Shown here piece after piece: positions 1 to 64,000 of a stretch of 64,000 nt of DNA. Made by a program: the position numbers and the translations under genes. Under the pieces are notes generated by a model. That model was given only the letters and a program-made list of their open reading frames with translations. It was not told where the DNA came from and searched no databases. The DNA comes from a virus: positions 18,611 through 82,610 of the IMG/VR virus record IMGVR_UViG_3300036770_004568, one strand, 5' to 3'. The number at the start of each line of letters is the position of its first letter. Positions within the stretch are counted from its first letter, which is position 1.

Positions 1-207
1 GCGTTCCAGGTTTGTGGCGCCTTGGACGAGGCAGGTCTCGGTAATGGGGATCCGTGCATTGGTGTAGAGGTTAACCATGCCCCGTTGATCGGTCTTGCTC
101 ATGGTCTCTGAGAAGACCAATACGACATTGAACCGTGGCTTGCAGTCACGATCCAGCCGCAACGGTTCATCCTCGGTGATAAACAGATAGAGGGTGTGCT
201 CGTGCAT
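1..207 (-). CDS. hypothetical protein, runs off the left edge of the window
   Basis: ATG at 207-205 overlaps the TAA of the upstream ORF (TAATG coupling); frame stays open to position 1 (MHEHTLYLFITEDEPLRLDRDCKPRF...). Confidence 0.65.
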   Translation of the reverse strand, partial: MHEHTLYLFITEDEPLRLDRDCKPRFNVVLVFSETMSKTDQRGMVNLYTNARIPITETCLVQGATNLER

Positions 208-1160
208 TAGCTCAGATAGTCAATGAGGGTATGGACACCCGAGTAGAAGACTTGCTTCTGGCTGCGTAGGTGACTGCGCAAACTCAAGCCTTGATTGAGA
301 ACTTCAGAGGGGTTCCGAAACTGCCCGAGAATCATGAGTCTCAGCATCTCACTACAGATGTAGGGGTCTGCATCAATGTTTTGAACGTTGATCAACCACT
401 GGTGATGCAAGGGGAGATCCTTACGGCTCAGGGCTACATTGAGGTTAGAGACTATAAGTCCGCAGCCGAGCAATGACATCTCCCTGAGATGACGATGCAG
501 ATGCGTGTGGCCTCCTAGATCCAAGTACACACTACTTTTGAGACCCAAATCAGAGATGGTGTTTCGGGGGAACTGACTGATGCCTAGGAACCGCACATCA
601 GGCAAGGCTGAGCGCAGGGCCACGATGTGTTTCTGTCCTCCTCGATCATTGAAGACGACTTGTTTGATTCGTTTTTCTTTCGCCAGTTCTTCTTCCGCAA
701 CAATGAACTCATCATGGATGTAGTCTGTGAGCCGAAAGATGGGTTGGCCCGCTCGCTCCTGCTGCAGTTGCTGTTCCCCGCAATGGGTCTGGGCAATGTA
801 TGTGCACTGATCAATCAGGGTTGAGCTTGGTTTCAGTGCCAGTCGGCTGATGCCGGGTGCATCAAGGAACCAGATCAAGCGCCGTGCCTTCTCCGGTGGC
901 TGATAGAAGTTCAGGCAATGGTGATCACTGATAATCCACACGCACCAGGGGTGGTCAATGTCTTCGAGTCTGAACTTGGGTGTGGTGACAACGTTGTAGA
1001 GATTGGTGTAGAGCGGAGGGTGTTCATGTTTGTTTTGACGACGGTCATCCGTATACCAGATATAGGAGCGCTCACCGCAATCCCTCAAGGCACCGCAGAG
1101 TTGATGCAAAGCCTCTGCGCGCCAGTCATGGAGATAAGAGCAGAAAACGTAGAACTCCAA
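207..1160 (-). CDS. hypothetical protein, possibly a degenerate glycosyltransferase-like protein
   Basis: 317 aa ORF; 'AEALHQLC', 'IFRLTDYI' and 'VYLDLGGH...REMSLLGC' resemble phage GT-B-like proteins. Confidence 0.55.
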   Translation of the reverse strand: MEFYVFCSYLHDWRAEALHQLCGALRDCGERSYIWYTDDRRQNKHEHPPLYTNLYNVVTTPKFRLEDIDHPWCVWIISDHHCLNFYQPPEKARRLIWFLDAPGISRLALKPSSTLIDQCTYIAQTHCGEQQLQQERAGQPIFRLTDYIHDEFIVAEEELAKEKRIKQVVFNDRGGQKHIVALRSALPDVRFLGISQFPRNTISDLGLKSSVYLDLGGHTHLHRHLREMSLLGCGLIVSNLNVALSRKDLPLHHQWLINVQNIDADPYICSEMLRLMILGQFRNPSEVLNQGLSLRSHLRSQKQVFYSGVHTLIDYLS

Positions 1161-1241
1161 CCACTACTGGCATGTGCAGCCAGTCTATCAGGTTTTGAAA
1201 CTTGTGGATCTAGAATGAATGTTATGCTTTGATGTTCAATC

Positions 1242-2027
1242 ATGTCCGTTGATAATACTACTTCTAACCCACAGCCAACGGCGAATCCACCGCCCACTGC
1301 TTACACGGAGCAAAAGCCTCATCTTGATATTCCGTTGCCTCACGGAATTCCCAACATCTCATTCTCAGCTGATGGTGTTATTGCTCTTGGAGCACTAGCC
1401 TGGATCCTGTGGGATCGCCTACTGAAAAATCAGATTGTCACCAAGCTCGATGGTGTCTTTGCACCTATCGAAGAGGAGCGCAAGCTCAACAATCTGTTGG
1501 CCCAGGTTGGTGTGATTACCAATGCCAGTCGGGTTGTGTTGGCTGCCTTCCACAATGGAGCCATTGACAACTGTGGGTATCACTTGACCAAGCTCTCCAC
1601 GATCAATAGTTACACCGCACCAGGGAGGCTGCCGATGTCGGTGCCGATTCGGGATCTGCCGGTGGGCCGCATCATGATCGAACTGGAAGAGCTCTTGGCA
1701 TCCACAGGGGATTGCTGGGTCATCACCGAGTACAAAGACTCACTTCCTGCTCCTTGCAAAGATCATCTGAGGAAGAACAACATTCAATGGATGTACAACC
1801 GACTAGTGAAGGTCGGTAATCTTCCCATTGGGATCTTGTCATTGCAGTATGACCAAGGTGAACGGCGTCTGCCGCCAGTTAACAATGAACCCCATGTTAA
1901 GCTTCTTGAGGATCTGTACAATCAGATTTCAGTCATTATGCGTAGACGGATCATTCATCCTGGTCCATTGCGCAAATTGTTGATGCGTCTCAAGGGTGGT
2001 GGTATTGAGGGACGCAATGCTCGTTAG
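1242..2027 (+). CDS. hypothetical membrane-anchored protein (GAF-like fold possible)
   Basis: 261 aa; hydrophobic segment GVIALGALAWILW; TAGAAT motif 25 nt upstream. Confidence 0.6.
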   Translation: MSVDNTTSNPQPTANPPPTAYTEQKPHLDIPLPHGIPNISFSADGVIALGALAWILWDRLLKNQIVTKLDGVFAPIEEERKLNNLLAQVGVITNASRVVLAAFHNGAIDNCGYHLTKLSTINSYTAPGRLPMSVPIRDLPVGRIMIELEELLASTGDCWVITEYKDSLPAPCKDHLRKNNIQWMYNRLVKVGNLPIGILSLQYDQGERRLPPVNNEPHVKLLEDLYNQISVIMRRRIIHPGPLRKLLMRLKGGGIEGRNAR

Positions 2028-2108
2028 TGCTTGGACAACAAGACGAATTGGGCATTTGTGATCATCCACTAAAGTTCTGCTATACTAAAGACAAGTAGCA
2101 GAGCGCCA

Positions 2109-2999
2109 GTGCAGCAGCTTTGGGAACCTAATGTCATTAAGACGGGACGTGCTTCCCGTAAACAAGGTCCCCAAGGCCGCAGCTATATCACGCCCTATGG
2201 CTATCTGCCGAGTGTTACCACAATTCGTGAAGGGGTCTCCGACGCCAAAAGCAAGAAGCGTCTGGAGATGTGGATTAAGAAGAATCCTGGTGCCAGTGAA
2301 GAAGCGAGTAAGCGTGGAACCCATATCCATGAGATGTGTGAGTATCATCTTCGCAAACTTCCGTACCAGGTCAATCCGGCCTATGCGGACTACTGGGAGG
2401 GCATTCCCAAGATCTTGGATCAGTTTTCACGGGTAATCTGGTCCGAGCGTCCCATGGGCAATGATTTCCAGTGGACGATTGGCAGTGACGAGATTGCTAG
2501 GCTCTGGGGCCACGTGGTTGATGAGAATGGCTGCATCTTGGGTTGGGCTGGATGTCCTGACCTCATTGGTGAGGCTGGAGGGAAGCTCACCCTGGCTGAC
2601 TATAAAACCAGTGTGAATCCCTATTGTCGTCACATGCCTGGCCGTGGGGTGACCCGCTACTCAGATGAGTGGAAGGCCCAAATGTCAGGTAATGCCAAGT
2701 TCAAGAAGGCCGCGCTCCAGATTGGTGCTTATTCCTTGGCATCAGAGGAGACCCTAGGACTTGAGATTGAGCAGGGTGCCATCATCGTTGCGACCAAGTC
2801 TGAGACCCAGCTCTTCATTCTTAGTCGTAGTGACGTCAAGTACCAACAGAAGCTGTGGATTGAGACCGTCAAGAAGTACTACGACGAGCACGAAATTCCT
2901 GACCAGGATCACCCTGAAGAAGTGATCAACACTCAAGATACGGTCATTGCTGAGACTCTTACCGTTGAAACTCTCACTGTTGAGTCGGTAGCCGTTTAG
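2109..2999 (+). CDS. PD-(D/E)XK exonuclease (Cas4-like phage exonuclease)
   Basis: Motifs LPSVTTI, RGTHIH, GCPDLIG, LADYKTS, QIGAY. Confidence 0.85.
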   Translation: MQQLWEPNVIKTGRASRKQGPQGRSYITPYGYLPSVTTIREGVSDAKSKKRLEMWIKKNPGASEEASKRGTHIHEMCEYHLRKLPYQVNPAYADYWEGIPKILDQFSRVIWSERPMGNDFQWTIGSDEIARLWGHVVDENGCILGWAGCPDLIGEAGGKLTLADYKTSVNPYCRHMPGRGVTRYSDEWKAQMSGNAKFKKAALQIGAYSLASEETLGLEIEQGAIIVATKSETQLFILSRSDVKYQQKLWIETVKKYYDEHEIPDQDHPEEVINTQDTVIAETLTVETLTVESVAV

Positions 3000-3975
3000 T
3001 TGAATCTATGAAAACTTGCAAGTGCTGCAAGCAGGAGCTTCCGCTAAGTTCTTTTTATGAGCATAGTGGATGTCGTGATGGTTATCGTCCTGAATGTAAA
3101 CAGTGTACATGTAATAACCAAAAAAAGCATAGAGCTGCTAATACCGATAAGATTAAAGCAAGGCAAAAACGCTATCGATCAAATCTTCAAGAGAAGAATA
3201 AGACTTATCAGCACTCCGACCCGATTAGGTGTAGAGTGTGCAAAGAGGTGAAGCCTCCTTCAGAGTTTCATAATAACAAATCACGTAAGACGGGAAAGAG
3301 TGATGTTTGTAAGTGTTGCTGCAGCATTTACCAAAAAGGCTATCGAGCGAACAATAAAGAGAAAATACGCATCTCTTGGAAAAGATGGTATGAATCAAAC
3401 AAGGAGCGAGTAATTACTCAGCATCGAGAGTATTACGCGGCTAATCCTGAGAAGAGACGTACATACATGCAGCAATATCAACGTAAACATCGCACAAGAA
3501 TTCTAGCCCTTCGTCGTCAGTGGCGACAAAAGAACCCGGACAAGATAAGTGCTTCCACGAAATCAAGGCGTTATCAGTCTGATCTCATGGTAAAGTCTCT
3601 TACTCCATCTGAAGTATCTGCGCGAAATAGGATTTATCTTTTTCGAGACTTCCTGAACCTGCTCTTTCCATTAACTGGCTATCTGTTCCATGTTGATCAC
3701 ATTGTACCACTCGCTCGCGGTGGGACTGAACACCCTGATAATTTGCAAATACTGCGTGACAAAGAAAACCTATCAAAGGGATGCAAGCTTGCCCACGAGG
3801 CTTCACTAAAGCCCTTGCCAGTACCAGAATCATTTTCCGGACTCTTAACAATGAAGCTCTATTCTGATCTCAGTAAAGAAGTTGAAATTGTTGAGGTATA
3901 TCATCTTTGGATTCAGCACATCAAGAAGTACTACGACGAGCACGAAATTCCCGACCAGGATCATCCTGAAGAGGT
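2869..3975 (+). repeat. direct repeat of ~55 nt (2869-2923 and 3921-3975) flanking the HNH ORF
   Basis: tcaagaagtactacgacgagcacgaaattcc(t/c)gaccaggatca(c/t)cctgaaga occurs twice. Confidence 0.9.
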
Positions 3976-4051
3976 GGTGGCGACGCAAGACGTAGTTGTT
4001 AACCAAACGGTAACCGTCGATACCGTGACCGTCGAGACCCTGGTGGCTTAG
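3008..4051 (+). CDS. HNH homing endonuclease fused to a copy of the exonuclease C-terminus
   Basis: Repeated CxxC zinc ribbons; HVDHIVPLARGG..HPDNLQIL...NLSKG; last ~48 aa repeat the end of the upstream exonuclease. Confidence 0.85.
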   Translation: MKTCKCCKQELPLSSFYEHSGCRDGYRPECKQCTCNNQKKHRAANTDKIKARQKRYRSNLQEKNKTYQHSDPIRCRVCKEVKPPSEFHNNKSRKTGKSDVCKCCCSIYQKGYRANNKEKIRISWKRWYESNKERVITQHREYYAANPEKRRTYMQQYQRKHRTRILALRRQWRQKNPDKISASTKSRRYQSDLMVKSLTPSEVSARNRIYLFRDFLNLLFPLTGYLFHVDHIVPLARGGTEHPDNLQILRDKENLSKGCKLAHEASLKPLPVPESFSGLLTMKLYSDLSKEVEIVEVYHLWIQHIKKYYDEHEIPDQDHPEEVVATQDVVVNQTVTVDTVTVETLVA

Positions 4052-4277
4052 CGCATGCAGCCAGAAACTGACGAATTCTGAGAAGAGGAAACGTCCTGTC
4101 GCAGTTGCCTGTACTGCATCTATGCGAGACCTGCATAGTTGAGGACTGTAAACTTTCAATGAGGCGACCCTAAAAGCAACATTAAGCCTCTTGGGATCAG
4201 TAGACTCTTGCTGATCCCGACCACTGCGCTACTACCTGTAGTCGCGTAGGGGAAGGCAATACCACCGCCCAAGGCAC

Positions 4278-4625
4278 ATGCCGTCAGAAGGACCGAGGAC
4301 CACCACTGTTCCAGACAACACCCGTACTGGTCAACTGTCGATTCTATCCGAATCGATACGGACCATTCTCAACACGTCGTACTTGATGTCTGTTGAGAAC
4401 AATACGTTATACTTCTGTCATTCCAGTAAGGAGAAGATGCATTGGCTTGTCAATGATCTGACTTCTTCACTGATTTTTAGTCATGCCAAGCAATTGGGAT
4501 GTGACTACGTTCACTTCCATTACTATGGCAAGGTGTCTGTGTCCGGTGGTTTAACTTACATCCGTAATAGCATTGCGAATCATGCAAAGAAGTTGCGTGA
4601 GAAAGAATTCACGTTGACAATTTAG
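4278..4625 (+). CDS. hypothetical protein
   Basis: 115 aa ORF, convergent with the next gene. Confidence 0.5.
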   Translation: MPSEGPRTTTVPDNTRTGQLSILSESIRTILNTSYLMSVENNTLYFCHSSKEKMHWLVNDLTSSLIFSHAKQLGCDYVHFHYYGKVSVSGGLTYIRNSIANHAKKLREKEFTLTI

Positions 4626-5347
4626 ACGGTCGAAAGACCATTGCCTTCTTCTGACTTTCCGTTCTCTGCCGTTGGTTCCGTATTGGAGCCAGCGGCATTT
4701 TCTTCGGCTTCACTCAATTCCAGTTTGCTTTGCAGTTCATCAATGTCACAACGCAACAGAGAAGCCAGTCGCACCAGGAAGTTGAAGTCGGGTTTGATGC
4801 CCTGGTGTAGTGAAATGATTTCTGGTTCACCGATGCCGTAACTCTCTAGCAGGGAGATCCACTGGGCTGGTGTGTTCACCCTGGAGCGTTCAGCTTCAAT
4901 CATGTCAACAATGGATTGATTGGCTGATGTTTCTTCTGGTTCATCACTGGGTTGCAGTTTCAGCCTTTGAATCTCTTTGCGGATCAGGTCACTGACCAGG
5001 GAGAGTAGTGAGGAGAGCAGCTGGATATTGGTGATGCTGCGGATACTGCTCTCTAAATTGTAGAAACTCATGGACCGTTTCCAATGTCCATTGATGAGGT
5101 AGTGCAGCAAGTCATCAATGGGTACACCATAGAGGTGGGAAACACGCTGCATGGTTAGTGTACGGATAGAGAGGGGATGCACCTTCCCATAGACATAATC
5201 ACGGATGCAGGACTGTGATACACCCAGGTATTCCTGTCCTAGTCGTGCTTGACTAAGACGCCTGTAATCCATAATCTCCTTGATCACAACACTGAACCTT
5301 TTGCGGGCACCAGTGTTTAAGAGAACATCGTCTAGTTGGTTGGTCAC
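4622..5347 (-). CDS. putative XRE-type HTH transcriptional regulator
   Basis: 'RRLSQARLGQEYLGVSQSCIRDYVYGK' HTH; second HTH-like segment near the C-terminus; divergent from the primase gene. Confidence 0.65.
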   Translation of the reverse strand: MTNQLDDVLLNTGARKRFSVVIKEIMDYRRLSQARLGQEYLGVSQSCIRDYVYGKVHPLSIRTLTMQRVSHLYGVPIDDLLHYLINGHWKRSMSFYNLESSIRSITNIQLLSSLLSLVSDLIRKEIQRLKLQPSDEPEETSANQSIVDMIEAERSRVNTPAQWISLLESYGIGEPEIISLHQGIKPDFNFLVRLASLLRCDIDELQSKLELSEAEENAAGSNTEPTAENGKSEEGNGLSTV

Positions 5348-5486
5348 TGCTCTATACCGAGTGGCTGTAGAACTTCCAAGAGTCTAAGGGCTATCAGGAC
5401 GCAAGCGAGTCCAAACACTAGATCGCTTAACAATGCCCCCTTCCCGTTCACCACAAGTAGACTGGTACTTGACCTAGTGGCGTGGC

Positions 5487-8400
5487 ATGGAGAAGCGGGA
5501 GTCCCTAAAGAAAACCTTAAATCCTGGCGAGATCAAACTGGAGTGGATCCCCAAGAATTGGCCCCTGACCCCGTTGGGTGCCTACAAGAATGCCTATATC
5601 CAAGACTGGCAATCTAACCCGTTCTCTATTGAAGAAATTAGAACGGAAATTAGCCAAGGCCGATGTAAAGGTGTTGGCGTCTTGGGAGGTCCCTGCTTCA
5701 ACGAACGTTTTGGTTTGGTGTGGGTGGATGTCGATGGACAGTCGGTCCAGTCCAAGATTGAGGAGCTCTCACACCTTCCCTATGCGGAAGCACTGCCCGA
5801 TACCCTGACGATCTGCAGCGGTCGTGTGGGCCGTGAGCGCAGATTGTACAAGGTCTTGGCTGAGGACTTTGAGATCTTTGTTCGCAACAAATACTCTTGG
5901 CAGACCGATACCCCTGGTGAAAAACTAGAGATCCTCTGGTCCAACCTTCAAGGTGTGGTCATGGGACTGCATCCGGAGACCAGTGGCTTTTACACCCCTG
6001 ATGGTCTGGGCTTTGAGTGGGCCACGGATCTCCCACTGATTCCCAGTTGGCTCAAAGATGTCATCACCTCCAAGAATGCGCGGATGGGTGGTGCCGCCAA
6101 ACGGGTCACCCGTGTGGAAGGTCCTGGCTTTGCGTTCTCGCTGATTCAGGATTCCTCCAGAGATCGGGCCATGGCAGTCGAGGCCATGTGGTCGTTGCCG
6201 AGTGAGTTGGCGGATGACTATGACACCTGGATCATGGTTGGCCAGGCCTTGCATTCGGTTGATGATGAATTACTGGAGCAGTGGGATGCCTGGTCCCAGC
6301 AGTCAGAGAAGTATCAACCTGGTTTGTGCGAGCGCAAATGGGCGTCGTTCAATGCCGGATCGGGTGTGGGGCTGGGAACGCTCATTGAACTCAGCAAGAG
6401 AGTCTCCAATGTCGTCTATGAGCGACTGGAGCGTGAGAATGCATCACTGCCTGAAGATGATGACCTCGATCAAATCGAGAAGATTCGTCTTGAGCAGATG
6501 ATGATGCTTGAAGGTGTGGTGGAGCAAACCATTGAGAACACCACTGAACTGCATCACATCCATGAGGTGCTAGAAGAAGTTGTGGATGTGGTCAATGACT
6601 TTGCTGGTCAAAACCTTGTTGTTGATGAGTCATCGCTCGATACGGATAGTCCTGAACCCTCACTACCATCGCTGAAGAGAAATCCTCCCGTCAACATCAT
6701 GCGGGACATGATTCTTTTCAAGATGGCTGGGAGTATTCTCTATGATCCAACACAGGAGTCCTATTACAGATACAGCCATAGATCAGAAGGCGTGTGGGGC
6801 AAGCTATCAAGTTTTGAAATGAACTCCATCATCCAGAACTACCTGGATGAAATGCACCTGCCCAAAGGCTATTCATCAGGGACGGTTCAATCACTGATGG
6901 ATCTCCTCGGACCACGGCTGGGTCAGGTGGAGTGGAACAACAAGCCCAACTTGCTGTGCTTCAAGAATGGGGTTCTTGATACCGAGACCATGACCCTGAT
7001 GCCCCACAGCAGGGACTTCTACATGGTCACCCAATTGCCATTTGACTACGACCCTTCTGCAGATTGTCCCCGTACCAAGCAGTGGATTGCCTATACCCAA
7101 TTCAACAATGAGGAGATGGTCAAGGTGCTGCAGGCCTGGTTGCGTGCGGTGCTGCTGGGACGCCATCAACTGCAGATGTTCCTGGAATTGATTGGTGCTG
7201 CCGGTGCTGGTAAAGCTCAGCCCAATGACGCTCGTATCTTGACGCCCGATGGATGGCGCCATTTGGATTCCATCAAGGTCGGTGATCATGTGATTGCCGC
7301 TGATGGCAATCCATCGTTGGTCATGGGGATCTATCCGCAAGGACGCAAGGAGATCTTTTCTGTTGTCTTTGATGATGGCAGTGTGGCTGAGTGCTGCAAT
7401 GAGCACCTCTGGCAGATCTACATCGGTGACAATCGCAACCACTACATCTGGACACTGGGGCAGATCCAGGAGTACCTCAAGAAATGTCCTGATGCACGGA
7501 TCTCAATTCCTCTCTGTCAGCCAGTGCAGTTCCCTGTGCAGCAGATCCAGGCGGAACCCTACGCCTATGCACGGGAAGTCATTGATTTGATGAACAGTGG
7601 ATCGGAGTCCAACAAGATTCACTGTATCCCGATTCAGTACAGACTGAATACCATCTCTGTTCGTCTGCATTTCCTGCAGGGTCTGATGGACCTAGCCGGT
7701 AGCACCAGGGAGGATGGGATGTGTGTGTTTGAGTGCAAGGAAGAGTACTTTGCTTCGGACCTGGCTTCGATCATCCGTAGCCTGGGAGGTAAAGTTTGGG
7801 TGCGTCCGCAGAAATCCAGGTCCAAGAAAAACCCTGTTGTGACCTATCGGTTGGAGTTCTTCTTGCATCCGATGTTTGCCCCCTTCCGCCTCAACGATGA
7901 GAAGCTGGTGGAGTGGCGTAAGGCTTACAACGGCTTTGCCCACACCAAGGTGATTGACAAGATCACGTTCTCTCGCTACTCAGAAGCGCGTTGCATCTAC
8001 ATCAACAACCCAGCTCACCTGTACATCACGGATCACTTCGTGGTGACGCACAATACTTCGTTCTCAAACCTGTGTGTGGCCCTGGTGGGAACTGAGAATA
8101 CCTTTAGCACCAGGCTCAGCCTGCTGGAGAGCAACCGCTTTGAGGTCAGTGGTGCCTATCAGAAGAAGCTGATTGTGATCGCCGACTCGGAGCGCTATGG
8201 CGGATCGGTGGATACGCTCAAGGCATTGACAGGTGGTGATCAGATTCGCTCGGAGCAAAAGTTCCAGCGTCAAGCCTCTTCGTTTGTGTACACAGGAATG
8301 TTGGTGCTCACGGCCAACGAGAGCTTGCAGACCACAGATCCCAGTTCCGGTCTGTTCCGGCGCCGCCTGACCGTTCCTTTCTCTCGCTCCAGGGCTGGGC

Positions 8401-9053
8401 AGAAGAATATTGAACTGATTGCCTTTGATGCACTGGGCAATCCTTATGGGTATCTGGCTGGTGAGCTCAGTGGCGTGGTGAACTGGGTGCTGTCGATGAG
8501 TGAGGAGGAGATGCTGGAGTACACCAAGAACGCCACAAACCATATCAAGGTTCTCAAAGAGCAGAAGGCTGAGTTGCTGTCTGAATCCAACACTCTGATC
8601 GACTGGATGCAGGAGCGGATCGTCTTTGATCCCAATGCCGCAACGGCGGTGGGTCACAAGCAAGACGCTGAGGCGGGTCAGTTCTCCGTGCGCAATGCCG
8701 AGAGCTGGTTGTATGCCTCTTATGTCGATGCCTGCCGCAAAGCCAATGTTCGCGAAGTCGGGCGCCCCAGGTTTGTCCGGTTGCTGGAGGACATCTGCAT
8801 CAACCAGCTGCGGGTCAAGGTGCTGAAGATCAAGGGCAAGAGGACCCGTCACATCTTCAAGGGTTTGGCAATTCGCAAGGCTGATTCGTTCTATGACGGA
8901 TTCCCATCGATTGTGGACTATGCGTTCAATGCGGACAAGTGGGAGTATCTGTATGGTTCACAAGAGACCATTGAAGAGCAGTTGAAGCAAGACCTGGTGC
9001 TGGAGCATCAACCGTCCCAACTCAGTTCGGGAATCCCTGATTTACCGTTCTGA
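5487..9053 (+). CDS. primase-helicase (prim-pol, PriCT-2, D5-like SF3 helicase) containing an intein
   Basis: N-terminal WVDVDG prim-pol motif; 'DYDTWIMVGQALHS' PriCT-2; 'FKNGVLD' D5_N; Walker A GAAGAGK|T split by the intein; 'LKALTGGDQI'. Confidence 0.9.
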   Translation: MEKRESLKKTLNPGEIKLEWIPKNWPLTPLGAYKNAYIQDWQSNPFSIEEIRTEISQGRCKGVGVLGGPCFNERFGLVWVDVDGQSVQSKIEELSHLPYAEALPDTLTICSGRVGRERRLYKVLAEDFEIFVRNKYSWQTDTPGEKLEILWSNLQGVVMGLHPETSGFYTPDGLGFEWATDLPLIPSWLKDVITSKNARMGGAAKRVTRVEGPGFAFSLIQDSSRDRAMAVEAMWSLPSELADDYDTWIMVGQALHSVDDELLEQWDAWSQQSEKYQPGLCERKWASFNAGSGVGLGTLIELSKRVSNVVYERLERENASLPEDDDLDQIEKIRLEQMMMLEGVVEQTIENTTELHHIHEVLEEVVDVVNDFAGQNLVVDESSLDTDSPEPSLPSLKRNPPVNIMRDMILFKMAGSILYDPTQESYYRYSHRSEGVWGKLSSFEMNSIIQNYLDEMHLPKGYSSGTVQSLMDLLGPRLGQVEWNNKPNLLCFKNGVLDTETMTLMPHSRDFYMVTQLPFDYDPSADCPRTKQWIAYTQFNNEEMVKVLQAWLRAVLLGRHQLQMFLELIGAAGAGKAQPNDARILTPDGWRHLDSIKVGDHVIAADGNPSLVMGIYPQGRKEIFSVVFDDGSVAECCNEHLWQIYIGDNRNHYIWTLGQIQEYLKKCPDARISIPLCQPVQFPVQQIQAEPYAYAREVIDLMNSGSESNKIHCIPIQYRLNTISVRLHFLQGLMDLAGSTREDGMCVFECKEEYFASDLASIIRSLGGKVWVRPQKSRSKKNPVVTYRLEFFLHPMFAPFRLNDEKLVEWRKAYNGFAHTKVIDKITFSRYSEARCIYINNPAHLYITDHFVVTHNTSFSNLCVALVGTENTFSTRLSLLESNRFEVSGAYQKKLIVIADSERYGGSVDTLKALTGGDQIRSEQKFQRQASSFVYTGMLVLTANESLQTTDPSSGLFRRRLTVPFSRSRAGQKNIELIAFDALGNPYGYLAGELSGVVNWVLSMSEEEMLEYTKNATNHIKVLKEQKAELLSESNTLIDWMQERIVFDPNAATAVGHKQDAEAGQFSVRNAESWLYASYVDACRKANVREVGRPRFVRLLEDICINQLRVKVLKIKGKRTRHIFKGLAIRKADSFYDGFPSIVDYAFNADKWEYLYGSQETIEEQLKQDLVLEHQPSQLSSGIPDLPF
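7215..8054 (+). mobile_element. intein (280 aa, Ala1, class 3 WCT signature) with a degenerate LAGLIDADG domain
   Basis: Starts AQPNDARILTPDG and ends FVVTHN followed by Thr+1; removing it restores GAGKT; EHLW, ARCIYI and VTHN supply W, C and T. Confidence 0.9.
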
Positions 9054-9100
9054 ATTCTGGCTATACTATACAAGAGTGTTGATTACCTCGACGTTATTAC

Positions 9101-9433
9101 ATGTCTGACATTAAATTCACTTGGACTGTGACCAACCTGGAGCGCCAGTGCGATACGGGTCTGGTGCTTGGTGCTGCCTACATGGTGGAAGCATCCGATG
9201 ATGTCTATAAATCCAGTGTGGTGGGCACCATCGAGTTCGATGCTCCTGAAGACGACAGCAGCATCGTTCCCTATTTTGATCTGACCCAGGACCTTGTACT
9301 GGGCTGGATCAAGGAGAAGCTGGGTGAGGAGAACACCGCCAAGGTGGAAGACGCCCTCAACACGGCTGTCTCTGAGCAACGTCAACCAACCCGTGCGCTT
9401 GGTATTCCCTGGCCTGTGGCTGCAGCTGCCTAA
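9101..9433 (+). CDS. small conserved phage protein, paralogue of 14434-15051 (fibre-associated)
   Basis: FTWTVTNLER...VPYFDLTQDLVLGWIK...GIPW shared with the paralogue. Confidence 0.75.
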   Translation: MSDIKFTWTVTNLERQCDTGLVLGAAYMVEASDDVYKSSVVGTIEFDAPEDDSSIVPYFDLTQDLVLGWIKEKLGEENTAKVEDALNTAVSEQRQPTRALGIPWPVAAAA

Positions 9434-9453
9434 GGCTACATGCATAGATTTAT

Positions 9454-9491
9454 AGCTCCAGTTCTCAACACCAGGGATCTGGAGCTTTTTT
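9454..9491 (+). terminator. putative intrinsic terminator
   Basis: agctccag...ctggagct stem followed by a T run. Confidence 0.5.
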
Positions 9492-9571
9492 CTTATGCTT
9501 GACGCATTCATCCTTGCTAGAATATGTGATAACTCAAGGCATCCATTTGGTTGTGACCGGCTGAGATAAGA

Positions 9572-12436
9572 ATGGCGCTGAAGTTCTCCATCAAACCTAC
9601 TGATCCAGACGATATTCTCTATTCCCAAGCGGGTCGGCCCACGCTTGATCTGCGTTTTGCATCGAGTAAGAGCCTGGTCGATCACGTCTCAGGTCAGAAC
9701 CTGATTGATTTTACGCGTGGTGGCAATGGCGTCGGGACGTATGTGGGTGCTGATGGACTGATCAAGAACTCAGTCATTAACCTACTGCTGCGGAGTGAGG
9801 AGTATGATAATGCAAGTTGGACAAAATCAAGAACAAGCATCTCAGCAAATGCCGGTGCTGCGCCAGATGGATCAATTACCGCAGACAAGTTAGTTGAAGA
9901 CACGTCAGTCAGTCTTACTCATTTGGCTAGTCAAGACGTAACAGTAACTGCTAACACGACTTACTCTTTCAGTGTTTACGCCAAGGCTGTTGAGCGCAGT
10001 CGATTAAGGATTGACTTTTCCGACGCCTCAAATGGTGCCGATTCCGTCTTCGGCTTATTTAATTTAAGCACTGGTACGGTTGCCAGCTCTGGGGCAGGTG
10101 GTAATGGAACTCTTTCTAGCACTTCGATTCAGTCGGCAGGAGACGGTTGGTACCGCTGCATTGTTGTTGGTAAGTTTAACAACACCGATACCGACGGTCG
10201 TGTTCTTCTTTACTTAGACAACGGCACTACTATTACCTACACAGGCGATGGCGCCAGTGGATTGTTTATCTGGGGCGCTCAACTCGAGCAAGCCTCAACC
10301 GTAGGCGAGTATGTCAAGACTACGTCTAGCCTCTCCGGCGCCCCACGCTTTGACCACACTCCTGTGACGGGTGAGAGCTTGGGTTTGCTGGTAGAGGAGG
10401 CTCGGACAAACTTCCTGTTGCGCAGCGAGGAGTTCAATGATGCAAGTTGGAGCAAGAACAACGGAACTATTTCTAGTAACCTATCATCTGCTCCCAATGG
10501 TCTTAATACCGCAGATGCATTTATTCCGGATGCAATAACAGGGCTTACCTACTTACAGCAACAGCCTGCACCACTATCGGCTGGTAGTGTTTACACATTC
10601 AGTATTTTTCTAAAAGCATCAGGGTATTCTTGGGTATTTCTTGATGCTTTTGATGGTACCAATAATCGAACTTGGTTTGATTTATCAAATGGTACCATTG
10701 GTACTGTGACTGCTGGCAACACCTCTACTATTACATCTTATGGTAATGGATGGTATCGCTGTACTCTAACTAGAACTGCTGCACTTACTACAGTTAACTA
10801 TGCGATAGCGGTTGTTACCGGAAACAATTTCCAGAATATTACAGCAAATGGGACATCAGGGATTCTTCTTTGGGGTGCTCAAGTTGAAGCCGGAGCATTT
10901 GCTACTAGCTACATTCCGACTGCTAGTCTTGCTGTAACACGCAATGAAGATGTTGTTAGTATTGTAGGTGCTAACTTTAGGCGATGGTATAGGCAAGCTG
11001 AAGGCGCATTTTACGCTGAAGCTTGTCCTCTCCTGGAGGCGTCTGTATCATCAATTATCCTAAGTGCATCAAATGGTACTTCGACTGATCGTCATACAAT
11101 AACTAGAAACCTGACATCTAGTAATGCGCGTATCTTTTCAAACGTTGCTGGCGTTATTCAGGTTCAATCTGATCTTGGTGTTTGGACTGGAAAGGGTCGA
11201 ATTGCCTATGGATATGCTGCAGATAACTTTGCTGGATCCCTCAATGGAGCTTCTCCTGCCGTCGATACTGCAGGATCAGTGCCAATTGTCAGTGATCTTT
11301 ATATCGGCAGGCGTTCTGATGCAACAACCAACATGATCAATGGTACAGTCTCTAGAATCGCCTATTTTGACCGACGACTTCCCAACGCCACGCTCCAGGC
11401 GATCACCAGCAGTACACCTCCTGCAACGTATGGGAATCTGGTTTTGAACAATGCTAATGATCCGGCTGCCATTGCTGGTGTTCAACCCACACTGGATTAC
11501 CGTTTTGCACGGGATAGGCGTGAGATTGAATCTGTCAGCCTGACGGATAAGCTGACGTACACCGGAGACAATGGCACGTTTGTTGGTTCGGATGGAACCA
11601 TTCAACGTGCAACCACCAATGTCCCCAGGTTTGACCATGACCCGGTCAGTCGGCTTAGCAAGGGGTTATTGGTTGAGGTAAGTCGTGAAAATCTTATTAC
11701 TTGGAGTGAACAGGCCGACAATGCTGCATGGCTTAAAGTTCGATGCTCGATCACGCCAAATGCCGCTACCGCACCAGATGGTCTGCTTACAGCGGATAAA
11801 TTAGTTGAAGACACGTCAAACAATACTCACCGGCTGTATGCGTCAAACGCAACCATTACGGCTGGAGCAACTGTTACTTTTTCGACATTCTTTAAACCTG
11901 CAGAGCGATCTCAGATCAACCTTTTTGTTGATGAAGTTGGTGGAGCCAGCTTTAGTGCATATGCTTCTGCGTCGGGAATTTCTGGTTCTGGTTTTACGGG
12001 AACTGGTTCATATCTATCTGGTTCAGTCACTCCTTATCCAAATGGTTGGTATCGAGCATCAATTACTGGTTCATTGGGCGGTGTAATTACAGCAATCCGT
12101 GAATCTGTATTTACTGCAATTACTAATAACACATCATATCAGGGCGATGGATCTAGTGGTCTTTTCTTGTGGGGCGCTCAACTTGAATCTGGAACATCTT
12201 TTACTACCTATATTCCTACCAGCTCCACAGCAATAACCCGGACCGCCGACTCAGCCGTCATCAATGGCACCGGAGTCATCACCGGCACCTACACGATGAT
12301 CGAAAAGCCTACTGGTTGCGCACTTGTCTCTGGAAGCAACATCAACCTTCAAGCAGGCTATACAGCAGAACGCGTTATGGTCTTTCCTGCTGCTTTGTCT
12401 GCTCAACAGATCACAGATATACGCAATGCGATGTGA
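9572..12436 (+). CDS. virion fibre/spike protein with repeated carbohydrate-binding-like modules
   Basis: 954 aa, G/T/S-rich; repeated NLLLRSEE...GWYR...WGAQLE and PRFDH.P...GLLVE modules. Confidence 0.75.
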   Translation: MALKFSIKPTDPDDILYSQAGRPTLDLRFASSKSLVDHVSGQNLIDFTRGGNGVGTYVGADGLIKNSVINLLLRSEEYDNASWTKSRTSISANAGAAPDGSITADKLVEDTSVSLTHLASQDVTVTANTTYSFSVYAKAVERSRLRIDFSDASNGADSVFGLFNLSTGTVASSGAGGNGTLSSTSIQSAGDGWYRCIVVGKFNNTDTDGRVLLYLDNGTTITYTGDGASGLFIWGAQLEQASTVGEYVKTTSSLSGAPRFDHTPVTGESLGLLVEEARTNFLLRSEEFNDASWSKNNGTISSNLSSAPNGLNTADAFIPDAITGLTYLQQQPAPLSAGSVYTFSIFLKASGYSWVFLDAFDGTNNRTWFDLSNGTIGTVTAGNTSTITSYGNGWYRCTLTRTAALTTVNYAIAVVTGNNFQNITANGTSGILLWGAQVEAGAFATSYIPTASLAVTRNEDVVSIVGANFRRWYRQAEGAFYAEACPLLEASVSSIILSASNGTSTDRHTITRNLTSSNARIFSNVAGVIQVQSDLGVWTGKGRIAYGYAADNFAGSLNGASPAVDTAGSVPIVSDLYIGRRSDATTNMINGTVSRIAYFDRRLPNATLQAITSSTPPATYGNLVLNNANDPAAIAGVQPTLDYRFARDRREIESVSLTDKLTYTGDNGTFVGSDGTIQRATTNVPRFDHDPVSRLSKGLLVEVSRENLITWSEQADNAAWLKVRCSITPNAATAPDGLLTADKLVEDTSNNTHRLYASNATITAGATVTFSTFFKPAERSQINLFVDEVGGASFSAYASASGISGSGFTGTGSYLSGSVTPYPNGWYRASITGSLGGVITAIRESVFTAITNNTSYQGDGSSGLFLWGAQLESGTSFTTYIPTSSTAITRTADSAVINGTGVITGTYTMIEKPTGCALVSGSNINLQAGYTAERVMVFPAALSAQQITDIRNAM

Positions 12437-12493
12437 TATCTGATCAACTAGAATAGTCGTTAGCAAGTCTCTTCGTTCCAGGGTATTGGGGTC

Positions 12494-14359
12494 ATGGGTG
12501 TCAAGATTACAGGTGCTGTTGGTAAAGATGATGATAAGCTCTATTCACTAGCTGGTACACCTACGCTTGATCTTAGATTTGCATCAACCAAAAGTCTGAC
12601 AGACTATGTCTCAGGTAAGAACCTGATCACGTTCACCAGGGCCAGCACTGGGACGTACGTGGACTCCGATGGCGTGATCCGCAGCGCAGCGACGAACTTG
12701 CTGCTCAGGAGTGAGGAGTTTGATAATGCGAGTTGGTCACGTGTGCGGCTAAGTACCGTTAATGCTAATGGAGCAGTTTCCCCTAACGGGACGCTTTCCG
12801 CTGATGAGATGGTAGTGGACACAGCAAATGGCACGCATTCAATCTATAGTAATACTATTTCCTCTACCACTGCGACCTATTCAGCAAGTGTTTACCTAAA
12901 AGCAGGGACTTCAAACTTTGCCTTTTTTGGCTTGACTGATTTGGCAACAGGTGGTGCTGAAAGAAGGATCAACCTTTCTACGGGGGTCGTTGATACTGTC
13001 AATATCGGAGGAGCAGGTTCTTGGACTTCTGTTTCTTCGACTGTTGCCTCTGTTGGCAACGGTTGGTACAGGCTTACAGTGACGGCAACTCAGGGGGGCG
13101 GTACTAGCGTTGCACTCCAGGTACTTGTCGGAAATTCAAGTGGTCAGCGCACTTACTTAGGAAACAACACAGATAGTGTTTACGCATGGGGCGCCCAACT
13201 AGAACTCGGCTCCACGGCCACAACGTACATCCCAACAGGTGCCACGATCAATTCGGCGCCACGCTTCGACCACAACCCGCTCACGGGCGAGTGCCTGGGG
13301 TTGTTGGTCGAGGAGAGCAGAACCAACAGCATTCGCAACAACACGATGGTCGGTGCGGTAGCTGGTACGCCGGGGACGTTGCCAACGAATTGGAGTGAAA
13401 GCCTTGCCGGGCTAACGCGAGAAGTTGTCGGGACAGGAACAACAAACGGCATCAACTGGATTGACCTAAGACTCTCAGGTACATCAACTGGCACGGTTGT
13501 CAATCTCTCAATGGAAGCAATCAATGTGGCGGTGGCTGCTGCTGGTCAGAACTGGACCAACTCTTTCTGGATTGCCCGTGTTGGCGGTACTACAACTAAC
13601 GTCACTGGTGTTAACTCACGCATTCGTTCTTACAATTCAACCCCTGCCTTCTTGGGTCAACATGATGGTTCTGCTATCACTTTAACCAGCTCTCTTGTAA
13701 GGCACGAAGCTACCTATTCAAATTTGCCAGCTACAACAGCATTTGTTGAGCCTGTAGTGCGAGTGGTCGTAGCTAATAGCTCTGCCATCGACATCACCCT
13801 CCGCATCGGCCTGCCCCAGTTAGAGCAGGGGGCATTTGCCACTTCAGTCATCCCCACCACCGGCACCGCTGTCACACGCAGTGCGGATATTGCAACTCTA
13901 TCTGGTACTAACTTTTCGAGTTGGTACTTTCCTGCGCAAGGCACTCTATTTGCATCGATGTCTTCTGCATCTGGTGCTGCATATACGGGCTATGTTCTTT
14001 CTGTAGGTCCTGACTTCAATAATACTATTCAGATGTATCGACAATCTGACACACAGCCTGTTGCGCGAGTACGAGTTGGAGGTGTTGATACTTATGGATC
14101 TATCGGCAGTGGTCCTGTTTGGACGGGTACAACACTTGGAAAGTTTGCATTGGCTTTATCACCATCTAGCGGACGCCAAGCATTTAACGGAACATTAGAT
14201 TCGGCTGGTGATGATCTCAATATTACCTTACCTGTTTCGTCAAGCATGTCCATTGGTTCTCTGGCTGGCTCAAGCATTTTTGCAAATGCGCACATTCGAC
14301 GCATTGCTTACTTTGACCGCCGCTTACCCAACGCCACTCTTCAAGCCATCACAACCTAG
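12494..14359 (+). CDS. virion fibre/spike protein (paralogue)
   Basis: 621 aa; same PTLDLRFA, PRFDHNP and RRLPNATLQAIT motifs. Confidence 0.75.
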   Translation: MGVKITGAVGKDDDKLYSLAGTPTLDLRFASTKSLTDYVSGKNLITFTRASTGTYVDSDGVIRSAATNLLLRSEEFDNASWSRVRLSTVNANGAVSPNGTLSADEMVVDTANGTHSIYSNTISSTTATYSASVYLKAGTSNFAFFGLTDLATGGAERRINLSTGVVDTVNIGGAGSWTSVSSTVASVGNGWYRLTVTATQGGGTSVALQVLVGNSSGQRTYLGNNTDSVYAWGAQLELGSTATTYIPTGATINSAPRFDHNPLTGECLGLLVEESRTNSIRNNTMVGAVAGTPGTLPTNWSESLAGLTREVVGTGTTNGINWIDLRLSGTSTGTVVNLSMEAINVAVAAAGQNWTNSFWIARVGGTTTNVTGVNSRIRSYNSTPAFLGQHDGSAITLTSSLVRHEATYSNLPATTAFVEPVVRVVVANSSAIDITLRIGLPQLEQGAFATSVIPTTGTAVTRSADIATLSGTNFSSWYFPAQGTLFASMSSASGAAYTGYVLSVGPDFNNTIQMYRQSDTQPVARVRVGGVDTYGSIGSGPVWTGTTLGKFALALSPSSGRQAFNGTLDSAGDDLNITLPVSSSMSIGSLAGSSIFANAHIRRIAYFDRRLPNATLQAITT

Positions 14360-14433
14360 TTTTTTAGAGTCTTCTAGCTTGATACAGCCATCTTGAATCA
14401 CCAGATAGTTGAACTAGAATAGCTAGATGACTC

Positions 14434-15051
14434 TTGACTGCGGCTATGGCTACTCAATTCACCTGGACGATTGTTGATCTTGAGCGATACACAAAAGATG
14501 GTGTTGTCTATAATGCGCACTACACCGTTAATGCTGATGACGGGTGCTATCAAGCCAGTGTGTATGGTTCGATTGGTTTGACACCTCCATCTACGGATAA
14601 CCTCATTCCGTTTGATCAACTCACCGAAGAGCTTGTCATTGATTGGGTGAAGCGTCATTTCGGATCTGACAAGGTCTCAGAGATTGAAGGCAATCTTCAG
14701 GCCCGCATTGATGAGCAGCACCAACCAGCCACGGCAGCAGGTCTCCCCTGGCAATTCGGCAATCCTGAACCTGCTCCTGTGCAGGATGACGTGATCACCC
14801 CTGAGTCCCTCGACCCAGGGGATGTGGAGGAAGTGTCCGATTCTCCAGTTGAGCCTCTGATCGTTGACGCTCCAGCTGACACCGTTGTTGAAACCGAAGT
14901 GCTGAGCGAAGAAGAGGAAGAGGATCTGGGATACTCCGGTGAAACGGTCTTGATCCGTGCTCGCAACGAACTGGGTCAGTACATTGCTGATGATGGGACC
15001 ACAGAAGGACACAACGAAGCGTGGATTGAAGTGCCGATTGAAGAGGCCTGA
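14434..15051 (+). CDS. paralogue of 9101-9433 with an acidic extension (likely start ATG 14446)
   Basis: FTWTIVDLER...GLPW plus C-terminal RARNELGQYIADD...NEAW. Confidence 0.7.
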   Translation: MTAAMATQFTWTIVDLERYTKDGVVYNAHYTVNADDGCYQASVYGSIGLTPPSTDNLIPFDQLTEELVIDWVKRHFGSDKVSEIEGNLQARIDEQHQPATAAGLPWQFGNPEPAPVQDDVITPESLDPGDVEEVSDSPVEPLIVDAPADTVVETEVLSEEEEEDLGYSGETVLIRARNELGQYIADDGTTEGHNEAWIEVPIEEA

Positions 15052-15103
15052 AGCTTAGGTTCAATTTTCAATTATCGATAGACTGGTCAAAACGTGAAAA
15101 ACA

Positions 15104-16351
15104 ATGGCCAGGCCTAAGCTCTTGTGGGTTGGTGATATCTGTGCGACCACTGGTTTTGCCCGTGTGACCCATAACATCCTCACGCGTCTAGTTGATGATT
15201 ATGAGATTGTGGTTCTTGGTAGCAATTACCATGGGGATCCCCACTCCTATCCTTTCAAGATCTATCCAGCCACCAATCGCTTTACGGGCAATGCCTACTT
15301 CGGTGAGCTTCGCATCCGTGAAGTCGTGCTTATCGAGAAACCCGACATCATTTTCTGCATCAATGACTCCTGGATCATCAATGACCTCTACTCCAAGGTT
15401 CATGATCTCCATGAGAAGAAGCTCTTCAAGTTCGTGGGCTACTACCCAGTCGATGGGGTGAACTGGTTCAACGTCCTCTCCCTATCGGCCAACTCCTGGG
15501 ACCAGGTGTATGTGTACACGCACTTCGGCTGTGTTGAGGCCAAGAAAGCAGCTCTGGTGCAAGAACCCATCTACCTGCCCCATGGTGTTGACACCGATGT
15601 CTTTTACCCCCAGGACAAGACTGAATGCCGTAAACGCCTTGGCCTGCCTCACGATGCGTTCATTGTCTTTAATGGTAACCGCAACCAGCCCCGCAAGCGC
15701 ATTGATCTGACCATTCGCGCGTTTGCCCAGTTTGCGTTGGATGCTCCCAATGCCATCCTCTATCTGCACATGGGCGCTAAGGACATTGGCTGGGACATCA
15801 AGTCCCTCTTTGGCAAAGAGATGGCTCGCTACAACCTCTCTCCTGCTCGCCGTATTGTTCTCTCTGGCCAGGAGCACCGGGGCGTACAAAACGCTTCTAT
15901 CGAATTGCTGAGGGACATTTATGGTTCAGCGGATGTGGGTGTCAATACCTGTGAGGGCGAGGGCTGGGGTTTGGTCAATTTTGAACATGCCGCGTGCCAG
16001 GTGGCGCAGATTGTTCCCAATCACACCAGCTGCAAGGAGATCTTTGATGGCTATGGAGATCTAATTGATGTGGAGCATACCGTGACCGATAAAGACTTTG
16101 GGCGCGAGATGTTCTGCATCAATACTGATTCATTGGCGTCACTGCTATACCGACACTACAGCGATCAGGCCTACAACAAAGCCAAGGCTCAGATGTGCTA
16201 TGAGCGTGTGACAGATACCCAATTCAGCTGGGATACGATTGCAACCTCACTGAGGACATCCTTGAAGGTGTTGCATCAGAAAGACGATCCAGCTTCCATT
16301 GGATTTAAGAGCGAAGCCAAGACGTTCAAGCAAAAGAAAAAGAAGAAGTGA
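15104..16351 (+). CDS. glycosyltransferase (GT4-like)
   Basis: TGFARV, LPHGVD, NRNQPRKRID, EGWGLVNFEHAA. Confidence 0.85.
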   Translation: MARPKLLWVGDICATTGFARVTHNILTRLVDDYEIVVLGSNYHGDPHSYPFKIYPATNRFTGNAYFGELRIREVVLIEKPDIIFCINDSWIINDLYSKVHDLHEKKLFKFVGYYPVDGVNWFNVLSLSANSWDQVYVYTHFGCVEAKKAALVQEPIYLPHGVDTDVFYPQDKTECRKRLGLPHDAFIVFNGNRNQPRKRIDLTIRAFAQFALDAPNAILYLHMGAKDIGWDIKSLFGKEMARYNLSPARRIVLSGQEHRGVQNASIELLRDIYGSADVGVNTCEGEGWGLVNFEHAACQVAQIVPNHTSCKEIFDGYGDLIDVEHTVTDKDFGREMFCINTDSLASLLYRHYSDQAYNKAKAQMCYERVTDTQFSWDTIATSLRTSLKVLHQKDDPASIGFKSEAKTFKQKKKKK

Positions 16352-16553
16352 GGGCATAACAGGGCATAACAGATTGTGCTCCAACCCTGTTGCGGCGCCT
16401 GCAATCTCGGGATCTAGCTAGGCTGTCTGAGCTTCTTCATCTTAGGATGACAAGACGTCGCAACAAGCAAAGAATGCACCAAGGTCATCCTTGTTGACAG
16501 GGTTTTGCTATCTCTATTGACGTTGCGTAGTCCTACGTTGTTTCATAACTTCT

Positions 16554-18860
16554 ATGTCCTCGATCCACATTGTCAAGCGCAATAAGTCCAAGGAAGCCTT
16601 TGATATCGCCAAGATCAGAAAGGTGGTGCAATGGGCCTCGGCTGGTCTCGATGTCAACCCGATGGAGCTGGAGGCCAACCTGGCTCTCCATGTCAAAAAT
16701 GGCATGACCTCTAAGGAGATTCACAGCACCCTCATTGATACGGCGCTGCGTCTTACCTCACCCCAGGAACCTGACTGGCGGCTGCTGGCTGCTCGTTTGA
16801 AGCTCATCGACTTCTACAAGGACGTGCATCTGCGCCGGGGAATGACCTATGAGTATCGCTATCCCAACTACCTCGATACGGTCAAGCTGCTGGTGAAGCA
16901 GGGTCTCTATTCCCCTGTGCTGCTGGAGAAGTACACCGAGAAAGAGCTGATCAAAGCTGGTCAATTTATCAAGCAGGACTATGACCTGGAGTTTGACTTT
17001 GCTGGGATCAACCTGATGATCAAGCGCTACATGATCGAAGGCCCTAAGGGTGTGATGGAGATGCCGCAAGAAGCACTCCTCTCCGCTGCCCTGCTGATTG
17101 AGCAGGACCAGCCCGATGATGTGCGTCTGAGCCGGGTCAAAGAGACCTACACCTACCTGGCCCAGCGCAAGATCTCACTGGCGACACCGATCCTGATCAA
17201 CTTGCGCAAGCCCAACGGCAACCTGTCGAGCTGCTTCATCACCAAGTTCAAGGACGACATCAACTCCATCTTCCACACCATGGAGCAGATCGGTCAGATC
17301 GGATCCAGTGGTGGTGGTGTGGGCGTGTGCGTCACTCCCATCCGTGCCCACGGCGCCCGCATCAAAGGGATTCCTGGTCGTGCCGGTGGAGTGGTGCCCA
17401 ACATCCGCACCATCAATGACATTGCCCTGTACTTCAACCAGGGCGGCAAACGAGCGGGTGCTGTGACCGTGGCCTTGGACAGTTGGCATCTCGACATTGA
17501 GAGCTTTTTGGAGCTGCAGACCGAGAACGGAGACCAGCGCTCCAAGGCCTATGACATCTTTCCCCAGGTGGTGGTCACGGACTACTTCATGGCGTGCGTG
17601 GATAACGATGCTGACTGGTATCTCTTCGATCCCCATGAGGTGCGCGACGGCTTTGGGATTGAGCTGGCGGATCTGTGGGGTTTGGAATTTGAAGAGGCTT
17701 ACAAGATGCTGTGCATGCAAGCTGAAGCGGGCGGCATTGAGCTGTACAAGGTCATCAATGCCAAGACCCTGTACAAGCACATCATGAAGACCCAGCTAGA
17801 GACGGGGATGCCCTATGTCACGTTCAAGGACACCATCAACCGTGCCAACCCCAACCCCCATGTGGGCATCATCCCCTGCACCAACCTGTGCGTGGAATCG
17901 TTCTCGGTGGTACAGCCCAGCTCGGTGAGCAACCTACGCCTGCGTGATGACGTGCTCTACGGCAAGGAGATCGGTAGGGAGTCCGAACCAGGGTTGATCC
18001 ATACCTGCAACCTGGTGTCCATCAACATGGCGAATGTCAAGTTGGAGGAGATGGAGGCGGTGTGCAGGACTTCGGTGCGGATCCTGGATAACTGCATTGA
18101 TATCACTGATGTGCCCGTGGTTGAAGGCTTCCGTCACAACACCCTGCTGCGCACCATTGGTGTGGGCCTGATGGGTCTAGCGGACTACTTCGCCTTGAAC
18201 AATACGAAGTACACCGAGGCTCAGCAGCTCACCGACGAATTGGCTGAGCATTTTGGGTACTGGACCACTAAAGCCAGTATTGATCTGGCCAAAGAGCGGG
18301 GTGCCTATGTCCTCTATGACGGCAGCACCTGGAGCCAGGGTCTGATCAATGGCAAGACGCTGGACTGGTACCGGATCAACAGCAAGACCAATGGTCTGCT
18401 GGATTGGACTCCTCTGTTTGAAGATCTGCAGATCTATGGGGTGCGCAACAGCCACATCCAGGCCATCGCACCCAACACCAGTAGCTCCATCGTGCAGGGC
18501 TGTACGGCTTCGGTGTTGCCGATCTTTAACCGCTTTTACATCGACAACAGCGGGTCCCAGTCTGTTCCTGTGGCACCTCCGTACCTCAAAGACAAGTTCT
18601 GGTTCTACCAGGAGTCCAAGTCCATTGACCAGAAGGTGGTGGTGGACATTGTCAGCCGCCTGCAGCAGTACACCGATACTGGGATCTCCATGGAGCTGCT
18701 GTTCAACCTCAACTCAGGCATTACGGCCAAGGACATCTTTGAGACCCACATGGAGGCGTGGAAGAAAGGCACCAAGGCCATCTACTACACCCGCAGCATC
18801 CAAAAGGACGCTGAAGCGGCCCATGCCGATAAGGAGGTCTGTCTGGCCTGCGCTGGCTAA
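16554..18860 (+). CDS. nrdA: class I ribonucleotide reductase alpha subunit with ATP cone
   Basis: N-terminal VKRN ATP cone; ATPIL, NLSSCF, TNLCVE, CNLVSIN, APNTSSS, AIYY, C-terminal CLAC. Confidence 0.95.
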   Translation: MSSIHIVKRNKSKEAFDIAKIRKVVQWASAGLDVNPMELEANLALHVKNGMTSKEIHSTLIDTALRLTSPQEPDWRLLAARLKLIDFYKDVHLRRGMTYEYRYPNYLDTVKLLVKQGLYSPVLLEKYTEKELIKAGQFIKQDYDLEFDFAGINLMIKRYMIEGPKGVMEMPQEALLSAALLIEQDQPDDVRLSRVKETYTYLAQRKISLATPILINLRKPNGNLSSCFITKFKDDINSIFHTMEQIGQIGSSGGGVGVCVTPIRAHGARIKGIPGRAGGVVPNIRTINDIALYFNQGGKRAGAVTVALDSWHLDIESFLELQTENGDQRSKAYDIFPQVVVTDYFMACVDNDADWYLFDPHEVRDGFGIELADLWGLEFEEAYKMLCMQAEAGGIELYKVINAKTLYKHIMKTQLETGMPYVTFKDTINRANPNPHVGIIPCTNLCVESFSVVQPSSVSNLRLRDDVLYGKEIGRESEPGLIHTCNLVSINMANVKLEEMEAVCRTSVRILDNCIDITDVPVVEGFRHNTLLRTIGVGLMGLADYFALNNTKYTEAQQLTDELAEHFGYWTTKASIDLAKERGAYVLYDGSTWSQGLINGKTLDWYRINSKTNGLLDWTPLFEDLQIYGVRNSHIQAIAPNTSSSIVQGCTASVLPIFNRFYIDNSGSQSVPVAPPYLKDKFWFYQESKSIDQKVVVDIVSRLQQYTDTGISMELLFNLNSGITAKDIFETHMEAWKKGTKAIYYTRSIQKDAEAAHADKEVCLACAG

Positions 18861-18904
18861 CCAACCCCTCGAACCACGGATTCCCTCAATCAACAACCAG
18901 CACT

Positions 18905-19942
18905 ATGGAACGGCAGAAACTGTTTGATCCCACGGGCGACGATTCTCTGGAGACACGCTCAATCATTGGTGGTCATAGCACCAACATCCTCAACCTCAAC
19001 AATGTGCGCTTTCGCTGGGCACCCAAGTTGTACCGCACCATGCTGGAAAACTTCTGGGTGCCGGAGAAGGTCGATCTGAGCGGCGATAAGGAGTCGTACA
19101 AGAAGCTCACACCCGATGAGGAGATCGCCTATGACGAGATCCTCTCGTTTTTGATCTTCCTCGACAGTATTCAGACCAATAACATCGGGAACATCAACGA
19201 CTACATCACGGCACCGGAGGTCAAGGTGCTGTTGGCCATCCACCAGTACCAGGAAGCGATTCACAGCCAGTCGTATCAGTACATCATTGAGACGATTGTA
19301 GCAATGAACAAGCGCAACCTGATCTATGACTACTGGAGAAAAGACAACGTCCTGCTTTCTCGTAACTCCTACATTGCCAACATCTACCAGGCGTTCCTGG
19401 AGTCGCAGACCGATGCCAACTTTGCCAAGGTCCTGATTGCCAACTACTTGCTAGAAGGGCTCTACTTCTACAACGGATTTAACTTCTTCTACAACTTGGC
19501 ATCGCGTGATCTGATGCTGGGAACAGCTGAGATCATCCGCTACATCCAGCGTGATGAGCTGACCCACTGCCTTCTCTTTGAATTTATCATCAAGGAGATC
19601 AAGCGTACTCGTCCCACCTTCTTTGATGAGGAGGTGATCGAGGAGATGGTCAGGCAGGCTGTGGACCAGGAGATCACCTGGACCAATCACATTGTGGGTA
19701 ACAAGATCTTGGGGGTCTCTGAGGAGACAACGGATCAATACACCAAGTGGTTGGCCAATGATCGTTGGCGCAAGCTGGGGTTCAAGGGACAGCTCTACAA
19801 GGGCTATGCCAAGAACCCCTACAAGCACCTGGAGGCCTTTGCCGATACCGGTGGTCAGGGATCAGTGAAGAGCAACTTCTTTGAGTCCAGCATCACCTCC
19901 TACAACCTCTCCAGTGCGGTGGAGGGTTGGAATGACTTCTGA
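18905..19942 (+). CDS. nrdB: class I ribonucleotide reductase beta subunit
   Basis: NFWVPE, FLDSIQ, QEAIHSQSY, LEGLYFY, RDELTH, NFFE. Confidence 0.93.
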   Translation: MERQKLFDPTGDDSLETRSIIGGHSTNILNLNNVRFRWAPKLYRTMLENFWVPEKVDLSGDKESYKKLTPDEEIAYDEILSFLIFLDSIQTNNIGNINDYITAPEVKVLLAIHQYQEAIHSQSYQYIIETIVAMNKRNLIYDYWRKDNVLLSRNSYIANIYQAFLESQTDANFAKVLIANYLLEGLYFYNGFNFFYNLASRDLMLGTAEIIRYIQRDELTHCLLFEFIIKEIKRTRPTFFDEEVIEEMVRQAVDQEITWTNHIVGNKILGVSEETTDQYTKWLANDRWRKLGFKGQLYKGYAKNPYKHLEAFADTGGQGSVKSNFFESSITSYNLSSAVEGWNDF

Positions 19943-19964
19943 GACGCACTGAGACAATCATGAG

Positions 19965-19991
19965 AAAGCCCCTCGAACCAGGGGCTTTTTT
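19965..19991. terminator. intrinsic terminator between convergent genes
   Basis: aaagcccct-cgaacc-aggggcttttt. Confidence 0.75.
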
Positions 19992-20014
19992 CATGCCTTC
20001 CGTTGGCTCGGAGA

Positions 20015-20476
20015 TCAGTGCAGCTCGCAGGCTCCTGTTGAACTCTCACAGGTGGGGCAGTACTCAGACTCCAGTGCCACGTCGTCGTAGGCGTCGGTCT
20101 CAGCCGGTGGGGGCACCAGCTCAGCAATGCGCTCCGAGAGGGCTGTGACGGTCTGATTAAGGCCTTCCAGCTCCTGTTTGATCTCACGGTTGCTGGTGTA
20201 GTTGAAGATGCCTTCGCGCTTGTTGAGGGCGTCAGGATCGTTCGCCATCAGGTAAGTGCGTGCGTCCTCATCAGTGGAAGAAGCAATGGATTCAAAGATG
20301 TTCCAGAGCACCTCACTGGTCAGTTCACGGGAGTTGATGCCGAACTTAGCGAGTTCGGTGTCCATCGACTGCATCAGATCAGCCGTCTCCCTGGTTTTGG
20401 CAAGGAACAGCTCCTTGTACTTCTCTTTCTCCAGGCCGTAGTAGTTCACGCTGCCCATGGTATTCGCTATTTGCAA
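20015..20476 (-). CDS. hypothetical protein (likely start MGSVNY near 20459)
   Basis: Acidic coiled-coil ORF ending YCPTCESSTGACELH. Confidence 0.65.
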   Translation of the reverse strand: MQIANTMGSVNYYGLEKEKYKELFLAKTRETADLMQSMDTELAKFGINSRELTSEVLWNIFESIASSTDEDARTYLMANDPDALNKREGIFNYTSNREIKQELEGLNQTVTALSERIAELVPPPAETDAYDDVALESEYCPTCESSTGACELH

Positions 20477-20592
20477 ATCACGAATCCAGTCTAACTAAAT
20501 TACAGAACTACGCCTTATCTCTAGCCACCAACATCGCGACCTGTGGAATACTTTCGCAAAGGGTGTGGGATGCGTGATGGATGCAAGAGTGC

Positions 20593-22052
20593 TTGACTAC
20601 TCCCTGCGCTAAAGCACAAGGATTCTCATAAGAGATTTCAACGATCATGATATTGTGGTAATAACCACAGCCTCATGCGTTGGGGCGAAGTCAAAGCGCC
20701 CCTAGCTGGTTTGCATTGCATTCCAGGTACATTGGCTTTACGACCAATGTTGTAAGCACCATTGCAGTCAGCATTGATGACTTCACCATTGGCGGCTTTG
20801 TAGAGACCACGAGTAATACGTCGTCCTGATGGTTTCCAACACTCGGGTTTTTCACCGTATACGGGAATCACATCAAGATCTAAGGCTGATGCCTTAGACG
20901 TATAACTTTCTTCCTGCTCAATGAACAGGATCCCATAGAGCTCACAAAGCTCCATGACTCGTCGTTTAAGACGAGCCGTGGGAATCTGTACAAACTTCTG
21001 GTTGTTTTTCTTGCCTAGATTAACAGACTGCTTTTGTCCTTTGTTCCAGCCAAACACAACTGTGCCAATCTTATGATCAAGACAGTATTGAATCACTAGT
21101 CGGGCTGCTTTGTTGACAGCGTCACGCATTTGACGGTTACGTTTAGTTGTGACACGATCAAGCAACTTAGACCAAGATCCATGAGGTTTAGACTCCTTGA
21201 GAATACTGACGCGTTTGTTGTACCACTGATTCAGTGATTTCAGATGCCTACCATCAATGATGAATGAATGACCCATGGTTGATGCACAGGTCAACCAGTT
21301 ATCAATGCCATGATCAATTGCTAATGCATGTGATTGATCAAGATCTAGTGCAGATTGCTGTGCAGACTTACTGATCCATACTGCATCAAAGTAATCAGCC
21401 CGTGGGACAATTTGTAGTTCGCGGATACTGTCCCAATTTAGATTGGATGGGAAAGGAATGTAAATTTCTGGAAGTCCAAACCAGACTTTGCAATAGCGTC
21501 CGAGAGGAACTCGGACTTGGTTGTTTGTTAGCTTGAGCCAACGCTTAGGATAAATAACTTGGTACATACCGCCTGACTTACGGTATTTTGGCAGCTTAGG
21601 TTCATCAGGAAGCTGTCCTGTCTTCCATAGTTTTTCTAAAGCTCTATACGATTTAAATGATTCACCAACGCTGATACAAGTCTGTTGTGCAGAACTATTG
21701 AAGACAGACTTCATGTGAATATTGTCTTTCATCAATGTTGAAAGACGCTGTCCATTTGTAATTTGTGCAAGCGTTAGCTGACGTTTATTAGGTTTTGACT
21801 TAAAGTAAAGCTGTCTAGCAAGATAAACAGTACAGTTATACAGCTTATTGGATTCGCTGCATAAATATTGCAATACCGCCTTCAGTGACGGGTCACAGGG
21901 CAGCCGGTTGATCTGAGCGACGTATTGCTGAGCCATGGCACCAGTATACTAGGCATAGCAGGCATGACGTCAGCTAAAAAGTCTCAGATACTAGGCTACT
22001 GAAGCGCTTTTCCTCCCCGCCCTAAAGATCGGGGCTACCAAGCTCAACTTAA
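20593..22052 (-). mobile_element. IS200/IS605-family (IS1341-like, tnpB only) element; left end approximate
   Basis: Right end on minus strand gaatccttgtgctttagcgcagggagtagTCAA (ends at 20593); left-end hairpin ccccgatctttagggcgggg near 22015-22034; no tnpA; more AT-rich than the flanks. Confidence 0.8.
20638..21936 (-). CDS. tnpB: RNA-guided endonuclease TnpB
   Basis: SNKLYN, RuvC-I AIDHG, QEESYTSK, RuvC-III INADCNGAYNI. Confidence 0.92.
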   Translation of the reverse strand: MAQQYVAQINRLPCDPSLKAVLQYLCSESNKLYNCTVYLARQLYFKSKPNKRQLTLAQITNGQRLSTLMKDNIHMKSVFNSSAQQTCISVGESFKSYRALEKLWKTGQLPDEPKLPKYRKSGGMYQVIYPKRWLKLTNNQVRVPLGRYCKVWFGLPEIYIPFPSNLNWDSIRELQIVPRADYFDAVWISKSAQQSALDLDQSHALAIDHGIDNWLTCASTMGHSFIIDGRHLKSLNQWYNKRVSILKESKPHGSWSKLLDRVTTKRNRQMRDAVNKAARLVIQYCLDHKIGTVVFGWNKGQKQSVNLGKKNNQKFVQIPTARLKRRVMELCELYGILFIEQEESYTSKASALDLDVIPVYGEKPECWKPSGRRITRGLYKAANGEVINADCNGAYNIGRKANVPGMQCKPARGALTSPQRMRLWLLPQYHDR

Positions 22053-22918
22053 TCAGGTGTAGTGTGGTAGCTTGGTAAAGGCCTATCGAATGAAAAAGTT
22101 TTCCACAGGTTTATGGCTTGTCTCAGTGAGACTCGGTGAGATTAGGGGCTCTAAGTCAAACTCATAACGAGTATGAGTTGGGAATGGTAGCAATGTGATA
22201 CAAAAATAAGGGTGAGAAAACGAAGGACTTTGGAAAGGCGCTACATTGGTACGTGTAGTCAGCTGCGTAGTAGTGCGTAGAAATGGGGTAATTATGGTAG
22301 CAACGGTAACAAAGTGGTACTGAATTAATCAAAGTTGTTGTTCGTCTTGGATTGATAAGTACAGCTTGTGGATGTTACGTGAGACCGAAAAACGGTATCA
22401 CTGCGATACGGAAAAGGCCTCGGACCAGGGGTGTTTTGGTATCGCATTGATACAGAGCTGGGACGAGGAGTTTACAGTCTCAGATGAGACTCATAGTGGT
22501 AACGGATAAAAACGACAAAAATCGACTGAACGAGTGATTTCATTTGGTCTACCTAAAATATGGCAAAGTGTTCTTTCGCATGCGTGGTGGTGGCCAAGGG
22601 GGGTAGGGGGTTCAGGGCGTACCCCGGCAGGAACACTTTGCCACATTTCTGGGGAACTAATTAAAATTCCGTTCCGGTTGTTTTTCGTCGTTTTTTTTCG
22701 CGATGACCCCTGTTTTGGTATAGCTGTGTTACATTCAGGCCCTCAAACCTGTATCAACCACTACAAAAATCACTACAGCACTACACGTACTCAGTCGCCG
22801 TTGAGTGCATGTACTCGTGTATTTCAGCACTGCTGATGCCTTAGTACTTGTACTCAACACCCTATATTTCTACTTTTCCAAAAGCTTGCTAGCATTTAGT
22901 GACCAGTCACTAGGAGCA

Positions 22919-23566
22919 ATGGCCAGGACACTCAAGGGTGCCGATCATCGCAGGGGGAAGATCGAAGAGTTCTTGACGATGGTCTGTCTTCCAGACAGGA
23001 TTGACCGTTTTACCTACAAGGGTTATCCCTGTCCGAAAGGTCACATGCTTCGGCATCGCCACCATCACTGGTGTGTTCAGTGCGTTTCCAATATTGTCAA
23101 CAACAAATGCGGTATGGATGTCAATCTCACTGACATCTCTCATGCATCGTTCTATAGTCACTTTTTTCAGTGCGTTCAACCGCCACGCGGCTTTGATGAA
23201 TGCTGGCTGATGTCAGAAGACTTTCTGGCCATTAAAGACCGCAACTATCCACGACTGACGGCACTGACCTATCGCACAGGACTGGCAGGTGTTAGCAACA
23301 CCATCTCACTCACAAAGTTTGTCTATAACTACTTCTGGGGTGACGTAGGTGCATTGGTAGTTACTAGGACATGCAAGAACCCTGCCTGTTGGAATCCACT
23401 GCACATGAAGTCATGCTTCAACATGGCCAAGAGTCCAACATCAGTTGATCCTTTGCAGCTCAAGTATGACTCTGTCAAGAACATGCTCAATCACATGAAG
23501 CCGCGTTCTTTTGAGAGCGAAAAAGTTTTGTCTCCCGATCTTGCTGCTCGTCTTGCTGGACTCTGA
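22919..23566 (+). CDS. Zn-binding protein with a degenerate HNH/His-Cys-like domain
   Basis: AGGAG before ATG 22919; CPKGH...HHWCVQC; DECW; TRTCKNPACWNPLHM. Confidence 0.7.
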   Translation: MARTLKGADHRRGKIEEFLTMVCLPDRIDRFTYKGYPCPKGHMLRHRHHHWCVQCVSNIVNNKCGMDVNLTDISHASFYSHFFQCVQPPRGFDECWLMSEDFLAIKDRNYPRLTALTYRTGLAGVSNTISLTKFVYNYFWGDVGALVVTRTCKNPACWNPLHMKSCFNMAKSPTSVDPLQLKYDSVKNMLNHMKPRSFESEKVLSPDLAARLAGL

Positions 23567-23568
23567 TC

Positions 23569-24273
23569 ATGCCACGCGTTAAGTACACGGACAATCTGCA
23601 TCTCTCTACAATTCAGCATCTGCACATTGCAATTCTCAAGCCTGATCTGATTGACGAGTTGTTCTATGTCGGCCAGGTCTGTCCCCTTGGTCATCGCTAC
23701 CGCCATAGGCAACTGCACTGGTGTTTGAACTGCGGACTCAAGGCCTATGGCAACCGGCCTCAAGCGGACCTCAACATGGTGGTCAAGGAGCACCGCACGT
23801 ACTTCATGAACGTGTTTGCGAACCTCCCCACGGATCAGCCCCTCGATCAATGCTGGGAGCTGCCTGAGGGCGTCCGCAAGCCCGGCAAGATGCAGCACTA
23901 CTCCTATCTGACCTACCGCACCCCTCAGCTTAAGCGGGCCGTCTCTGTGCCCCTACCACGGCTGGTGTATTCCCTGTTCTGGGGCGAGGTGGGTGCCGTC
24001 ACGGTTGTCTCGACGTGCAACAACCCGATCTGCTGGAATCCCTTGCATGTACGCAGCCGCTTCAATGTCAAACCCACGCCCAAGGAGCTGGGGCAAATCA
24101 TCTTGACCCCTGATCCATGGCGAGTGATGCAGTTTGAGAAACGCCCCATGACCTTGGAGAAGGAACGCTCTCCATCCATTGCGATCATCAAACCACCCGT
24201 GATGAACAAGGAGGTTGAGCCCGGATCACCATTCCGTCCCCTGGAAAGCCAATACATCCCTAAATTAGAATAG
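23569..24273 (+). CDS. tandem paralogue of 22919-23566
   Basis: CPLGH...HWCLNC; DQCW; FWGEVG; VSTCNNPICWNPLHV. Confidence 0.75.
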   Translation: MPRVKYTDNLHLSTIQHLHIAILKPDLIDELFYVGQVCPLGHRYRHRQLHWCLNCGLKAYGNRPQADLNMVVKEHRTYFMNVFANLPTDQPLDQCWELPEGVRKPGKMQHYSYLTYRTPQLKRAVSVPLPRLVYSLFWGEVGAVTVVSTCNNPICWNPLHVRSRFNVKPTPKELGQIILTPDPWRVMQFEKRPMTLEKERSPSIAIIKPPVMNKEVEPGSPFRPLESQYIPKLE

Positions 24274-24293
24274 AGGGACTAGAAAGATATGGC

Positions 24294-25058
24294 ATGACAC
24301 AACGTAGCCGCAGTTACCACGATCCCCTGGACCTCGGTCTTTATGATCGAACATCCATTCGCTACATCAAGGGTCGGATTGGTGCTGAGAACAAAGGGCA
24401 GACGGCATTTCGCTGTACCAATGACGGTGCTTCCAATGCTTTTCAGAACGTCTGGTTCAAGGTGACGATCACGGACCCCGGCTATCTCATCTTTCTCAAG
24501 GATGACAACAGGGATAAGCGATTTTATTCCGTCAATGTCTATACGGCTGATTCTGAGCGGCGTCAATTGGCCTACCCCATGCTCACCGGTGATGTCTGTA
24601 GGAAGTTCGATAACATGGTAGCTGGCTTCTCATCGGATCTCTACAACATCTCTGATCAACGCCCAGAGTTAAGGGACCGGAACCGCACATCCCTATTTCC
24701 CTTGCCCAAGGGTTCCTATGTCATCAACATCTCGACCCAGCGCTGGGACATGTTTCGTTATGGCGTCTACATGATTCTGGAGATGCCCACGCAGACCGGC
24801 TATCTGGAACTGGAAACTGAGACCAACAGCATGCGTGAGTTTGCTTTGCAAGAAGCCACAACCCAAAATGTTCCAAAGTTCTTCTTGCTTGAGGATGCTG
24901 TGGTGGGTGTTCTGCAGCCGGTGCGGGAGCGCAGTGACCATGACGAGCGGGAATTGCGTGGTGCTTGGCGCGAGTCGTTTAAGGATGTGCCTTTCCCGAA
25001 GGAGATTCAAGATTACATTCGTGCCACCCAAGTTCCCGCTTCAGCTTGTTTCAACTGA
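24294..25058 (+). CDS. hypothetical protein
   Basis: 254 aa ORF with TAGAAT 22 nt upstream. Confidence 0.7.
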   Translation: MTQRSRSYHDPLDLGLYDRTSIRYIKGRIGAENKGQTAFRCTNDGASNAFQNVWFKVTITDPGYLIFLKDDNRDKRFYSVNVYTADSERRQLAYPMLTGDVCRKFDNMVAGFSSDLYNISDQRPELRDRNRTSLFPLPKGSYVINISTQRWDMFRYGVYMILEMPTQTGYLELETETNSMREFALQEATTQNVPKFFLLEDAVVGVLQPVRERSDHDERELRGAWRESFKDVPFPKEIQDYIRATQVPASACFN

Positions 25059-25066
25059 TTGACCAT

Positions 25067-25075
25067 TGCTATACT
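25067..25075 (+). promoter_or_regulatory. extended -10 promoter for the tRNA cluster
   Basis: TGcTATACT ends 5 nt before the first tRNA-like gene. Confidence 0.5.
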
Positions 25076-25080
25076 TGATA

Positions 25081-25162
25081 AGCGGAGTGGAGAAGTAGGA
25101 TCTCGGGGACAACTAGATCACATCGGTCCCAGTCGCTGGTGCAAATCCAGCCTCCGCGTCCA
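25081..25162 (+). ncRNA. tRNA-like RNA (initiator-type body) with a 15-nt anticodon loop
   Basis: Acceptor GCGGAG/CTCCGC with A1:G72 mismatch; D stem GAGA/TCTC; stem GGGAC/GTCCC closing loop AACTAGATCACATCG; T arm GCTGG-TGCAAAT-CCAGC; encoded CCA. Confidence 0.75.
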
Positions 25163-25167
25163 ATCAA

Positions 25168-25239
25168 CCAGATGTAGGTCAGCGGTAGACGGCTTGCTTT
25201 GGGAGCAAGAGGACGTTGGTTCGATCCCAACCATCTGGA
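25168..25239 (+). tRNA. tRNA-Pro(TGG)
   Basis: Acceptor CCAGATG/CATCTGG; anticodon arm CTTGC-TTTGGGA-GCAAG; TTCGATC T loop. Confidence 0.93.
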
Positions 25240-25258
25240 TTCGATAGACTTTAGGGAT

Positions 25259-25331
25259 GCCGGATTAGCTCAGTGGTAGCAGCGCTACTCTTGTAAAGTA
25301 GATGTCATCGGTTCGAATCCGATATCCGGCT
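25259..25331 (+). tRNA. tRNA-Thr(TGT)
   Basis: Acceptor GCCGGAT/ATCCGGC; anticodon arm CTACT-CTTGTAA-AGTAG; TTCGAAT T loop. Confidence 0.93.
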
Positions 25332-25353
25332 TGCAGCTCCAATACATGCTTAC

Positions 25354-25878
25354 ATGTCCCTCTACCTAACATCCGATCTGCATTTTGGTCACAGCAAGGT
25401 CCTGGAGTTCACTGGACCGGATGGTCAGCGCATCCGTCCGTTTGCATCGGTAGAGGAGATGCATGAGGTGATCATCGAGAACTACAACAAGGTGGTTAAA
25501 CCCCAAGACACGTGTTACATCTTGGGTGATGTCGCCATTCCCAGATCTGGTCTTCAGCAGCTTGCAAGACTCAATGGTCGCAAGATTCTGATCCACGGCA
25601 ATCACGACACCTACAAGACACAAGATTATCTCAAGTACTTTGATCAGATTCGTGGTGTCGGCTTTAAAGATCGCATTTTCTTCACTCATATCCCTGTGCA
25701 CCCTGACACGTTCAGGGGCGGATCCATTCGTGGCAATGTGCACGGCCACTTGCACATCCATCGGGTAATAGATGGGGATGTCCTCGATCCACGCTATTTC
25801 AGCGTGTGTCTGGAGGTGAATGACTTTACGCCCGTGTCATGGGATGTGGTCCGCCAGCACTTTGGCTTGGATGAGTAG
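25354..25878 (+). CDS. calcineurin-like metallophosphoesterase
   Basis: SDLHFGH, LGD, GNHD, THIP, HGHLH. Confidence 0.9.
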   Translation: MSLYLTSDLHFGHSKVLEFTGPDGQRIRPFASVEEMHEVIIENYNKVVKPQDTCYILGDVAIPRSGLQQLARLNGRKILIHGNHDTYKTQDYLKYFDQIRGVGFKDRIFFTHIPVHPDTFRGGSIRGNVHGHLHIHRVIDGDVLDPRYFSVCLEVNDFTPVSWDVVRQHFGLDE

Positions 25879-25931
25879 TCCAAAGCTAAAACTAGTATCC
25901 ATTAGAATGGTTGCAAGGTAATTGAAGCGCG

Positions 25932-26549
25932 ATGTATTCACCAGCTCCTGGCGTGGCGGCCTATCCCGTTCCTGTGATGGAACCCCAGTCCCAGCACTTT
26001 GCTGCTCCCATTGTCGATCCCAGTGGTCAACCCATCGGTCAGATCGAAGTGCATAAGGAGACTGTGCCTGTCATTGGCATTGAGGACCCAGAGGAGGATC
26101 TCAAGGAAGCCAAGGATGAACTAGCCCGCTACTTACTTTGCGTGACGGCGTTCATCAAGGAACTTGAGACCCAATCCCACCTGGTCCATCTCAACTTCCA
26201 GGGACCGAACTTCCTGAGTGTGCACGGCTATCTCAAGGGGCAGTACGACAAGCACCTGGAGCAGTTCGACCGGGTGGCTGAAGCCCTACGCACCTTGGAC
26301 TACTACCTGCCAATGTGTAGCAACGGCCTCAAGGATTGCTGCCGGGACTTCAAGCATTGCACCTCGTATCAAAGCAGTGAGATGCTGGCGACCTACCTCT
26401 ACAACATCGAATCCTGCGGCATGAAGGCCAAGTGCCTAGGCAAGTGTGCTGCTAAGGCATGTGCTCCTGATATTGAGAACCTGGCGGCTGATCTGGTGGA
26501 AGCCATGTTCCACGACGCCTATCTCATCAAGAGCACACTGCGCAGTTGA
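25932..26549 (+). CDS. dps: Dps/ferritin-like protein
   Basis: HLVHLNFQGPNFLSVH...FDRVAE matches the Dps signature. Confidence 0.7.
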   Translation: MYSPAPGVAAYPVPVMEPQSQHFAAPIVDPSGQPIGQIEVHKETVPVIGIEDPEEDLKEAKDELARYLLCVTAFIKELETQSHLVHLNFQGPNFLSVHGYLKGQYDKHLEQFDRVAEALRTLDYYLPMCSNGLKDCCRDFKHCTSYQSSEMLATYLYNIESCGMKAKCLGKCAAKACAPDIENLAADLVEAMFHDAYLIKSTLRS

Positions 26550-26555
26550 CAATCT

Positions 26556-27080
26556 TTATTGAATGGTTGCAGGGGCTTCGGGTAGCAGCATCCAGTGAGT
26601 TGGTGGATGCTCACGGTCATCAAATTCGTTTTCTTCGTTGACTGAAGCCCAGAACGGATAGGAGAATGTGCAATGCGACTGGTCTTCGTACCGACCAGGG
26701 GCAATCGACAACCAATCTTGTTTTTGCGTTGGGCGATAGAGCAAGATAATGCGATCCCTTGGTGCGGTTTCTATAGGGTGCCAGTCTGAGGCACTCGATA
26801 TTCCAGATTTAAGTCCTGCTGCATACTCTTTCTTGAATGCACGCAGATTCTCGTCAGTTTTCTCCATCGCTTTGCTGACGGCACGCAAGCACTGAGGACA
26901 GGGTTCTTGAAGCATTCCCTGCTCAATGGCATAGAGCGCGTGATCAACGTTCTGGAACGTCCACTCGTTGCGGTTTAGCATCTTGCCACACCATGACTGA
27001 CTTTCCAGGTCGGCATGTGTGTGGCGGATATGAGGCTGGTAGTCTTGGTCCATCAGTCCGTCCTCCAACGGATTGGTCAT
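26556..27080 (-). CDS. hypothetical protein with a DUF551-like C-terminus
   Basis: WHPIETAPRD...PTHWMLLPEAP. Confidence 0.7.
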   Translation of the reverse strand: MTNPLEDGLMDQDYQPHIRHTHADLESQSWCGKMLNRNEWTFQNVDHALYAIEQGMLQEPCPQCLRAVSKAMEKTDENLRAFKKEYAAGLKSGISSASDWHPIETAPRDRIILLYRPTQKQDWLSIAPGRYEDQSHCTFSYPFWASVNEENEFDDREHPPTHWMLLPEAPATIQ

Positions 27081-27136
27081 GGCCTCGGTGTTGACGCACG
27101 CGGGGCCACCCTATTTATAGCACACTGCGCAGCTGA

Positions 27137-27400
27137 TTAGAACTCTTCATTGAGTTCTTTCTGAAGACGCTCACCAAACTCCTCAACCTTCTCCAGCATG
27201 TGGTTGTAGCTAAGGATTCCATCCACACGCCGCAGCACATCAGCAATCTGATAGGTGATGTCAGGAGAGTCTGAGCGCGCCGAGACACTCACGGCATTCT
27301 TGAGCGAACTCAGGCACTCCTCCAGGGATTCCTTGGTGCGCGGCGAAATGGTGATCTCACCACGGGACGGCGGGTTCATGAACATCAGTTTGCCCTTCAT
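27137..27400 (-). CDS. hypothetical protein
   Basis: 87 aa helical ORF with TAGACT upstream. Confidence 0.55.
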   Translation of the reverse strand: MKGKLMFMNPPSRGEITISPRTKESLEECLSSLKNAVSVSARSDSPDITYQIADVLRRVDGILSYNHMLEKVEEFGERLQKELNEEF

Positions 27401-27472
27401 TGGAATTGCTATCTAGACATATGAGATAGTCTAGATGATGTTCATAGTCTACAAAGATTCGGCCCACCGAAC

Positions 27473-28174
27473 CTAGCGATTCGAGATATCCAGATACCAC
27501 CCGCCCGTGCCTTTAACCATCCATCTTGGGTTCCAGTTGGCTTTGGTGTACTCCACACCTTTGCCTTTGGTTTTGCTGATGAGATAGCCGCCTGTGGTCA
27601 TGTTGGCTTCCCCATAGGGGTCATGGTGAATCCAGGTCTTGTCCGTGGATCCAATCACCACGGTCCAGTGGCCGCCGCCCGTGGGATTGGCAGGAGTGCC
27701 GTGATGCAACCAACCCACAGGAATAGGACGTCCTTCTTTGAGCAGTCGTTCTAGATCCGCTGCTGTGCCATTGGTACGGAACAGTGCATTGAGACCGAGG
27801 GACTGCAGAGCTTTGACTTGGGCCGTACTGCTGGTGGTGTCGCCGTACTTGGCGCGGACCTGGTTGTATTCATTATCACTTTTGACCTTGCCGTAGTACA
27901 TCGCCACCATGGCACAACTGCTGCTGAAACATTCGCGCATCCCCTGGCCTGAGGCATTATCCAGTTGGGTTTGATAGGGAACAATGAGTGGATTGAGGAC
28001 AGTCGGCTTGGGTGCTGTAGAGAATTGCTGACGCCATTGAGCTTCTTCTGTTAAAATTGATGGGTCAGCCTTGAGGATTTGGTCGTAGAGCGACCGCAGG
28101 GCAGAGTTTTGGTGTGGCTGGCCCTTGTAGTTTGTCCAGAACTGAAGCCACCGTTCATAGCTCAGTGTTGTCAT
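27473..28174 (-). CDS. C39-like cysteine peptidase (putative cell-wall hydrolase)
   Basis: VPYQTQLDN, ECFSSSCAM, GGHWTVVIG, HDPYG. Confidence 0.85.
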   Translation of the reverse strand: MTTLSYERWLQFWTNYKGQPHQNSALRSLYDQILKADPSILTEEAQWRQQFSTAPKPTVLNPLIVPYQTQLDNASGQGMRECFSSSCAMVAMYYGKVKSDNEYNQVRAKYGDTTSSTAQVKALQSLGLNALFRTNGTAADLERLLKEGRPIPVGWLHHGTPANPTGGGHWTVVIGSTDKTWIHHDPYGEANMTTGGYLISKTKGKGVEYTKANWNPRWMVKGTGGWYLDISNR

Positions 28175-28232
28175 AACTCAATTCCATCGATATTCCTGTT
28201 TCTCTATTCTAATCTTCACCACTTACCGACCC

Positions 28233-28517
28233 ATGTCTGTTATCTATGACGAAATCTTCTTAACAGAAGACGAATTTACTGAACAATTTGACGAGATCAT
28301 TGAATCCATTAACGAGTCCACAAAGACAGTGTGGATCATTGATCACAAGGTTGCACTGATCCCTTGTCACCTCTACGAGGAATTAACCTCGATTACTCTA
28401 GAGTTAAACCTAGGGGATGACAATGGAACTGAAGGAGCACAAGCATCAGTACATCAACATGATCATTCGGAGCATTCTTGCTCTGTATGCAATCTGGACA
28501 GCAACGCTGATTGCTGA
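28233..28517 (+). CDS. hypothetical acidic protein
   Basis: 94 aa ORF overlapping the next ORF. Confidence 0.45.
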   Translation: MSVIYDEIFLTEDEFTEQFDEIIESINESTKTVWIIDHKVALIPCHLYEELTSITLELNLGDDNGTEGAQASVHQHDHSEHSCSVCNLDSNADC

Positions 28518-28647
28518 ACTCGGTTACTGCACCTACAAGACACCAACGCAGTGCGAGACCCAACGCGCTGAGCTTGGTCGTGCTGTGACGATTATCCCTA
28601 CCACGCTGTTGGCCTGGCTAGCGGATTCTCCTGTGCAGATGAAATAA
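28423..28647 (+). CDS. small membrane protein (holin candidate)
   Basis: Two hydrophobic segments; upstream of the endolysin. Confidence 0.5.
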   Translation: MELKEHKHQYINMIIRSILALYAIWTATLIAELGYCTYKTPTQCETQRAELGRAVTIIPTTLLAWLADSPVQMK

Positions 28648-28679
28648 CGATTTAGAATAGATCGTATGTAGGTGAAGTT

Positions 28680-28997
28680 ATGCACTGGATCTTTGATATC
28701 TCCCTGGCTTTTCTGGTGATTGGTTTGACCGAAGCCATTGTCAAACCGATTGCCAAGGGATTGGTTGAACGTCAACTGCGCAAGATATTGCCTGTTGCTA
28801 TGGAGTATTTGGATCTCAGCATGCCTGAGATGATTTTTCAGTACACAGGTGAGCAGATGAATACCGCACTGAAGATGAAACTGGAAGATGTGCTGGGCCG
28901 CTCCATCTCCCAAGATGAACTGGATTTTGTCTTCAAAACGTATGATCCTCGGATTTCATCTGATTATCACCATGAAATTGGGAGCCAGAGCCAGTGA
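28680..28997 (+). CDS. hypothetical protein with an N-terminal hydrophobic helix
   Basis: 105 aa; GTGA-coupled to the lysozyme gene. Confidence 0.65.
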   Translation: MHWIFDISLAFLVIGLTEAIVKPIAKGLVERQLRKILPVAMEYLDLSMPEMIFQYTGEQMNTALKMKLEDVLGRSISQDELDFVFKTYDPRISSDYHHEIGSQSQ

Positions 28998-29650
28998 CCC
29001 TCTCTACCTTCACGCTCAAGAATGCTGCAATGTGGTCCAAGGGACTGCCGCACCAGGACGATGCCTGGGATTGGTTGCAAAACAAGATCCCAACACCTGT
29101 GCTCAAGGAGTTCATGTTGCGTTACCGCAACGAGCACAAGATCACCAGCCTGGAGCCCCAGTATGCCCTGCCCACGCAGGCTCTTGCGTTGATCAAGGAG
29201 CTGGAGAACTTCCGCTCGATGCCGTACTTGGATTCCGAGAAGATCCCCACCATTGGCTATGGCACAACTCGGTATCCCGATGGGAAAGCAGTAACACTTA
29301 GCGATAAGCGCATCACCATCGAGCAGGCCGAGGCCTATCTCCTCCATCACATTAAGACCAGGATCCTCCCTGTTCTGCACAACTCGATTCCCTACTGGGG
29401 AGCTATGAACGACAACCAACGTTCGGCGCTCATCAGCTTTGCTTACAACACAGGCGAGAACTTCATGACCTTGAAGTCAGGGTACAACACGATTCAGTCC
29501 CATCTCAACACCCGCTCCTGGCAGTTGATTCCCCAAGCCCTAAGTCTCTACATCAACCCTGGTTCAGAGAGCGAAGAAGGACTGCGGAAACGCCGCAAGA
29601 TGGAAGCTGAGCTATGGAACGGACAGGGAAAGCACGCTAAATCGCGTTAG
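28994..29650 (+). CDS. GH24 lysozyme (endolysin)
   Basis: E-x8-D-x5-T triad in LENFRSMPYLDSEKIPTIGYG; ALISFAYNTG; GLRKRRKME. Confidence 0.9.
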   Translation: MTLSTFTLKNAAMWSKGLPHQDDAWDWLQNKIPTPVLKEFMLRYRNEHKITSLEPQYALPTQALALIKELENFRSMPYLDSEKIPTIGYGTTRYPDGKAVTLSDKRITIEQAEAYLLHHIKTRILPVLHNSIPYWGAMNDNQRSALISFAYNTGENFMTLKSGYNTIQSHLNTRSWQLIPQALSLYINPGSESEEGLRKRRKMEAELWNGQGKHAKSR

Positions 29651-29784
29651 CTCTTGCCCTGTCCTCTCAGTTTTTTCCGTCCTGAGCGATGCGGCCTGGA
29701 GTGTTGGCCCTGACCCTGGCACGTGGTTTTAGGTCGTCCTGGGATGTGCTCAACGCGCATGGACGATTTACCTTTACTCCCCAT
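29647..29784 (-). CDS. small basic protein (45 aa, not in the ORF track)
   Basis: MGSKGKSSMRVEHIPGRPKTTCQGQGQHSRPHRSGRKKLRGQGKS; resembles small K/R-rich phage proteins ending RGQG. Confidence 0.6.
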   Translation of the reverse strand: MGSKGKSSMRVEHIPGRPKTTCQGQGQHSRPHRSGRKKLRGQGKS

Positions 29785-29819
29785 CTGGAATTCCGCAGAT
29801 AGAGATAGTCTATTGCGAC

Positions 29820-30392
29820 CTAACGGATCACCTCAACCCGTAGTCGATCCGGTGGTACACCATCAATCACACCATTGCGGATGCTGCCATAACGATAGAT
29901 CTTCCCCTGTAGATTAATCGTATCTTGAGGCCCAAAGTTCTTGATTAGTACCCGCTGCAAGTGATTAAGAGGATGGCAAGGAAAGCCGTGCTTCTCACTG
30001 CATTTAGCCACATCAATGCGATTGGTAAACGTAAATCGATCTGGTGCCTGATCATTTCCAAAATCGACAACACCTCCACTCTGCTTGGAAATAATGTGCC
30101 CTTGTGGTCCAAACTCAAGGGTATCAGCCGCATTGCTACCAACAAACCGCCAACGTGTAAAGATGCCTCGATCCAGGTAGTAGCCAGTCACAGAGCCACG
30201 TGGGTCGTTCTGGCGTTTATTGGTACCTGCTGTTTTCATCACCAAACCTGTTAGGTGATCAGCAGGCGCAGCTGTGCGAATCGCTAGGACGCGGGCACCA
30301 TCTGTGCGTTGCAGTTGGACAGTCAGACCGGCTGTCGGCAGTGCATTCCAGTTGGTCCAAGCAGCCAGCAAAGTAACAAGAATAGGATTCAT
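29820..30392 (-). CDS. hypothetical protein with a signal-peptide-like N-terminus
   Basis: 190 aa; MNPILVTLLAAW. Confidence 0.6.
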   Translation of the reverse strand: MNPILVTLLAAWTNWNALPTAGLTVQLQRTDGARVLAIRTAAPADHLTGLVMKTAGTNKRQNDPRGSVTGYYLDRGIFTRWRFVGSNAADTLEFGPQGHIISKQSGGVVDFGNDQAPDRFTFTNRIDVAKCSEKHGFPCHPLNHLQRVLIKNFGPQDTINLQGKIYRYGSIRNGVIDGVPPDRLRVEVIR

Positions 30393-30586
30393 GACTTATA
30401 CACTGATCTATATAACAACTCTATTCGATAATACCGTGGGTTACAACTATAAGTTAATCTATTAACAGTATAATGCTTGTCTTCAGTGCAGATGTCACTG
30501 GTCATATTACACACAGTACGCGGCTCAGTATTGTGTATTGAGGCTGCAAAACTGTTGGCGGGAGTCGAAGCGAAAACAGTACATGG

Positions 30587-31861
30587 CTAGAGGGTTATGG
30601 ATTGCAAGATGTTGTTCTGCAGCCGTTGGCCCCAATACGTGAGGCGGCGGATCGTGCCGTTTAGGTTAAAGCTAGAGCTACCGTACTGTCCTCCTAGTGC
30701 TGCCTGGTTAATAACACTTGAGGGGGTTCCACTGTTGTCTGTCACCACAGAACCACCATTTACAACTGCAGCAAAATCGTCCGTTTTGTATGCAAATGTG
30801 GCACGCCGCCTGCGTACACCAGTAAGCCCTAAGGGAAAGAGAACGGCTTGATCTACCCCGGATGTCCGAGAATGCCCCGTGCCAAGACTTTCCGTGTTAT
30901 ACGCAATTTGAATTATATCGTTACCTGTGTTGCGAGCATCAAATACATGTGGAAAAAAGTTAGAAGGTACCGCAAACTCTCGGTAGGCATCAGCAAACAC
31001 CGTCCCCTCATCTTGCCGATACCACGAACTGAAATTAGTCCCGGAAATCGACGCCACATCAGCCGTGCGCGTGGCGGCGGTGCCGGTGGTGGGGATGACT
31101 GAGGACACAAACGCCCCCTGCTCAAGCTGGGGTAGGCCGATGCGGAGGGTGATGTCGATGGCCTGGCCAATGATCGAGGTGAAATACACACCGGACTGAA
31201 CAAAACTGGTTGTTCCACCCATTGACGGGCGTGCAATTGATAAGCGAGATGCGGCACTGAAACTAGATCCGGCTGAACTCCAAAGCGCATTGGATTCCGT
31301 GACGTACCCACCAGCCCCGTTTCGCTCAATTACTCGAATGAACTGGTTTGCAGTTCCATTCAATGTTCCACCGATGATGGCAATGTAAGCAGATCCAGTC
31401 CATGCCTGCCCACTGCTTGCAGCAATAGCCGTGTTTGCATCAAAGTTTACTGACCACCCGCTGGTATCCCCAGCCGTGCCGCTTACTCGAATGTCGATAT
31501 ACGCGATGCCGCTTTGCGTGCCGGTTGCTACGACTTGACTGGTGAGCCCAGTACCCAATGAACTCTGCACCCAATTCGTCGGCAACGTCCCCGGCGTACC
31601 AGCAACAGCACCCACCATCGTGTTGTTGCGAATGCTGTTGGTTCTGCTCTCCTCAACTAACAGCCCTAGACTCTCGCCCGTTGTTGGATTGTGATCAAAC
31701 CGAGGTTCATTCACACCAGCCGCTCGCAGGATACCCTGTGCATCTGTATAGGTTCCTGTGCTATTACGCGTGAAGGTAATCCGTGGATCGAGACGCTTGG
31801 TCTTGGCAAAGTTTAAATTCAGACTTGGACGTATTGTGGGATAGAGACTTGAAATAGCCAT
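30587..31861 (-). CDS. virion fibre/spike protein (paralogue)
   Basis: PSLNLNFA, LDPRITFTR, PRFDHNP..GLLVEE. Confidence 0.75.
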   Translation of the reverse strand: MAISSLYPTIRPSLNLNFAKTKRLDPRITFTRNSTGTYTDAQGILRAAGVNEPRFDHNPTTGESLGLLVEESRTNSIRNNTMVGAVAGTPGTLPTNWVQSSLGTGLTSQVVATGTQSGIAYIDIRVSGTAGDTSGWSVNFDANTAIAASSGQAWTGSAYIAIIGGTLNGTANQFIRVIERNGAGGYVTESNALWSSAGSSFSAASRLSIARPSMGGTTSFVQSGVYFTSIIGQAIDITLRIGLPQLEQGAFVSSVIPTTGTAATRTADVASISGTNFSSWYRQDEGTVFADAYREFAVPSNFFPHVFDARNTGNDIIQIAYNTESLGTGHSRTSGVDQAVLFPLGLTGVRRRRATFAYKTDDFAAVVNGGSVVTDNSGTPSSVINQAALGGQYGSSSFNLNGTIRRLTYWGQRLQNNILQSITL

Positions 31862-31866
31862 GGTGT

Positions 31867-33078
31867 TTACCTCGTCAGAGCTTGAAGTGTTGTATTGCTT
31901 AATCGCGCTGGCCAGTAGGTTAGACGTTTTATATGTCCATTAAGCGTAAGCAGTCCTGACAGTGATTGACCAATTGACATTTCATTTAATTCAACCGGCA
32001 AAGTTCCACTTGCATCTATAGATACTGATCCACCGCTTACGGATCTTGCATAGTCGTCTCTTTTTATACCAACAGCGCTTTTCTTGGGTCCTGCTAGTAG
32101 TCCTGTGGAAAAATCTGCTGATACCGGCCCAGAGTCAGAACTATAAACACTATTTGAAAGCACGGTTGGACCACCACTCCAAATCCATTGTCGAATAAAG
32201 TTTGTGTTCGGTAAGCTAGTGTTGAATATTTGGTAATAGGCTCGACTGGTGGAACTAGCATATGGATAATCTGTAGCCTCACAATAAACCGTCCCTTGAT
32301 TCTGTGAATACCAACTAGAAAATCTTGACCCCGTCATTGACACGACATCAGCACCTCTCGTGACAGCCGCAGCACCGGTCGGGATGTAGCTGGTAGGGAA
32401 GGCACCGACTTCCAGTTGCGCACCCCAAACTAGGATGTCAATAGAGTTAGTTGTGTTTATAGTACCTCTTGTTCCTATTTGGATACGATCTGCTGTTAAG
32501 GCAATATTAGTGCTTGTTATTGTGTATCTCTGCCACTCCGTAGTGACAATCGCTAGGCTGCCTCCGCTACCTGTCTCATTTCGGAAATAAACCTCTTGGG
32601 TTGCACCTGTGTTCGACTTCATCCACACGCTGATGCTTATGGTGTGGGGGTTGGAAAGTCCCGATACTGGCTGAATGAGCGTCGATTGATCTCCAGACGT
32701 GTTGCCCGCTCCCCTGTCTGCTTGAAGGCGATCTGCAACCATCAAGCCGTTTGGGGCCAGGGCATAATTAGGGGTCACAAACGGAGCGGATCCTGTTCCA
32801 GTGACAGTTGAAGTCCACGGGTTCTGATCAAACTCCTCACTCCTGAGCAGCAAGTTCTGCCGCTGCTCCTCCACCAATAGCCCCAGGCACTCGCCAGTCA
32901 CGGGGTCATGGTCAAACCGTGGTTCATTCACCGCAGCCGTGCGGATGATTCCTTGTGCATCCGTGTAGGTCCCAATGCTGTTGCGGCTGAAGGTGATCCG
33001 AGGATCCAGCCGTCCTGCATTGCTGAAATCCAGATTCAGCTCTGGTTCAATCGTGGGATACAGCGATGCAATGCTCAT
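31867..33078 (-). CDS. virion fibre/spike protein (paralogue)
   Basis: Same module set; WGAQLEVGAFPTSYIPT. Confidence 0.75.
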   Translation of the reverse strand: MSIASLYPTIEPELNLDFSNAGRLDPRITFSRNSIGTYTDAQGIIRTAAVNEPRFDHDPVTGECLGLLVEEQRQNLLLRSEEFDQNPWTSTVTGTGSAPFVTPNYALAPNGLMVADRLQADRGAGNTSGDQSTLIQPVSGLSNPHTISISVWMKSNTGATQEVYFRNETGSGGSLAIVTTEWQRYTITSTNIALTADRIQIGTRGTINTTNSIDILVWGAQLEVGAFPTSYIPTGAAAVTRGADVVSMTGSRFSSWYSQNQGTVYCEATDYPYASSTSRAYYQIFNTSLPNTNFIRQWIWSGGPTVLSNSVYSSDSGPVSADFSTGLLAGPKKSAVGIKRDDYARSVSGGSVSIDASGTLPVELNEMSIGQSLSGLLTLNGHIKRLTYWPARLSNTTLQALTR

Positions 33079-33080
33079 GC

Positions 33081-33581
33081 CTACTCCTCAATCACAGGCT
33101 CTTCTGCAGGAGGCTCAAGCTCTTGCACAGGTGCTTCCGGTTCCACTGCGACTTCAGGCTCCGGTTCCACCACCACAGACGCTTGGACCTGGACCTCTGG
33201 CCTGCTGTAGGTCAGCAGCTCTTCAATCCGCTCGACCTCAATCAGCCCCGCTCCAGCCAGTAGCTCCAGTCCTGGTGCCAGGCGTGGATCGTCCATGGCG
33301 ATCTTCGGAGACTCGGTCAACTGATCAATCAGGGCAGCCACCTCAGGTGATTGCTCAGCAGCAGCCAGGATCGTGCCATATTCCGTCGCGGTGAACCGTC
33401 GAATAAACGCACTGGAGGTAATCACACCAACGCCAAAGAGTTCGGCATAGCTGCGTCCTTGGTTCTCAATGAATTCAGTGGCAAGGGCCTCAGGTGTGAC
33501 GCCATTGCGGTTGGCAGCTTCCACCCATCCATCAATCAATCGAGGATCCGTAATCGTAATTGTCAGAGTCTCTAGAGCCAT
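33081..33581 (-). CDS. hypothetical fibre-associated protein
   Basis: 166 aa with an acidic Pro/Glu tail; lies within the fibre cluster. Confidence 0.65.
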   Translation of the reverse strand: MALETLTITITDPRLIDGWVEAANRNGVTPEALATEFIENQGRSYAELFGVGVITSSAFIRRFTATEYGTILAAAEQSPEVAALIDQLTESPKIAMDDPRLAPGLELLAGAGLIEVERIEELLTYSRPEVQVQASVVVEPEPEVAVEPEAPVQELEPPAEEPVIEE

Positions 33582-33620
33582 ACCATGTCTTGATCTATTG
33601 TTCTATTCTATCGCGACCTA

Positions 33621-36410
33621 TCAGCAGAGCCGATAACTCACAAATGTATTCGCCGCTGTTCTGCGGGATGCAAACCGCGCTGATGTTCCTGCGGCTACGG
33701 TACGTGAACCAATCAATGTATGACCTGTTCCATCGTTTACGGTGACTGCATTGGTGGCACCAGTATTAACCACACTCCATTCAAATGTCATATTGGCGTA
33801 GACATTAATGAATCCAGCCTCGGTTAGTGTGCCGGTTGGTAGCGTCATGGTGACAGGCGATGCTGTAGTGCTGGTGATAATCCCAGTTTTTAAATTATCA
33901 ATACTTAGCGTGGCCGTTGCGTCAACAGCAGCAGGAGCAACTTGGGCATAAGTCTGTATCCCTTCATTGCTAATGCGGAACCGCTCCACACTGTCAATCT
34001 TGACTGTCAGTGGCTTGCCAACTTCTAATCCAGTGGTGCTGTTCCATAGCAAGTTGGCATCACCCGCTTGTGCACCACTCAGGTTGTAGGTCAGTTGGCC
34101 GCTCGCCCCAGCGACCAGGGCCACGGTGCCCGAGGCGTCGGGGAACGAAATCGTCCGATTGGCAGTGGCTGTGACCGTCTGAAGTGTGGTGGTAAAGCTT
34201 GCTCCATCACTGAGGTTGACATCCTTATACGCCACCAGATTGCCAGTGGCATCAATCTCACAGGCCGCTACACCCGCCGTACTAAAGCCAATGCGATTGG
34301 CACCAGGGCTGTAGATACCGGTATCGGTGTCAGTTCCTGGATAGATCGAGGGCAGGGCTGCAGTCCCAAGCGGAATGCTGAGGCGTCCTGTGGCACTGAT
34401 GTTGAAGACGCTGGTGCCATTGACTTGCGCATCCAGCAGCCGTCCTGTGAACCCTGAAGCGGCATTGATTCCAAGGCCTGTGCCACTGGTGCTCCAAGCG
34501 GTGCTGGTGGTGCCAAAGGGTTCCAGGAGCAGTTGGGGTTTGGTGGTCGTGGTTGTACCGCCTGTGAACCACGCTCCAGTGACCTGCAGACCTGGTATGG
34601 AGTCCGTACCGGCTCCCGTGATGGCAGCAATTCCAGCACTGATGGCTGTGGCGTCTTGGAACGCCATGGAGCCCAGGTAGCCATTGAGCGGAATCTGGTT
34701 GGGTGCCGTACCGATGTCTGCACTGGAAACCACCAGATGCTGAACCCCGTTGACGGTCTCCGAGATCGTGCCATTAACCACCAAGGCAGAGCTATTGGTG
34801 TTGGTGGTCGTGCCAATGAGAACACGTCCTGTACTGTCAATTCTTAGACGTTCCGTGGGGAACAGCGCTCCAGATGCCGTAGTTTGAAGAATGAGCCGCC
34901 CTGGCATACTGGTAGAGCTTGGTGTTCCATCTGATTCACAGAGGATTGCTCCAACGACACTATTGATGTCCGTACCATTGGCACCATAATACTGAATGGC
35001 ACCAATTACATCATTTGACTGTACAATCGCATTGCTTCCTGTAGTCGTCCCCCTTGACTTACCAAGATTTATAGTCGCCCCAAATGTGTCATTTGTATTT
35101 CTGATTATGGAAGCACTGGATGTTCCTGCATCTGTTCCTTCAACTTGTAGAACTCTTGTTACACCAGCTTGCCGTGCTGTGCTAATTCCAATCAGAAGCC
35201 TTCCAGAACTATCAAACCTTGCCTTTTCCGACCCTCCATTAGCAAAGATAAAGTTGTTGCTAGCAAAATAAGAGTCTGCTGTTCCTGCACCATAAAAGTT
35301 CCATCGATTGGTTCCAGCATCAATATTGCTTACAAATCCATAGTTATTTGTTGCTCCAGTTAGACCTGATGCAAAAAATCCTCTTTGTGTTGTAATTGTA
35401 GCCCCTGCTCCGAATGCTCCTGGCTGTGATGCACTAAAATGATTAAAACTCGGGACTGTATATGATCCTGCGCTTGCATACGCAAGGGATCCAAACGACA
35501 CATGCTGGATTGTGGTATTTGCATTGACACTTCCGCGCCAGACTATTCCATTTGAATATCCACTTGAAGCGGCTGTCACTCTTACTGTAACTCTGTCTGC
35601 AGGATCAGCAGCTCCTGCTATTCCAATTCGCCCTTGGTTGTCAATTCGTAATCGTTCAGATGGAGATGATGATCCATCTGCAGAAGTACTAAAAACAATG
35701 CGTCCAGGCATTGATCCAGTACCGGGTGTTCCATCTATTTCTCCGCCAATTCTTGCTGCACGTAGATGGGTAGCGCCATCTGATGCTGTAAAGAAGATTG
35801 ATCCTGCAACATCATTATTGACGGCAGTAGCATGACCGTTAATTGTTGTTGTATTGCTACGACCAAGCTGAAGTGTACCTCCACCGTTGGCTGCTGTATT
35901 AAACAGCATGGCTGACAGCGTTGATCCTGCATATGAGATACTTGATAGTTGAACACTTGGTTGATATACCGCTCCATCACCAGCAGGTACACTAGCAACA
36001 GCTGTTGTTCCAATTAAAATCCTTCCAAAATTATCAATACGGACCCTTTCTGCTCCTGCAGTCGACAATGACAGGATGTCAGCACTTGGACTAAATAGTC
36101 CCGTATTTGGATCGTCTACAAACGCTAATGCGGGAAGCAGTGCAGTGCCAAGTGACTTGATTTCAACCTGTCCATTGCTGTCAATCAGCAGTCTCTGAAC
36201 ACCTGCTGTGCTAATGGCTAGCTGATCTGCTCCAGGGCTATAGAGTCCTGTATTGCGATCTCCAGTGATATAAAGGCTTGGCAGTGCAGCAGTACCAAGA
36301 CCCAGTCCTAGAGGATGAATTGCATCGGCGTTCTGGAACGCAAGAGTTCCAAGCATCCCATTGGTTGGGACTTGGTTGAAATCAGTACCAATGAGAAGCT
36401 TTTGAGGCAT
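33621..36410 (-). CDS. tail fibre-like protein
   Basis: 929 aa; ERLRIDS and NTGLYSPGAD repeats; shares a long block with 36558-41711. Confidence 0.75.
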   Translation of the reverse strand: MPQKLLIGTDFNQVPTNGMLGTLAFQNADAIHPLGLGLGTAALPSLYITGDRNTGLYSPGADQLAISTAGVQRLLIDSNGQVEIKSLGTALLPALAFVDDPNTGLFSPSADILSLSTAGAERVRIDNFGRILIGTTAVASVPAGDGAVYQPSVQLSSISYAGSTLSAMLFNTAANGGGTLQLGRSNTTTINGHATAVNNDVAGSIFFTASDGATHLRAARIGGEIDGTPGTGSMPGRIVFSTSADGSSSPSERLRIDNQGRIGIAGAADPADRVTVRVTAASSGYSNGIVWRGSVNANTTIQHVSFGSLAYASAGSYTVPSFNHFSASQPGAFGAGATITTQRGFFASGLTGATNNYGFVSNIDAGTNRWNFYGAGTADSYFASNNFIFANGGSEKARFDSSGRLLIGISTARQAGVTRVLQVEGTDAGTSSASIIRNTNDTFGATINLGKSRGTTTGSNAIVQSNDVIGAIQYYGANGTDINSVVGAILCESDGTPSSTSMPGRLILQTTASGALFPTERLRIDSTGRVLIGTTTNTNSSALVVNGTISETVNGVQHLVVSSADIGTAPNQIPLNGYLGSMAFQDATAISAGIAAITGAGTDSIPGLQVTGAWFTGGTTTTTKPQLLLEPFGTTSTAWSTSGTGLGINAASGFTGRLLDAQVNGTSVFNISATGRLSIPLGTAALPSIYPGTDTDTGIYSPGANRIGFSTAGVAACEIDATGNLVAYKDVNLSDGASFTTTLQTVTATANRTISFPDASGTVALVAGASGQLTYNLSGAQAGDANLLWNSTTGLEVGKPLTVKIDSVERFRISNEGIQTYAQVAPAAVDATATLSIDNLKTGIITSTTASPVTMTLPTGTLTEAGFINVYANMTFEWSVVNTGATNAVTVNDGTGHTLIGSRTVAAGTSARFASRRTAANTFVSYRLC

Positions 36411-36557
36411 GCTAGTTCACTCCTGCTCGAACACAACACAGATTCAACTGATTGACCAATCGCTGAAATCCTGAAGTACGCACTTCATTACTATAGTTTA
36501 AGATGACTTCCGTCACTTTACTGTCACCAAGGCTAACCAATCTCATTTTCTATCATC

Positions 36558-39500
36558 CTATTGTGTTAGAGCCTGCAAGGTTGCATTAGGCAGGCGGGCT
36601 GGCCAGTAGGTTATGCGGCGAATGGTACCATTTGCAAATGTAGACGTACCTTGGAAGCTACCAATAAATAAACGGCTCTGACTTACAGGCATGGTGCAGG
36701 TTGCATCAATACCAATAGCTGATGAATTTACTTGTATAGCTGCGTTATTAAGCTGATTAGTCAGGGCTGCTTTATAGGCTGTCATAGAAGGATCGCCTAG
36801 GCTTGCACCGCTTCCAACGCCAACAACCTGTACCCCTCCTGACCAAGAACTTAGAGTAGGTATACCGCTAAGACCTCTAAGCTCCCATCTGTTATTAAGA
36901 GTCGAGTCATCAAACATAAACACGCGTCCCCCAGATTTAATGCTTGCCACATCAGCAAACACCGTCCCCTCATCCTGCCTATACCACGAACTGAAATTCG
37001 TCCCGGAAATCGACGCGACATCAGCCGTGCGCGTCGCGGCGGTGCCGGTGGTGGGGATGTAAGACGTGGGGAATGCTCCGGCTTCTAGTTGGGCGCCCCA
37101 GATGAAGAGGCCACTGGTTCCATCTCCGGTGGTGTTGTTGACGACTTGTGCTCTGAGTCCCGTCTCAGATCCTGTAGTCGCCGTGATGCTAAACCTTACC
37201 CAACCGTCCCGAAGAAACTGAACGCTTGAGCTGAGACCTGTATATGTTCCGCCAATGAAAGATCCGCTTGTAACGCCAGTGGTAAGGTCTACGATTAAAT
37301 CCGCCCTGTTTCCTGAATTGGCAGGATCTCGCAGGATCAATCTAAATGCAGAATGCTCTTTTGCCTTCCCGTAGCAGGAAAGCGTGTACTGGACAGGTGA
37401 GGCTGCTTTTACCAGATCTTGATTTAATGCGCCATTCGCAGCCAGATTTGATGGGATAAGCAAGTCGGCAGTAGTCTGTCCGTCTGGCGCTATCGTTGCG
37501 TTTTGCGTTACCGTTGCAGTTGCTTTTACCCAACTCGCATTGTCAAACTCTTCACTCCTAAGCAGCAAATTCTGCCGCTGCTCCTCGACCAACAACCCCA
37601 GGCACTCGCCCGTGAGCGGGTTGTGGCCAAAGCGTGGTTCATCAATTGACGCTGTACGAAGCACTCCCTGTGAATCGGTATACGTTCCTTCACTTGCACG
37701 AGTAAATGCAATCCGTGGATCCAGACTTTTGGTTTGTGCAAAAGCCAGATCCAGCGTGGGCCTGATGGTCGGGAAATTATTCTCGATGGTTGGGTTGCCG
37801 TCCAGACTGCCAATTGTGAATTTCTGCGTTCCAGCTGTGGTCAGTGCGACTTGATCCCCACCAGGGCTATACAGTCCTGTGTTGGTATCCGTTCCTGGAT
37901 AGATCGATGGCAAAGCTGCTGTTCCCAGCGGAATACTCAGTCGTCCTGTGGCATCAACATTAAAGACGCTCGTCCCATTACTCTGGAGATCAATCAGTCG
38001 CCCCGTAAATCCTGAGGCAGCATTAATTCCCAGTCCTGTTCCACTGGTGCTCCAGGAGTTGCTTGTTGCTCCTGCAGGTTCAATCAGGACTTCTGGTTTG
38101 GTGGTTGATCCTGAACCGCCCGTAAACCAAGCACCTGTGACGCTAATGGCAGGTGTACTGGCTTCGGCTGGTGAACCGACAGTGAGTTGTCTACCCAGCA
38201 GCAGACCTGTTGTGCTGCTCCATGTGAAATTGGCATCTCCGCTCTGTGCTCCTCCCAGGTTGTAGGTCACCTGGCCACTGGCACCAGCCACCAACGCAAT
38301 TGTTCCTGAGGCGTCAGGGAAGGAAATCGTGCGGTTGGCCGTGGCCGTGACGGTCTGCAGCGTCGTGGTGAAGCTGGCACCATCACTCAAGCTGATGTCC
38401 TTGTAGGCCACCAACGTGCCATCGGCAGCCACTTCAGACGCCAGGACGCCTGACGTACTAAAGCCAATGCGGTTGGCACCAGGGCTGTAAATGCCTGTAT
38501 CTGTATCGCTGCCAGGGAAAATTGAAGGCAGAGCAGCGGTACCCAGTGGGATGCTTAGGCGTCCACTAGAGGTGATGTGCAGCAAGCTGGTCCCATTGAC
38601 TTGGGCATCCAGTAACCGCCCTGCAAAACCTGAAACAGCATTGATGCCCAGTCCTGTGCCGCTAGCACTCCAGCCCGTGCTGGTGGTGCCAAACGGTTCG
38701 ATCAGCAGTTGCGGTTTGGTGGTGGTTGAACTGCCGCCTGTGAACCAGGTCCCCGTGATCTGCGTACTAGGAATAGAGTCCGTGCCAGCCCCGGTGACGG
38801 CCAGGATCCCGACGCTGACAGCCACGGAATCTTGGAACGCCATCGATCCCAGATAGCCATTGAGCGGGATTTGGTTGGGTGCTGTACCAATGTCGGCACT
38901 AGAGACCACCAGGTGTTGAACGCCATTGACGGTCTCGGAGATCGTGCCATTGACCACCAGCGCAGAGTTGTTGGTGTTTGTGGTTGTGCCAATCAGGACA
39001 GAGCCAGAGTTGGTAATCCGCAGCCGCTCTACAGGAGCTCCTGATCCTGCTGGCGTGGTGCTGAAGATCAGGCGCCCTGGCATGACTCCAGTACTTGGGG
39101 TTGCATCCACTTCACAGAAAATGGCGCCACCTGAAATCAGTCCTGCTGCTCCATCAGCGCCTTTGAAGTCGATGTAGCCAAGATCATCACCACTGGCAAC
39201 GAGTGTATTGACACCAAGAGATCCACGACTCTTAGAGAAAGTCAGAAGACCTGGGTTGATATTGTTACTGAACTGGGCAATGGCAATTGCTGAACCAGAG
39301 GTTGTTCCAACTTCCAGTGGATGACTGTTGAAAGCCGCCGCCAGGCCAACCAACAGGCGCCCAGAGCTGTCAACACGCAGGCGCTCGGTACTTGCAGTAG
39401 AGATTCCAACTGTATTCGTTGCAGGCAAGAACAGTCCATTCGTCGGCACTGTTGCTGAACTTGGGATCAGGCTAGCTCCGGTGATTGTTCCTGTTGTAAC

Positions 39501-41711
39501 AACAGCCTGAGAACCAAAGTTGGGTGAGATCTTTGTGCCTGCAATCGCTGCGGCAGCATTGACATCAGCATTAACAATGACACCGGCGGCAATGGCTGTG
39601 GTAATGGAGGCACCACTGGTCAGATCACTGTTGACCGTTCCTGTGATATCTCCAGTTAGGGCAAACGTCCTAGCGCTAGACAGTGCCGTGGCGGATGTGG
39701 CATTGCCACTCAACGTTCCAACGCTCAGCGTATCGGTTGAGGGATTGTAGAACAGTCGATTGGCATTGGTAACAACATAGACAGGGGACGATCCTGCCGT
39801 ATTGTTATCTGCTCCAAACAGTACGCGATAGAAGTTGTTATTGGCTGTGGTAACTTCAGTTCGATTAACGTTGCTTGCTAGTGTCGCCGTTGATGCATTA
39901 CCACTTAATGCGGCAGTAATGGTTCCAGCAGCAAAGTTGCCTGATGCATCCCGAGCCACAACCTTGGAGGCCGTGTTCGTTGTCGTTGCATCAACCGCCC
40001 AGGTTGTCGCAGCAGATCCATTGAAGTTATTTCCAGTAAGATATGCCCCTCGCGTGAGCGTCTGAGTGGTATTGGCAGTAATGGTGATATCAGCCGTGCC
40101 ATTAAACGACACGCCATTGATCAGACGTGCTGTTTGCAGTGCAGTTGCCGTTGATGCATTACCTCCCAATGAACCACTGATGGGAGAGAGGAAGGTCTTC
40201 ACTCCAGCAAAGGTCTGGGTGTCTGTCGTCACTACACCCGAGTTGGTTCCAGATGCTGCGGGAATGGCGGCGCCCGTTCCAGTTGATGAGTTGATAGTGG
40301 GACCTGTGGTTGTCCCACTGCTAAAGCTCAGGTTGGTTCCAGGGACGTTAACGGTGAAAGTGGCGTTTGTTCCCTGGTTGGCTGTCCATGTCTGAGAACC
40401 AGTGGCAATCCCTGTTGCATTGAGTGTCAGAGTTGCATTGTTGACACCAATGTCAGACAAGCTCCAGGAATAGGTTGTAGAGCCATTGACAGATCGCGTC
40501 GTGCTACCAATGGTGATATTGCGTGCCGTACCCCAAATTGCCGTTGTAATATCGGTTGAGCCATTAAAGCTTGTGCCATTAATCTCCCGAGCTGTTGCCA
40601 GGGTAACGGCCGTCTGCGCAGCTAGTTCAGCCGTGGTCCAAGTGACATTAGCGGATCCATCAACAGCTTTGGCTGTACCACCAATACTGATCGTTCTGGA
40701 TGTACCCCAGCTTAATGTTGTGATGTTTCCAGAACCATCAAAGCTGGTTCCATTGATCAGGCGCGGCGTCTGAAGCGTGGTTGCCGTGGATGCATTCCCT
40801 ACCAGTGCAGCGGTAACTGTTCCTGCAGTAAAGTTGCCAGATGCATCCCGCAGAACAATAGTACTGGGTGTGTTAGCCGCTGTTGAATTAACACTGATGA
40901 CCGGATTACCACCAACAGCTGTACCATTGACAACACTAATCCCGTCCCCGCTAACTGTTATCTCACGAGTGATGATGGTGTCTGCAGCACTGCGAACAAT
41001 CAGACCCGTGGTCGCTAGGTTGTGAAACGCAGAAGCCTGTCCCGTTAGGCTCAGCGTCCAGGCACGACTTGCTGACAGATCCAGTCCTGTCGCACCGCCG
41101 CTCAATCCATTGGTGGTGGTGATACCAAGGGTGCGCGCAGTTGGCACCATGGTTCCAGCCACAAGACTGGTCGTACCATCTGCAATAATCAGTCTGCGGT
41201 TACCGCTTAGACTTTCTGTATTGACATCAACGTAGTAGTTGTTATTAGAGTTATAGATCCGCAGTCCATTAGCTGATGCTCGGATCTGAACGACTCCAGC
41301 CGTATTAAAGATGAGCGAGCCCGTGCCACTTGGTGCAACAGTAATGTTTTGATTGGTTCCGCCCGCACTCAGAGAGATCGGACCCGAAGAGATAATATCT
41401 CGAACTGAGAGCTGTGTGCCATCATCAATCCGAACAATACTGGCGTTGTCTAGCGTGTTACCAGTAATCCGATTGACGCGAACAACGTTGAAGTATCCTT
41501 CCTGGATTGCATTAGGACCCTGGACAAGGTAAATACCTTCCCCTTCAGCCGACAGCTGATTGTTGATGAATTGGAAAAGGGTACCAAGATCTAGTCTCTT
41601 GTTGCGATCACCGACTTGCGGCTCATTTTGATCAACAAGCAGCAAGAGGTTGTTACTGCGAACCGCAGTAATGTCTATAAGTGGAAGATCTGATACCCTC
41701 TTGTCCGCCAT
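36558..41711 (-). CDS. long tail fibre protein
   Basis: 1717 aa; GNASTAT.LQT.R.ING.SF.G repeats; C-terminal module of the fibre/spike family. Confidence 0.8.
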   Translation of the reverse strand: MADKRVSDLPLIDITAVRSNNLLLLVDQNEPQVGDRNKRLDLGTLFQFINNQLSAEGEGIYLVQGPNAIQEGYFNVVRVNRITGNTLDNASIVRIDDGTQLSVRDIISSGPISLSAGGTNQNITVAPSGTGSLIFNTAGVVQIRASANGLRIYNSNNNYYVDVNTESLSGNRRLIIADGTTSLVAGTMVPTARTLGITTTNGLSGGATGLDLSASRAWTLSLTGQASAFHNLATTGLIVRSAADTIITREITVSGDGISVVNGTAVGGNPVISVNSTAANTPSTIVLRDASGNFTAGTVTAALVGNASTATTLQTPRLINGTSFDGSGNITTLSWGTSRTISIGGTAKAVDGSANVTWTTAELAAQTAVTLATAREINGTSFNGSTDITTAIWGTARNITIGSTTRSVNGSTTYSWSLSDIGVNNATLTLNATGIATGSQTWTANQGTNATFTVNVPGTNLSFSSGTTTGPTINSSTGTGAAIPAASGTNSGVVTTDTQTFAGVKTFLSPISGSLGGNASTATALQTARLINGVSFNGTADITITANTTQTLTRGAYLTGNNFNGSAATTWAVDATTTNTASKVVARDASGNFAAGTITAALSGNASTATLASNVNRTEVTTANNNFYRVLFGADNNTAGSSPVYVVTNANRLFYNPSTDTLSVGTLSGNATSATALSSARTFALTGDITGTVNSDLTSGASITTAIAAGVIVNADVNAAAAIAGTKISPNFGSQAVVTTGTITGASLIPSSATVPTNGLFLPATNTVGISTASTERLRVDSSGRLLVGLAAAFNSHPLEVGTTSGSAIAIAQFSNNINPGLLTFSKSRGSLGVNTLVASGDDLGYIDFKGADGAAGLISGGAIFCEVDATPSTGVMPGRLIFSTTPAGSGAPVERLRITNSGSVLIGTTTNTNNSALVVNGTISETVNGVQHLVVSSADIGTAPNQIPLNGYLGSMAFQDSVAVSVGILAVTGAGTDSIPSTQITGTWFTGGSSTTTKPQLLIEPFGTTSTGWSASGTGLGINAVSGFAGRLLDAQVNGTSLLHITSSGRLSIPLGTAALPSIFPGSDTDTGIYSPGANRIGFSTSGVLASEVAADGTLVAYKDISLSDGASFTTTLQTVTATANRTISFPDASGTIALVAGASGQVTYNLGGAQSGDANFTWSSTTGLLLGRQLTVGSPAEASTPAISVTGAWFTGGSGSTTKPEVLIEPAGATSNSWSTSGTGLGINAASGFTGRLIDLQSNGTSVFNVDATGRLSIPLGTAALPSIYPGTDTNTGLYSPGGDQVALTTAGTQKFTIGSLDGNPTIENNFPTIRPTLDLAFAQTKSLDPRIAFTRASEGTYTDSQGVLRTASIDEPRFGHNPLTGECLGLLVEEQRQNLLLRSEEFDNASWVKATATVTQNATIAPDGQTTADLLIPSNLAANGALNQDLVKAASPVQYTLSCYGKAKEHSAFRLILRDPANSGNRADLIVDLTTGVTSGSFIGGTYTGLSSSVQFLRDGWVRFSITATTGSETGLRAQVVNNTTGDGTSGLFIWGAQLEAGAFPTSYIPTTGTAATRTADVASISGTNFSSWYRQDEGTVFADVASIKSGGRVFMFDDSTLNNRWELRGLSGIPTLSSWSGGVQVVGVGSGASLGDPSMTAYKAALTNQLNNAAIQVNSSAIGIDATCTMPVSQSRLFIGSFQGTSTFANGTIRRITYWPARLPNATLQALTQ

Positions 41712-41750
41712 TAAAGACTATGCGCCCCTAATGCATTATTCTACTTCAAC

Positions 41751-42218
41751 TCAACGTCGCCATTCGATATTTACCACCGGCTTAGGTGCAATGCTCCACA
41801 GAGCTTGAACACCACTGACTGTGAGTACAGCGGCCAAAAACAAGACTCCAACTTCAGCAATTGTCAGACTCCGGCGAACCACTTGCACTTGGGGCGTTGC
41901 AGAAGGCATTACATTCTGCTGCAGATATTGAGCTACAGGATCAGCTGCAGGAGCCTCAGGTTCTGGTGCAATTGCAACTTGTTCTTGCTGTTGAGGAACA
42001 GGATACGGCATCGCAGGTTGTTGAGCCGGAATGCTGTATTGAGGAGTGGGTTGATAGTTCATCAGCTTTGACCTTTGATCCAAAATATTGTTAAACTGTT
42101 CAGAGATACCATTGGAGTAATTCACATTCTTCATGGTTTCAGGATTGGGTTGACCAGGAACACCGGGCATCTTTGGCACTTCAAAAGGCATCTTTAGAGC
42201 GCTGTTCATCGTGAGCAC
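41751..42218 (-). CDS. hypothetical Pro/Gln-rich protein with a C-terminal TM helix
   Basis: AEVGVLFLAAVLTVSGVQALW. Confidence 0.6.
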   Translation of the reverse strand: MLTMNSALKMPFEVPKMPGVPGQPNPETMKNVNYSNGISEQFNNILDQRSKLMNYQPTPQYSIPAQQPAMPYPVPQQQEQVAIAPEPEAPAADPVAQYLQQNVMPSATPQVQVVRRSLTIAEVGVLFLAAVLTVSGVQALWSIAPKPVVNIEWRR

Positions 42219-42239
42219 AGATTTTTCTCAAGTATAGCA

Positions 42240-42671
42240 ATGTCAGACGGAATAGTTTCAGCCATTGACAGGCTCAGCAAAGAAGTGGCCACACTCAATC
42301 GGACCATGCTCGCCATCTGGTCTTTGATTGACAATGAAGAAACAGCCCATGTCCCAGCAGGCATGGCTGATGAATACATCTCTATTGATGAATGTGCGCG
42401 TCGGCTAGAGATCTCAGAGCAGACCATCCGCAACTGGATTACCCAAGGCAAGAAAGGTGAGCTGGGCTGGGTCGAGGGTGTGCACTACATCATCCTCCCC
42501 AGTGGACAGAAACGGGGATCAACCCGTTCCCGCTCGCACGTGCGTATCCCCTGGAACACGGTGATTCAAGACATGGTGATCCGTAAGCAAAACCGCAAGC
42601 TGGGTCTCAAGGACATCCAACAAGTCCTTGCCCCCCGCAATCACAGCGAGCACAAAGATCGTTTCTTCTAG
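42240..42671 (+). CDS. MerR/excisionase-like HTH DNA-binding protein
   Basis: YISIDECARRLEISEQTIRNWI...EGVHY. Confidence 0.75.
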   Translation: MSDGIVSAIDRLSKEVATLNRTMLAIWSLIDNEETAHVPAGMADEYISIDECARRLEISEQTIRNWITQGKKGELGWVEGVHYIILPSGQKRGSTRSRSHVRIPWNTVIQDMVIRKQNRKLGLKDIQQVLAPRNHSEHKDRFF

Positions 42672-42676
42672 ACGGC

Positions 42677-43144
42677 ATGAACCGATTCAAAGACGTTGAT
42701 ATCAATAAGGTCACACTCAAGAACTATGAGTCCCTGTTGCCTGATTCCTTGATCAAACAGGTCAAGCCCTTTCTGCCGCCTGAGGGTTCCTTCAAGCTCG
42801 CCAATCTCAGACGCTACTTGCGTCTCTGCGAAGCCTATGAACAAGAAGACCCCTACGCTCACTTGAGCATGGCAAATCAAATCCGCATGGCCTATCGCTC
42901 CATGGAGCCTGCAACGCTGTGTACCAAGTTTGATCGAGCTGACATTGAGACCCGTCGCCGTTTGCGCTGCGTTGCTGAATACTTGATTCGTCAAGATGAG
43001 TTTGTGAAACTCAAGGATGAGAATGATAAGCTGGTTAAACAAAAGAGCCTCAACGGCAAGCTGGTGGTCGTCTATCAACCTCTCCCCAAGATGTTGGATG
43101 TCCTCCGCAAGCAAGGTATTGACATTCCCGAGGAGATTCCATGA
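42677..43144 (+). CDS. hypothetical protein
   Basis: 155 aa in a tightly coupled operon. Confidence 0.7.
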   Translation: MNRFKDVDINKVTLKNYESLLPDSLIKQVKPFLPPEGSFKLANLRRYLRLCEAYEQEDPYAHLSMANQIRMAYRSMEPATLCTKFDRADIETRRRLRCVAEYLIRQDEFVKLKDENDKLVKQKSLNGKLVVVYQPLPKMLDVLRKQGIDIPEEIP

Positions 43145-43530
43145 GCTCACGACGTGAAAAACTGATTGCATCTGTTCTCAATCAAGGCTCAACCGAGCAA
43201 TCGGAAAAGTCTCTTGATACGGTTGTCAAGCTGGTTCTTGGGGATATGGGTCGCTTCTTCTATGAGTTCCACAAGGTCGATGGACCTGGAACGATGGTCA
43301 TGCAGCCCAAGAGTGAAGATGCCTCGATGTTCTACATGCCTGTAGCGGCGCTCCATGATTGGCGTGAAGACTGTCCCGATGCCGCCAAAGACATTCAACG
43401 CATCATTGAAGCTTGCATCAAAGTCGATCCTGAGGAGCAAGCGGCCTATCTGATTGTGGATGAAGATGGATTCCGCTTCTCGATTGTCGATTACAACAAG
43501 ACTGCTGAATCCAGTGTGAGTGAGAGCTGA
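43141..43530 (+). CDS. hypothetical protein
   Basis: 129 aa; ATGA overlap. Confidence 0.7.
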   Translation: MSSRREKLIASVLNQGSTEQSEKSLDTVVKLVLGDMGRFFYEFHKVDGPGTMVMQPKSEDASMFYMPVAALHDWREDCPDAAKDIQRIIEACIKVDPEEQAAYLIVDEDGFRFSIVDYNKTAESSVSES

Positions 43531-44117
43531 TGCCAAGGGTTCGATCCACCCACAACCAAATCTTTGAGTTCATCACTCCGCAGCTCATCCTCGATGCGGT
43601 GTATGCCGTGCTGGGAGAGATTGACTTGGACCCCTTGAGTTCTGATCTCGCTCAAGAGTATGTCCATGCCAACCACTATCTCACCCCGCAAGATGATGGC
43701 TTTAACACGGAGAGTCCATGGGAGGGCAGGGTCTACTGTTTTCCACCAACTGGTCTGTGGACCCATGACAAACGAACCGATAAGTTCCGCCTGGCCCATG
43801 CCTACTCCATCACCTGTCTGAGTGGACCTGTACTGGCCTTCCAGAAGATGTTGTATTACTACTGCCATGGGCATATCCGCCATGGCCTGATGTATGCCAA
43901 CAACCTGGAATTGATTCGCATGGATCAACGCACCTTGGACTTTCCCGTGTGTATCCCATCTTTTCGTCCCAGGTTGCTCCGTTATGACGGCGAGACCGTG
44001 GAGCTCAAAGACAGTGAAGCCGGGGTCTTTGTGTACTTTCCTGATGTGGATAAGCCCACGGAATCCATTGAGGAGTTCGCCAAGATCTTTGATAGATTTG
44101 GTCGTATACTCGCCTAA
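43530..44117 (+). CDS. phage Dam-like DNA adenine methyltransferase homologue with an atypical motif IV
   Basis: FITP...LGEIDLDPLSS; DDG...WEGRVYCFPP in place of NPPY. Confidence 0.6.
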   Translation: MPRVRSTHNQIFEFITPQLILDAVYAVLGEIDLDPLSSDLAQEYVHANHYLTPQDDGFNTESPWEGRVYCFPPTGLWTHDKRTDKFRLAHAYSITCLSGPVLAFQKMLYYYCHGHIRHGLMYANNLELIRMDQRTLDFPVCIPSFRPRLLRYDGETVELKDSEAGVFVYFPDVDKPTESIEEFAKIFDRFGRILA

Positions 44118-44800
44118 TGTCAATGATTCTCAAAGATCCTGCTGTCCTTGAGACGGAAGACCTGAGCTGCTACCACAAGCTCAGCGAATATGGTCTGTTG
44201 TCCGACTACGACATCATGCAGTGTGAGGGGATGATTGAACCCTTCACGGATCGCATCGTCCGTGAGATTGAAGGTCGTAAGATCCTTTCCTATGGACTGG
44301 GATCATATGGCTATGACGTACGTCTCTCAGGTGCCGAGTTCTTCATCTACAACAATGCATCTGAGATCTATGGTCCTGATACCCATAGCATTGACTGCAT
44401 TGACCCCAAAGCTTTTGACAAGGCTAAATATCTCAAACCCGCCGAGAAACATTGCGACGATCAAGGCAATGTCTACTTCCTGATTCCTCCCTACCGCTAT
44501 GCCATGGCTGTGGTTGAGGAATGTCTGAACATGCCCAGTGATGTCACCGCCATTGGCTTTGGGAAGTCCAGCTATGCACGGGTTGGTGTCAACACCCACA
44601 TCACCCCAATTGAAGCCGGATGGAAAGGCCATCTCACCGTAGCCATGTCCAACTCCACAGGCTTCCCGGCCAAGGTGTATGTGGATGAGGGACTGGCTCA
44701 GATTCTGTTCTTCCGTTCCGTCGAGTGCCGCACCAGCTACGAGGACCGCAGCGGTAAGTACCAGAACCAGGGCAAAACCGTGACCACCGCCAAGGTCTGA
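44117..44800 (+). CDS. dcd: dCTP deaminase
   Basis: SYGLGSYGYDVRL, GKSSYARVG, TPIEAGWKG, GKYQNQ. Confidence 0.92.
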   Translation: MSMILKDPAVLETEDLSCYHKLSEYGLLSDYDIMQCEGMIEPFTDRIVREIEGRKILSYGLGSYGYDVRLSGAEFFIYNNASEIYGPDTHSIDCIDPKAFDKAKYLKPAEKHCDDQGNVYFLIPPYRYAMAVVEECLNMPSDVTAIGFGKSSYARVGVNTHITPIEAGWKGHLTVAMSNSTGFPAKVYVDEGLAQILFFRSVECRTSYEDRSGKYQNQGKTVTTAKV

Positions 44801-45181
44801 TCAATACTGGGCAATGGCTTCAGCAGCACTGCCTTCATTGCCCTCACGCATCACCCGATCTGCCATGGCCGCTTGTCGCCGTCCGAATGAGCGGCCATCA
44901 GATCGACCTTGGGACCACTGGTACCGGCTGGCTGCACGCACAGCACTACGACGGGTTTGATTGCGGATGGCCCGACTGGCTTGCTGTTCATCCGGTGCAC
45001 CAAACCCTCCTTCGGTTTCACTCCAACGGCGATCCACAGACTGAGCATAACCTGGTTCGCGGTCGCTCCATTCACCTACGGATGTCCTGGGACCTTCATT
45101 ACCGTAGCGTTTGTAGATATCACTATCAACACCAAAGTTACCCCTAAAGGCTCTTGCACTACCAACCTTTGACCTAAACAT
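44801..45181 (-). CDS. hypothetical protein
   Basis: 126 aa, R/G-rich. Confidence 0.55.
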   Translation of the reverse strand: MFRSKVGSARAFRGNFGVDSDIYKRYGNEGPRTSVGEWSDREPGYAQSVDRRWSETEGGFGAPDEQQASRAIRNQTRRSAVRAASRYQWSQGRSDGRSFGRRQAAMADRVMREGNEGSAAEAIAQY

Positions 45182-45191
45182 AATCCATCAC

Positions 45192-45485
45192 TCAATAAAA
45201 GAAGTCAAAGGGTTCATCGTTATCACCATGGCAGATCTCTTCAAGATCATCCATGCTTTCATCACTTGGTGCATCAAAGCTGATTTGAATATTGTTCTCC
45301 TTCAGCACTGCAGCCAGGGCCTTGCGTTCCATGATCTGCTGCCAGACCAAGCGCAAATGGACTTGTTCTAATTCATCGCGACTCAAGTTCTTGATCGCAA
45401 CTTCAGTCTTCCGCAATTGGAATTTAGCTTCCAACGGAAGTTCAATACGAATTGACTCACTCTCCATTGGCTCTATGCTGTTCAT
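45192..45485 (-). CDS. nblA: NblA-like phycobilisome degradation protein
   Basis: IELPLEAKFQLRKTEVAIKNLSRDEL...L..QQIMERKAL resembles the NblA pattern L-S-L-E-Q-x-F...M-S-x-E-Q. Confidence 0.6.
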   Translation of the reverse strand: MNSIEPMESESIRIELPLEAKFQLRKTEVAIKNLSRDELEQVHLRLVWQQIMERKALAAVLKENNIQISFDAPSDESMDDLEEICHGDNDEPFDFFY

Positions 45486-45516
45486 ATCATTCTAGGTCGA
45501 CTACTTCAATACTACA

Positions 45517-46143
45517 CTACGAACCGCCAGTAGGCTGCTGCAACTCCTGCTGGAAGATGTTAAAAAAGTCAGCAAGCAGGTAGGGGTCAAGCTTTTGCTC
45601 TAAGTAGTTGATCGCCATGTCCTGCTGAATCGCGCCAGTATAGGTCTTGAAGCACTCCAACAGCAAGGGGCTGTGGAAGTCATCCCAGGTGGTCAACTCC
45701 GAGAGGAACAGCACCTTTTCTTGCCGTCTGCGCTCGATCAACAGCGGCATGGCGTAACCCCGCTCGTCATAGACCCAGCGCGTGAACTCCTCTGCGGCTT
45801 GCAGTTGCTTACCGTCCTCCAGCAAGGCAAACATCAGTGAGTCTTCAAAGGTGTCCAGACCTACTGAGTGGATGAAGGAGACCAGGGCTTCGTGCATGCT
45901 GTCATTGATCTCCAAGCAGCACTCATCAATCCACTGAGAGATCTCGCGGATCTGATCTTCTAGATATTGTTCAGATTTCTTCTTGGTGATCTTCTGCCCT
46001 GGCTTCACCTCTGTCCCATCAGGATAGAAGTTCAAGCCATAACCAATGACATGGGTGTCTGGATCATCTTGATCGGGCTGGGCCTCAGGATAGTACGTTT
46101 CGTACTTCTTGATGAGACTGATTGCATTCGGAAAGAAATACAT
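45517..46143 (-). CDS. second GH24-like lysozyme
   Basis: LIKKYE...IGYG..YPDG; ALVSF..SVG; AAEEFTRW; RRRQEK. Confidence 0.8.
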   Translation of the reverse strand: MYFFPNAISLIKKYETYYPEAQPDQDDPDTHVIGYGLNFYPDGTEVKPGQKITKKKSEQYLEDQIREISQWIDECCLEINDSMHEALVSFIHSVGLDTFEDSLMFALLEDGKQLQAAEEFTRWVYDERGYAMPLLIERRRQEKVLFLSELTTWDDFHSPLLLECFKTYTGAIQQDMAINYLEQKLDPYLLADFFNIFQQELQQPTGGS

Positions 46144-46179
46144 TGATCACCCGCCAGTCTCTTCAGTGTATCAAAATAT

Positions 46180-46512
46180 CTACCAGTTGTAGTTGCAGGC
46201 CCAATACCTTGGTGTCATCTTGTCCTTTGCCGTATCGCAGTTGTGACGGGCTTTGAAGTTGGCACGGCGCTTCTCATCTTGATGTCCTTTTTTACTCCCT
46301 GGTGCATCTCGGTAATGCTCGTATCCCGGTTCACCAAAACGCACCAACTTCTCTTCGCCGTCCTGGCACGCCCGCACTTTGTACTTCTTGCGTTCTCCAG
46401 GTGTCTTGACAGGCTGATTGCACTTCAGCCCTTGGAATTTCTTGGCAACCTTAGCTGCATTCTTATGTTGCTCAGAAGCCAAAACCCGATCCTCCAAAGT
46501 CACCAAAGCCAA
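46180..46512 (-). CDS. conserved small basic phage protein (true start probably near 46480)
   Basis: KLVRFG..GYEHY...RRANFKARH.C...YWAC...W. Confidence 0.7.
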   Translation of the reverse strand: MALVTLEDRVLASEQHKNAAKVAKKFQGLKCNQPVKTPGERKKYKVRACQDGEEKLVRFGEPGYEHYRDAPGSKKGHQDEKRRANFKARHNCDTAKDKMTPRYWACNYNW

Positions 46513-49500
46513 AGTCGAAATTCATGAAGTCTTTCTTTTGACTCATGGTCTTATTGTAAGACATGTCGATTTTCAAACCAAAGTCATTCAATGGCTTTTG
46601 CTCGTTGGCTCCAAAGTCAAAAGAATCAGCATCCATGGAATCACCAAACATATCCTTCATCGCAAAGTCAATAGGTGACAATGTTGTGCGATTAGCTTTG
46701 GTGATTGGTTCCATCTCCATCTGCATGTCATCCCTAAAACCAAATGCACTTAAGTCAAAGGGACTATTCTCAGTTCCAACTTTTCCGACAATACCCTGTG
46801 CTTCAAGTCGATCAAACTCAGGGAAGTACGTTCTGAGGTATTCATCGTTAACTTTTTTGCTGCCGCCCAATGCAAAGTAGTGAATCTCCATAAATTCCCG
46901 TGGCGGCATGGCTTTGCTATCAGTCCCTAGCCGCTCTAGCGATACTCCTTTTTCCGTAGCCCACTCGCTCCACGTCTTGTATTTGGGTTCCTTGGCTGTG
47001 CCGCCTTTGACCACACCAAGGTCACTAAGATAAGTGAACCAGAATGGCGTGCTGTCCTGCCAGAACTTGTCTTTCTCTGCTTGTGATGCATTCTGAGACC
47101 ATGTCACAAAACTCACATTGTTCCCCGTAGGATCTTTGCCAAAATTCTTGTTTGTCTTCTGTTGTTCCGTGCGATAAGCCTTCCACGCTTCTTCTGCATT
47201 GAGCCCATTGTCTCTAGCCCAAACACCGAGTTGTTTGCCACCCGTGTTCAAGATGCTTTGGGTAGAACTCAACACAATCCGGTTCCATTCATCTTTGATC
47301 TTGGTGAATGGATTGGTCTTGGAGTACCAGTCCACATCAAAAGCATCGGATCGCACAGAGATCTGAGCACCTTCAAGAATTGGATCATCCGGTCTGGTCT
47401 GACTAATGCGCTTGGCCCAGGAAACCCAAGACTGTGAAGGCTGATCTACAACAAAGGAGACGCGTGTATTGAGCGGAGAGTTTGGATCTTTTGTCTCCAC
47501 AATCCGCATGTTGTTTTCTGTTGCCCAGTAGTCCCAGAACACTTTTTGATAGGGCTTGCCTGAGTTGGGATCAATCTTATTGCCATTCTCTTTCTCCCAC
47601 TGGCTGTAGGTCATGTCAGCGGGAATTTCATTGACCTTCTTGAATTCAGTCCACGCACTTCCTGGCAGCAGCTCCAGTCCAAGACTGCTGAACCAGCTGG
47701 ACATGGATTGGTTGAGCTTGGCACCAGGGGCATTGTCAATGATGATTTGATCACTGAAGGATTCTTTGCTGATAATGCTTCGAATGGTTGAAAGAGCCTG
47801 GTCCTTGGTTCGTTGTATGTATTCAATACCAAGTTCTTTTTGATCAGGTGTCTTGCCTGTATCAATAACCATTCGAATTTGTTTGCGGATGCTTTCACCA
47901 GCAAGTGTTGAGATCACGCCTGAGAATTGTTCAATGTATTGCTTGACAACATCACTTAACCCTGCATCAGCAAACAACCCTCCATTAGCTGAATCGCCAA
48001 TACCAGACTTCTGAATCATCTCCATGAGATGCTCCTCAGGCGTTTTGAATGTTCCAAACTGAATTTGGTTGAGATACTCATCAGCCTGATTGGTCAAATA
48101 ACTGATCTGATCGGCAATCCGCTTAGCCACGTCTCCACCAAAGATGTCCGTATCATTCATGGTGAGCTTGACGTCAGCCGCCAGACCCAGAGCTGGATCG
48201 GCAATGTTCTTGGTATAAGCATCAAAGTGCAGCTTGGCAAATTCCTGTTCATTCAACAGATCAGCACCTGCTGCATAGGCTTTGTTGAACCATGCTCTAT
48301 ACAGTTCAATCTGTTGGTTGAGCGCTGTTGTTGATGTCTTATCGACATTGACAAGGTCTAACGCCTTGATATCGTTGGTGCTCAGATTCGTGGTTCCTTT
48401 CTCGACGGCAATGTTATGGATTGCCTTGATGTTGCTGTGCAGCTGATTGACCGTCATGGACGATCCATTGATTTCTCCAAGGCTCTGATTCAGATAGAAG
48501 CTCGAATCAAAGTCTCGACCTTTGGCCCAAATGGTTTGCAGGTTGGTCCAGAAGTTACCAAGAAGCGTACTTGGGTTGTTGATATTACCAATCAACAGCT
48601 CATAGTCCTTAGCAGCAAGATCCTGGAATGCCGTGTCTGATTGCTTCTCAAGCACAGGGTTGATATCACTAGCATCGACGTATTCAGCGAATTCACTAAG
48701 TGACTTTGATCCATCAAAGCGACGTTGCAGGAAGTCTTGGATGAACTGCGTCCCAAGGCGAGCATCCGCTTCTGTGCGCCCAATAACATTCCCCAGCTGG
48801 TTGCGGGGATTGTTGGGGTCATAGCGTGCTTTGAGCTCTGACTCAAACCAGTTTTGCCAGTTAAAGTTGATATTACTTCTCAGGCTAGGTGATTTCAAAA
48901 AGCCGTCTTTCAAGCCCAAATCACGTCCCATGCTCTGGAACATGTCGTTCATGCTTTCGAACGTGTCATCTTTTGTCAGACTCTCTAGTCGCTTTTGCCT
49001 TGACAGAGCTGCTTGGGCTTCACGGAATGCATCACCACGCAGGGCTGCAATTTTTAATTCCTTGTCCGCATTAGCCTCATTAAGGTTGTTGACACTCTCT
49101 TCTAGGCTCTGCTTAACCGCTGTATCAATAATGCCTTTGGCGTTGTCAACTGAGATCTTGCTAAAGTCAACGGCTTCTTTCTTGCTAGCAATCTCCGCTT
49201 CAATCTGCTTGTATGTCTCGCGATTGGTTTCCGCAATGTACTGGCTTAGCGAGACTCCATTATTAGCCACTCCAGATTTCTCATAGTTAATCAAAAGGGT
49301 TTGATAGGTATCAAGCAGTCCTCCATTATTAAAGGAGGCAAGGTCTTTCCATGACCCACCACTGCTCCAGCTGTAGGTTCCTGTCGAGGTCTGCGTCAGC
49401 TTTCCTGATTCCCGCAGCTGCATGAAGGCATAGGCTGCTTCATACGGATTAGCTTCTAGCTTTTCTGGATCAATGATGACATTGGTACCACTGCCGTTCA

Positions 49501-50065
49501 GTGTCTGTAGTCGCTGCACAAAAGCAGCTTTGTTGACTGGGCTCGTGAACGTCTCGTATTGCGCAACGGTGGTTCCGGCTGGCACGAGACCATACTGAAT
49601 GCTTCGGTTCAGTGCTGATGTCTTGAGATTGACTTTGGTGCTGTCACCAAAACCATAATCATCTGACTTGAAATGAGCCTCAAGATCTTGGAGCTGAGTG
49701 CTTGTTGGTGCGTAGAAATAGAACTGCTTGTAGAAGCTTGATAGATCTGCATTGGTGACTGTTGCATCCCGCGTAGCCGTCAACGACTGTCGACCATAGT
49801 TCACGACCGCATTAAAGCGATCCTGGTAGGTCATCTCCGCATAGCTCCCAGGAATACTTGTGCGGATACTGTCTAACGTTGCTACATAGCCTGAATTGAT
49901 CTTCTTGCCTTCCTCATTCAGCCGATTGACCACTTGATTAATTAGCTGATCAAGTTCAGCAACGGGCTCAACGGATGCGTTCTGATCTGTCCAGGCCGCT
50001 GTGCTGAGCGATGGATAAAAAGTATAGGGACTGGCGTTAACTGTAAACTCTTGACTCCAAGTCAC
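46472..50065 (-). CDS. large hypothetical protein (candidate internal virion protein)
   Basis: 1197 aa, largely helical; within the structural region. Confidence 0.65.
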   Translation of the reverse strand: MTWSQEFTVNASPYTFYPSLSTAAWTDQNASVEPVAELDQLINQVVNRLNEEGKKINSGYVATLDSIRTSIPGSYAEMTYQDRFNAVVNYGRQSLTATRDATVTNADLSSFYKQFYFYAPTSTQLQDLEAHFKSDDYGFGDSTKVNLKTSALNRSIQYGLVPAGTTVAQYETFTSPVNKAAFVQRLQTLNGSGTNVIIDPEKLEANPYEAAYAFMQLRESGKLTQTSTGTYSWSSGGSWKDLASFNNGGLLDTYQTLLINYEKSGVANNGVSLSQYIAETNRETYKQIEAEIASKKEAVDFSKISVDNAKGIIDTAVKQSLEESVNNLNEANADKELKIAALRGDAFREAQAALSRQKRLESLTKDDTFESMNDMFQSMGRDLGLKDGFLKSPSLRSNINFNWQNWFESELKARYDPNNPRNQLGNVIGRTEADARLGTQFIQDFLQRRFDGSKSLSEFAEYVDASDINPVLEKQSDTAFQDLAAKDYELLIGNINNPSTLLGNFWTNLQTIWAKGRDFDSSFYLNQSLGEINGSSMTVNQLHSNIKAIHNIAVEKGTTNLSTNDIKALDLVNVDKTSTTALNQQIELYRAWFNKAYAAGADLLNEQEFAKLHFDAYTKNIADPALGLAADVKLTMNDTDIFGGDVAKRIADQISYLTNQADEYLNQIQFGTFKTPEEHLMEMIQKSGIGDSANGGLFADAGLSDVVKQYIEQFSGVISTLAGESIRKQIRMVIDTGKTPDQKELGIEYIQRTKDQALSTIRSIISKESFSDQIIIDNAPGAKLNQSMSSWFSSLGLELLPGSAWTEFKKVNEIPADMTYSQWEKENGNKIDPNSGKPYQKVFWDYWATENNMRIVETKDPNSPLNTRVSFVVDQPSQSWVSWAKRISQTRPDDPILEGAQISVRSDAFDVDWYSKTNPFTKIKDEWNRIVLSSTQSILNTGGKQLGVWARDNGLNAEEAWKAYRTEQQKTNKNFGKDPTGNNVSFVTWSQNASQAEKDKFWQDSTPFWFTYLSDLGVVKGGTAKEPKYKTWSEWATEKGVSLERLGTDSKAMPPREFMEIHYFALGGSKKVNDEYLRTYFPEFDRLEAQGIVGKVGTENSPFDLSAFGFRDDMQMEMEPITKANRTTLSPIDFAMKDMFGDSMDADSFDFGANEQKPLNDFGLKIDMSYNKTMSQKKDFMNFDFGFGDFGGSGFGF

Positions 50066-50069
50066 TTAT

Positions 50070-50459
50070 CTACGCGGCCATGTTATCCTCCATTCTATCA
50101 TCGTCAATGGCTATTAAAGATTTGAGTTGATTCCACTGCAGCGTGGTCAACTCAATGTCCATCCAAGCCTTGATCCGGTTCTCTTTCTCCAGGCTCCAAA
50201 ATTCTTGCCTCTGGAACCACTGAATCCAATCCTCACTGCCTTTCTTGTGGTTGCACTGGCAAGCTGGGACGAGGTTCGAGCGGACTGTACGACCACCCTT
50301 GAATTTGGGAATGATGTGATCTAGTGAGTGCGCGTCTCGACCGCAATAGGCACACTTATGATCCCATGAACTGTAGATGTTCTGTCTGAATAGCTGTTTA
50401 GCTTTCTTCGGATGAACTGCAACAAGTAGGGCAAGAGGTTCATGGACATCCTCAAACAT
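50070..50459 (-). CDS. HNH endonuclease
   Basis: CAYCG...SLDHIIPKFKGG...NLVPAC.CNHKKG. Confidence 0.9.
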   Translation of the reverse strand: MFEDVHEPLALLVAVHPKKAKQLFRQNIYSSWDHKCAYCGRDAHSLDHIIPKFKGGRTVRSNLVPACQCNHKKGSEDWIQWFQRQEFWSLEKENRIKAWMDIELTTLQWNQLKSLIAIDDDRMEDNMAA

Positions 50460-50676
50460 TCCTAAATTGCAACTACAAGTATTCTGACAGCAATAAACTA
50501 TCCACTCTCTAGCAATTGACTAGGGCTTGTTAGACTATTGGATTGTCTTCAAATCCCCACGGAATCCCAAAGCAAAACGGAATAGTTAAGCAATTCCAAA
50601 TTGTCTCGTTTTGTTGACTTGAACCCACACCCACGAGTAGTCGATAAGATTGCATCAGTAGTCAAGCACTCACTCC

Positions 50677-50898
50677 ATGGCTCAATCGGAACCTTCATGG
50701 CTCAGCACCAGCCAAACCGAGTCCTACCTAAACATCAAGCGCCGCATGCTCTACAAGCAAAAGGACGCTGACTTCCTCAAGATGGGCGTGCATTACCGGG
50801 TCCTCAACCCCATGGCTGAGCGTCCCACCTACCAATGGAACGCCCAGGCCATTGAAGCTCAGATGGAAGGAGCCATCGACTTTGCCCTAGCCGCTTGA
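50677..50898 (+). CDS. small DNA-binding protein, excisionase candidate
   Basis: WLSTSQ...LNIKRRMLY...MGVHYR; convergent with the integrase. Confidence 0.6.
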   Translation: MAQSEPSWLSTSQTESYLNIKRRMLYKQKDADFLKMGVHYRVLNPMAERPTYQWNAQAIEAQMEGAIDFALAA

Positions 50899-50931
50899 TT
50901 TCACAGCCACGGATGCATCGCCCTCGGTCTT

Positions 50932-52158
50932 CTAGGCCGGGGGCTTTGTTTTGTGCACGGCTTCTGCTTCTTGATACGCCTTCATCAATTGCTCTTGCTT
51001 GACATCCTCACCAATCCATTTGCGATAGGTGTTCATGTGTACGTCAACAGTATGTCCCATCATCACAGCAGAGATGGAGAAGTCCACATGGAACCGCATC
51101 AACCGCAACGCATAGGCATGTCTGAGGTCATAAGGGCGAAAACCAATCTCAAGCCTGCGAAAGCCATGGGCAATCTGCTGCACAAACTTTCCCCCTGGTC
51201 GTACTCCTAGTTCATTGACTGGGATTTCGATGCTCCCATTGCGCAGCGCAAAGAGATCCACCCAGTCCCTGTGGAAGGCGTAGACGTTCTCCCGTGCTCC
51301 ATAGAGTGCATCGGTTTTGTGCTTGAGTACATTGATCGTGCTATCTCCATTCCACTCAAACCACAACACTTCGTGGGGTCTGAGCCCATAGGCTGCCATC
51401 ATCCCATAGGTCCACAGCACGGTTCTCCAATACTTCTGATCACGATTCTTGACATCAACCATCGCTTTAATTCTGGACCACGTCTTGACAATCACGTCAT
51501 CTGAAGGCGGTTTTCTGAGCTGCCCACTGGTGCGCACGGTCTTGGTTTCAATGTCCGTGGTGTCCAGGGCTACGCCATTGACCTTGGCCAGGTAGCGACA
51601 GACGTAGAGGGTCTTGTTGCGGTGCAGGGTTCCTGGTGTCTTGCTCATGATCAATGTCCTCAACATCTCTGCTGTCAGCAGTTCGTGTTCCGGCAGTTGT
51701 TTGTAAAGGATCATGTAATTGGAGTTCCAGCTATGGAGCTTCTTTCTGTCTTTCCTATCTCTGGTTTTGAAATAGTCTTTCTCTGCTCGCGCAATGGCTT
51801 CTTGCACCGTCACCCCAATCCGCTTGCTGCTGCGGATCAGGGACGCTGGGACGGAGCCGTAGCTTGACCAGTCAAAGCAGTTGCTTTGGATGGCTGCGGC
51901 AATAGCTCTGAGTTTCTTCTCAGCCTCCATCACCCCCACCTTGGTGCAGGGCAATCCCAGGTCCAGCCGTTGCCGGTAGGGCTGCTGCATGGCAGAGTCG
52001 GGCTTCGGGGGCAACAGACCCCTGAGGATCAAGCGCTCATTGCGTTCCTCTAAATACAGACCAAGCCCTTGGACCCGGTACTTCTTGTTTCGGCGTAGTA
52101 ATTCGGCTTTGATGTCAAACACCATGTCTGGTCCAGCGACGGAGCACCCCAGGACCAA
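50932..52158 (-). CDS. tyrosine recombinase/integrase, XisA-like (likely start ATG 52125)
   Basis: LRGLLPPKP N-domain; catalytic YGLRPHE, K, YDLRHAYA, MGH...TY. Confidence 0.9.
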   Translation of the reverse strand: MVLGCSVAGPDMVFDIKAELLRRNKKYRVQGLGLYLEERNERLILRGLLPPKPDSAMQQPYRQRLDLGLPCTKVGVMEAEKKLRAIAAAIQSNCFDWSSYGSVPASLIRSSKRIGVTVQEAIARAEKDYFKTRDRKDRKKLHSWNSNYMILYKQLPEHELLTAEMLRTLIMSKTPGTLHRNKTLYVCRYLAKVNGVALDTTDIETKTVRTSGQLRKPPSDDVIVKTWSRIKAMVDVKNRDQKYWRTVLWTYGMMAAYGLRPHEVLWFEWNGDSTINVLKHKTDALYGARENVYAFHRDWVDLFALRNGSIEIPVNELGVRPGGKFVQQIAHGFRRLEIGFRPYDLRHAYALRLMRFHVDFSISAVMMGHTVDVHMNTYRKWIGEDVKQEQLMKAYQEAEAVHKTKPPA

Positions 52159-52366
52159 CTCCCTCCAGAAGGCAGTTGCCTACTAGAGATAGTAGTGGAC
52201 TGACAGTTGATCTCGAACTGGCCATCTGGAGAATTCCAGTCCTTGAGATCGACTGCGCTGCAAGGGGACTCAGAGAGTAGCACAGGTGGTTTGGTCCCAA
52301 GGTGCGGGACCAGAACGGGACCAGACCTGGCCTGTTATGGCCGGACCTCCCGGCTGAAAAATGTGA

Positions 52367-52579
52367 TTAAATTCGGCCAGATGCCGTGACGTAAGCCGCG
52401 CCGAGGGCATCCATTAAACTAGTCTGACCGTCCGCATAGGGCATGTTGATCACGTCACCCGGCCTGATGATTGTGCCTCGATCTTGAAACTTTGTTTCTG
52501 CATAGGCACCTAGTCGAATATCTTTCTGGCGATCTGATTCATTCAGCGTCCGCTCAATGATTTTTTTGAATTCAGACAT
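52367..52579 (-). CDS. hypothetical protein
   Basis: 70 aa with TAGAAT 23 nt upstream. Confidence 0.6.
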   Translation of the reverse strand: MSEFKKIIERTLNESDRQKDIRLGAYAETKFQDRGTIIRPGDVINMPYADGQTSLMDALGAAYVTASGRI

Positions 52580-52605
52580 CTCACATCCTATTGACTAGTA
52601 GTATT

Positions 52606-54063
52606 CTACCTTCTCGGTATATCTTGAGGCTTGAAAGATTCACCTGTAATTGGATCTTGCATCACAAAATCCTTTGGCTTAATGAACTGCGATGGTAGGT
52701 TAAAGAGCTTGGTGATCGCAGGCTTCATCTGCGGAGTCTGTGCGTTGTAGGGCGGGATGTTCATGAAACTGATCCCGTACTCAGCCCGCTGCATCAAGCT
52801 GTCTTGTGTTTTCAGCCCTTCACGGCGGATGGCCTGTTCGATGTCAGTGACTGAGACACCAATGGGATAGTCACTCGGCTCTGGTGTGAGATCACCGCTG
52901 GCAAACTTCAAGGCATAGATGTGTTTACAGAAACGCACTTGATCCAAGGGCTGTGTCCACGAACTCCCCTCATAGATCACGTTGCCTTCTTCATCCACCC
53001 TGTAGTCATTGAACAGCGGTGGTCCGGTGCCGTTGTTGGTGTACGTCGCACCAAAGTCTTCGAAGATGCCAGGATCATCGCGTGTGCCTTCCACCAGTCG
53101 CATCTCGGTGTTATCTGTCAGCGATGTCTGAGCACTGAGATCAACCTTATCGGTGCCTGCAAGCGTCACCCGCTCCTTCTGACCGAGCTTGACGGTCCTT
53201 GCATTGGTATAGGGGAAATAACGTCCCCTAGCCCGTCCCATGGCTGCCTCAGCCTGTAATTTGGAGACCCACGCATAGTCCCTCCCGAGATAGTCCTGAC
53301 AGGTGCAGACGTACCGCGCTCCAACGGAGAGCCAACGTCCTGGTGTAAATCCCACGGTTGAGGGACTGACTAACACCCGATCAGGACTGGTCCAGATGGA
53401 GCCAACACGACGGAACCGCACAATGCCGTCATAGGGTTTGACCTCAGCCAAGACTGCACTGACATAGCCATAGCGCAATCCATTCTCTGGATTGACCGTG
53501 TCTTTGGTGATGAGCTCCTCCCCTTTCCCAATAATGCGATCTTCAAAGATCTCACCAACCAATGGGTATTGTGGATTATCAGGGAGATCAATGAACAGAG
53601 GTGCGGGCAATGGATTGTCCTTACTCCAGTCTCCTTCAAACTTGACAGTGATCAATTCATCTGTCACTTCAGAGTATTCAACACGCAATCCATCAATGCC
53701 ATTGGCACGGAAGTCATCCGTGCGCATAGCACCAGCAAGCCTGGCCCCGCACCAGTGCATGCCCAGTTCGGTGTTAGGCGTCGGGAAACCTACAAACACA
53801 CCAGGGATCTGGGGCTTTTCTTCCTCATCGGTTGCTCCTGGTACTTCGACTTCATAGAAGAAGGGGAAATACCAGGGGCTATCGAGCCCTACGGACTGGG
53901 AGATTTCATAGCCCCGTAGCCAGCGCATGTAAGCTGACTGACGGTTGTAGCTGCCATGGGCGTTTGTTGTTTGCATTGAACGGGCAAACGATGCGCTTGG
54001 TTTGTTAAACGCAAACGCATTGGCCGATGGTTTATAGAACAGATCCCCACTAGAGGGAGCCAT
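52606..54063 (-). CDS. hypothetical protein with a split SWIM-like Zn motif
   Basis: YVCTCQDY ... RFCKHIYA. Confidence 0.65.
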   Translation of the reverse strand: MAPSSGDLFYKPSANAFAFNKPSASFARSMQTTNAHGSYNRQSAYMRWLRGYEISQSVGLDSPWYFPFFYEVEVPGATDEEEKPQIPGVFVGFPTPNTELGMHWCGARLAGAMRTDDFRANGIDGLRVEYSEVTDELITVKFEGDWSKDNPLPAPLFIDLPDNPQYPLVGEIFEDRIIGKGEELITKDTVNPENGLRYGYVSAVLAEVKPYDGIVRFRRVGSIWTSPDRVLVSPSTVGFTPGRWLSVGARYVCTCQDYLGRDYAWVSKLQAEAAMGRARGRYFPYTNARTVKLGQKERVTLAGTDKVDLSAQTSLTDNTEMRLVEGTRDDPGIFEDFGATYTNNGTGPPLFNDYRVDEEGNVIYEGSSWTQPLDQVRFCKHIYALKFASGDLTPEPSDYPIGVSVTDIEQAIRREGLKTQDSLMQRAEYGISFMNIPPYNAQTPQMKPAITKLFNLPSQFIKPKDFVMQDPITGESFKPQDIPRR

Positions 54064-54065
54064 GA

Positions 54066-55493
54066 TCAGTAATAACCGCCTTGGGCAATGATGGTCACAC
54101 CAGGTGCATAGTTCACGGTCGTCCCAGCGGTAGCATAAAGACCTGCGTAGATGGCATCACCGCGCTGTAGGAACAGGGCACGGTTCCGTCCAGGTAGATC
54201 TGCACCCAGACTTCCTGTGACTTGCGGAACGGGAACGGTGGTGTGGGGCAGCATGGCTAGGGCATCAACCCTGGAGTCGGAGGGTCCGAGAACCACGCTT
54301 CCAATGAACTTGTAGTCCCCATCGTTGGCAACAGGGTTTACTTTCTGCCTGACGTGATAGAAGCAGATTTCAATCTCATCAAACGTTTCATCTAGCGTGC
54401 TTCCAATAAAGATGAATCCGTTATCAGGTGTCAATAAAGTTGCCCGATCAAAGAAGACCACACTATTGATATTGCTGTACTGATAGAAGCCAGGACCACT
54501 GGGATGACTGCCAAGTGTGGGGCTCAAGAAGGTAAAACCATTAGCAGCACTAAAGTTCACTGCATCAGGACGCGCCACCAGTGGATTTTCTCCGGTGTAT
54601 TGATAGGCACCAGTTGAGTTAGGCAGCTGACCTAGTGAGTTGAGAAAATCTGTTGTTGTGACGTGAATGATATCGTTCTGCGTAAACGTCACTGGATACT
54701 TGTAGTACACTTCAGCGGTGCCAAGGCGGGTGAATCCGCTAGGCGTTGTGTACGTTAGAACAGCATCGTAACCCGTAACACCTGCTCCCGTGTAAAGGTA
54801 ATAGCCAGAGCTGAGGAAAGCGGAGCCTGGGTTTGTACCTAGGTATTGGAATCCTGAGGCGACTGTGTAGGTCAAACCCGATGGCGGACTAGAAATAGCC
54901 AACGAATTAACATACTGGTATACACCAACTCCGCTTGGTAGAGCAGTACTGGGATTAGCAACAACACCAGTTTCCGATACGTACAAATAATCGTACTGAC
55001 CAATGTTGATAGCATTTCCAGCATTCAGCAATGTGATTGTGGATGCTGGAGGGAGTCCAGATGGAATATGGACCAGATCTCCCGATGCAAGTGTTAGTTG
55101 TGATGCCGGAACACCGGCTACAACCAACGCATCAACGGTTGCTGGAGTTGTTTGATCAAGGGTTGTTGTTGGAGTAAAGAAATTTTCCGCCGCCTGCACA
55201 ATCGTTCCTGTGGTGTATGTCACTGATGTAGCCACACCTGATGCAGCAATAATCACGTCAGCATCGGGAACTGATTCATTGCGGATGATTTCAATGGTGT
55301 CCACAACACCACCTGAGATGTCGTCATCAGTCAGTGTGCGGTCCATGTCCACCAACAAGATGGGACCTTGACCACCCTGCACTTTGTAAGTGTCTTGGTT
55401 GCGATCACCCACCGCAGCCGTCGTCAAGACTTCGACCTCAATCAGAGGACGGTCAATCAAAAGCGGCTGCTTATTGGTAGAAGTTGACGACAT
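54066..55493 (-). CDS. putative virion structural protein
   Basis: 475 aa, T/G/Y-rich internal repeats (G.YQY...GF). Confidence 0.6.
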   Translation of the reverse strand: MSSTSTNKQPLLIDRPLIEVEVLTTAAVGDRNQDTYKVQGGQGPILLVDMDRTLTDDDISGGVVDTIEIIRNESVPDADVIIAASGVATSVTYTTGTIVQAAENFFTPTTTLDQTTPATVDALVVAGVPASQLTLASGDLVHIPSGLPPASTITLLNAGNAINIGQYDYLYVSETGVVANPSTALPSGVGVYQYVNSLAISSPPSGLTYTVASGFQYLGTNPGSAFLSSGYYLYTGAGVTGYDAVLTYTTPSGFTRLGTAEVYYKYPVTFTQNDIIHVTTTDFLNSLGQLPNSTGAYQYTGENPLVARPDAVNFSAANGFTFLSPTLGSHPSGPGFYQYSNINSVVFFDRATLLTPDNGFIFIGSTLDETFDEIEICFYHVRQKVNPVANDGDYKFIGSVVLGPSDSRVDALAMLPHTTVPVPQVTGSLGADLPGRNRALFLQRGDAIYAGLYATAGTTVNYAPGVTIIAQGGYY

Positions 55494-55536
55494 CTCTTCT
55501 AATTACTTTTTCTCTATTATAGCTTGCTCTACCCGA

Positions 55537-56307
55537 TCAAACGCTATAGCTGCCGTCTGTATCCATGGCCATGGCGTAGTAATCAGGACCATTGACAAGC
55601 ATGTTGTCAATGAATGCACTCAAGAAGCTCTGTCCTTCTTTCTTCTCTTCTTTCTTCTCATCGTCTTTTCCAGACTTGATATTGATCACAATCCCTGGTG
55701 CGACTTCATTGGGATTACTGCTTTGAGCCACTGTTGCCGCAGCTGGAGTTGTCGTTGTAGGTGTCGCTGATGCCGTAGCTGTCGCAGGAAGTGTTGATCC
55801 TCCCATGGATGCTCCCTTCCTGAAGTAGTCCTGCACCACGCTGTAGGGCTTGACTGGCTGACCGTAATAGCTCTGGCCTGAGAGGGTTGGCAGTGACGCC
55901 CATTCAGGAGCTAGCCGTGCGGTCAGTTCCGGTGTCAGTCCTCCGGCTTTGGTCAAAGCTGCAAGACCACCGACAGGCTTCAAGCGCTCGCGCACCAGGT
56001 GAAGCATCCCCAGATCTTGTTCTTCTGGTGTGAAGGATGTAGCTCCAATGGCTTGGCTGGTCCGTGCCCAAGTTGCAGGCATGAACTGGTACGCCCCGGC
56101 TGCAGCACTGGAATACCGTCCTCCATGGATCACACGGTCTGGATGCTTAGAGAGGTCGTTGAACGTACCGCCGCCGTATTGCACGTTGTAGCGCACACCA
56201 TCTTTACCCCAAGTCCCTTCTGGACCTGCAATGGCAGCCTTCAGTCCATTAAAGAGCGTTGGGTTTTGTGCTCTCCACTGCTCCAGTAGTGCCCGTGTTT
56301 GCGTCAT
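55537..56307 (-). CDS. lambda-lysozyme-like (GH104) lytic transglycosylase
   Basis: IAGPEGT, HP, SAAAGAYQFMPATW, EWASLP. Confidence 0.85.
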   Translation of the reverse strand: MTQTRALLEQWRAQNPTLFNGLKAAIAGPEGTWGKDGVRYNVQYGGGTFNDLSKHPDRVIHGGRYSSAAAGAYQFMPATWARTSQAIGATSFTPEEQDLGMLHLVRERLKPVGGLAALTKAGGLTPELTARLAPEWASLPTLSGQSYYGQPVKPYSVVQDYFRKGASMGGSTLPATATASATPTTTTPAAATVAQSSNPNEVAPGIVINIKSGKDDEKKEEKKEGQSFLSAFIDNMLVNGPDYYAMAMDTDGSYSV

Positions 56308-56310
56308 GGC

Positions 56311-57333
56311 TTACCCCACTGGATAGTCAATCACATTGCCAGGAAGGCTTTGACCACTAATCACTTTGTTTTCCGCTGGTGCAGGAGCAGAGGCCGGAGC
56401 GCCAGTCTGAGCATTGCGTTGTAGCATCCGTGCATATTCGCGTTGTGCTAGAGCTGGGTTGGCCATCGCCCATTGCTTCATCTTCTCGTCATAACCGAGT
56501 TGACTGATGACTGAATCCAGTTCACTGTTCTTGGCGTTAAAGCGTTGAGCACCCACAGCCTCTTGAGCTGCGTAGTACTGAGGCAGGGTTACATTGGTTT
56601 GCTTGTCCACACCTGGAATGCTGATCCCACCGGCTGGAAGTGAGGTCATGTTGGCCACGCTCTCTAGCCCTGGTGCACCACCAAACTTGTTCTCTAAAGC
56701 GGCCACTTGATCCTGATAGGCTTTAGCTACACCTGCTGCTTGCTGGAACTGCTGGGTCTGTTGTGCACTGACCGTTGGAGCAGGACTGGTCGCAAAGGTT
56801 GGTGTCCCGCCTGTTTCCGTGGTTTGAATTGGTGCTGTTGTACCCACTCCTCCAAATGTTTGAGGGGGTGGCAGCACAGGGGCATCGGGAACTGAACCAC
56901 CTTGTCCCACCATTTCAGGTGTCAGGAGTCCATGCTTAACGGCTGTGGCACCAGATTGAAAACCGTACTTGTCTCCTGTCCAAAAGACAGGTTGACCGCC
57001 ACGCGTTGATGGCGTTCCAAGTTCACGGATACCTGTTGCATTGTTGACAGGCTGTCTGTTGCCTGAAGGAGGCGGGCCTGCAAAGCGTCCTTCTTGTGCA
57101 GCTCGAAACGCCTCATCTCGGCTACCAACAAAGCGAGGATCACGGGCTCCAGGCGTTGCTGTTGGCCGCACTGTTCCTGCGTTAGCTGGTCTGACCAGTG
57201 GCGGTAGTCCTAGATCACGCCGGTTGTCATCAGCCATCTTGCGAAGACCAGCGCCAAAGAATTCCTGGATTCCTTTCCAGGCTCCTTGGTTAACAGTACT
57301 GTTTTGTCCAGTGCGGCGGGCTTGAGGACTCAT
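56311..57333 (-). CDS. hypothetical low-complexity protein (candidate ejected protein)
   Basis: 340 aa, G/A/P/Q/T-rich. Confidence 0.6.
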   Translation of the reverse strand: MSPQARRTGQNSTVNQGAWKGIQEFFGAGLRKMADDNRRDLGLPPLVRPANAGTVRPTATPGARDPRFVGSRDEAFRAAQEGRFAGPPPSGNRQPVNNATGIRELGTPSTRGGQPVFWTGDKYGFQSGATAVKHGLLTPEMVGQGGSVPDAPVLPPPQTFGGVGTTAPIQTTETGGTPTFATSPAPTVSAQQTQQFQQAAGVAKAYQDQVAALENKFGGAPGLESVANMTSLPAGGISIPGVDKQTNVTLPQYYAAQEAVGAQRFNAKNSELDSVISQLGYDEKMKQWAMANPALAQREYARMLQRNAQTGAPASAPAPAENKVISGQSLPGNVIDYPVG

Positions 57334-57336
57334 GAC

Positions 57337-57801
57337 TTACATCCAAATCAAATTGAGTAGAATTCTGGTACCAATGGCAACATCAGCAGGGCCAGGTAGA
57401 GCTTGAATAAACTCTGCACCTGATCGTTCATAGCGATAGCGTGCCTGCATCTCATCCCTGTAATTCGGGAGATAAAGCATGTGCGCTAGGCGATTGGTTT
57501 CAAACAAATAAATCTGAGACCAGACCTTCAGTGCTTCTTGGGCATTGGACGAACTCACGGTCCGGTCCACGTCACCCTCAATTTTTTCAAGCCTGGTACT
57601 AGGCGTTGAAGCAACTTCAGTCTTGCGCTCTGCCGTATCACAACGCCGAAGCTGCTGATTCAGCTTGGAATAGAAGTAGCTGTCTGGAATATTATTGACA
57701 GCCTCAACAAAGCGCGCATAATCGCCAGCAGGAATCGAGGTCACCAGAGAGTAACCCAAGTGATAGCGAACCCTAGACTGATCAAAATCAGATAGTCGCA
57801 T
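57337..57801 (-). CDS. hypothetical protein (head-completion candidate)
   Basis: 154 aa; RVRYHLGY; position downstream of the capsid gene. Confidence 0.6.
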   Translation of the reverse strand: MRLSDFDQSRVRYHLGYSLVTSIPAGDYARFVEAVNNIPDSYFYSKLNQQLRRCDTAERKTEVASTPSTRLEKIEGDVDRTVSSSNAQEALKVWSQIYLFETNRLAHMLYLPNYRDEMQARYRYERSGAEFIQALPGPADVAIGTRILLNLIWM

Positions 57802-57840
57802 GTCTCGATCTTGCCTTCAATTCATTCTATCAGGCATAAC

Positions 57841-58545
57841 TCAAGCATACGGATTAGACGCTTGTTGGAATGATTGTGCTAGTAGTTTGTTAATCAATGA
57901 ACCCACTGGGTCGTAGCGCCGCTCTTCCTCTTCTTCCTGATCTTCTTTTTGTTTCTTGATCAGATCAGCCAGATCAATGTTAATTTCAATAGGCTGTCGT
58001 CCCATCCCACCAAGCGGTCCTGTTCCGGCACCTGGTTGTTGTGGTGTGCTACCGGGCTTGACTGGGGCTCCGGCTGTACTGGTTCCTTCGAGGGTTGGAT
58101 TAACATGGAAAAAAGACACTTGGTATTTCTTGCCGGTATTAGGATCCGTGGTCCAGAGACTGGCTCCTCCAGTGCCAATTTTACCTGCTCTTTCGGCCCC
58201 ACCAAGCCATGAAATACCTGTTCCTGGTTGACTAAGCTTTCCTCCGGAATAGTCTTGTCCTTTATGGAATGTTGAACCAACGCCTATATTTCTGTAGCCA
58301 TATTTAGATGTTACTTGAGCCCCAACAGCAGGATTAACCTTCCATTCCCCTTTGTCATTGATATAGAGGGGATCATTGTTAGGACCAACACCAATGTTGC
58401 GTCCAATAATACTGCGCGTAAAAGCAGGGTTAATGAAATTTCCTTTTTCATCTGCAACGCGGTAGTCAAGATGAACCCCAGTGCTTGCATTGGGATCTTT
58501 ATCTGGGGATAGAAGCTCCCCAATGCGGAATGGATTCTGACTCAT
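57841..58545 (-). CDS. M23-like peptidase, apparently circularly permuted
   Basis: STGVHLDYRV...INP precedes VTSKYGYR...HKGQDY...FFHV. Confidence 0.65.
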   Translation of the reverse strand: MSQNPFRIGELLSPDKDPNASTGVHLDYRVADEKGNFINPAFTRSIIGRNIGVGPNNDPLYINDKGEWKVNPAVGAQVTSKYGYRNIGVGSTFHKGQDYSGGKLSQPGTGISWLGGAERAGKIGTGGASLWTTDPNTGKKYQVSFFHVNPTLEGTSTAGAPVKPGSTPQQPGAGTGPLGGMGRQPIEINIDLADLIKKQKEDQEEEEERRYDPVGSLINKLLAQSFQQASNPYA

Positions 58546-58585
58546 CTTGACTTATTGCTGCCTAGAACTATTTTACGCCAGGCAA

Positions 58586-59026
58586 TTAGATGCGCACCAG
58601 ATCGTCTTCAATCACCTTGTCCCAGTCCACACGGGATGATGCTGACTTCAGTTGCTCTAGTGACGTGAACTTCTCGCTGTTCAGACTGGTCTGATAGTCT
58701 TTGATCTCTTGAGCAGTCTTCAGACCAATACCTCGAATATGGTCAGCAATCTGTTGAGCCGTGGCTGTATTGATATTGAGGCGCTTATCAGGCGGGAACT
58801 CACGGGGCTTATCACCGGATGACTTATCCTTGACCGCCATGCGCTTAACAGACGCCGTCGACTTCTGATCCACAATGATTTGGTTCTTGTGAACAGAGAA
58901 GATTTGGCCGTCTTGATCTTCAACTTGATACCACTCACCATGGTCCCATTCTTGAATCACCTTGACCACAGCATTGGTCTTTTTGTAGCGGTATAGCACT
59001 TTCTCCGCTGTTTGCGTGCTAGCCAT
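58586..59026 (-). CDS. helix-hairpin-helix (ComEA-like) protein
   Basis: LNINTATAQQI...RGIGLKTAQEI...FTSLEQL. Confidence 0.8.
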   Translation of the reverse strand: MASTQTAEKVLYRYKKTNAVVKVIQEWDHGEWYQVEDQDGQIFSVHKNQIIVDQKSTASVKRMAVKDKSSGDKPREFPPDKRLNINTATAQQIADHIRGIGLKTAQEIKDYQTSLNSEKFTSLEQLKSASSRVDWDKVIEDDLVRI

Positions 59027-59078
59027 ATAAAGCTTAGTTGACTATGGTCAGTCTATCACAAATCTTGCTATAGACAAT

Positions 59079-59105
59079 AAAAAAGCCCCCCAATTCGGGA
59101 GGCTT
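59079..59105 (-). terminator. intrinsic terminator of the capsid operon
   Basis: Minus strand aagcctccc-gaatt-ggggggctttttt. Confidence 0.75.
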
Positions 59106-59128
59106 GAATGATTGAACAGATGTTCAAC

Positions 59129-59920
59129 TCACACCACGGGATACTTGATGTAAGGATCCAGATCGCCAAATGACACAGGGCCATCGGGCTTCACGTAGCA
59201 CACTTCACACAGCAGGTAACCACGACGACCAGCAGCGGCATCAGCAGCAGTGATGGTGGCACCAGCGTTGGAGGCCACAGATTCAGCAGCAGCCGTCGCC
59301 TTGACAAACACCCGGAAGGTCGTGTCAGCGGTCAAACGGTGGAACGATTGCGCCGTGTCGATCACACCTGAGGGGGTCTGGTAGATCAGCGGAGTACCGC
59401 CAATGCTGCCAGTTCCTTCGGCCACTTCCGTAGCCAGAGCAGGACCAGTGGTCACAGCAATTTCAGCGTAGGCAGCTTCGCGGCCCACGTTGCTCACTGG
59501 CGAACCAGCGTTATCAGGACTGAGGCTCAGACGGGCACCGGAAGGGATGTAGACAGGGGCACTTTTGCGGCTACCGGCTTGCTCGCCATCACCCAGCCAG
59601 TCTTCACCCACAGAGAGGGAGACGCGGTAGATGTAAGCAGGCTCATCAGAAGTCGCGGCCACAGTCAGACCGGTGATGTCTTCACGGGTTTCATCGTTCT
59701 TGTAGGGGGAAGGAACGATGATGTCAAACGCTTTGGTTGCGGTTGCCGGATCGGTGTCAGCCACCACGGCATAGCCAAAGGTTTGGAAATAACGCCAGCC
59801 AGGAACAGAGAGAACCGAGGTGGGACCACCCACGGTCTCATTTCCCACGTTCTGGTACCAGCCGTTGAGGGGCATGGACCAGTTGCCGGGGAAAATCTTT
59901 TTAGCTTTCTTGTAAGTCAT
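59129..59920 (-). CDS. putative capsid-associated structural protein
   Basis: 263 aa; strong RBS (AAAGGAGAG); directly follows the capsid gene. Confidence 0.65.
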   Translation of the reverse strand: MTYKKAKKIFPGNWSMPLNGWYQNVGNETVGGPTSVLSVPGWRYFQTFGYAVVADTDPATATKAFDIIVPSPYKNDETREDITGLTVAATSDEPAYIYRVSLSVGEDWLGDGEQAGSRKSAPVYIPSGARLSLSPDNAGSPVSNVGREAAYAEIAVTTGPALATEVAEGTGSIGGTPLIYQTPSGVIDTAQSFHRLTADTTFRVFVKATAAAESVASNAGATITAADAAAGRRGYLLCEVCYVKPDGPVSFGDLDPYIKYPVV

Positions 59921-59955
59921 TAAGGTATCTCTCCTTTAGTTTTTGTTATCTAGGC

Positions 59956-62900
59956 TCAAGAAAGAACCCGGCCGTCCTTGACAAAGCTATACGCACAGGT
60001 GATGAAATCCTTATTCAGGCATTCAAAACCGGCGTAAAGTTGCCAGATGAGAATAATCGCCCTGCTGAAGTCGTCATTATTATTGATGAGGACTTGAGCG
60101 TTCGGACCACCGATACCCACACCAATTGCCTGAGGACCAAAGAAGTAACCTTGGGCAACTTCCTCAGCGACGGCAGAACCAGACTCAAGCTTAGCTTGAA
60201 CAGTTTTAGTCGGGTAGTTTGTTGATTCGAAGAATTTGACGCCCTCAAAGATCACGCCAGTAGGCATAACGGGTTCACCAGCCAGGAAATAAGCCTGACC
60301 AGCTTGAGGACCCATGTAGAATGAAGCGTTATTGGGCATTGCAGGGTTGCCCATATACATGCCCTGTCCAGGATTGCCAGCGTAGCGTGCAATCTCACGG
60401 AAGTCCGGATCCCTGCGGAGGTGCATCATGAAGGTGGGATCAACAATGGCCCGATACAGACCATCAGCATAAGTAGGCACATTGCGCTTACGCATCGACT
60501 TAACGATGTTCAGCAGGTCAGTGCGCACTTGGAATTGGTGCAGGCCAAGAGAAAAGGCAGCAGTTGCACCACCACTTCCGTAGTAGTCGAGGCTGGTCTC
60601 TTCTTTACCCATGGGGTAGTAGTAGCCACCTTGAGAATCGCCAGCAGGACCACGAGCGTGGGCTTTGGCTAGTTCATCAAGGAAAATACGATCCAAACAT
60701 GTTTCTCCAGGGCTTTTAACCCCTGGCTCTATAGCTTTACCATGGCTATAGTTCAGGCTATATCACGATCTAGATGGTCTAGATCCCCGGCACTCGTGGG
60801 AGAAGTGACTGACCGGACTGGTCTTGTCTCCTAGTCGTTGCACCTTCTAGTTAATTCCTTAACTAGCTTGGCTCAGGATTCCCCTTGGTTTGGCGGGGTT
60901 CCCTGAATTCACCGGGTTATTGCCCACTATTCACATAGTGGCGGCGCAATTGTATTTACGCCAGCGGCGATAGTCCGTGTATTCCGCTTAGGTTTCCCTA
61001 GGGACTGACTATATCTTCACCCTATGAATAGGGTGCAGGACGCTCATGCCTGTAATCAGGTAGTCGATGCACTGTCTAGAATCAGTGTTCTAGCTTAGCT
61101 CAGTGTTGCCATAGGTTTCGCCAAACCCTTAGGTTTCACTGAATTCATCCTGTTATTCACTAGACATTTACATGTCTAGGCGACAACTATTTTATCGAGC
61201 AGAGTGAGGCTACCGATGGACTGGTGAAACTGATTCAGGTTACCAGTATCGAGCAGCATCCGTTGCGCGGTGACTAGAGTCTCCCGAGCAATTTTGAAGC
61301 TTGAAGGCTGAGTCGGATCGGTCGGATCAGCAGGGCCGGTATCAATTGTGTTATCCCAAGGGTGTTGATCCCTTGGCTCTATGGTTTTACCATTACCATA
61401 GTTCAGACTATATCATCACCCGTCCCAGGGGGATTGGGTGCGAGGCACTCGTGACGCAATTGTGATTTCTCTGTTTTTATTTGAGTTATACAATCTGATC
61501 ACGTCAGACACTTTTTCTGTCCGACTTAAATCAGTCTTGTATTTGAGAGAAGGAAGTACATACTCATCAATGGAAGACAAAAGCATTTTAAGCTGTTTAG
61601 TATTCCACTTTAAATAGAACTTACCTGTTTTATGACAAACTTTTGTGTAAGTGGATCCTGTTAAATCATGGATCCATGAACCAACAATATCAGTTGTTGG
61701 TTCATCTTCACAAACAGCCAACCATCCCACTCTTTCAATCTTTACTGAACCACTCGGCTTAATTCTTTTGCGAACTTCCAGTGAACCATCATCCATCCAA
61801 AATAGAGCAAGCTCTTTAAGACCAAGATTCTGAAGAACTTCGACGCTAAGAGTCTTTTTGCCTTGTGGATACAGCAGGTTGTAAATGGGGGTTAAAAATT
61901 TCTTACTTGTTACACCAAAGCGCACAGCAGGGTAAATACCTTTGTCTTTGAAGTATTTCAATTGTGCGTGTGTACCCAAGATACTGTTTAACTGCTCTAG
62001 TTGCCATTGAGCGTACTCAACATGAGCATACTGACGCTGGATGTGCAGAGTCGTTGATTCAGATCTTTTTGATTTGGAAATACAACCATCTCCGATGGCA
62101 CATCCAATAAGAAATTTTTGCTGTTCAATGTTTATCATAAAACCATCTAGCGTTAGTCGTTGAACCTTCCGTGTCCTTAAAACGGCTTGGCTGCTGATTC
62201 CCCAATAGGATAGCAAAAAATCCTCTGGAGGGGTTCCAGCAATTCACCTCGTTATCGACGCAGATTACGCTGCGAAGGAGCTACCAATTAACTCTTTGAG
62301 CACCACCAGGACTTTCTCCTTGGTGATGTTACGGCTGCTAGCAGATCCAATGGTTTGATCAGGAAGACGCTCACGGCTTTCTTTAGTACCGGGCGAGCTC
62401 CAGAACTTATAGCGGTCAAGCTGCACTGTTTGGCCAGGCTGACGGGTGAAGTCGTGGACGACACTTGGTATTCCCGTCTGGCATTGATAAGCTGCTTAGA
62501 CGGTACTCACGGGTTTTCTATCCCCATGTCCAGACTATATCATATTCCCAGGACTGTTTCTGTTTCTCAAATCTTGCCTGATGAAGTTGAACACTACGCA
62601 TCAAGAATGTCGGACAAAGATGCGGCGATTGCTATTGGAATCTCTTATGTCTCTTTTTGGAAGTTAAGAAACAAATACAACATCAAATCTTTCTTTGAAA
62701 GAACAGGTCTCAGGAAGGACAAATCTACTGGAAAGCTTTTTCGTTTTTACCAATACAATGAGCGCTATTTCTCGTCAATTGATTCTACGGACAAAGCATA
62801 TTTCCTCGGACTACTAGCGTCTGATGGAAATATCTCCCCTCGTCTTACTGCTTGTCGGATTGCTCTTAAGCACTCAGACGCAGATATCCTTGATCACTTT

Positions 62901-63914
62901 AGGCTTTGCTTGGGAGCGGATTCTCCTCCCCTTAAGACTAAAGTGTCAAAAATCAATGGCGTTGAAAACGAGCCTCAAAAGGTATTGGTTCTAAGTCGAA
63001 CTTCTATGGTTAATGATCTAATCGAACTAGGGATAGTTCCAAATAAGTCAAAAACTCTAGAAATCAAATGTCCAAGCCTTAAAGACAATGAATTATGCAC
63101 TGCCTTTCTTCGAGGCGTTTGGGATGGAGACGGATCTATTACTCACCGACGTTTCAAAGTCGTTACTGCATCTGTTAAATTTGCATGTCAGCTCGACCAA
63201 ATGATTCATCAAGTGACTGGTATTCATTTGAAACCTTCTGTTCAACGTCCTAAATCAGGAAATCCGTTATTCGAATTCTCTGGTTATGTCAAAGATGCAG
63301 CTGTCCTGCATGCGCTATACAAAGATCCGTCACCAGCTCTTAAACGAAAGAAGCTTCAATACGAGTTGCACTGGGAATCTCGGCGCTAATTGTCCTCATC
63401 ATCTCATGGAGATGGTACGACATAGTCGTTGAACCTTCTATTGATCACTCAATAGCTTGGCTGCTGATTGCCCTAATCAAAATTCTGATGAGAGGGTTTC
63501 CAGCAATTCACCGAGTTTTCATTTCATGATTACTCATGAACGCGGCTGTCAATCAACCGGTTCCGTAGCCATTTCCGCGATGTACGCGGGGTGCTTTACT
63601 ACTACAGCTTTCACTGCCACTGACATCTTGCCATGTGTTTGTAGTCTGGCTGTTGATTGGATTTGTGGTACCAATCAAACCCTGTACCTTCTCCGGTTTC
63701 ATGATAGAAACTACGGAGCCTACCGTCCAGGCTCTACACCTTCCCGTTGACGGGCTTGGCTCGGTATTCCCCACCTCTAGGGGTTCACCGAATTTGGCAG
63801 GTATTACCCTACGACTTTCATCGTAGGCGCCCCACTCGTGAATTGTCGTGAGAGGGATTGACAATTCAATTAAGGCCGGTATAGTTCAGCTCCCAAAATC
63901 TTGGGAAAATCATT
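59956..63914 (-). CDS. major capsid protein, intron-split; exons 63914-63873, 63593-63556, 62463-62291, 61342-61194, 60975-60958, 60693-59956; first exon lies outside the window
   Basis: Joined exons (1158 nt) read without a stop: NDFPKILGAELYRP|HPAYIAEMATEPV|VVHDFTRQPGQTVQLDRYKF...VLKEY|TGPADP...LTLLD|DYRRWR|DRIFLDEL...; capsid identity from recalled family similarity, size and context. Confidence 0.8.
60694..60957 (-). ncRNA. group I intron 6 (264 nt, no ORF)
   Basis: 5' exon ends U (GGCGU pairs with GCGCC); core CAACGACTA and GATATAGCC; ends in G. Confidence 0.85.
60976..61193 (-). ncRNA. group I intron 5 (218 nt, no ORF)
   Basis: CGAU pairs with GUCG (P1); P10 AUAGUU/GACUAU; CATCGACTA and AAGATATAGTC; ends in G. 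Confidence 0.88.
61343..62290 (-). mobile_element. group I intron 4 (948 nt) with a sense LAGLIDADG ORF
   Basis: GAGU pairs with GCUC; AATTGCTGGAA, AATCAGCAG, CAACGACTA, GATATAGTC; splits the Tyr codon T|AT. Confidence 0.9.
61416..62138 (-). CDS. intron-encoded LAGLIDADG homing endonuclease
   Basis: FLIGCAIGDGCI and LALFWMDDGS; AT-rich; likely start ATG 62138. Confidence 0.88.
   Translation of the reverse strand: MINIEQQKFLIGCAIGDGCISKSKRSESTTLHIQRQYAHVEYAQWQLEQLNSILGTHAQLKYFKDKGIYPAVRFGVTSKKFLTPIYNLLYPQGKKTLSVEVLQNLGLKELALFWMDDGSLEVRKRIKPSGSVKIERVGWLAVCEDEPTTDIVGSWIHDLTGSTYTKVCHKTGKFYLKWNTKQLKMLLSSIDEYVLPSLKYKTDLSRTEKVSDVIRLYNSNKNREITIASRVPRTQSPWDG
62464..63555 (-). mobile_element. group I intron 3 (1092 nt) with an antisense LAGLIDADG ORF
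   Basis: CGGU pairs with GCCG; P10 GACA/UGUC; AATTGCTGGAA, AATCAGCAG, CAACGACTA, GATATAGTC; ends in G. Confidence 0.88.
62526..63389 (+). CDS. LAGLIDADG homing endonuclease with an N-terminal HTH, on the strand opposite its intron (start 62526 or 62608)
   Basis: KAYFLGLLASDGNI and AFLRGVWDGDGSI; N-terminal SDKDAAIAIGISYVSFWKLRNKY. Confidence 0.88.
   Translation: MSRLYHIPRTVSVSQILPDEVEHYASRMSDKDAAIAIGISYVSFWKLRNKYNIKSFFERTGLRKDKSTGKLFRFYQYNERYFSSIDSTDKAYFLGLLASDGNISPRLTACRIALKHSDADILDHFRLCLGADSPPLKTKVSKINGVENEPQKVLVLSRTSMVNDLIELGIVPNKSKTLEIKCPSLKDNELCTAFLRGVWDGDGSITHRRFKVVTASVKFACQLDQMIHQVTGIHLKPSVQRPKSGNPLFEFSGYVKDAAVLHALYKDPSPALKRKKLQYELHWESRR
63594..63872 (-). ncRNA. group I intron 2 (279 nt, no ORF, atypical P7)
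   Basis: GCCU pairs with GGGC; AAATTCGGTGAA, AATACCGAG, GTAGAGCCTG, AAGGTACAGG; ends AGTAAAG. Confidence 0.8.
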
Positions 63915-64000
63915 CATCATATCTCTAGTTACCTAGAGGACGGACTATCTCTTCACCCCTGTAGGGTGCCAGGCGCTTGTGACGATTGACTGATGAAGCC
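63915..64000 (-). ncRNA. 3' part of group I intron 1 (continues beyond the window)
   Basis: P8 caccctacaggggtg, AAGAGATAGTCC, P9 ctctaggtaactagag, terminal G before AAT GAT TTT. Confidence 0.8.

Follow-up and report, generated by a model that had tools for sequence, protein, structure and literature searches.

The usual view of tRNA gene clusters in phages is that they supplement codon usage or make good the host tRNAs that have been cleaved, and odd members of such clusters are usually dismissed as pseudogenes. RNA C and RNA D of phage T4 lie in the tRNA region of that phage, have tRNA-like ends and are longer than the 82-nt RNA gene considered here (the element); we know of no derivation of either from an initiator tRNA. 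They are small, stable RNAs of the phage, distinct from tRNAs and as yet without a known function (PMC9697503). They resemble the element by kind only. Phage tRNAs with substitutions in the anticodon loop have been proposed to evade host anticodon nucleases, and VapC is known to target tRNA-fMet (van den Berg et al., 2023; PMC10264068). In these tRNAs as in the element it is mainly the anticodon loop that is out of the ordinary, but the tRNAs keep a 7-nt loop and decode, whereas the element does neither. Since the element, judged by its sequence, cannot decode (see below), it could not stand in for a lost tRNA, and a decoy is the only role of this kind left to it. A functional pseudo-tRNA, tRNA-Other of Bacillus cereus, is outside translation and yet has a cellular effect (PMC3399842). 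It is chromosomal, not phage-borne, and of different ancestry. To our knowledge tRNA-Other has no enlarged loop. Finally, YrlA and the bacterial Y RNAs have a tRNA-like domain joined to a Ro60-binding stem and are a tRNA mimic that is found in some phages too (PMC4201824). The element lacks such a stem, as there is no extra helix in its 82 nt and no Y-RNA family of Rfam matches in 24900-25400, where no family besides the two neighbouring tRNAs was found at meaningful scores. A literature search, largely at the level of abstracts, gave no description of a mimic of initiator tRNA in a phage whose anticodon loop is enlarged.

The element is located in a window (the whole 64,000-nt stretch of viral DNA that was analysed) at the head of a small tRNA cluster, with the following features.

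25067..25075, plus strand: extended -10-like box TGcTATACT, found by eye, ending 5 nt before RNA position 1
25081..25162, plus strand: initiator-tRNA-shaped RNA gene, 82 nt including the encoded CCA (cloverleaf fold and family covariance model)
25081-25087 with 25152-25158, plus strand: acceptor stem, six standard pairs and A1·G72; G2-C71 and C3-G70 present
25090..25104, plus strand: D arm, 4-bp stem (25090-25093/25101-25104) and 7-nt loop with GG; A11:U24 is A25091/T25103
25106..25130, plus strand: anticodon arm, 5-bp stem GGGAC/GTCCC (25106-25110 with 25126-25130)
25111..25125, plus strand: anticodon loop AACTAGATCACATCG, 15 nt, with CTA at 25113-25115 and CAT at 25121-25123
25135..25151, plus strand: T arm, 5-bp stem (25135-25139/25147-25151) and loop TGCAAAT, with G at position 55
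25159 and 25160-25162, plus strand: discriminator T73 and encoded CCA, read from the sequence
25168-25239, plus strand: tRNA-Pro(tgg), by ARAGORN and Rfam, after a 5-nt spacer
25259-25331, plus strand: tRNA-Thr(tgt), by ARAGORN and Rfam, after a 19-nt spacer

The preliminary description of this locus was accurate in its account of the RNA. The stems of the D, anticodon and T arms are perfect (4, 5, and 5 pairs), position 1 is mismatched with position 72 as in initiator tRNAs (A25081 opposite G25158), and CCA is encoded here and absent from both neighbours, where tRNA-Pro is followed by TTC and tRNA-Thr by TGC. The anticodon loop, read directly, is 8 nt over length, lacks U33 and contains both CTA and CAT. 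A1·G72 aside, 20 of 20 stem pairs are standard, the anticodon-stem pairs including G29-C41, A30-U40, and C31-G39; position 33, counted from the 5' side of the loop, is A, and C stands in the place of A37. The cloverleaf is the minimum-energy fold of 25081-25162, with an ordinary folding energy (z = -1.19; 25 of 200 shuffles were equally good). ARAGORN made no tRNA call at 25081-25162, and Rfam RF00005 had no match at the element either at the gathering score (29 bits) or up to E = 10. Other readings of the region were discarded. An ARAGORN call 'tRNA-???' at 24946-25042 was judged false; it sits inside a conserved ORF (24294-25058). The ORF that overlaps the element (25059-25247, 62 aa) was discarded as a coding sequence, as its TTG start (25059) is altered in other strains; it also contains a 3-nt deletion seen in the strain comparison as well as tRNA-Pro. 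An attP site was set aside, as the integrase gene (50932-52158) lies 26 kb off and the element is a whole tRNA shape rather than a 3' half.

A covariance model (R1), built from 48 related tRNAs with the element left out, matched the element with 60 bits (E 1.5e-13), all of positions 1-74 being matched and the loop taken as a 15-nt replacement. It was the top match in an unfiltered search of the contig (~82.6 kb), and the adjoining true tRNAs scored below it at 46 and 35.5 bits. Because 60 bits were reached with a model built without it, the element is more than a chance cloverleaf. Its T-arm 17-mer is shared with many tRNA-Met genes in IMG/VR and there are D-arm matches to tRNA-Met(CAT) genes too. 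On sequence grounds the element is a derivative of a large initiator-type tRNA(CAU) family present in phages and Patescibacteria, an ancestry that is new relative to the preliminary description. The family has the D arm GAGAAG.AG.A.CTC together with the T loop TGCAAAT and comprises phage contigs (IMG/VR), Patescibacteria, and other bacterial records. A 7-nt loop, CAT and A37 are found in 48/48 members, and 1:72 is unpaired in 42 of the 48. Together with C1·A72, which is present in 11 of the 24 distinct copies found in records of bacterial genomes (15 of 31 of them Patescibacteria MAGs), this identifies the family as initiator type. A11:U24 is present in 48/48 as well, although this invariance, like that of the rest of the D arm, is imposed because the D arm was part of the search pattern. 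The pair 30:40 is G-C in 42 members, C-G in four, G-U in one and unpaired in one (n = 48), and in none is it A-U; in the element the initiator hallmark G30:C40 has been replaced on both sides by A30-U40. CCA is encoded in 24 of the 46 viral members, and three of these 46 have T73.

The element and the family thus have in common the acceptor, D and T arms, the 1:72 mismatch, A11:U24, A44 and C48, an often encoded CCA, a hexamer resembling a -10 box that ends 5 nt short of position 1, and a place ahead of tRNA-Pro/tRNA-Thr. They differ in the loop, which in the element is 15 nt with A33, C37, and G38 but in the family 7 nt with U/C33, A37, and A/C38, in the variable region (4 nt against 5 nt), and in T73, which is rare in the family. 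The CAT of the element keeps the ancestral register when counted from the 3' side, with 2 nt to the stem as in the family, and the extra 8 nt lie 5' of it. An enlarged arm was seen in 0/68 IMG/VR matches, JGI metagenomes gave two matches of which neither is a relative, and GTDB genomes gave none; the lack of a long-loop relative in these three collections indicates that the form is young or rare. In INPHARED, blastn with a 92-nt query found no phage with the element; its best hits were chance matches of 31 nt or fell on the T arm of other tRNAs. A search for the loop motif CACAT.G combined with the T arm found only locus L213. Phages also carry other odd initiator-type copies: in L180 (8867-8920) the acceptor is truncated, and in L213 and L216 the loops are 12 and 10 nt. 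CAT is retained in the enlarged loops of both L213 and L216.

The element had been placed first behind an extended -10 promoter. The box itself can be seen by eye, but a two-hexamer consensus scan of 24800-25500 gave no promoter, so that no -35 matches it, and a promoter of its own for the element is plausible rather than established. A TANNNT hexamer at the same 5-nt offset is present in 9 of 46 distinct viral family members, compared with 0-3 at each of 39 other offsets. The transcription start is predicted at the mature 5' end or no more than ~2 nt from it. No terminator-like site was found in 24800-25500, and the element, tRNA-Pro(tgg), and tRNA-Thr(tgt) are presumed to be on one shared transcript. 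The gene order Met-Pro(tgg)-Thr(tgt) recurs in locus L127 and Met-Thr(tgt) in locus L145. The upstream ORF (24294-25058) has nine homologues (P0002-P0010; 37-69% identity); neither this ORF nor an alignment of its 10 homologues led to related loci in IMG/VR, and the downstream phosphoesterase as query gave one distant related locus, L002, at 31% identity.

A search for sequencing runs gave six, all of DNA. Strain variation was taken from Logan contigs of four runs in two studies (P1 and P2), and the element was unchanged in the contigs of X3, X1, and X5, X5 being from the independent study P2; these contigs omit rare variants and represent few haplotypes. In X5, contig 21 covers 25066-25163 at a depth of 296 with 0 differences, spanning the region from the -10 box to CCA. 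Its flanks are overall ~7-15% divergent, with 55 differences in 372 nt in the contig at 24687-25058, 52 differences and 7 gaps in 757 nt at 25144-25900, and 49 differences and 9 gaps at 25144-25538. X5 carries 5 changes between 25059 and 25065 and has lost 3 nt at 25163, so that the conserved block is bounded by the -10 box on one side and by CCA on the other. Contig 3 of X1 has 6 differences, all in the short spacer 25055-25065. Contig 26 of X6 has 31 differences over 24869-25210, some of which may lie within the element; X6 has full depth across 25084-25127 and hence no deletion in the loop. The contig of X3 is identical for 600 nt upstream of the element and is therefore not independent evidence; it jumps from 0 to 47 differences inside tRNA-Pro. 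This switch shows that the strains are mosaic, and a recently exchanged block could therefore mimic selection. tRNA-Thr differs between the strains (X1, X3) by 5 substitutions and 1 deletion, the element by none. It had been proposed that close relatives with a normal 7-nt loop would mark this copy as a recent pseudogene. The opposite was found, since X1, X3, and X5 are identical in the element and X6 has no deletion in the loop. The suggestion that simple decay is not the explanation is borne out in the same way: the long loop is kept in the contigs of relatives, and the 7-nt CAT loop is found only in distant family members (48/48). An identical block between diverged flanks is evidence against decay. 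It also appears that stem structure was kept after the initiator constraint was lost, as all 20 pairs are standard and 30:40 was changed on both sides to A-U.

Bacterial initiator tRNAs are marked by an unpaired 1:72 (in E. coli), A11:U24 and G-C pairs at 29-31:39-41. The element has the cloverleaf body, the unpaired 1:72 and A11:U24, and it lacks the G-C run at 29-31:39-41 and the 7-nt loop with U/C33, CAU at 34-36 and A37. Two readings of the loop are not supported. CTA is unlikely to act as an amber anticodon, as it is preceded by A33 and TAG is a normal stop in the contig, where it ends 16 of 43 large ORFs. A precursor with a tiny removable insert is contradicted by the loop itself, in which 8/8 contiguous 8-nt excisions leave A33 and six of them leave C37. 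No group I intron or other Rfam family was found at the element (group I matches occur only at 60729-61203), and inspection by eye gave no bulge-helix-bulge. With U33 not recovered by any 8-nt excision and TAG in ordinary use as a stop, none of three decoding roles (initiator, suppressor, spliced precursor) seems open to the element, and we conclude from its letters that it is unable to decode.

That the element nevertheless decodes, as an unusual initiator or a suppressor with an expanded loop, is in our judgement highly improbable. The ancestral register of CAT from the 3' side, the CAT in the loops of L213 and L216, and the intact acceptor-stem features for formylation would fit such a role, but A33 and C37 stand in place of the (near-)invariant U33 and A37, the loop is 8 nt over length, G30:C40 is lost and TAG serves as an ordinary stop. 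Where enlarged loops are known in tRNAs that decode, they have 8-9 nt. A less remote alternative, which we regard as possible though on balance unlikely, is that an initiator tRNA gene was disabled by an insertion in the loop too recently to have decayed, and that its conservation comes from a recently exchanged block or from hitch-hiking with the promoter and two working tRNAs. Such a young pseudogene would be ordinary. It would agree with the enlarged arm being the sole one of the family in IMG/VR, JGI metagenomes, and GTDB, with the other broken or odd copies in phages (L180, L213, L216), with recombination within the tRNA cluster between strains (X3) and with the unremarkable fold energy. 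On the other hand, more than one event separates the loop of the element from that of the family (a gain of 8 nt, and A for U33, C for A37, and G for A38). None of the stem pairs has been disrupted, and one is changed on both sides. In X5 the -10 box and CCA are the exact limits of the identical block, and the spacers 1-7 nt beyond them have been replaced or deleted. The true tRNA-Thr, moreover, varies between strains where the element does not.

Two further explanations centre on the loop sequence. The 15-nt loop might pair with a phage or host RNA, the tRNA body providing stability and processing; this is improbable. The sequence of the loop, and not just its length, is constant between strains, and loop letters 25112-25124 (13 of 15) recur exactly at 50313-50325 in an HNH endonuclease gene (50070-50459), a match length that on either strand was reached by only 9 of 2000 shuffled loops in a post hoc test. 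The match has the sense of the HNH mRNA, which is read from the minus strand, and the loop therefore repeats that mRNA instead of complementing it; the sole complementary strand falls among genes that are all on the minus strand, where nothing points to transcription of the plus strand, and no further loop match of at least 10 nt exists in the 82.6 kb. Slightly less probable still is a scar or immunity allele at the DNA level, in which the loop was rebuilt after a homing-type nuclease break in the anticodon-arm DNA, maybe with a patch from the HNH gene, and protects the genome while the RNA has no role. Nucleases of this kind are known to act on tRNA genes: T4 SegB cleaves within a tRNA gene cluster, and the endonuclease of the cyanobacterial tRNA-fMet intron targets anticodon-arm DNA. 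Mobile nuclease genes are abundant here, with the HNH gene, two group I introns (60729-61203), a TnpB-like ORF (20638-21936) and two putative nuclease-like paralogues (22805-24273) that have no Pfam match, and the 13-nt identity between the loop and the HNH gene would fit as well. A nuclease that cuts at the element is hypothetical, and the gene that separates the element from the nuclease-like genes has an identity of only 85% in X5, so that there was no recent co-conversion. A scar would account for the loop, but not for a block conserved as a unit from promoter to CCA with all pairs intact.

We consider it an even chance that the element is a conserved, non-decoding initiator-tRNA mimic that heads a tRNA operon and is held by selection; it is probably a working tRNA mimic rather than a dead gene. 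Such a mimic would have its own -10 box as promoter, with a transcription start at the mature 5' end or beside it, and would be the first RNA of the tRNA operon; the RNase P cut before tRNA-Pro would release it, with the encoded CCA as its 3' end. Its acceptor, D and T parts may then be taken for initiator tRNA by host factors that recognise these regions. RNase P, tRNA-directed nucleases and formyltransferase (determinants 1:72, 2:71, 3:70, and A11:U24) are such readers. The enlarged loop of conserved sequence would bar the RNA from the ribosomal P site and could offer a specific contact surface. We tentatively favor, as one of several ways in which it might work and with clear reservation, a role as decoy or competitive inhibitor, directed at a host factor for which the anticodon arm of initiator tRNA is a target or a binding site, e.g., a VapC-type tRNase in abortive infection. 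Phage tRNAs have been proposed as a countermeasure to host defences that cleave tRNAs, among them VapC with tRNA-fMet as its target (PMC10264068). Pfam RNA_ligase and RtcB had no match in the record, which is 82.6 kb long and 47% complete, and the contig has no pointer to a partner.

The element is thus a non-decoding RNA that keeps its stems, the acceptor features of an initiator, a putative promoter and a CCA end, and is constant between diverged strains. A function for it would mean that the very shape of an initiator tRNA is something that phages put to use, and a single 82-nt gene would be a tractable handle on the host factors that read initiator tRNA off the ribosome. It is tempting, if distinctly speculative, to suppose that phages have repeatedly made a decoy, unable to decode, out of the initiator tRNA gene that they carry, and that the body of the decoy lures host factors (VapC-type tRNases, other abortive-infection effectors, or the formylation/initiation machinery) while the rebuilt loop traps or blocks them. 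Were this true, the element and the copies in L213 and L216 would form one undescribed class of anti-defence or translation-control RNAs.

A complete cloverleaf can be read on the plus strand of the window at 25081–25162, and the preliminary description of this element was correct in each checkable detail, including the stems, A1 opposite G72, the encoded CCA and the 15-nt anticodon loop.

Parts of the tRNA-shaped element
25081–25087 with 25152–25158, plus strand: acceptor stem, six standard pairs, A1 opposite G72
25090–25093 with 25101–25104, plus strand: D stem, D loop of 7 nt with GG inside
25106–25110 with 25126–25130, plus strand: anticodon stem
25111–25125, plus strand: anticodon loop, AACTAGATCACATCG, 15 nt
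Variable region: 4 nt
25135–25139 with 25147–25151, plus strand: T stem, enclosing the loop TGCAAAT
25160–25162, plus strand: CCA, preceded by discriminator T, as the 3′ end

The minimum-energy fold of the element is this cloverleaf (ViennaRNA), and its energy is unexceptional (z = −1.19, equalled by 25 of 200 shuffles). ARAGORN made no call on it, and the Rfam tRNA model left it uncalled at the gathering score and also at E up to 10; both detected tRNA-Pro(tgg) at 25168–25239 and tRNA-Thr(tgt) at 25259–25331, neither of which is followed by CCA. An ARAGORN ‘tRNA-???’ with a 4-base anticodon at 24946–25042 sits within a conserved ORF (24294–25058) and is likely a false call. The window spans bases 18611–82610 of its source, an IMG/VR virus record of 82,610 bases at 47% completeness (CheckV). 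The record has genes for tail proteins, ribonucleotide reductase, a glycosyltransferase and lysozymes, and its proteins match known phages only distantly, at about 31–38% identity to tail proteins from phages that include those of Synechococcus and Rhodobacter. Elsewhere it carries tRNA-Leu(tag), Gly(tcc) and Ser(tga), and the rest of the record contains no ordinary tRNA-Met. The gene order is concordant with two other loci, L127 (Met, Pro(tgg), Thr(tgt)) and L145 (Met, Thr(tgt)). Directly downstream of the window tRNAs lies a metallophosphoesterase gene (25354–25878; phrog_547, Pfam Metallophos), which may encode an RNA-end-healing enzyme; phosphoesterase homologues are found among the tRNA genes of L121, L122, L156 and L132.

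The closest relatives of the element by descent are initiator tRNA(CAU) genes. Its 17-nt T arm is present in many IMG/VR contigs, and alignment of the flanks identified many of these as tRNA-Met(CAT) genes with the D arm of the element. A pattern with this D arm and the T loop set 26–40 nt apart matched 68 IMG/VR stretches; in all of them the spacing is 26–27 nt, the normal arm length, and none has the 33-nt gap of the element. These stretches reduce to 49 distinct sequences beyond the window's own, 48 of which were aligned. Across the 48, CAT and A37 are invariant, T33 occurs in at least 90%, all five anticodon-stem pairs show changes on both sides, and covariation of the cloverleaf is strong (92.5% of cells paired, which none of 500 shuffles reached). 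Among bacterial genome records, 31 contain the family pattern, and 15 of these are MAGs of Patescibacteria. Because 1:72 is unpaired in 42 of the 48 members and a C1·A72 mismatch, the bacterial initiator signature, is present in 11 of 24 distinct copies from the bacterial records, the family is of the initiator type. Trained on the 48 sequences, with the window's own excluded, a covariance model matched the element over its full length at 60 bits (E 1.5e-13), taking the loop as a 15-nt replacement; in an unfiltered search of the 82.7 kb it was the top match, with tRNA-Thr at 46 bits and tRNA-Pro at 35.5 bits. In the 31 genome records (L182–L212) the initiator-type tRNAs have the T loop TGCAAAT and hence G55, a position at which U is, to our knowledge, otherwise nearly universal. 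Another locus, L053, encodes an 86-nt tRNA-Met(CAT) at 1772–1857 whose D arm pairs poorly and whose variable arm is long, with a 3′ end identical to that of the element; its contig and the window have a lysozyme-like match in common.

The features needed for decoding have been lost. Counted from the 3′ side, two loop nucleotides separate CAT (25121–25123) from the stem, just as in the family, and since CAT keeps the family register the eight extra nucleotides are on the 5′ side. CAT is directly preceded by A instead of U or C, and followed by C, where 48 of 48 family members have A, and then G. Pair 30:40 is A-U, compared with G-C in 42, C-G in four, G-U in one and unpaired in one of the 48, so the anticodon stem, too, has departed from the initiator pattern. 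The proposal that the RNA might be a precursor with a tiny removable insert did not hold, because enumeration of every deletion of eight contiguous loop nucleotides left A at position 33; group I intron matches (Rfam) are confined to two adjoining ones at 60729–61203 on the minus strand (77.1 and 54.5 bits). The CTA on the 5′ side was rejected as an amber suppressor anticodon, as TAG terminates 16 of 43 large ORFs. Because the loop and the G-C pairs, two defining features, both fail, the element is not a functional initiator member; it is predicted to be unable to decode, and residual decoding is very improbable.

Six DNA runs in two studies contain matches to this region, and four were compared with the window through their Logan contigs. 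In run X3 (study P1), contig 9 shows no difference over 24600–25207, and contig 10, of equal depth, has 47 differences from 25181 onward; this points to mosaic strains with a recombination switch in the stretch 25181–25242, inside tRNA-Pro, and X3 is non-independent evidence on the element. Contig 3 of X1 (24906–25207) has six differences, every one at 25055–25065. X5 belongs to P2, a study independent of P1, and contains two distinguishable lineages, which differ from the window upstream of the element (55 differences in 372 nt; 4 in 147 nt) and downstream (52 differences and 7 gaps in 757 nt; 49 and 9 gaps in 395 nt). Both have a replaced spacer at 25059–25065 and a 3-nt deletion at 25163, and the contig over 25066–25163 has zero differences at a depth of 296, about the sum of both lineages. 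Contig 26 of X6 (24869–25210) has 31 differences and 4 gaps, with none in the element among the seven differences listed; its loop is not shortened, as depth is full over 25084–25127 and lower by four positions in 25128–25171, although the loop may carry substitutions.

The invariant block starts 1–2 bases ahead of the TG in TGcTATACT and runs to the CCA. This extended −10 box (25067–25075), with 5 nt between its end and position 1, is present by eye as first described; no promoter was called by a consensus scan that requires both hexamers. Of the distinct viral family members, 46 have sufficient flank, and in nine of these a TANNNT hexamer ends at this 5-nt offset; every other offset between 0 and 39 has 0–3 such members. 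Given how far start sites usually lie from a −10 box, transcription would start at the mature 5′ end or within about 2 bases. About 7–8 changes per 82 nt are expected in each diverged lineage (flank divergence about 9%) and none was observed, in a comparison of few lineages from contigs that hide rare variants and in a region where recombination is active. Between strains tRNA-Thr (25259–25331) changed at 25264, 25268, 25273, 25274 and 25283, including a double change of G10-C25 to A10-U25, with a deletion at 25280. We read this as probable purifying selection on a transcription unit.

Non-canonical copies occur elsewhere. Eight IMG/VR stretches combine the D arm and T loop of a canonical initiator with too long a spacing between them, and in two of these the anticodon loop is enlarged in an otherwise intact body, at L213 (1882–1962, plus strand, 12 nt) and L216 (3682–3760, minus strand, 10 nt); both keep CAT and are labelled ‘tRNA-???’ by ARAGORN. 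L213, the sole match in a narrower loop-motif search, shares with the element CAT in the 3′ register with A preceding. L180 carries at 8867–8920, between two tRNA-Met genes, a truncated, degenerate family copy without a matching 5′ acceptor strand. Two tRNA-like RNAs uncalled by ARAGORN, at L017 (8523–8629, 107 nt) and L078 (6370–6475, 106 nt), have a 7-bp acceptor and the T arm of the element and adjoin or sit inside phage tRNA clusters. By kind, the element resembles known non-decoding tRNA-shaped RNAs. RNA C and D of phage T4 have tRNA-like ends and lie in the T4 tRNA region; the likeness is one of kind. Their function is given as still unknown (PMC9697503). The Bacillus cereus pseudo-tRNA (PMC3399842) and YrlA (PMC4201824) are likewise non-decoding, and YrlA has a Ro60-binding stem that the element is without. 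The literature found among open-access papers and bioRxiv describes no phage-borne relative of initiator tRNA whose loop is both enlarged and conserved.

The element could be a young pseudogene, and the degenerate copy in L180 would fit such an origin. The preliminary description held that intact stems argue against simple decay, and the promoter-to-CCA block, unchanged across strains with diverged flanks, supports this; the close relatives with a normal loop by which it would have recognized a pseudogene were not encountered among the runs compared, where X1 and X5 keep the loop unchanged and that of X6 is unshortened. A young pseudogene is a possible but rather unlikely explanation. A regulator acting by base pairing might draw on the 13 of 15 loop letters (25112–25124) that recur exactly at 50313–50325 (plus strand), within an HNH endonuclease gene (50070–50459, minus strand; Pfam HNH, HNH_5). 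The match has HNH mRNA sense, in the codons of the L-D-H-I part of the active-site motif, and offers no antisense target because it is sense to sense; it could reflect chance (9 of 2000 shuffled loops match 13 nt anywhere in the contig), repair that copied a short template, or a binding site common to both. Such a regulator is improbable, and a DNA-level scar or immunity allele, for which such a repair would speak and the promoter-to-CCA limits of the block would not, slightly more so.

A selected, non-decoding mimic has about an even chance of being correct, and roughly half of that weight may go to a nuclease decoy. The decoy is the most concrete version of a mimic because phage tRNAs have been proposed to counter tRNA-cleaving defences, with VapC cutting tRNA-fMet as one case (PMC10264068; see also PMC7824862). 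Descent from an initiator, the lost decoding features, an intact structure and a block conserved from promoter to CCA are established. Beyond these, the element RNA would most likely be transcribed first from the tRNA operon, RNase P cleavage before tRNA-Pro would release it with a CCA end, and it would show an acceptor, D and T face resembling that of an initiator, plus a loop that is sequence-specific and does not decode. On the reading favoured here, the mimic would occupy a factor that normally reads initiator tRNA.

Follow-up and report, generated by a model that had tools for sequence, protein, structure and literature searches.

Several group I introns within one phage gene are reportedly known from orf142 of Staphylococcus phage Twort, in work attributed to Landthaler and Shub (1999), where splicing is said to have been shown experimentally. 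The Twort gene has three introns and does not encode a capsid protein, whereas the locus described here has six in a capsid gene, and their splicing is predicted. A phage major capsid gene split by many group I introns, the same arrangement as here, occurs in the Zeta group of the crAss-like phages, where the section on cMAG OLRF01000054 describes a major capsid gene in five fragments, with domains typical of group I introns in three of the four spacers (PMC7886860, Yutin et al. 2021). The authors do not decide between adaptation and runaway mobile elements as the reason for the pile-up (PMC7886860). The four crAss-like insertions were found via protein domains, as opposed to six here with ribozyme-model matches and boundaries exact to the base. 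In addition, the present case lies in a cyanophage lineage with an intron-free cultured member, and four of its five complete introns are ORF-less by a sense-strand count.

Single introns in capsid genes have also been described. In the case of Mycobacteriophage LittleE, the report on its major capsid intron describes a LAGLIDADG-like ORF on the bottom strand, an exon ending in U, an intron ending in G, and splicing proved by RT-PCR, with the authors arguing from the abundance of the capsid protein that splicing has to be highly efficient (PMC3706429, Pope et al. 2013). Lactococcal phage Tuc2009 is mentioned in the introduction to that report as another case of an intron in a capsid gene (PMC3706429). 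LittleE thus differs in having one intron with proven splicing, rather than six whose splicing is predicted. Other phages are rich in introns across the genome, including the Jug jumbo gut phages, with a mean of 18.5 group I introns per genome (PMC12880540), and the Bastillevirinae (PMC11878797); in neither report's account of intron content does any gene exceed two to three introns. Here, in contrast, a single gene contains six of the seven introns found over 82.6 kb. Outside of phages, the mitochondrial cox1 of Agaricus bisporus, as portrayed in the report on that gene, holds many group I introns in one conserved essential gene (PMC2987802), but that reservoir is an organelle genome, whereas the present one is a virus under packaging and speed pressure. 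The pile-up in this capsid gene is therefore extreme, not unprecedented, and the novelty that an earlier note on this DNA had claimed was overstated, as capsid-gene introns and a five-fragment capsid gene had already been published (PMC3706429, PMC7886860).

The DNA analysed, referred to as the window, is a 64,000-nt stretch of a contig that is itself a fragment (CheckV 47%). When coordinates were recomputed from the window, the minus-strand exons of 42, 38, 173, 149, 18 and 738 nt reported in the earlier note joined, to the base, into an uninterrupted frame of 1158 nt, made up of 385 codons and the stop (Table 1). An intronless homologue of 387 aa (P0002) matched six pieces of the window in the same order in tblastn, and when 87 full-length intronless homologues, out of 120 fetched, were aligned with the joined product in MAFFT, none of the five visible junctions showed a gap; mean identity to those homologues was 90% over residues 1-140. 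The collinearity on which the earlier reading depended thus holds. Exons are numbered 2 to 7 here (1 to 6 in the earlier note), leaving room for a first exon which, by analogy with relatives, would be 12 nt long and lie beyond the contig end. Because relatives carry a homologue of intron 1 after a 12-nt first exon, the "at least six" introns first proposed, all six of which are seen, most likely amount to exactly six, with seven exons. The introns would lie at codons 4/5, 18/19, 31, 89, 138/139 and 144/145, such that six removals are needed within the first 145 codons, a clustering that had been recognised from the outset. Approximately 70% of the mRNA precursor would be intron, and all six introns would have to be removed to yield a protein of 389 residues.

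Table 1. Exons, introns and endonuclease ORFs of the capsid gene, in window coordinates and in the order of transcription of the gene
Feature	Position	Strand	P0002 residues (tblastn)	Description
Intron 1	63915..64000	-		Last 86 nt only, cut by contig end; Rfam 21.1 bits
Exon 2	63873..63914	-	5-18	42 nt, N5 to P18; tblastn 100% identity
Intron 2	63594..63872	-		279 nt, without ORF; Rfam 23.9 bits, E 0.0042, model positions 5-158 only
Exon 3	63556..63593	-	19-31	38 nt, H19 to V31 (part); tblastn 85% identity
Intron 3	62464..63555	-		1092 nt, antisense LAGLIDADG ORF inside P8; Rfam 49.2 bits, E 1.2e-10
Intron 3 LAGLIDADG ORF	62526..63389	+		287 aa, antisense to capsid mRNA; two LAGLIDADG motifs
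Exon 4	62291..62463	-	~32-89	173 nt, V31 (part) to Y89 (part); tblastn 79-95% identity
Intron 4	61343..62290	-		948 nt, sense-strand LAGLIDADG ORF; Rfam 31.3 bits, E 2.5e-5 (5' half)
Intron 4 LAGLIDADG ORF	ATG 62138 to stop 61416	-		240 aa, between P7 5' strand and P3'
Exon 5	61194..61342	-	90-138	149 nt, Y89 (part) to D138; tblastn 90-98% identity
Intron 5	60976..61193	-		218 nt, without ORF; Rfam 77.1 bits, E 5e-19, full model
Exon 6 (micro-exon)	60958..60975	-	139-144	18 nt, DYRRWR (residues 139-144); 100% match to homologues P0002 and P0001
Intron 6	60694..60957	-		264 nt, without ORF; Rfam 54.5 bits, E 2.9e-12, full model
Exon 7	59956..60693	-	145-383	738 nt including stop; D145 to C-terminus; one open frame

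All six introns gave minus-strand matches to the Rfam group I model RF00028 between 59900 and 64000 (E 5e-19 to 0.029). The gathering score of 50 bits was reached by two of the six, introns 5 and 6, with introns 3, 4, 2 and 1 falling below it (scores in Table 1). The features at the splice sites that had been read from the sequence were all recovered: T is the last base of each of the five visible 5' exons, all six introns end in G (omega-G), and every one of the five complete introns allows a P1 to be drawn with four to six exon base pairs and a splice-site U.G pair. For instance, P1 is CGGU/GCCG in intron 3 and CGAU/GUCG, with the U.G pair, in intron 5, and includes six exon base pairs and a U.G pair in intron 6. 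Of the core elements also noted previously, a P7 of GACUA/UAGUC is shared by introns 3, 4 and 5 (in intron 3, nt 129 with nt 1019), and intron 6 has GACUA/UAGCC, with one A.C mismatch. In intron 2, P2, P3, P4-P6 and P8 are formed (fold z = -3.58), but the 3' half is atypical, and no canonical 3' strand of P7 was found. The 5' core of this intron presumably recalls the IC3 type.

For the truncated intron 1, a 3'-half model built without this intron gave 39.8 bits (E 4.9e-7), with the match ending at 63915. Homologues of intron 1 are found in 24 relative loci, following GTGTTYMTTGAT with a Shine-Dalgarno sequence. The full-length homologues score 92-104 bits against RF00028, and the exon preceding them ends in GAT. 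The intron cores in the window are 56-76% identical to one another, consistent with six introns belonging to diverged lineages, and the 3' parts of introns 4 and 6 share 79% identity (E 5.5e-11). Intron 4 is 68-70% identical over its full length to same-site insertions in three relatives (L033, L061, L077), and appears to be orthologous to these site-89 insertions. Judging from sequence, all six introns would be expected to self-splice, and to do so efficiently in vivo.

Both predicted endonuclease ORFs are intact and are of the double-motif LAGLIDADG type, as read from their translations. The ORF in intron 4 matches PF03161 (66.4 bits, cut-off 25) and phrog_11023. The antisense ORF in intron 3, the start of which was checked, matches PF14528 (34.4 bits, cut-off 22.5) and phrog_4645 (6.6e-39), and is bracketed by a P8 read from the sequence as UUCCCAG/CUGGGAA. 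Three of the five complete introns (2, 5 and 6) are ORF-less in Table 1.

The gene product is a major capsid protein with the HK97 fold, in agreement with the original assignment as a major capsid gene, and its source is an uncultured relative of cyanophage S-EIVl. A homologue matches phrog_1357 'major head protein' over residues 35-380 (E 6.7e-15), and exon 7, which is 72-94% identical to homologues, matches the same family at 4.3e-12; a Pfam search of the capsid protein gave no match. The AlphaFold model of homologue P0012 (pLDDT 79.2, pTM 0.78) was compared by Foldseek, where capsid chains of phages, GTAs or satellites account for every match listed at ranks 1-49, each with a probability of 1.00 (best E 1.8e-12), and HK97 Head II is among them. 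When 50,697 phage records were searched, the capsid protein matched only Synechococcus phage S-EIVl (72% amino-acid identity), whose capsid gene is uninterrupted. In both genomes the capsid gene is followed by a 263-aa gene and then by one of approximately 145 aa (146 aa in the window and 143 aa in S-EIVl). The next gene in S-EIVl is annotated as an M23 peptidase; the gene at that place in the window has no Pfam match.

An array such as this could be an assembly chimera, in which introns of co-occurring strains were threaded into one path and no real genome carries all six. Presence or absence of introns is indeed polymorphic within the same samples, with an intron-4-less allele at a depth of 41.7 in run X1, and six contigs, including the window's own, break inside intron 1. 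The k=31 graph breaks in exon 4, where the two halves of the array meet in a 39-nt node (62299-62337) that has a depth of 184 and is common to several strains. As the halves join in this shared node, it is the IMG assembly and the equal depth, not any single Logan contig, that tie introns 1-3 to introns 4-6. Against a chimera, Logan contigs of X1 cover 59956-62328 and 62308-64000 with zero differences, each linking three introns, and the depths of the two halves match (22.8 versus 19.5 in X1, 78.6 versus 73.8 in X2). Single contigs run through the 18-, 38- and 42-nt exons with no differences: in X1 and X5 the micro-exon is spanned together with the introns on both sides, and record 13 of X2 spans exon 3 with introns 2 and 3. 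Introns 4-6 are therefore on one molecule and introns 1-3 on another, so that the worst case is three plus three introns in two strains. The allele is present in four samples of one study, its depth in X2 reaching 74-106, and again in another study, X5, where introns 1, 2, 5 and 6 are 98-99% identical (three differences in intron 2). Among the sequencing runs listed as containing this stretch, none was an RNA run. A chimera is thus very improbable. It is even harder to credit that the gene is decaying in a defective or dying lineage overrun by introns, with at least one of them, intron 2 above all, no longer splicing. The lack of a canonical P7 in intron 2 and the P7 mismatch in intron 6 would fit such a scenario, but the exons are intact and approximately 90% identical to homologues in the invaded part, the adjoining structural genes are intact and syntenic with S-EIVl, and the depth and spread of the allele also speak against decay.

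The earlier note had suggested that six serial splicing steps might time capsid production or gate it under stress, and that skipping of the micro-exon might yield a functional variant. The introns lie in the most highly expressed late gene, skipping the 18-nt exon does keep the frame, as had been stated, and the Twort paper of Landthaler and Shub (1999) is said to have exon skipping in its title. A phage gene with a group I intron and alternative splicing is also among the cases reported for the Bastillevirinae (PMC11878797). The distribution of introns among relatives argues otherwise. Among 75 IMG/VR relatives with the 5' part of the gene, 47 have no intron, as in cultured S-EIVl, 23 have one and five have two, at sites 4/5 (25 loci), ~21/22 (1), 48/49 (4) and 89 (3). 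In the ten relative loci scanned, an Rfam match above cut-off was found in seven, always to the site-4/5 intron; the insertions at 21/22, 48/49 and 89 scored below it. One fragment (P0203) reads from residue 108 through DYRRWR directly into an intron-6-like start, which shows that an allele can have intron 6 and lack intron 5. For introns 6 and 4, the independent study X5 has DNA joined exactly at the intron boundaries; in the case of intron 6, a contig joins 60693 to 60958, with what lies between given as 'not known'. Across the lineage, capsid-gene alleles carry 0, 1, 2 or 6 introns, and eight or more sites are occupied. Varying intron number, together with alleles joined at exact boundaries, is the pattern of optional mobile elements, and the distribution points to mobile selfish introns rather than a regulatory device. 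Since the introns vary one by one and differ in their cores, a timing or stress gate is very improbable. Nor does the variant capsid fare better, as the residue D139 contributed by the micro-exon is conserved to at least 90% among 36 homologues with identities down to 22%, and lies within a long helix (residues 133-158) of the predicted model; the skipped product is more likely to be dead than a variant. Within the first 480 nt, nucleotide conservation around the insertion sites is not unusually high (percentiles 0.09-0.97), and this scatter lends no added support to target-site arguments.

On the observed anatomy, collinearity, ribozyme-model matches, polymorphism among relatives and contig linkage, the locus is very probably the HK97-fold capsid gene of an S-EIVl-related cyanophage, the first 145 codons of which have been invaded by six mobile group I introns. 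The ORF-less introns would probably spread by co-conversion, whereby a double-strand break nearby is repaired from an intron-bearing allele. A bolder and rather doubtful extension is that all six introns act as a single 4-kb co-converting cassette, with the ORF-less introns hitch-hiking. Here, in a mixed infection, either LAGLIDADG enzyme would cut an intronless capsid allele and, with exons of only 18-173 nt separating the introns, the ensuing repair would carry over the entire array. Such an array might also serve as a weapon, damaging or converting the capsid gene of competing relatives; a role of this kind against competitors is described for an intron endonuclease in the report on phage PhiPA3 (PMC11620839).

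If six mobile introns are indeed spliced from this gene, each transcript would have to undergo six ribozyme reactions before it could yield the virion's most abundant protein. At 90% efficiency per intron, approximately half of the transcripts would be translatable, and splicing would therefore have to be very efficient or its cost tolerated. For annotation, capsid genes of this kind would be broken into fragments by gene callers, and assemblies tend to break there. The lineage includes an intron-free cultured member, S-EIVl, with a known host, and a natural allele series, and therefore represents a usable system for asking how introns build up in a gene, whether neighbours are mobilised jointly, in which order closely packed ribozymes splice, and whether an 18-nt exon is ever skipped.

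The earlier note had described a gene on the minus strand of 59956-64000 that is split into six exon pieces, and recomputation from the window gave identical coordinates and lengths for all of them, the joined frame amounting to 1158 nt, or 385 codons and a stop. When the intronless homologue P0002 is compared by tblastn, its residues 5-18, 19-31, ~32-89, 90-138, 139-144 and 145-383 map to the six pieces in order. The collinearity with intronless homologues that had been proposed as a check is borne out in an alignment with 87 full-length proteins (out of 120 homologues fetched), where the joined product shows no gap at any junction, with a mean identity of 90% over the first 140 residues versus 73% over the remainder. 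By itself, the last exon matches 745 relatives, mostly of 387 aa.

The gene product is the major capsid protein, as had been proposed. The last exon matches the profile phrog_1357, 'major head protein', at 4.3e-12, and the homologue P0012 does so over residues 35-380 at 6.7e-15. An AlphaFold model of P0012, with 36 homologues as input, reached a pLDDT of 79.2 and a pTM of 0.78, and all Foldseek matches listed for it against the PDB at ranks 1-49 are capsid chains with a probability of 1.00, including cyanophage P-SCSP1u (E 1.8e-12) and HK97 Head II. Neither Pfam nor a sequence search of the PDB gave a match to the capsid protein. Among 50,697 phage records the sole cultured relative is Synechococcus phage S-EIVl (72% identity), in which the capsid gene is a single uninterrupted frame of 383 codons and the gene order beside it is that of the window. 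The S-EIVl gene is mis-annotated in GenBank (KJ410740.1 60784-62010, corresponding to 4494-5720 of the S-EIVl locus L009), where the entries are AHV82227, an ORF in antisense, and AHV82228, a 3' fragment; the 383-codon frame, at L009 4569-5720 on the plus strand, matches the capsid family.

Elements of the capsid gene in 5' to 3' order, with exons numbered from a first exon beyond the window and scores for Rfam model RF00028
Feature	Coordinates	Strand	Length	Remarks
Intron 1	64000-63915	minus	86 nt seen	cut, 3' end; 21.1 bits
Exon 2	63914-63873	minus	42 nt	
Intron 2	63872-63594	minus	279 nt	23.9 bits, model positions 5-158
Exon 3	63593-63556	minus	38 nt	
Intron 3	63555-62464	minus	1092 nt	49.2 bits
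LAGLIDADG ORF of intron 3	62526-63389	opposite	287 aa	double-motif, inside P8
Exon 4	62463-62291	minus	173 nt	
Intron 4	62290-61343	minus	948 nt	31.3 bits, 5' half
LAGLIDADG ORF of intron 4	62138-61416	sense	240 aa	double-motif, between P7 5' strand and P3'
Exon 5	61342-61194	minus	149 nt	
Intron 5	61193-60976	minus	218 nt	77.1 bits, full model
Exon 6 (micro-exon)	60975-60958	minus	18 nt	
Intron 6	60957-60694	minus	264 nt	54.5 bits, full model
Exon 7	60693-59956	minus	738 nt	includes stop

The region gave six minus-strand matches to RF00028, of which two, those of introns 5 and 6, are at or above the curated score of 50 bits. U is the last base of each of the five 5' exons that can be seen, and G that of each of the six introns; every complete intron can form a P1 in which 4-6 exon bases pair and a U.G pair marks the splice site, in agreement with the boundaries put forward in the earlier note. 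The P7 pairing GACUA/UAGUC is found in introns 3, 4 and 5, and that of intron 6 carries one A.C mismatch. In the case of intron 2, the fold (z = -3.58) includes P2, P3, P4-P6 and P8, but a proper P7 3' strand was sought and not found, and this intron may or may not splice unaided. The group I core elements claimed for each intron are thus seen in part, with RF00028 matches in all six, four of them below the curated score, and an incomplete P7 in intron 2. Intron 2 (63594-63872) also has an extra 8-bp hairpin within P1, and a hairpin of ~30 nt separates P8 from the sole candidate P7 3' strand; its 5' core resembles the IC3 type, unlike the remaining five. The cores are just 56-76% identical, which rules out recent duplication of the six introns from one another.

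For the 3' halves, a covariance model was trained on 11 introns inserted at codons 4/5 in related loci, intron 5 and a psbA intron. This model recovered introns 1 and 5, whereas introns 3, 4 and 6 scored 8.1 bits at best with what is a narrow model (effective sequence number 1.27), and their 3' halves were judged by helix reading and blastn homology. Across the whole 82.6-kb record there is one further group I match, on the plus strand at 13213-13454 of the full contig, and the capsid gene thus holds six of the seven introns detected. The additional intron, 5157-5398 bases ahead of the window start, has the top score of the record's introns (89 bits), and segments of it match introns 3, 4 and 5 at 72-77% identity. 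Elsewhere in the window, two adjacent tRNA genes lie on the plus strand at 25168-25331, with Rfam scores of 61.8 and 64.8 bits.

The source record is a linear IMG/VR virus contig of 82,610 bases, 47% complete by CheckV, from which bases 18611-82610 were taken, and its final base is that of the window. The 86 nt ahead of exon 2 represent the 3' terminus of an intron common to many relatives; the 3'-half model, built without the window copy, scores them at 39.8 bits (E 4.9e-7), ending exactly at 63915. In relatives, the homologous intron (92-104 bits in Rfam) lies between a 12-nt first exon, GTG TTY MTT GAT preceded by GGAGGA, and the N5 codon, and the gene therefore most likely comprises seven exons and exactly six introns, judging from this homology; the 'at least six' of the earlier note is matched in number but probably narrows to an exact count. 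A gene start at the in-frame ATGATG before exon 2, placing the intron outside the gene, is rejected on the evidence of the relatives, whose homologous intron has no start codon at its 3' end and follows the 12-nt first exon. The ATGATG itself (63915-63920) forms the 3' end of intron 1, in frame with the next exon, and translation of unspliced transcript could in principle begin there, swapping the first four residues; relatives show GGAG, GGTG or GGCG at this position, and the feature is not conserved. Aligned introns at this site (loci L077 and L047 versus L030 and the remaining loci; L080; window 63915-64000) carry compensatory changes, one hairpin alternating between GUAAC/GUUAC and GCAGU/ACUGC and P8 between AUCC/GGAU and ACCC/GGGU, which supports a conserved RNA structure.

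An assembly chimera, in which separate alleles were joined into a six-intron arrangement, is very improbable. Two Logan contigs of sequencing run X1 span 59956-62328 and 62308-64000 with zero differences, the second extending 1343 nt past the window end, which places introns 4-6 together on one molecule and, separately, introns 1-3 on one. The halves part within exon 4 at a node of 39 nt also present in other strains, and depth on its two sides is alike (22.8 versus 19.5 in X1, 78.6 versus 73.8 in run X2), which also argues against a chimera. In X5, a run from a different study, introns 1, 2, 5 and 6 are present with 1-5 differences each; contigs of this run join 60693 to 60958, precisely where intron 6 begins and ends, and also join across intron 4, and nothing at ≥ 90% likeness was found in it over the two endonuclease ORFs.

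Occupancy of the insertion sites was examined in 81 related loci, namely S-EIVl and the 80 top-ranking of at least 597 from IMG/VR, and counts refer to the 75 that include the 5' part of the gene (six lack it). Zero introns are present in 47 loci, one in 23 and two in five. Site 4/5 is occupied in 25 loci, with five of those contigs beginning within the intron, and insertions occur at site ~21/22 (one locus), site 48/49 (four) and codon 89 (three), the last being 68-70% identical to intron 4 over its full length; none outside site 4/5 reaches the Rfam cut-off. No insertion was seen at sites 18/19, 31, 138/139 or 144/145 in any of the 75. The idea that insertion sites fall within the most conserved nucleotide windows was not borne out. 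Many fragment proteins end at or near intron sites, others being plain frameshift or chimera products, and P0203 alone was used as evidence: this 46-aa fragment begins at residue 108, passes through DYRRWR and continues into sequence resembling the start of intron 6, and alleles with intron 6 and without intron 5 therefore exist. Read-throughs of the VNCWK type are hints only. Exact-pattern scans for the junction of micro-exon and intron 6, which possibly did not include the window's own record, gave no match in viral_contigs, and the lone match in metagenome_contigs (L090) is an unrelated GC-rich chance hit lacking blastn similarity to the window. Six contigs (L021, L036, L050, L061, L072 and the window's own) break within the site-4/5 intron and six others begin within the capsid gene; in this phage group, polymorphic introns seem to be where assemblies break.

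The LAGLIDADG ORFs of introns 3 and 4 are both intact. In relatives, a long form of the site-4/5 intron (824-826 nt; L023 5754-6577 and ~16 further loci) contains an antisense HNH-like ORF of 186 aa, which in L023 (5758-6318) follows the 5' splice site and precedes the ribozyme core (Rfam 6331-6573, 96.9 bits), and short forms of 256-276 nt are without an ORF. Antisense endonuclease genes are thus recurrent in the S-EIVl-like lineage, in intron 3 and in long-form site-4/5 introns. A capsid-gene intron with a bottom-strand LAGLIDADG ORF, an arrangement shared with intron 3, has been published for mycobacteriophage LittleE, and one in Tuc2009 is also on record (PMC3706429). PMC7886860 gives a capsid gene in five fragments in a crAss-like Zeta-group phage, PMC12880540 a mean of 18.5 group I introns per Jug phage genome, and PMC11878797 up to three introns per gene in Bastillevirinae. 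The novelty suggested earlier was overstated: intron-split capsid genes as such are already known (PMC3706429, PMC7886860). Six introns exceeds any count for a phage gene found in the literature searched, although the supplementary intron tables of PMC12880540 and PMC7886860 may list comparable cases, and introns in S-EIVl-like capsid genes were not described in the literature searched.

Capsid expression would require removal of all six introns. Among the sequencing runs listed as containing this stretch, none is of RNA. With the allele found at high depth, the phage seems to be replicating, and splicing is thus presumably efficient. The proposal that the array acts as a regulatory gate on capsid production found no support, and the suggested variant capsid lacking DYRRWR is disfavoured: the micro-exon contributes D139, a residue that hardly varies among homologues and sits in a long helix of the modelled fold, so that a product skipping this exon is unlikely to function. 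Given the short exons, repair of a cut by either endonuclease would probably co-convert neighbouring introns that have no ORF. The array most probably consists of selfish, mobile introns, optional in this lineage, that have piled up within an essential late gene, in its 5' third.

Follow-up and report, generated by a model that had tools for sequence, protein, structure and literature searches.

An antisense LAGLIDADG endonuclease gene in the P8 loop of a phage capsid intron

In textbook phage and bacterial group I introns, the endonuclease gene is read in the sense direction. The T4 introns with I-TevI, I-TevII and I-TevIII, like those with other sense phage intron genes, are mobile group I introns in which a peripheral helix accommodates the looped-out endonuclease gene, and the T4 genes reportedly lie on the same strand as their introns; in cyanophage S-PM2, the endonuclease gene is said to be co-oriented with psbA. 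The words antisense, opposite and orientation are absent from a 2014 review of bacterial group I introns, a 2025 intron and endonuclease database paper and a 2025 survey of phage introns. Expression of the T4 intron endonucleases is regulated separately from the host gene, and in the available excerpts of the article concerned the term antisense is used only for the free-standing segD and for promoters that an invading endonuclease could bring (PMC2988022). Excerpts of another article describe how, in S-PM2, the group I intron-bearing psbA and the homing endonuclease gene, located outside the intron, are tied by CfrI, a non-coding antisense RNA of ~225 nt (PMC2984593, citing Millard et al. 2010).

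Endonuclease genes opposite their intron have been described as well. The major capsid gene of mycobacteriophage LittleE contains a probable group I intron with a LAGLIDADG-type gene on the opposite strand, and splicing of this intron was reported by RT-PCR (Pope et al. 2013, PMC3706429). In the myxomycete nuclear rDNA introns Dir.S956-2 and Dsq.L2066, the genes of the His-Cys box endonucleases I-DirII and I-DsqI, respectively, are antisense; according to the available portions of the two reports, such nuclear genes are driven by a separate promoter on the strand they occupy, and antisense interference with the host transcript is acknowledged as a problem (PMC3073962, PMC9548176).

The window, that is, the whole 64,000-nucleotide stretch of virus DNA that was analysed, shares the layout of the latter systems (Table 1). 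From sequence comparison, we consider it highly probable that it comes from an S-EIV1-like cyanophage whose major capsid gene is interrupted by a mobile, P7.1-type group I intron, that the P8 loop of this intron is filled by a working, opposite-strand, two-domain LAGLIDADG gene, and that origin, expression and homing follow the course proposed below. The capsid family itself is represented by at least 597 matching stretches in IMG/VR.

Table 1 Features of the capsid intron and its antisense endonuclease gene (window coordinates).
Feature	Position	Strand	Basis
Group I intron, 1092 nt, in the major capsid gene	62464..63555	-	RF00028 match; S-EIV1 comparison; 18 orthologous introns
Ribozyme 5' domain: P1 3' strand, P2, P3, P4, P5, P6/P6a, P7 5' strand, P7.1 hairpins, P3'	63379..63555	-	cmscan alignment; alignment A2
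P8 5' strand (AUUCCCAG); plus strand is part of ..W-E-S in the endonuclease tail	63371..63378	-	
P8 3' strand (CUGGGAAU)	62544..62551	-	
Ribozyme 3' domain: J8/7, P7 3' strand, P9, terminal hairpin, terminal G	62464..62543	-	
Upstream capsid exon (HPAYIAEMATEPV); terminal CGGU pairs with GCCG in P1	63556..63593	-	
Downstream capsid exon (VVHDF...KE)	62291..62463	-	3' limit inferred from reading frame and intron-less allele
Antisense homing endonuclease gene, 287 aa from ATG 62526; N-terminal HTH-like part and two LAGLIDADG domains	62526..63389	+	
LAGLIDADG motif 1 (AYFLGLLASDGNIS)	62796..62837	+	A1 invariant columns including D100, G101
LAGLIDADG motif 2 (AFLRGVWDGDGSIT)	63102..63143	+	A1 invariant columns G197, W199-G203
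HTH-like N-terminal region, weak	62589..62681	+	Pfam HTH_23, E 0.071, under cut-off
Candidate promoter-like reading of the antisense ribozyme, TTTTCT-18 nt-TATCAT, 8 of 12	62514..62543	+	Sequence read

The minus strand matches RF00028 at 63371-63565 with 49.2 bits (E 9.9e-11), just below the gathering score of 50; the model is interrupted in the window copy by the 820-nt P8 insert, and the orthologues L009, L016, L010, L022 and L025 score 52.2-60 bits. The 5' exon ends with GAACCGGU at 63556, the last intron base is the G at 62464, and the downstream exon begins with UGUCGUCCAC at 62463, with the insertion point after the second base of a Val codon (EPV/VVHDF, the slash marking the insertion). 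Joining the exons restores the frame and yields EPVVVHDF, identical to the uninterrupted S-EIV1 capsid gene. The earlier note on this DNA had placed a minus-strand intron at 62464-63555, and the RF00028 match together with the S-EIV1 exon comparison shows these limits to be exact. A final U in the 5' exon and a final G in the intron are found in 19/19 copies, and the U-G pair in P1 is present in all 12 distinct sequences.

The core helices P1-P9, with the P3/P7 pseudoknot, comprise 65 pairs in 12 helices, and 97.4% of the cells are paired in the alignment of the 12 distinct sequences (A2). Both sides are altered in 25 of the 65 pairs, compared with a shuffle mean of 10.5, and none of 500 shuffles reaches the observed values. 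Slid-structure controls gave 34-47% paired, a comparison biased in favour of the model, which was derived from the same 12 sequences. The window P9, shifted by two columns in A2, was read by eye. P7.1-type extra hairpins lie between P7 and P3', and a P5 extension of ~47 nt, present in 11/11 orthologues, is missing from the window intron. The P8 stem, whose arms read attcccag (62544-62551) and ctgggaat (63371-63378) on the plus strand, is conserved in the 12 distinct orthologous sequences, with both sides changed in 2/7 pairs. On these comparative grounds, we take the ribozyme and its boundaries to be real.

The gene is fitted tightly into P8, and its plus-strand frame stays open between 62355 and 63389 (344 codons), with in-frame starts available at ATG 62526, TTG 62574 and ATG 62607. 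Its product matches the Pfam family LAGLIDADG_3 (PF14528) with 34.4 bits against a cut-off of 22.5 (E 2.6e-8), a match that includes the motif 2 domain, as well as PHROG 4645 'endonuclease' (E 3.7e-39); as to the two-domain fold, comparison of sequence profiles gave only a weak hit, to endonuclease domains of archaeal V-ATPase inteins (7qsu, E 0.0017). Precomputed HTH families are assigned to some distant relatives of the endonuclease. The two motifs read ..LLASDGN.. and ..VWDGDGS.., with D100, G101 and D200-G203 invariant in 23 sequences (A1), and each has its own acidic residue, as in the monomeric type; which residue of a motif is catalytic, we presume from the LAGLIDADG family in general.

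The description in the earlier note of a two-motif plus-strand LAGLIDADG ORF with acidic residues is thus borne out by the Pfam score and the invariant A1 columns. The stem attcccag/ctgggaat, which it held to loop out the ORF, is the conserved P8, and the overlap of the 3' end with the core that it had claimed is found in the last six codons and the stop (HWESRR and TAA, 63369-63389), whose complementary strand forms the P8 5' strand and P3'. A compensatory change in P3 gives the protein tail ESRR instead of EPRR. If ATG 62526 is the start, the head of the gene also runs over the antisense of P8 3', J8/7, P7' and part of P9. To judge by these overlaps, the gene and the ribozyme core constrain each other's sequence. 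The overlap of the head with the ribozyme 3' domain is an observation that was absent from the earlier note.

We compared this arrangement with 18 close-homologue loci from IMG/VR (11 distinct sequences). The intron occupies the identical capsid site in 18/18, and the ORF lies opposite the RF00028 strand in 18/18, so the comparison of ORF orientation that the earlier note had proposed comes out antisense throughout. The ORFs are intact in 19/19 copies, and every unsaturated pair gives a dN/dS within 0.06-0.28. Synonymous sites are saturated when the window copy is compared with any of its relatives (pS 0.74-0.86), and therefore no dN/dS is available for its own branch; of the 81 columns that do not vary among 21 homologues, the window copy retains 77, with conservative changes at the other four. 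Relaxed selection, which was to count against the earlier proposal, is not seen in the dN/dS values or in the retained columns, and the endonuclease protein is, as far as substitution patterns tell, under purifying selection. Distances among ribozymes and among endonucleases are correlated (Mantel r=0.93, with 0/5000 permutations as high), which shows at the sequence level that the two diverged together and points to their inheritance as a unit.

An ORF-less intron with a 3-nt P8 loop is present at the same capsid site in the relative L192 (L192:3761-4048), and no group I intron was found around distant relatives of the endonuclease (0/10). The ORF is in sense orientation in 8/8 introns at other sites of the capsid gene and in 8/8 unrelated introns with the common 19-nt core; both controls are consistent with the statement in the earlier note that genes for intron endonucleases almost always share the orientation of their intron. 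The sequence CCG GT/T is found in 19/19 intron-bearing alleles and the Pro codon CCG in 0/74 intron-less alleles, a restriction that would fit either co-conversion of the flanks or a requirement of P1.

We propose that a free-standing endonuclease gene, from a phage family whose members are mostly free-standing, was once inserted in reverse orientation into the P8 loop of a capsid intron that lacked an ORF, and that the resulting unit of intron and endonuclease was inherited and spread thereafter. The enzyme would be made from a separate plus-strand transcript starting in the antisense of the ribozyme 3' domain or in the downstream exon; such a transcript would uncouple the enzyme from the very strong late transcription of the capsid gene and leave the ribozyme free of ribosomes. 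Cleavage of intron-less capsid alleles by the enzyme would fall around GA(A/G)CCnGTnGTnGTnCA, candidate targets having been compiled from the 74 intron-less alleles, and would lead to homing with co-conversion of the flanks.

Among the systems outlined above, LittleE is likewise a case of a phage capsid intron with an opposite-strand LAGLIDADG-type gene. In its record (JF937101), gene 13 is joined from two pieces on the plus strand and gene 14 lies inside it on the minus strand; RF00028 matches the plus strand with 30.7 bits (E 2.3e-5), ending 3 nt from the stop end of the ORF, and gp14 scores 23.3 bits against PF14528. However, gp14 has 177 aa and was called I-CreI-like (PMC3706429), whereas the window protein has 287 aa, two motifs and an HTH-like head; no similarity between the two was detectable by BLASTP (E >=1), and the host and the capsid family of LittleE are other than those of the window phage. 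Its orientation was mentioned in passing, without analysis of conservation, selection or overlap (PMC3706429), whereas the window layout is seen in 11 distinct orthologues. The two loci have the same architecture, and, from the lack of similarity, its origin in each appears to be independent.

The nuclear rDNA introns resemble the window in that the endonuclease gene is opposite both the ribozyme and the host gene, but they are, in the available parts of those reports, eukaryotic introns of an rRNA host gene with His-Cys box enzymes, a P9.2 insertion (in Dsq.L2066), Pol II promoters, poly(A) signals and spliceosomal introns. The window locus belongs to a bacterial virus and combines a protein-coding host gene, a LAGLIDADG gene in P8 and ORF ends that overlap the catalytic core. 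As its layout indicates, the window intron works like the nuclear group without being a member, with its LAGLIDADG enzyme and phage capsid host gene. In S-PM2, also a cyanophage, psbA and the endonuclease gene are tied by a distinct antisense transcript in the available account (PMC2984593), whereas in the window the mRNA of the endonuclease would itself be the antisense RNA. The layout has more precedent than the earlier note implied, being shared by LittleE and the nuclear rDNA introns.

The ORF segment is flanked by the 8-nt inverted repeat of the P8 arms, between which it could have been inverted during assembly, but the chance of this is vanishingly small. The same orientation occurs in 18/18 loci of other metagenomes, a single 1549-nt contig of run X2 covers 62355-63903 with both junctions and no mismatch, a contig of run X4 crosses the 3' junction, and none of the contig joints listed is an inversion joint at the P8 arms. 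The ORF tail is, moreover, co-adapted to P3 and P8 through compensatory changes (ESRR for EPRR). We exclude an assembly inversion on the strength of the independent contigs and the 18/18 orthologous loci, and the antisense layout stands against this objection, raised in the earlier note. Homing endonuclease genes usually pass through a cycle of gain, decay and loss, and the window gene might recently have lost its start codon, and with it its function, and be on course to disappear. The canonical ATG is replaced: where 11 orthologues have ATG directly after P8, the window copy has AGG ACT, and therefore its true start (ATG 62526, TTG 62574 or ATG 62607) is uncertain. ORF-less versions of the capsid intron exist, in L192 and in a 408-nt contig of run X2 in which the span from 62444 to 63423 is reduced to 159 letters, and the frame could still look intact if the start was lost only recently. 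Yet the frame is open over all 344 codons with three in-frame start options, 77/81 family-invariant columns are retained with only conservative changes, and some homologue gene calls begin at the position of ATG 62607; we give fresh inactivation little credence and retain the reading of a working gene.

How this gene is expressed bears on two further proposals. Because it is a lone, selected plus-strand gene within a long minus-strand block, we infer a plus-strand promoter of its own, and the selection acting on it would imply expression from a plus-strand transcript. The promoter scan gave no sigma-70-like site reaching its threshold upstream of the gene in the window, and the promoter-like antisense reading of L9/J8-7 is only suggestive. 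It is possible, but doubtful, that the core has a dual use, the antisense of the 3' domain (L9 loop, P9/P7', J8/7) being a sigma-70-type promoter for a leaderless or nearly leaderless endonuclease mRNA from the P8-abutting ATG. In 8/11 orthologues, TT[CTG]TCA and TATCTT at 17-18 nt (8-9 of 12 matches) end 7-10 nt 5' of the ATG, no Shine-Dalgarno-like sequence precedes the orthologue ATG, and a -35-like box with at least 4/6 matches at that spacing is found in 4/4 family members surveyed, compared with 4/42 ORF-less introns with the core 19-mer. However, the -10-like box is the antisense of the universal J8/7-P7 sequence and occurs in all 57 introns surveyed, and of the four ORF-less introns that have the -35-like box, three come from the same phage capsid group, the orthologue L192 among them, so that common ancestry of L9 accounts for this box equally well. 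The orthologues L016, L010 and L022 fail the promoter-pattern test, the box in the window is 3' of ATG 62526 with the canonical ATG missing, and the sigma-70-type consensus used may not be the promoter type of these phages.

The endonuclease mRNA might also, as the earlier note suggested, act as an antisense regulator, pairing with the capsid intron and exon borders and linking homing to splicing or capsid yield. Complementarity is complete by construction over 62526-63389, including P3', P8, J8/7 and P7', CfrI provides a cyanophage example of an antisense RNA linking psbA with a homing endonuclease gene (PMC2984593, in excerpt), and authors writing on nuclear antisense endonuclease genes discuss such interference as a hazard in the accessible text (PMC9548176). 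The same capsid gene, though, hosts introns with sense endonuclease genes, and thus does not need antisense control, and an early enzyme and a late capsid, separated in time, would not interact; such regulation seems distinctly unlikely. A broader version, in which the DNA is read twice, is improbable as well, if slightly less so. Here, one strand would carry the ribozyme 3' domain (L9, P9, P7', J8/7, P8) and the other the promoter and leaderless start of the endonuclease mRNA, with its tail antisense to P8/P3'; the backwards layout would be selected, a weak promoter would supply the enzyme early, before the capsid gene becomes active, and later RNA pairing could tune splicing or capsid output.

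The layout is of a known kind, represented by LittleE and the nuclear rDNA introns, and the window intron adds another case. For annotation, gene callers list the ORF as an ordinary opposite-strand gene and overlook the split capsid gene, as has already happened in the S-EIV1 record. The locus is a compact natural system for asking how an antisense gene is expressed in a bacterial virus and whether overlapping a ribozyme in sense and antisense has any effect on regulation. As this case shows, an endonuclease gene that runs against its intron can be stably kept under selection and be widespread in a large group of environmental phages.

One of the group I introns in the capsid gene of the window carries a LAGLIDADG endonuclease gene that reads against the intron, and this backwards arrangement is real and well supported. 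The window is the terminal 64 kb of a viral contig of 82.6 kb from IMG/VR. Its closest named phage is Synechococcus phage S-EIV1, the two capsid proteins sharing 72% identity over their C-terminal 246 aa. The S-EIV1 capsid gene is uninterrupted (L001:3569-4720, 383 aa); the GenBank record, KJ410740, is misannotated at L001 3494-4720, where it shows, in place of the single capsid ORF, a 471-nt fragment and a wrongly oriented CDS of 762 nt. Comparison of the S-EIV1 protein with the contig by tblastn, together with direct reading of the sequence, resolved the window gene into six minus-strand exons with five group I introns, recognized by RF00028 matches, between them. A sixth group I-like element, cut by the contig end, is represented by its 3' part (63922-64000, minus strand), which terminates just upstream of the capsid start codon.

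Exons and group I introns of the capsid gene
Feature	Position	Strand	Basis
Exon 1	~63921-63873	-	tblastn with S-EIV1 and sequence reading
Intron	63594-63872	-	
Exon 2	63593-63556	-	tblastn with S-EIV1 and sequence reading
Intron with antisense endonuclease	62464-63555	-	
Exon 3	62463-62291	-	tblastn with S-EIV1 and sequence reading
Intron with sense endonuclease	61343-62290	-	
Exon 4	61342-61194	-	tblastn with S-EIV1 and sequence reading
Intron	60976-61193	-	
Exon 5 (only 18 nt, DYRRWR)	60975-60958	-	tblastn with S-EIV1 and sequence reading
Intron	60694-60957	-	
Exon 6	60693-59956	-	tblastn with S-EIV1 and sequence reading

In DNA contigs of related phages (public sequencing runs X2, X5 and X6; window 60500-64000), exons are precisely joined across single introns: 60693 to 60958, with 264 nt skipped; 61340 to 62291 or 62299; and 60693 to 61209, with 33 letters coding for LTLLDDYRRWR. 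Intron presence or absence is therefore polymorphic in nature. The capsid gene of one relative, L192 (IMGVR_UViG_3300001847_000509, 3677-7327), lies in at least five pieces, with an ORF-less intron at residue 31/32 and additional gaps around residues 54, 88 and 145-169.

The limits that the earlier note gave for the antisense-bearing intron are exact: joining the exons gives EPVVVHDF, the S-EIV1 reading, and the terminal intron base is G. The upstream exon ends in ...GAACCGGU; its four terminal bases form P1 with GCCG, the usual U-G pair included. The RF00028 match at 63371-63565 (49.2 bits, E 9.9e-11) narrowly misses the gathering score (50), the model being interrupted after P3'. The remaining core (P8 3' strand, J8/7, P7 3' strand and P9) lies at 62464-62551, and the stem that the earlier note had seen at 62544-62551/63371-63378 proved to be P8. 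A nucleotide search of cultured phages with the intron returned only short core matches of ~100 nt, in Alteromonas and Bacillus phages.

Within the intron, the only long reading frame runs on the plus strand, open over 62355-63389. Its product matches the Pfam family LAGLIDADG_3 (34.4 bits, cut-off 22.5) and PHROG 4645, and both LAGLIDADG motifs retain their acidic residues; the gene has a G+C content of 0.41 vs 0.50 for the window. Its final six codons together with the stop codon, at 63369-63389, are exactly antisense to the P8 5' strand and P3'. There are ~45 close metagenomic relatives (48-59% identity), mostly near 276 aa (218-301 aa), and their C-terminus, ..YWEPRR, is nearly invariant, which suggests the same overlap with the RNA core throughout.

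A scan of IMG/VR with the window endonuclease as a single protein found no relative, but an alignment-based scan found 18 loci with close homologues. Comparison of ORF orientation in orthologous introns, as proposed in the earlier note, bore out the arrangement: the endonuclease is antisense in 18 of 18 loci, with RF00028 on the strand opposite the ORF and beginning a few bases inside the ORF 3' end in every case, and no RF00028 match was found on the ORF's own strand in these loci at E up to 0.01. All 18 introns are 1107-1128 nt long and occupy the identical capsid site, GA(A/G)CCGGT|TGT(C/T)GT. All 19 copies of the ORF are intact, and Nei-Gojobori dN/dS is 0.06-0.28 in all pairs with unsaturated synonymous sites. 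The window endonuclease is the most divergent copy, its synonymous sites being saturated against all others; it retains 77 of the 81 columns invariant in 21 close homologues, the four changes being conservative. An assembly inversion, which the earlier note had named as a way for the arrangement to prove false, is excluded since the layout is also present in Logan contigs of public runs. A single 1549-nt contig of run X2, which may be the source sample, covers 62355-63903 with zero mismatches, and contigs of run X4 cover 62581-63136 and 63337-63685; these, like those of X5 and X6, are DNA contigs, and uncovered parts in X4, X5 and X6 carry no meaning.

Structural conservation was counted for the window and 11 distinct orthologous sequences, to which the 18 loci collapse, leaving out the poorly aligned terminal hairpin P9.1. 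The core structure has 12 helices with 65 pairs in all and contains the P3/P7 pseudoknot; 97.4% of cells are paired, 25 pairs have changes on both sides, and the observed values were reached by none of 500 shuffles. With partners slid by 1-3 columns, 34-47% of cells were paired, a somewhat flattering control because the structure came from the same sequences. In the window, P3 carries a compensatory change from CCCGG/CCGGG to CUCGG/CCGAG, and the protein tail therefore changes from EPRR to ESRR; P8 is also compensated. A ~47-nt P5 extension that includes a hairpin with a GCGA-type loop (columns 94-147 of the ribozyme alignment, window ~63470) is absent from the window intron and present in all 11 orthologues and in the ORF-less L192 intron. 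Ribozyme and endonuclease distances are correlated (r = 0.93; 0 of 5000 permutations as high), as are those of ribozyme and capsid protein (0.79) and of endonuclease and capsid protein (0.83). These values, which kinship alone inflates, are consistent with one old insertion inherited as a unit but do not prove it.

We compared the orientation with that in two control sets. Of the 80 capsid loci with the greatest similarity to the last exon of the window, 74 reach the insertion site, and none of these has an intron there. Eight have introns elsewhere in the capsid gene (after residue 48, near 90 and near 22), and their ORFs of at least 100 aa, of a different LAGLIDADG type, lie on the capsid strand in all eight. 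The second endonuclease-bearing intron of the window likewise has a sense ORF (61416-62216, minus strand; LAGLIDADG_2, Pfam E 3.8e-18); loci L113, L138 and L141 have introns with a similar sense ORF at that same capsid site. The other control set consisted of 79 further loci that share a 19-nt core motif with many unrelated phage introns, and the J8/7-P7 motif could be located in 57. Forty-two of these introns are ORF-less, eight contain a sense ORF of at least 120 aa, three are long without such an ORF, and four contain an antisense ORF. All four antisense cases are contigs of the capsid-intron family described here; the backwards layout therefore belongs to the intron lineage rather than to the gene or the phage.

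From position ~44.8 kb to the contig end, the endonuclease is the only plus-strand ORF of at least 130 aa not enclosed by a longer minus-strand ORF, a gene layout that implies a requirement for a plus-strand transcript. Such an antisense mRNA might conceivably also couple homing to the control of splicing, as the earlier note proposed. The ATG of the orthologues comes immediately after the P8 3' strand, so there is no room for signals inside the loop, and the plus-strand sequence upstream is the antisense of J8/7, P7', P9 and L9. This antisense of the ribozyme 3' domain might itself serve as the promoter of a leaderless endonuclease mRNA, although we consider this unlikely. In 8 of 11 orthologues, TT[CTG]TCA and TATCTT (8-9 of 12 matches), separated by 17-18 nt, end 7-10 nt upstream of the ATG, and a Shine-Dalgarno-like sequence is absent, which would fit a leaderless message. 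However, the -10-like box, being antisense to the universal J8/7-P7 sequence, occurs in all 57 surveyed introns, 8 of 12 promoter matches are reached by 7 of the 42 ORF-less introns, and the -35-like box is shared by the ORF-less orthologue and by two ORF-less introns located elsewhere in the capsid gene.

In the window, the canonical ATG is replaced by AGG ACT, and the frame extends 5' as far as ATG 62526, which lies in the antisense of P9/P7'; TTG 62574 and ATG 62607 are alternative candidate starts. A scan of 61200-64000 found no sigma-70-like site upstream of the endonuclease on the plus strand (5 sites vs 4.7 expected), and TTGGTA-17-TAAGCT (7/12), noticed by eye upstream of ATG 62526, was rejected as too weak. 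The best sigma-70-like match of the region (63858-63885, plus strand; TTGACA, 16 nt, TATAGT, 11/12) is antisense to the first capsid exon/intron border and directed towards the contig end.

The L192 intron, 288 nt long and ORF-less, occupies the same capsid site, and its P8 hairpin is closed by a 3-nt loop; the P8 loop is therefore the exact position of the endonuclease gene. In run X2, a contig of 408 nt has just 159 letters between 62444 and 63423, which suggests an ORF-less form of the intron in the same environment. None of ten more distant endonuclease relatives (28-36% identity) is located inside a group I intron, and cultured-phage relatives at around 30% identity carry annotations as either intron or free-standing endonucleases. 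At locus L036, one distant relative (3001-3663) lies ~440 nt downstream of an ORF-less group I intron (2296-2562, 107 bits) on the same strand, as an intron with an adjoining endonuclease. A free-standing gene with its own signals probably entered the P8 loop backwards. The junction reads CCG GT|T in all 19 intron-bearing alleles, and CCG encodes that proline in none of the 74 intron-less alleles, a restriction that would be expected from P1 pairing and homing co-conversion.

In myxomycetes, group I introns of nuclear rDNA are known to carry antisense endonuclease genes: those for I-DirII and I-DsqI, enzymes of the His-Cys box type, have a Pol II promoter on the strand opposite (PMC3073962, PMC9548176). 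By word search, "antisense", "opposite" and "orientation" are absent from a bacterial group I intron review (PMC3984707), an intron/endonuclease database paper (PMC11835236), a Bastillevirinae intron survey (PMC11878797) and a cyanobacterial rRNA intron paper (PMC1995217). We found no literature on such a gene in a cyanophage or S-EIV1-like intron; subscription journals and supplements lay outside the search, and other precedents may exist. Pope et al. 2013 provide a phage precedent, placing a LAGLIDADG-like gene "on the bottom strand" of a spliced capsid-gene intron in mycobacteriophage LittleE (PMC3706429). In the LittleE record, gene 14 lies on the minus strand within the two-piece capsid gene 13, and a sub-threshold plus-strand RF00028 match ends 3 nt from the ORF. 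LittleE gp14 passes PF14528, as does the window enzyme, but zero sequence similarity was detected between the two. Thus, the window case is biologically neat, though not a new type of system: antisense intron endonuclease genes are an already known, little-studied arrangement, to which it adds a member.
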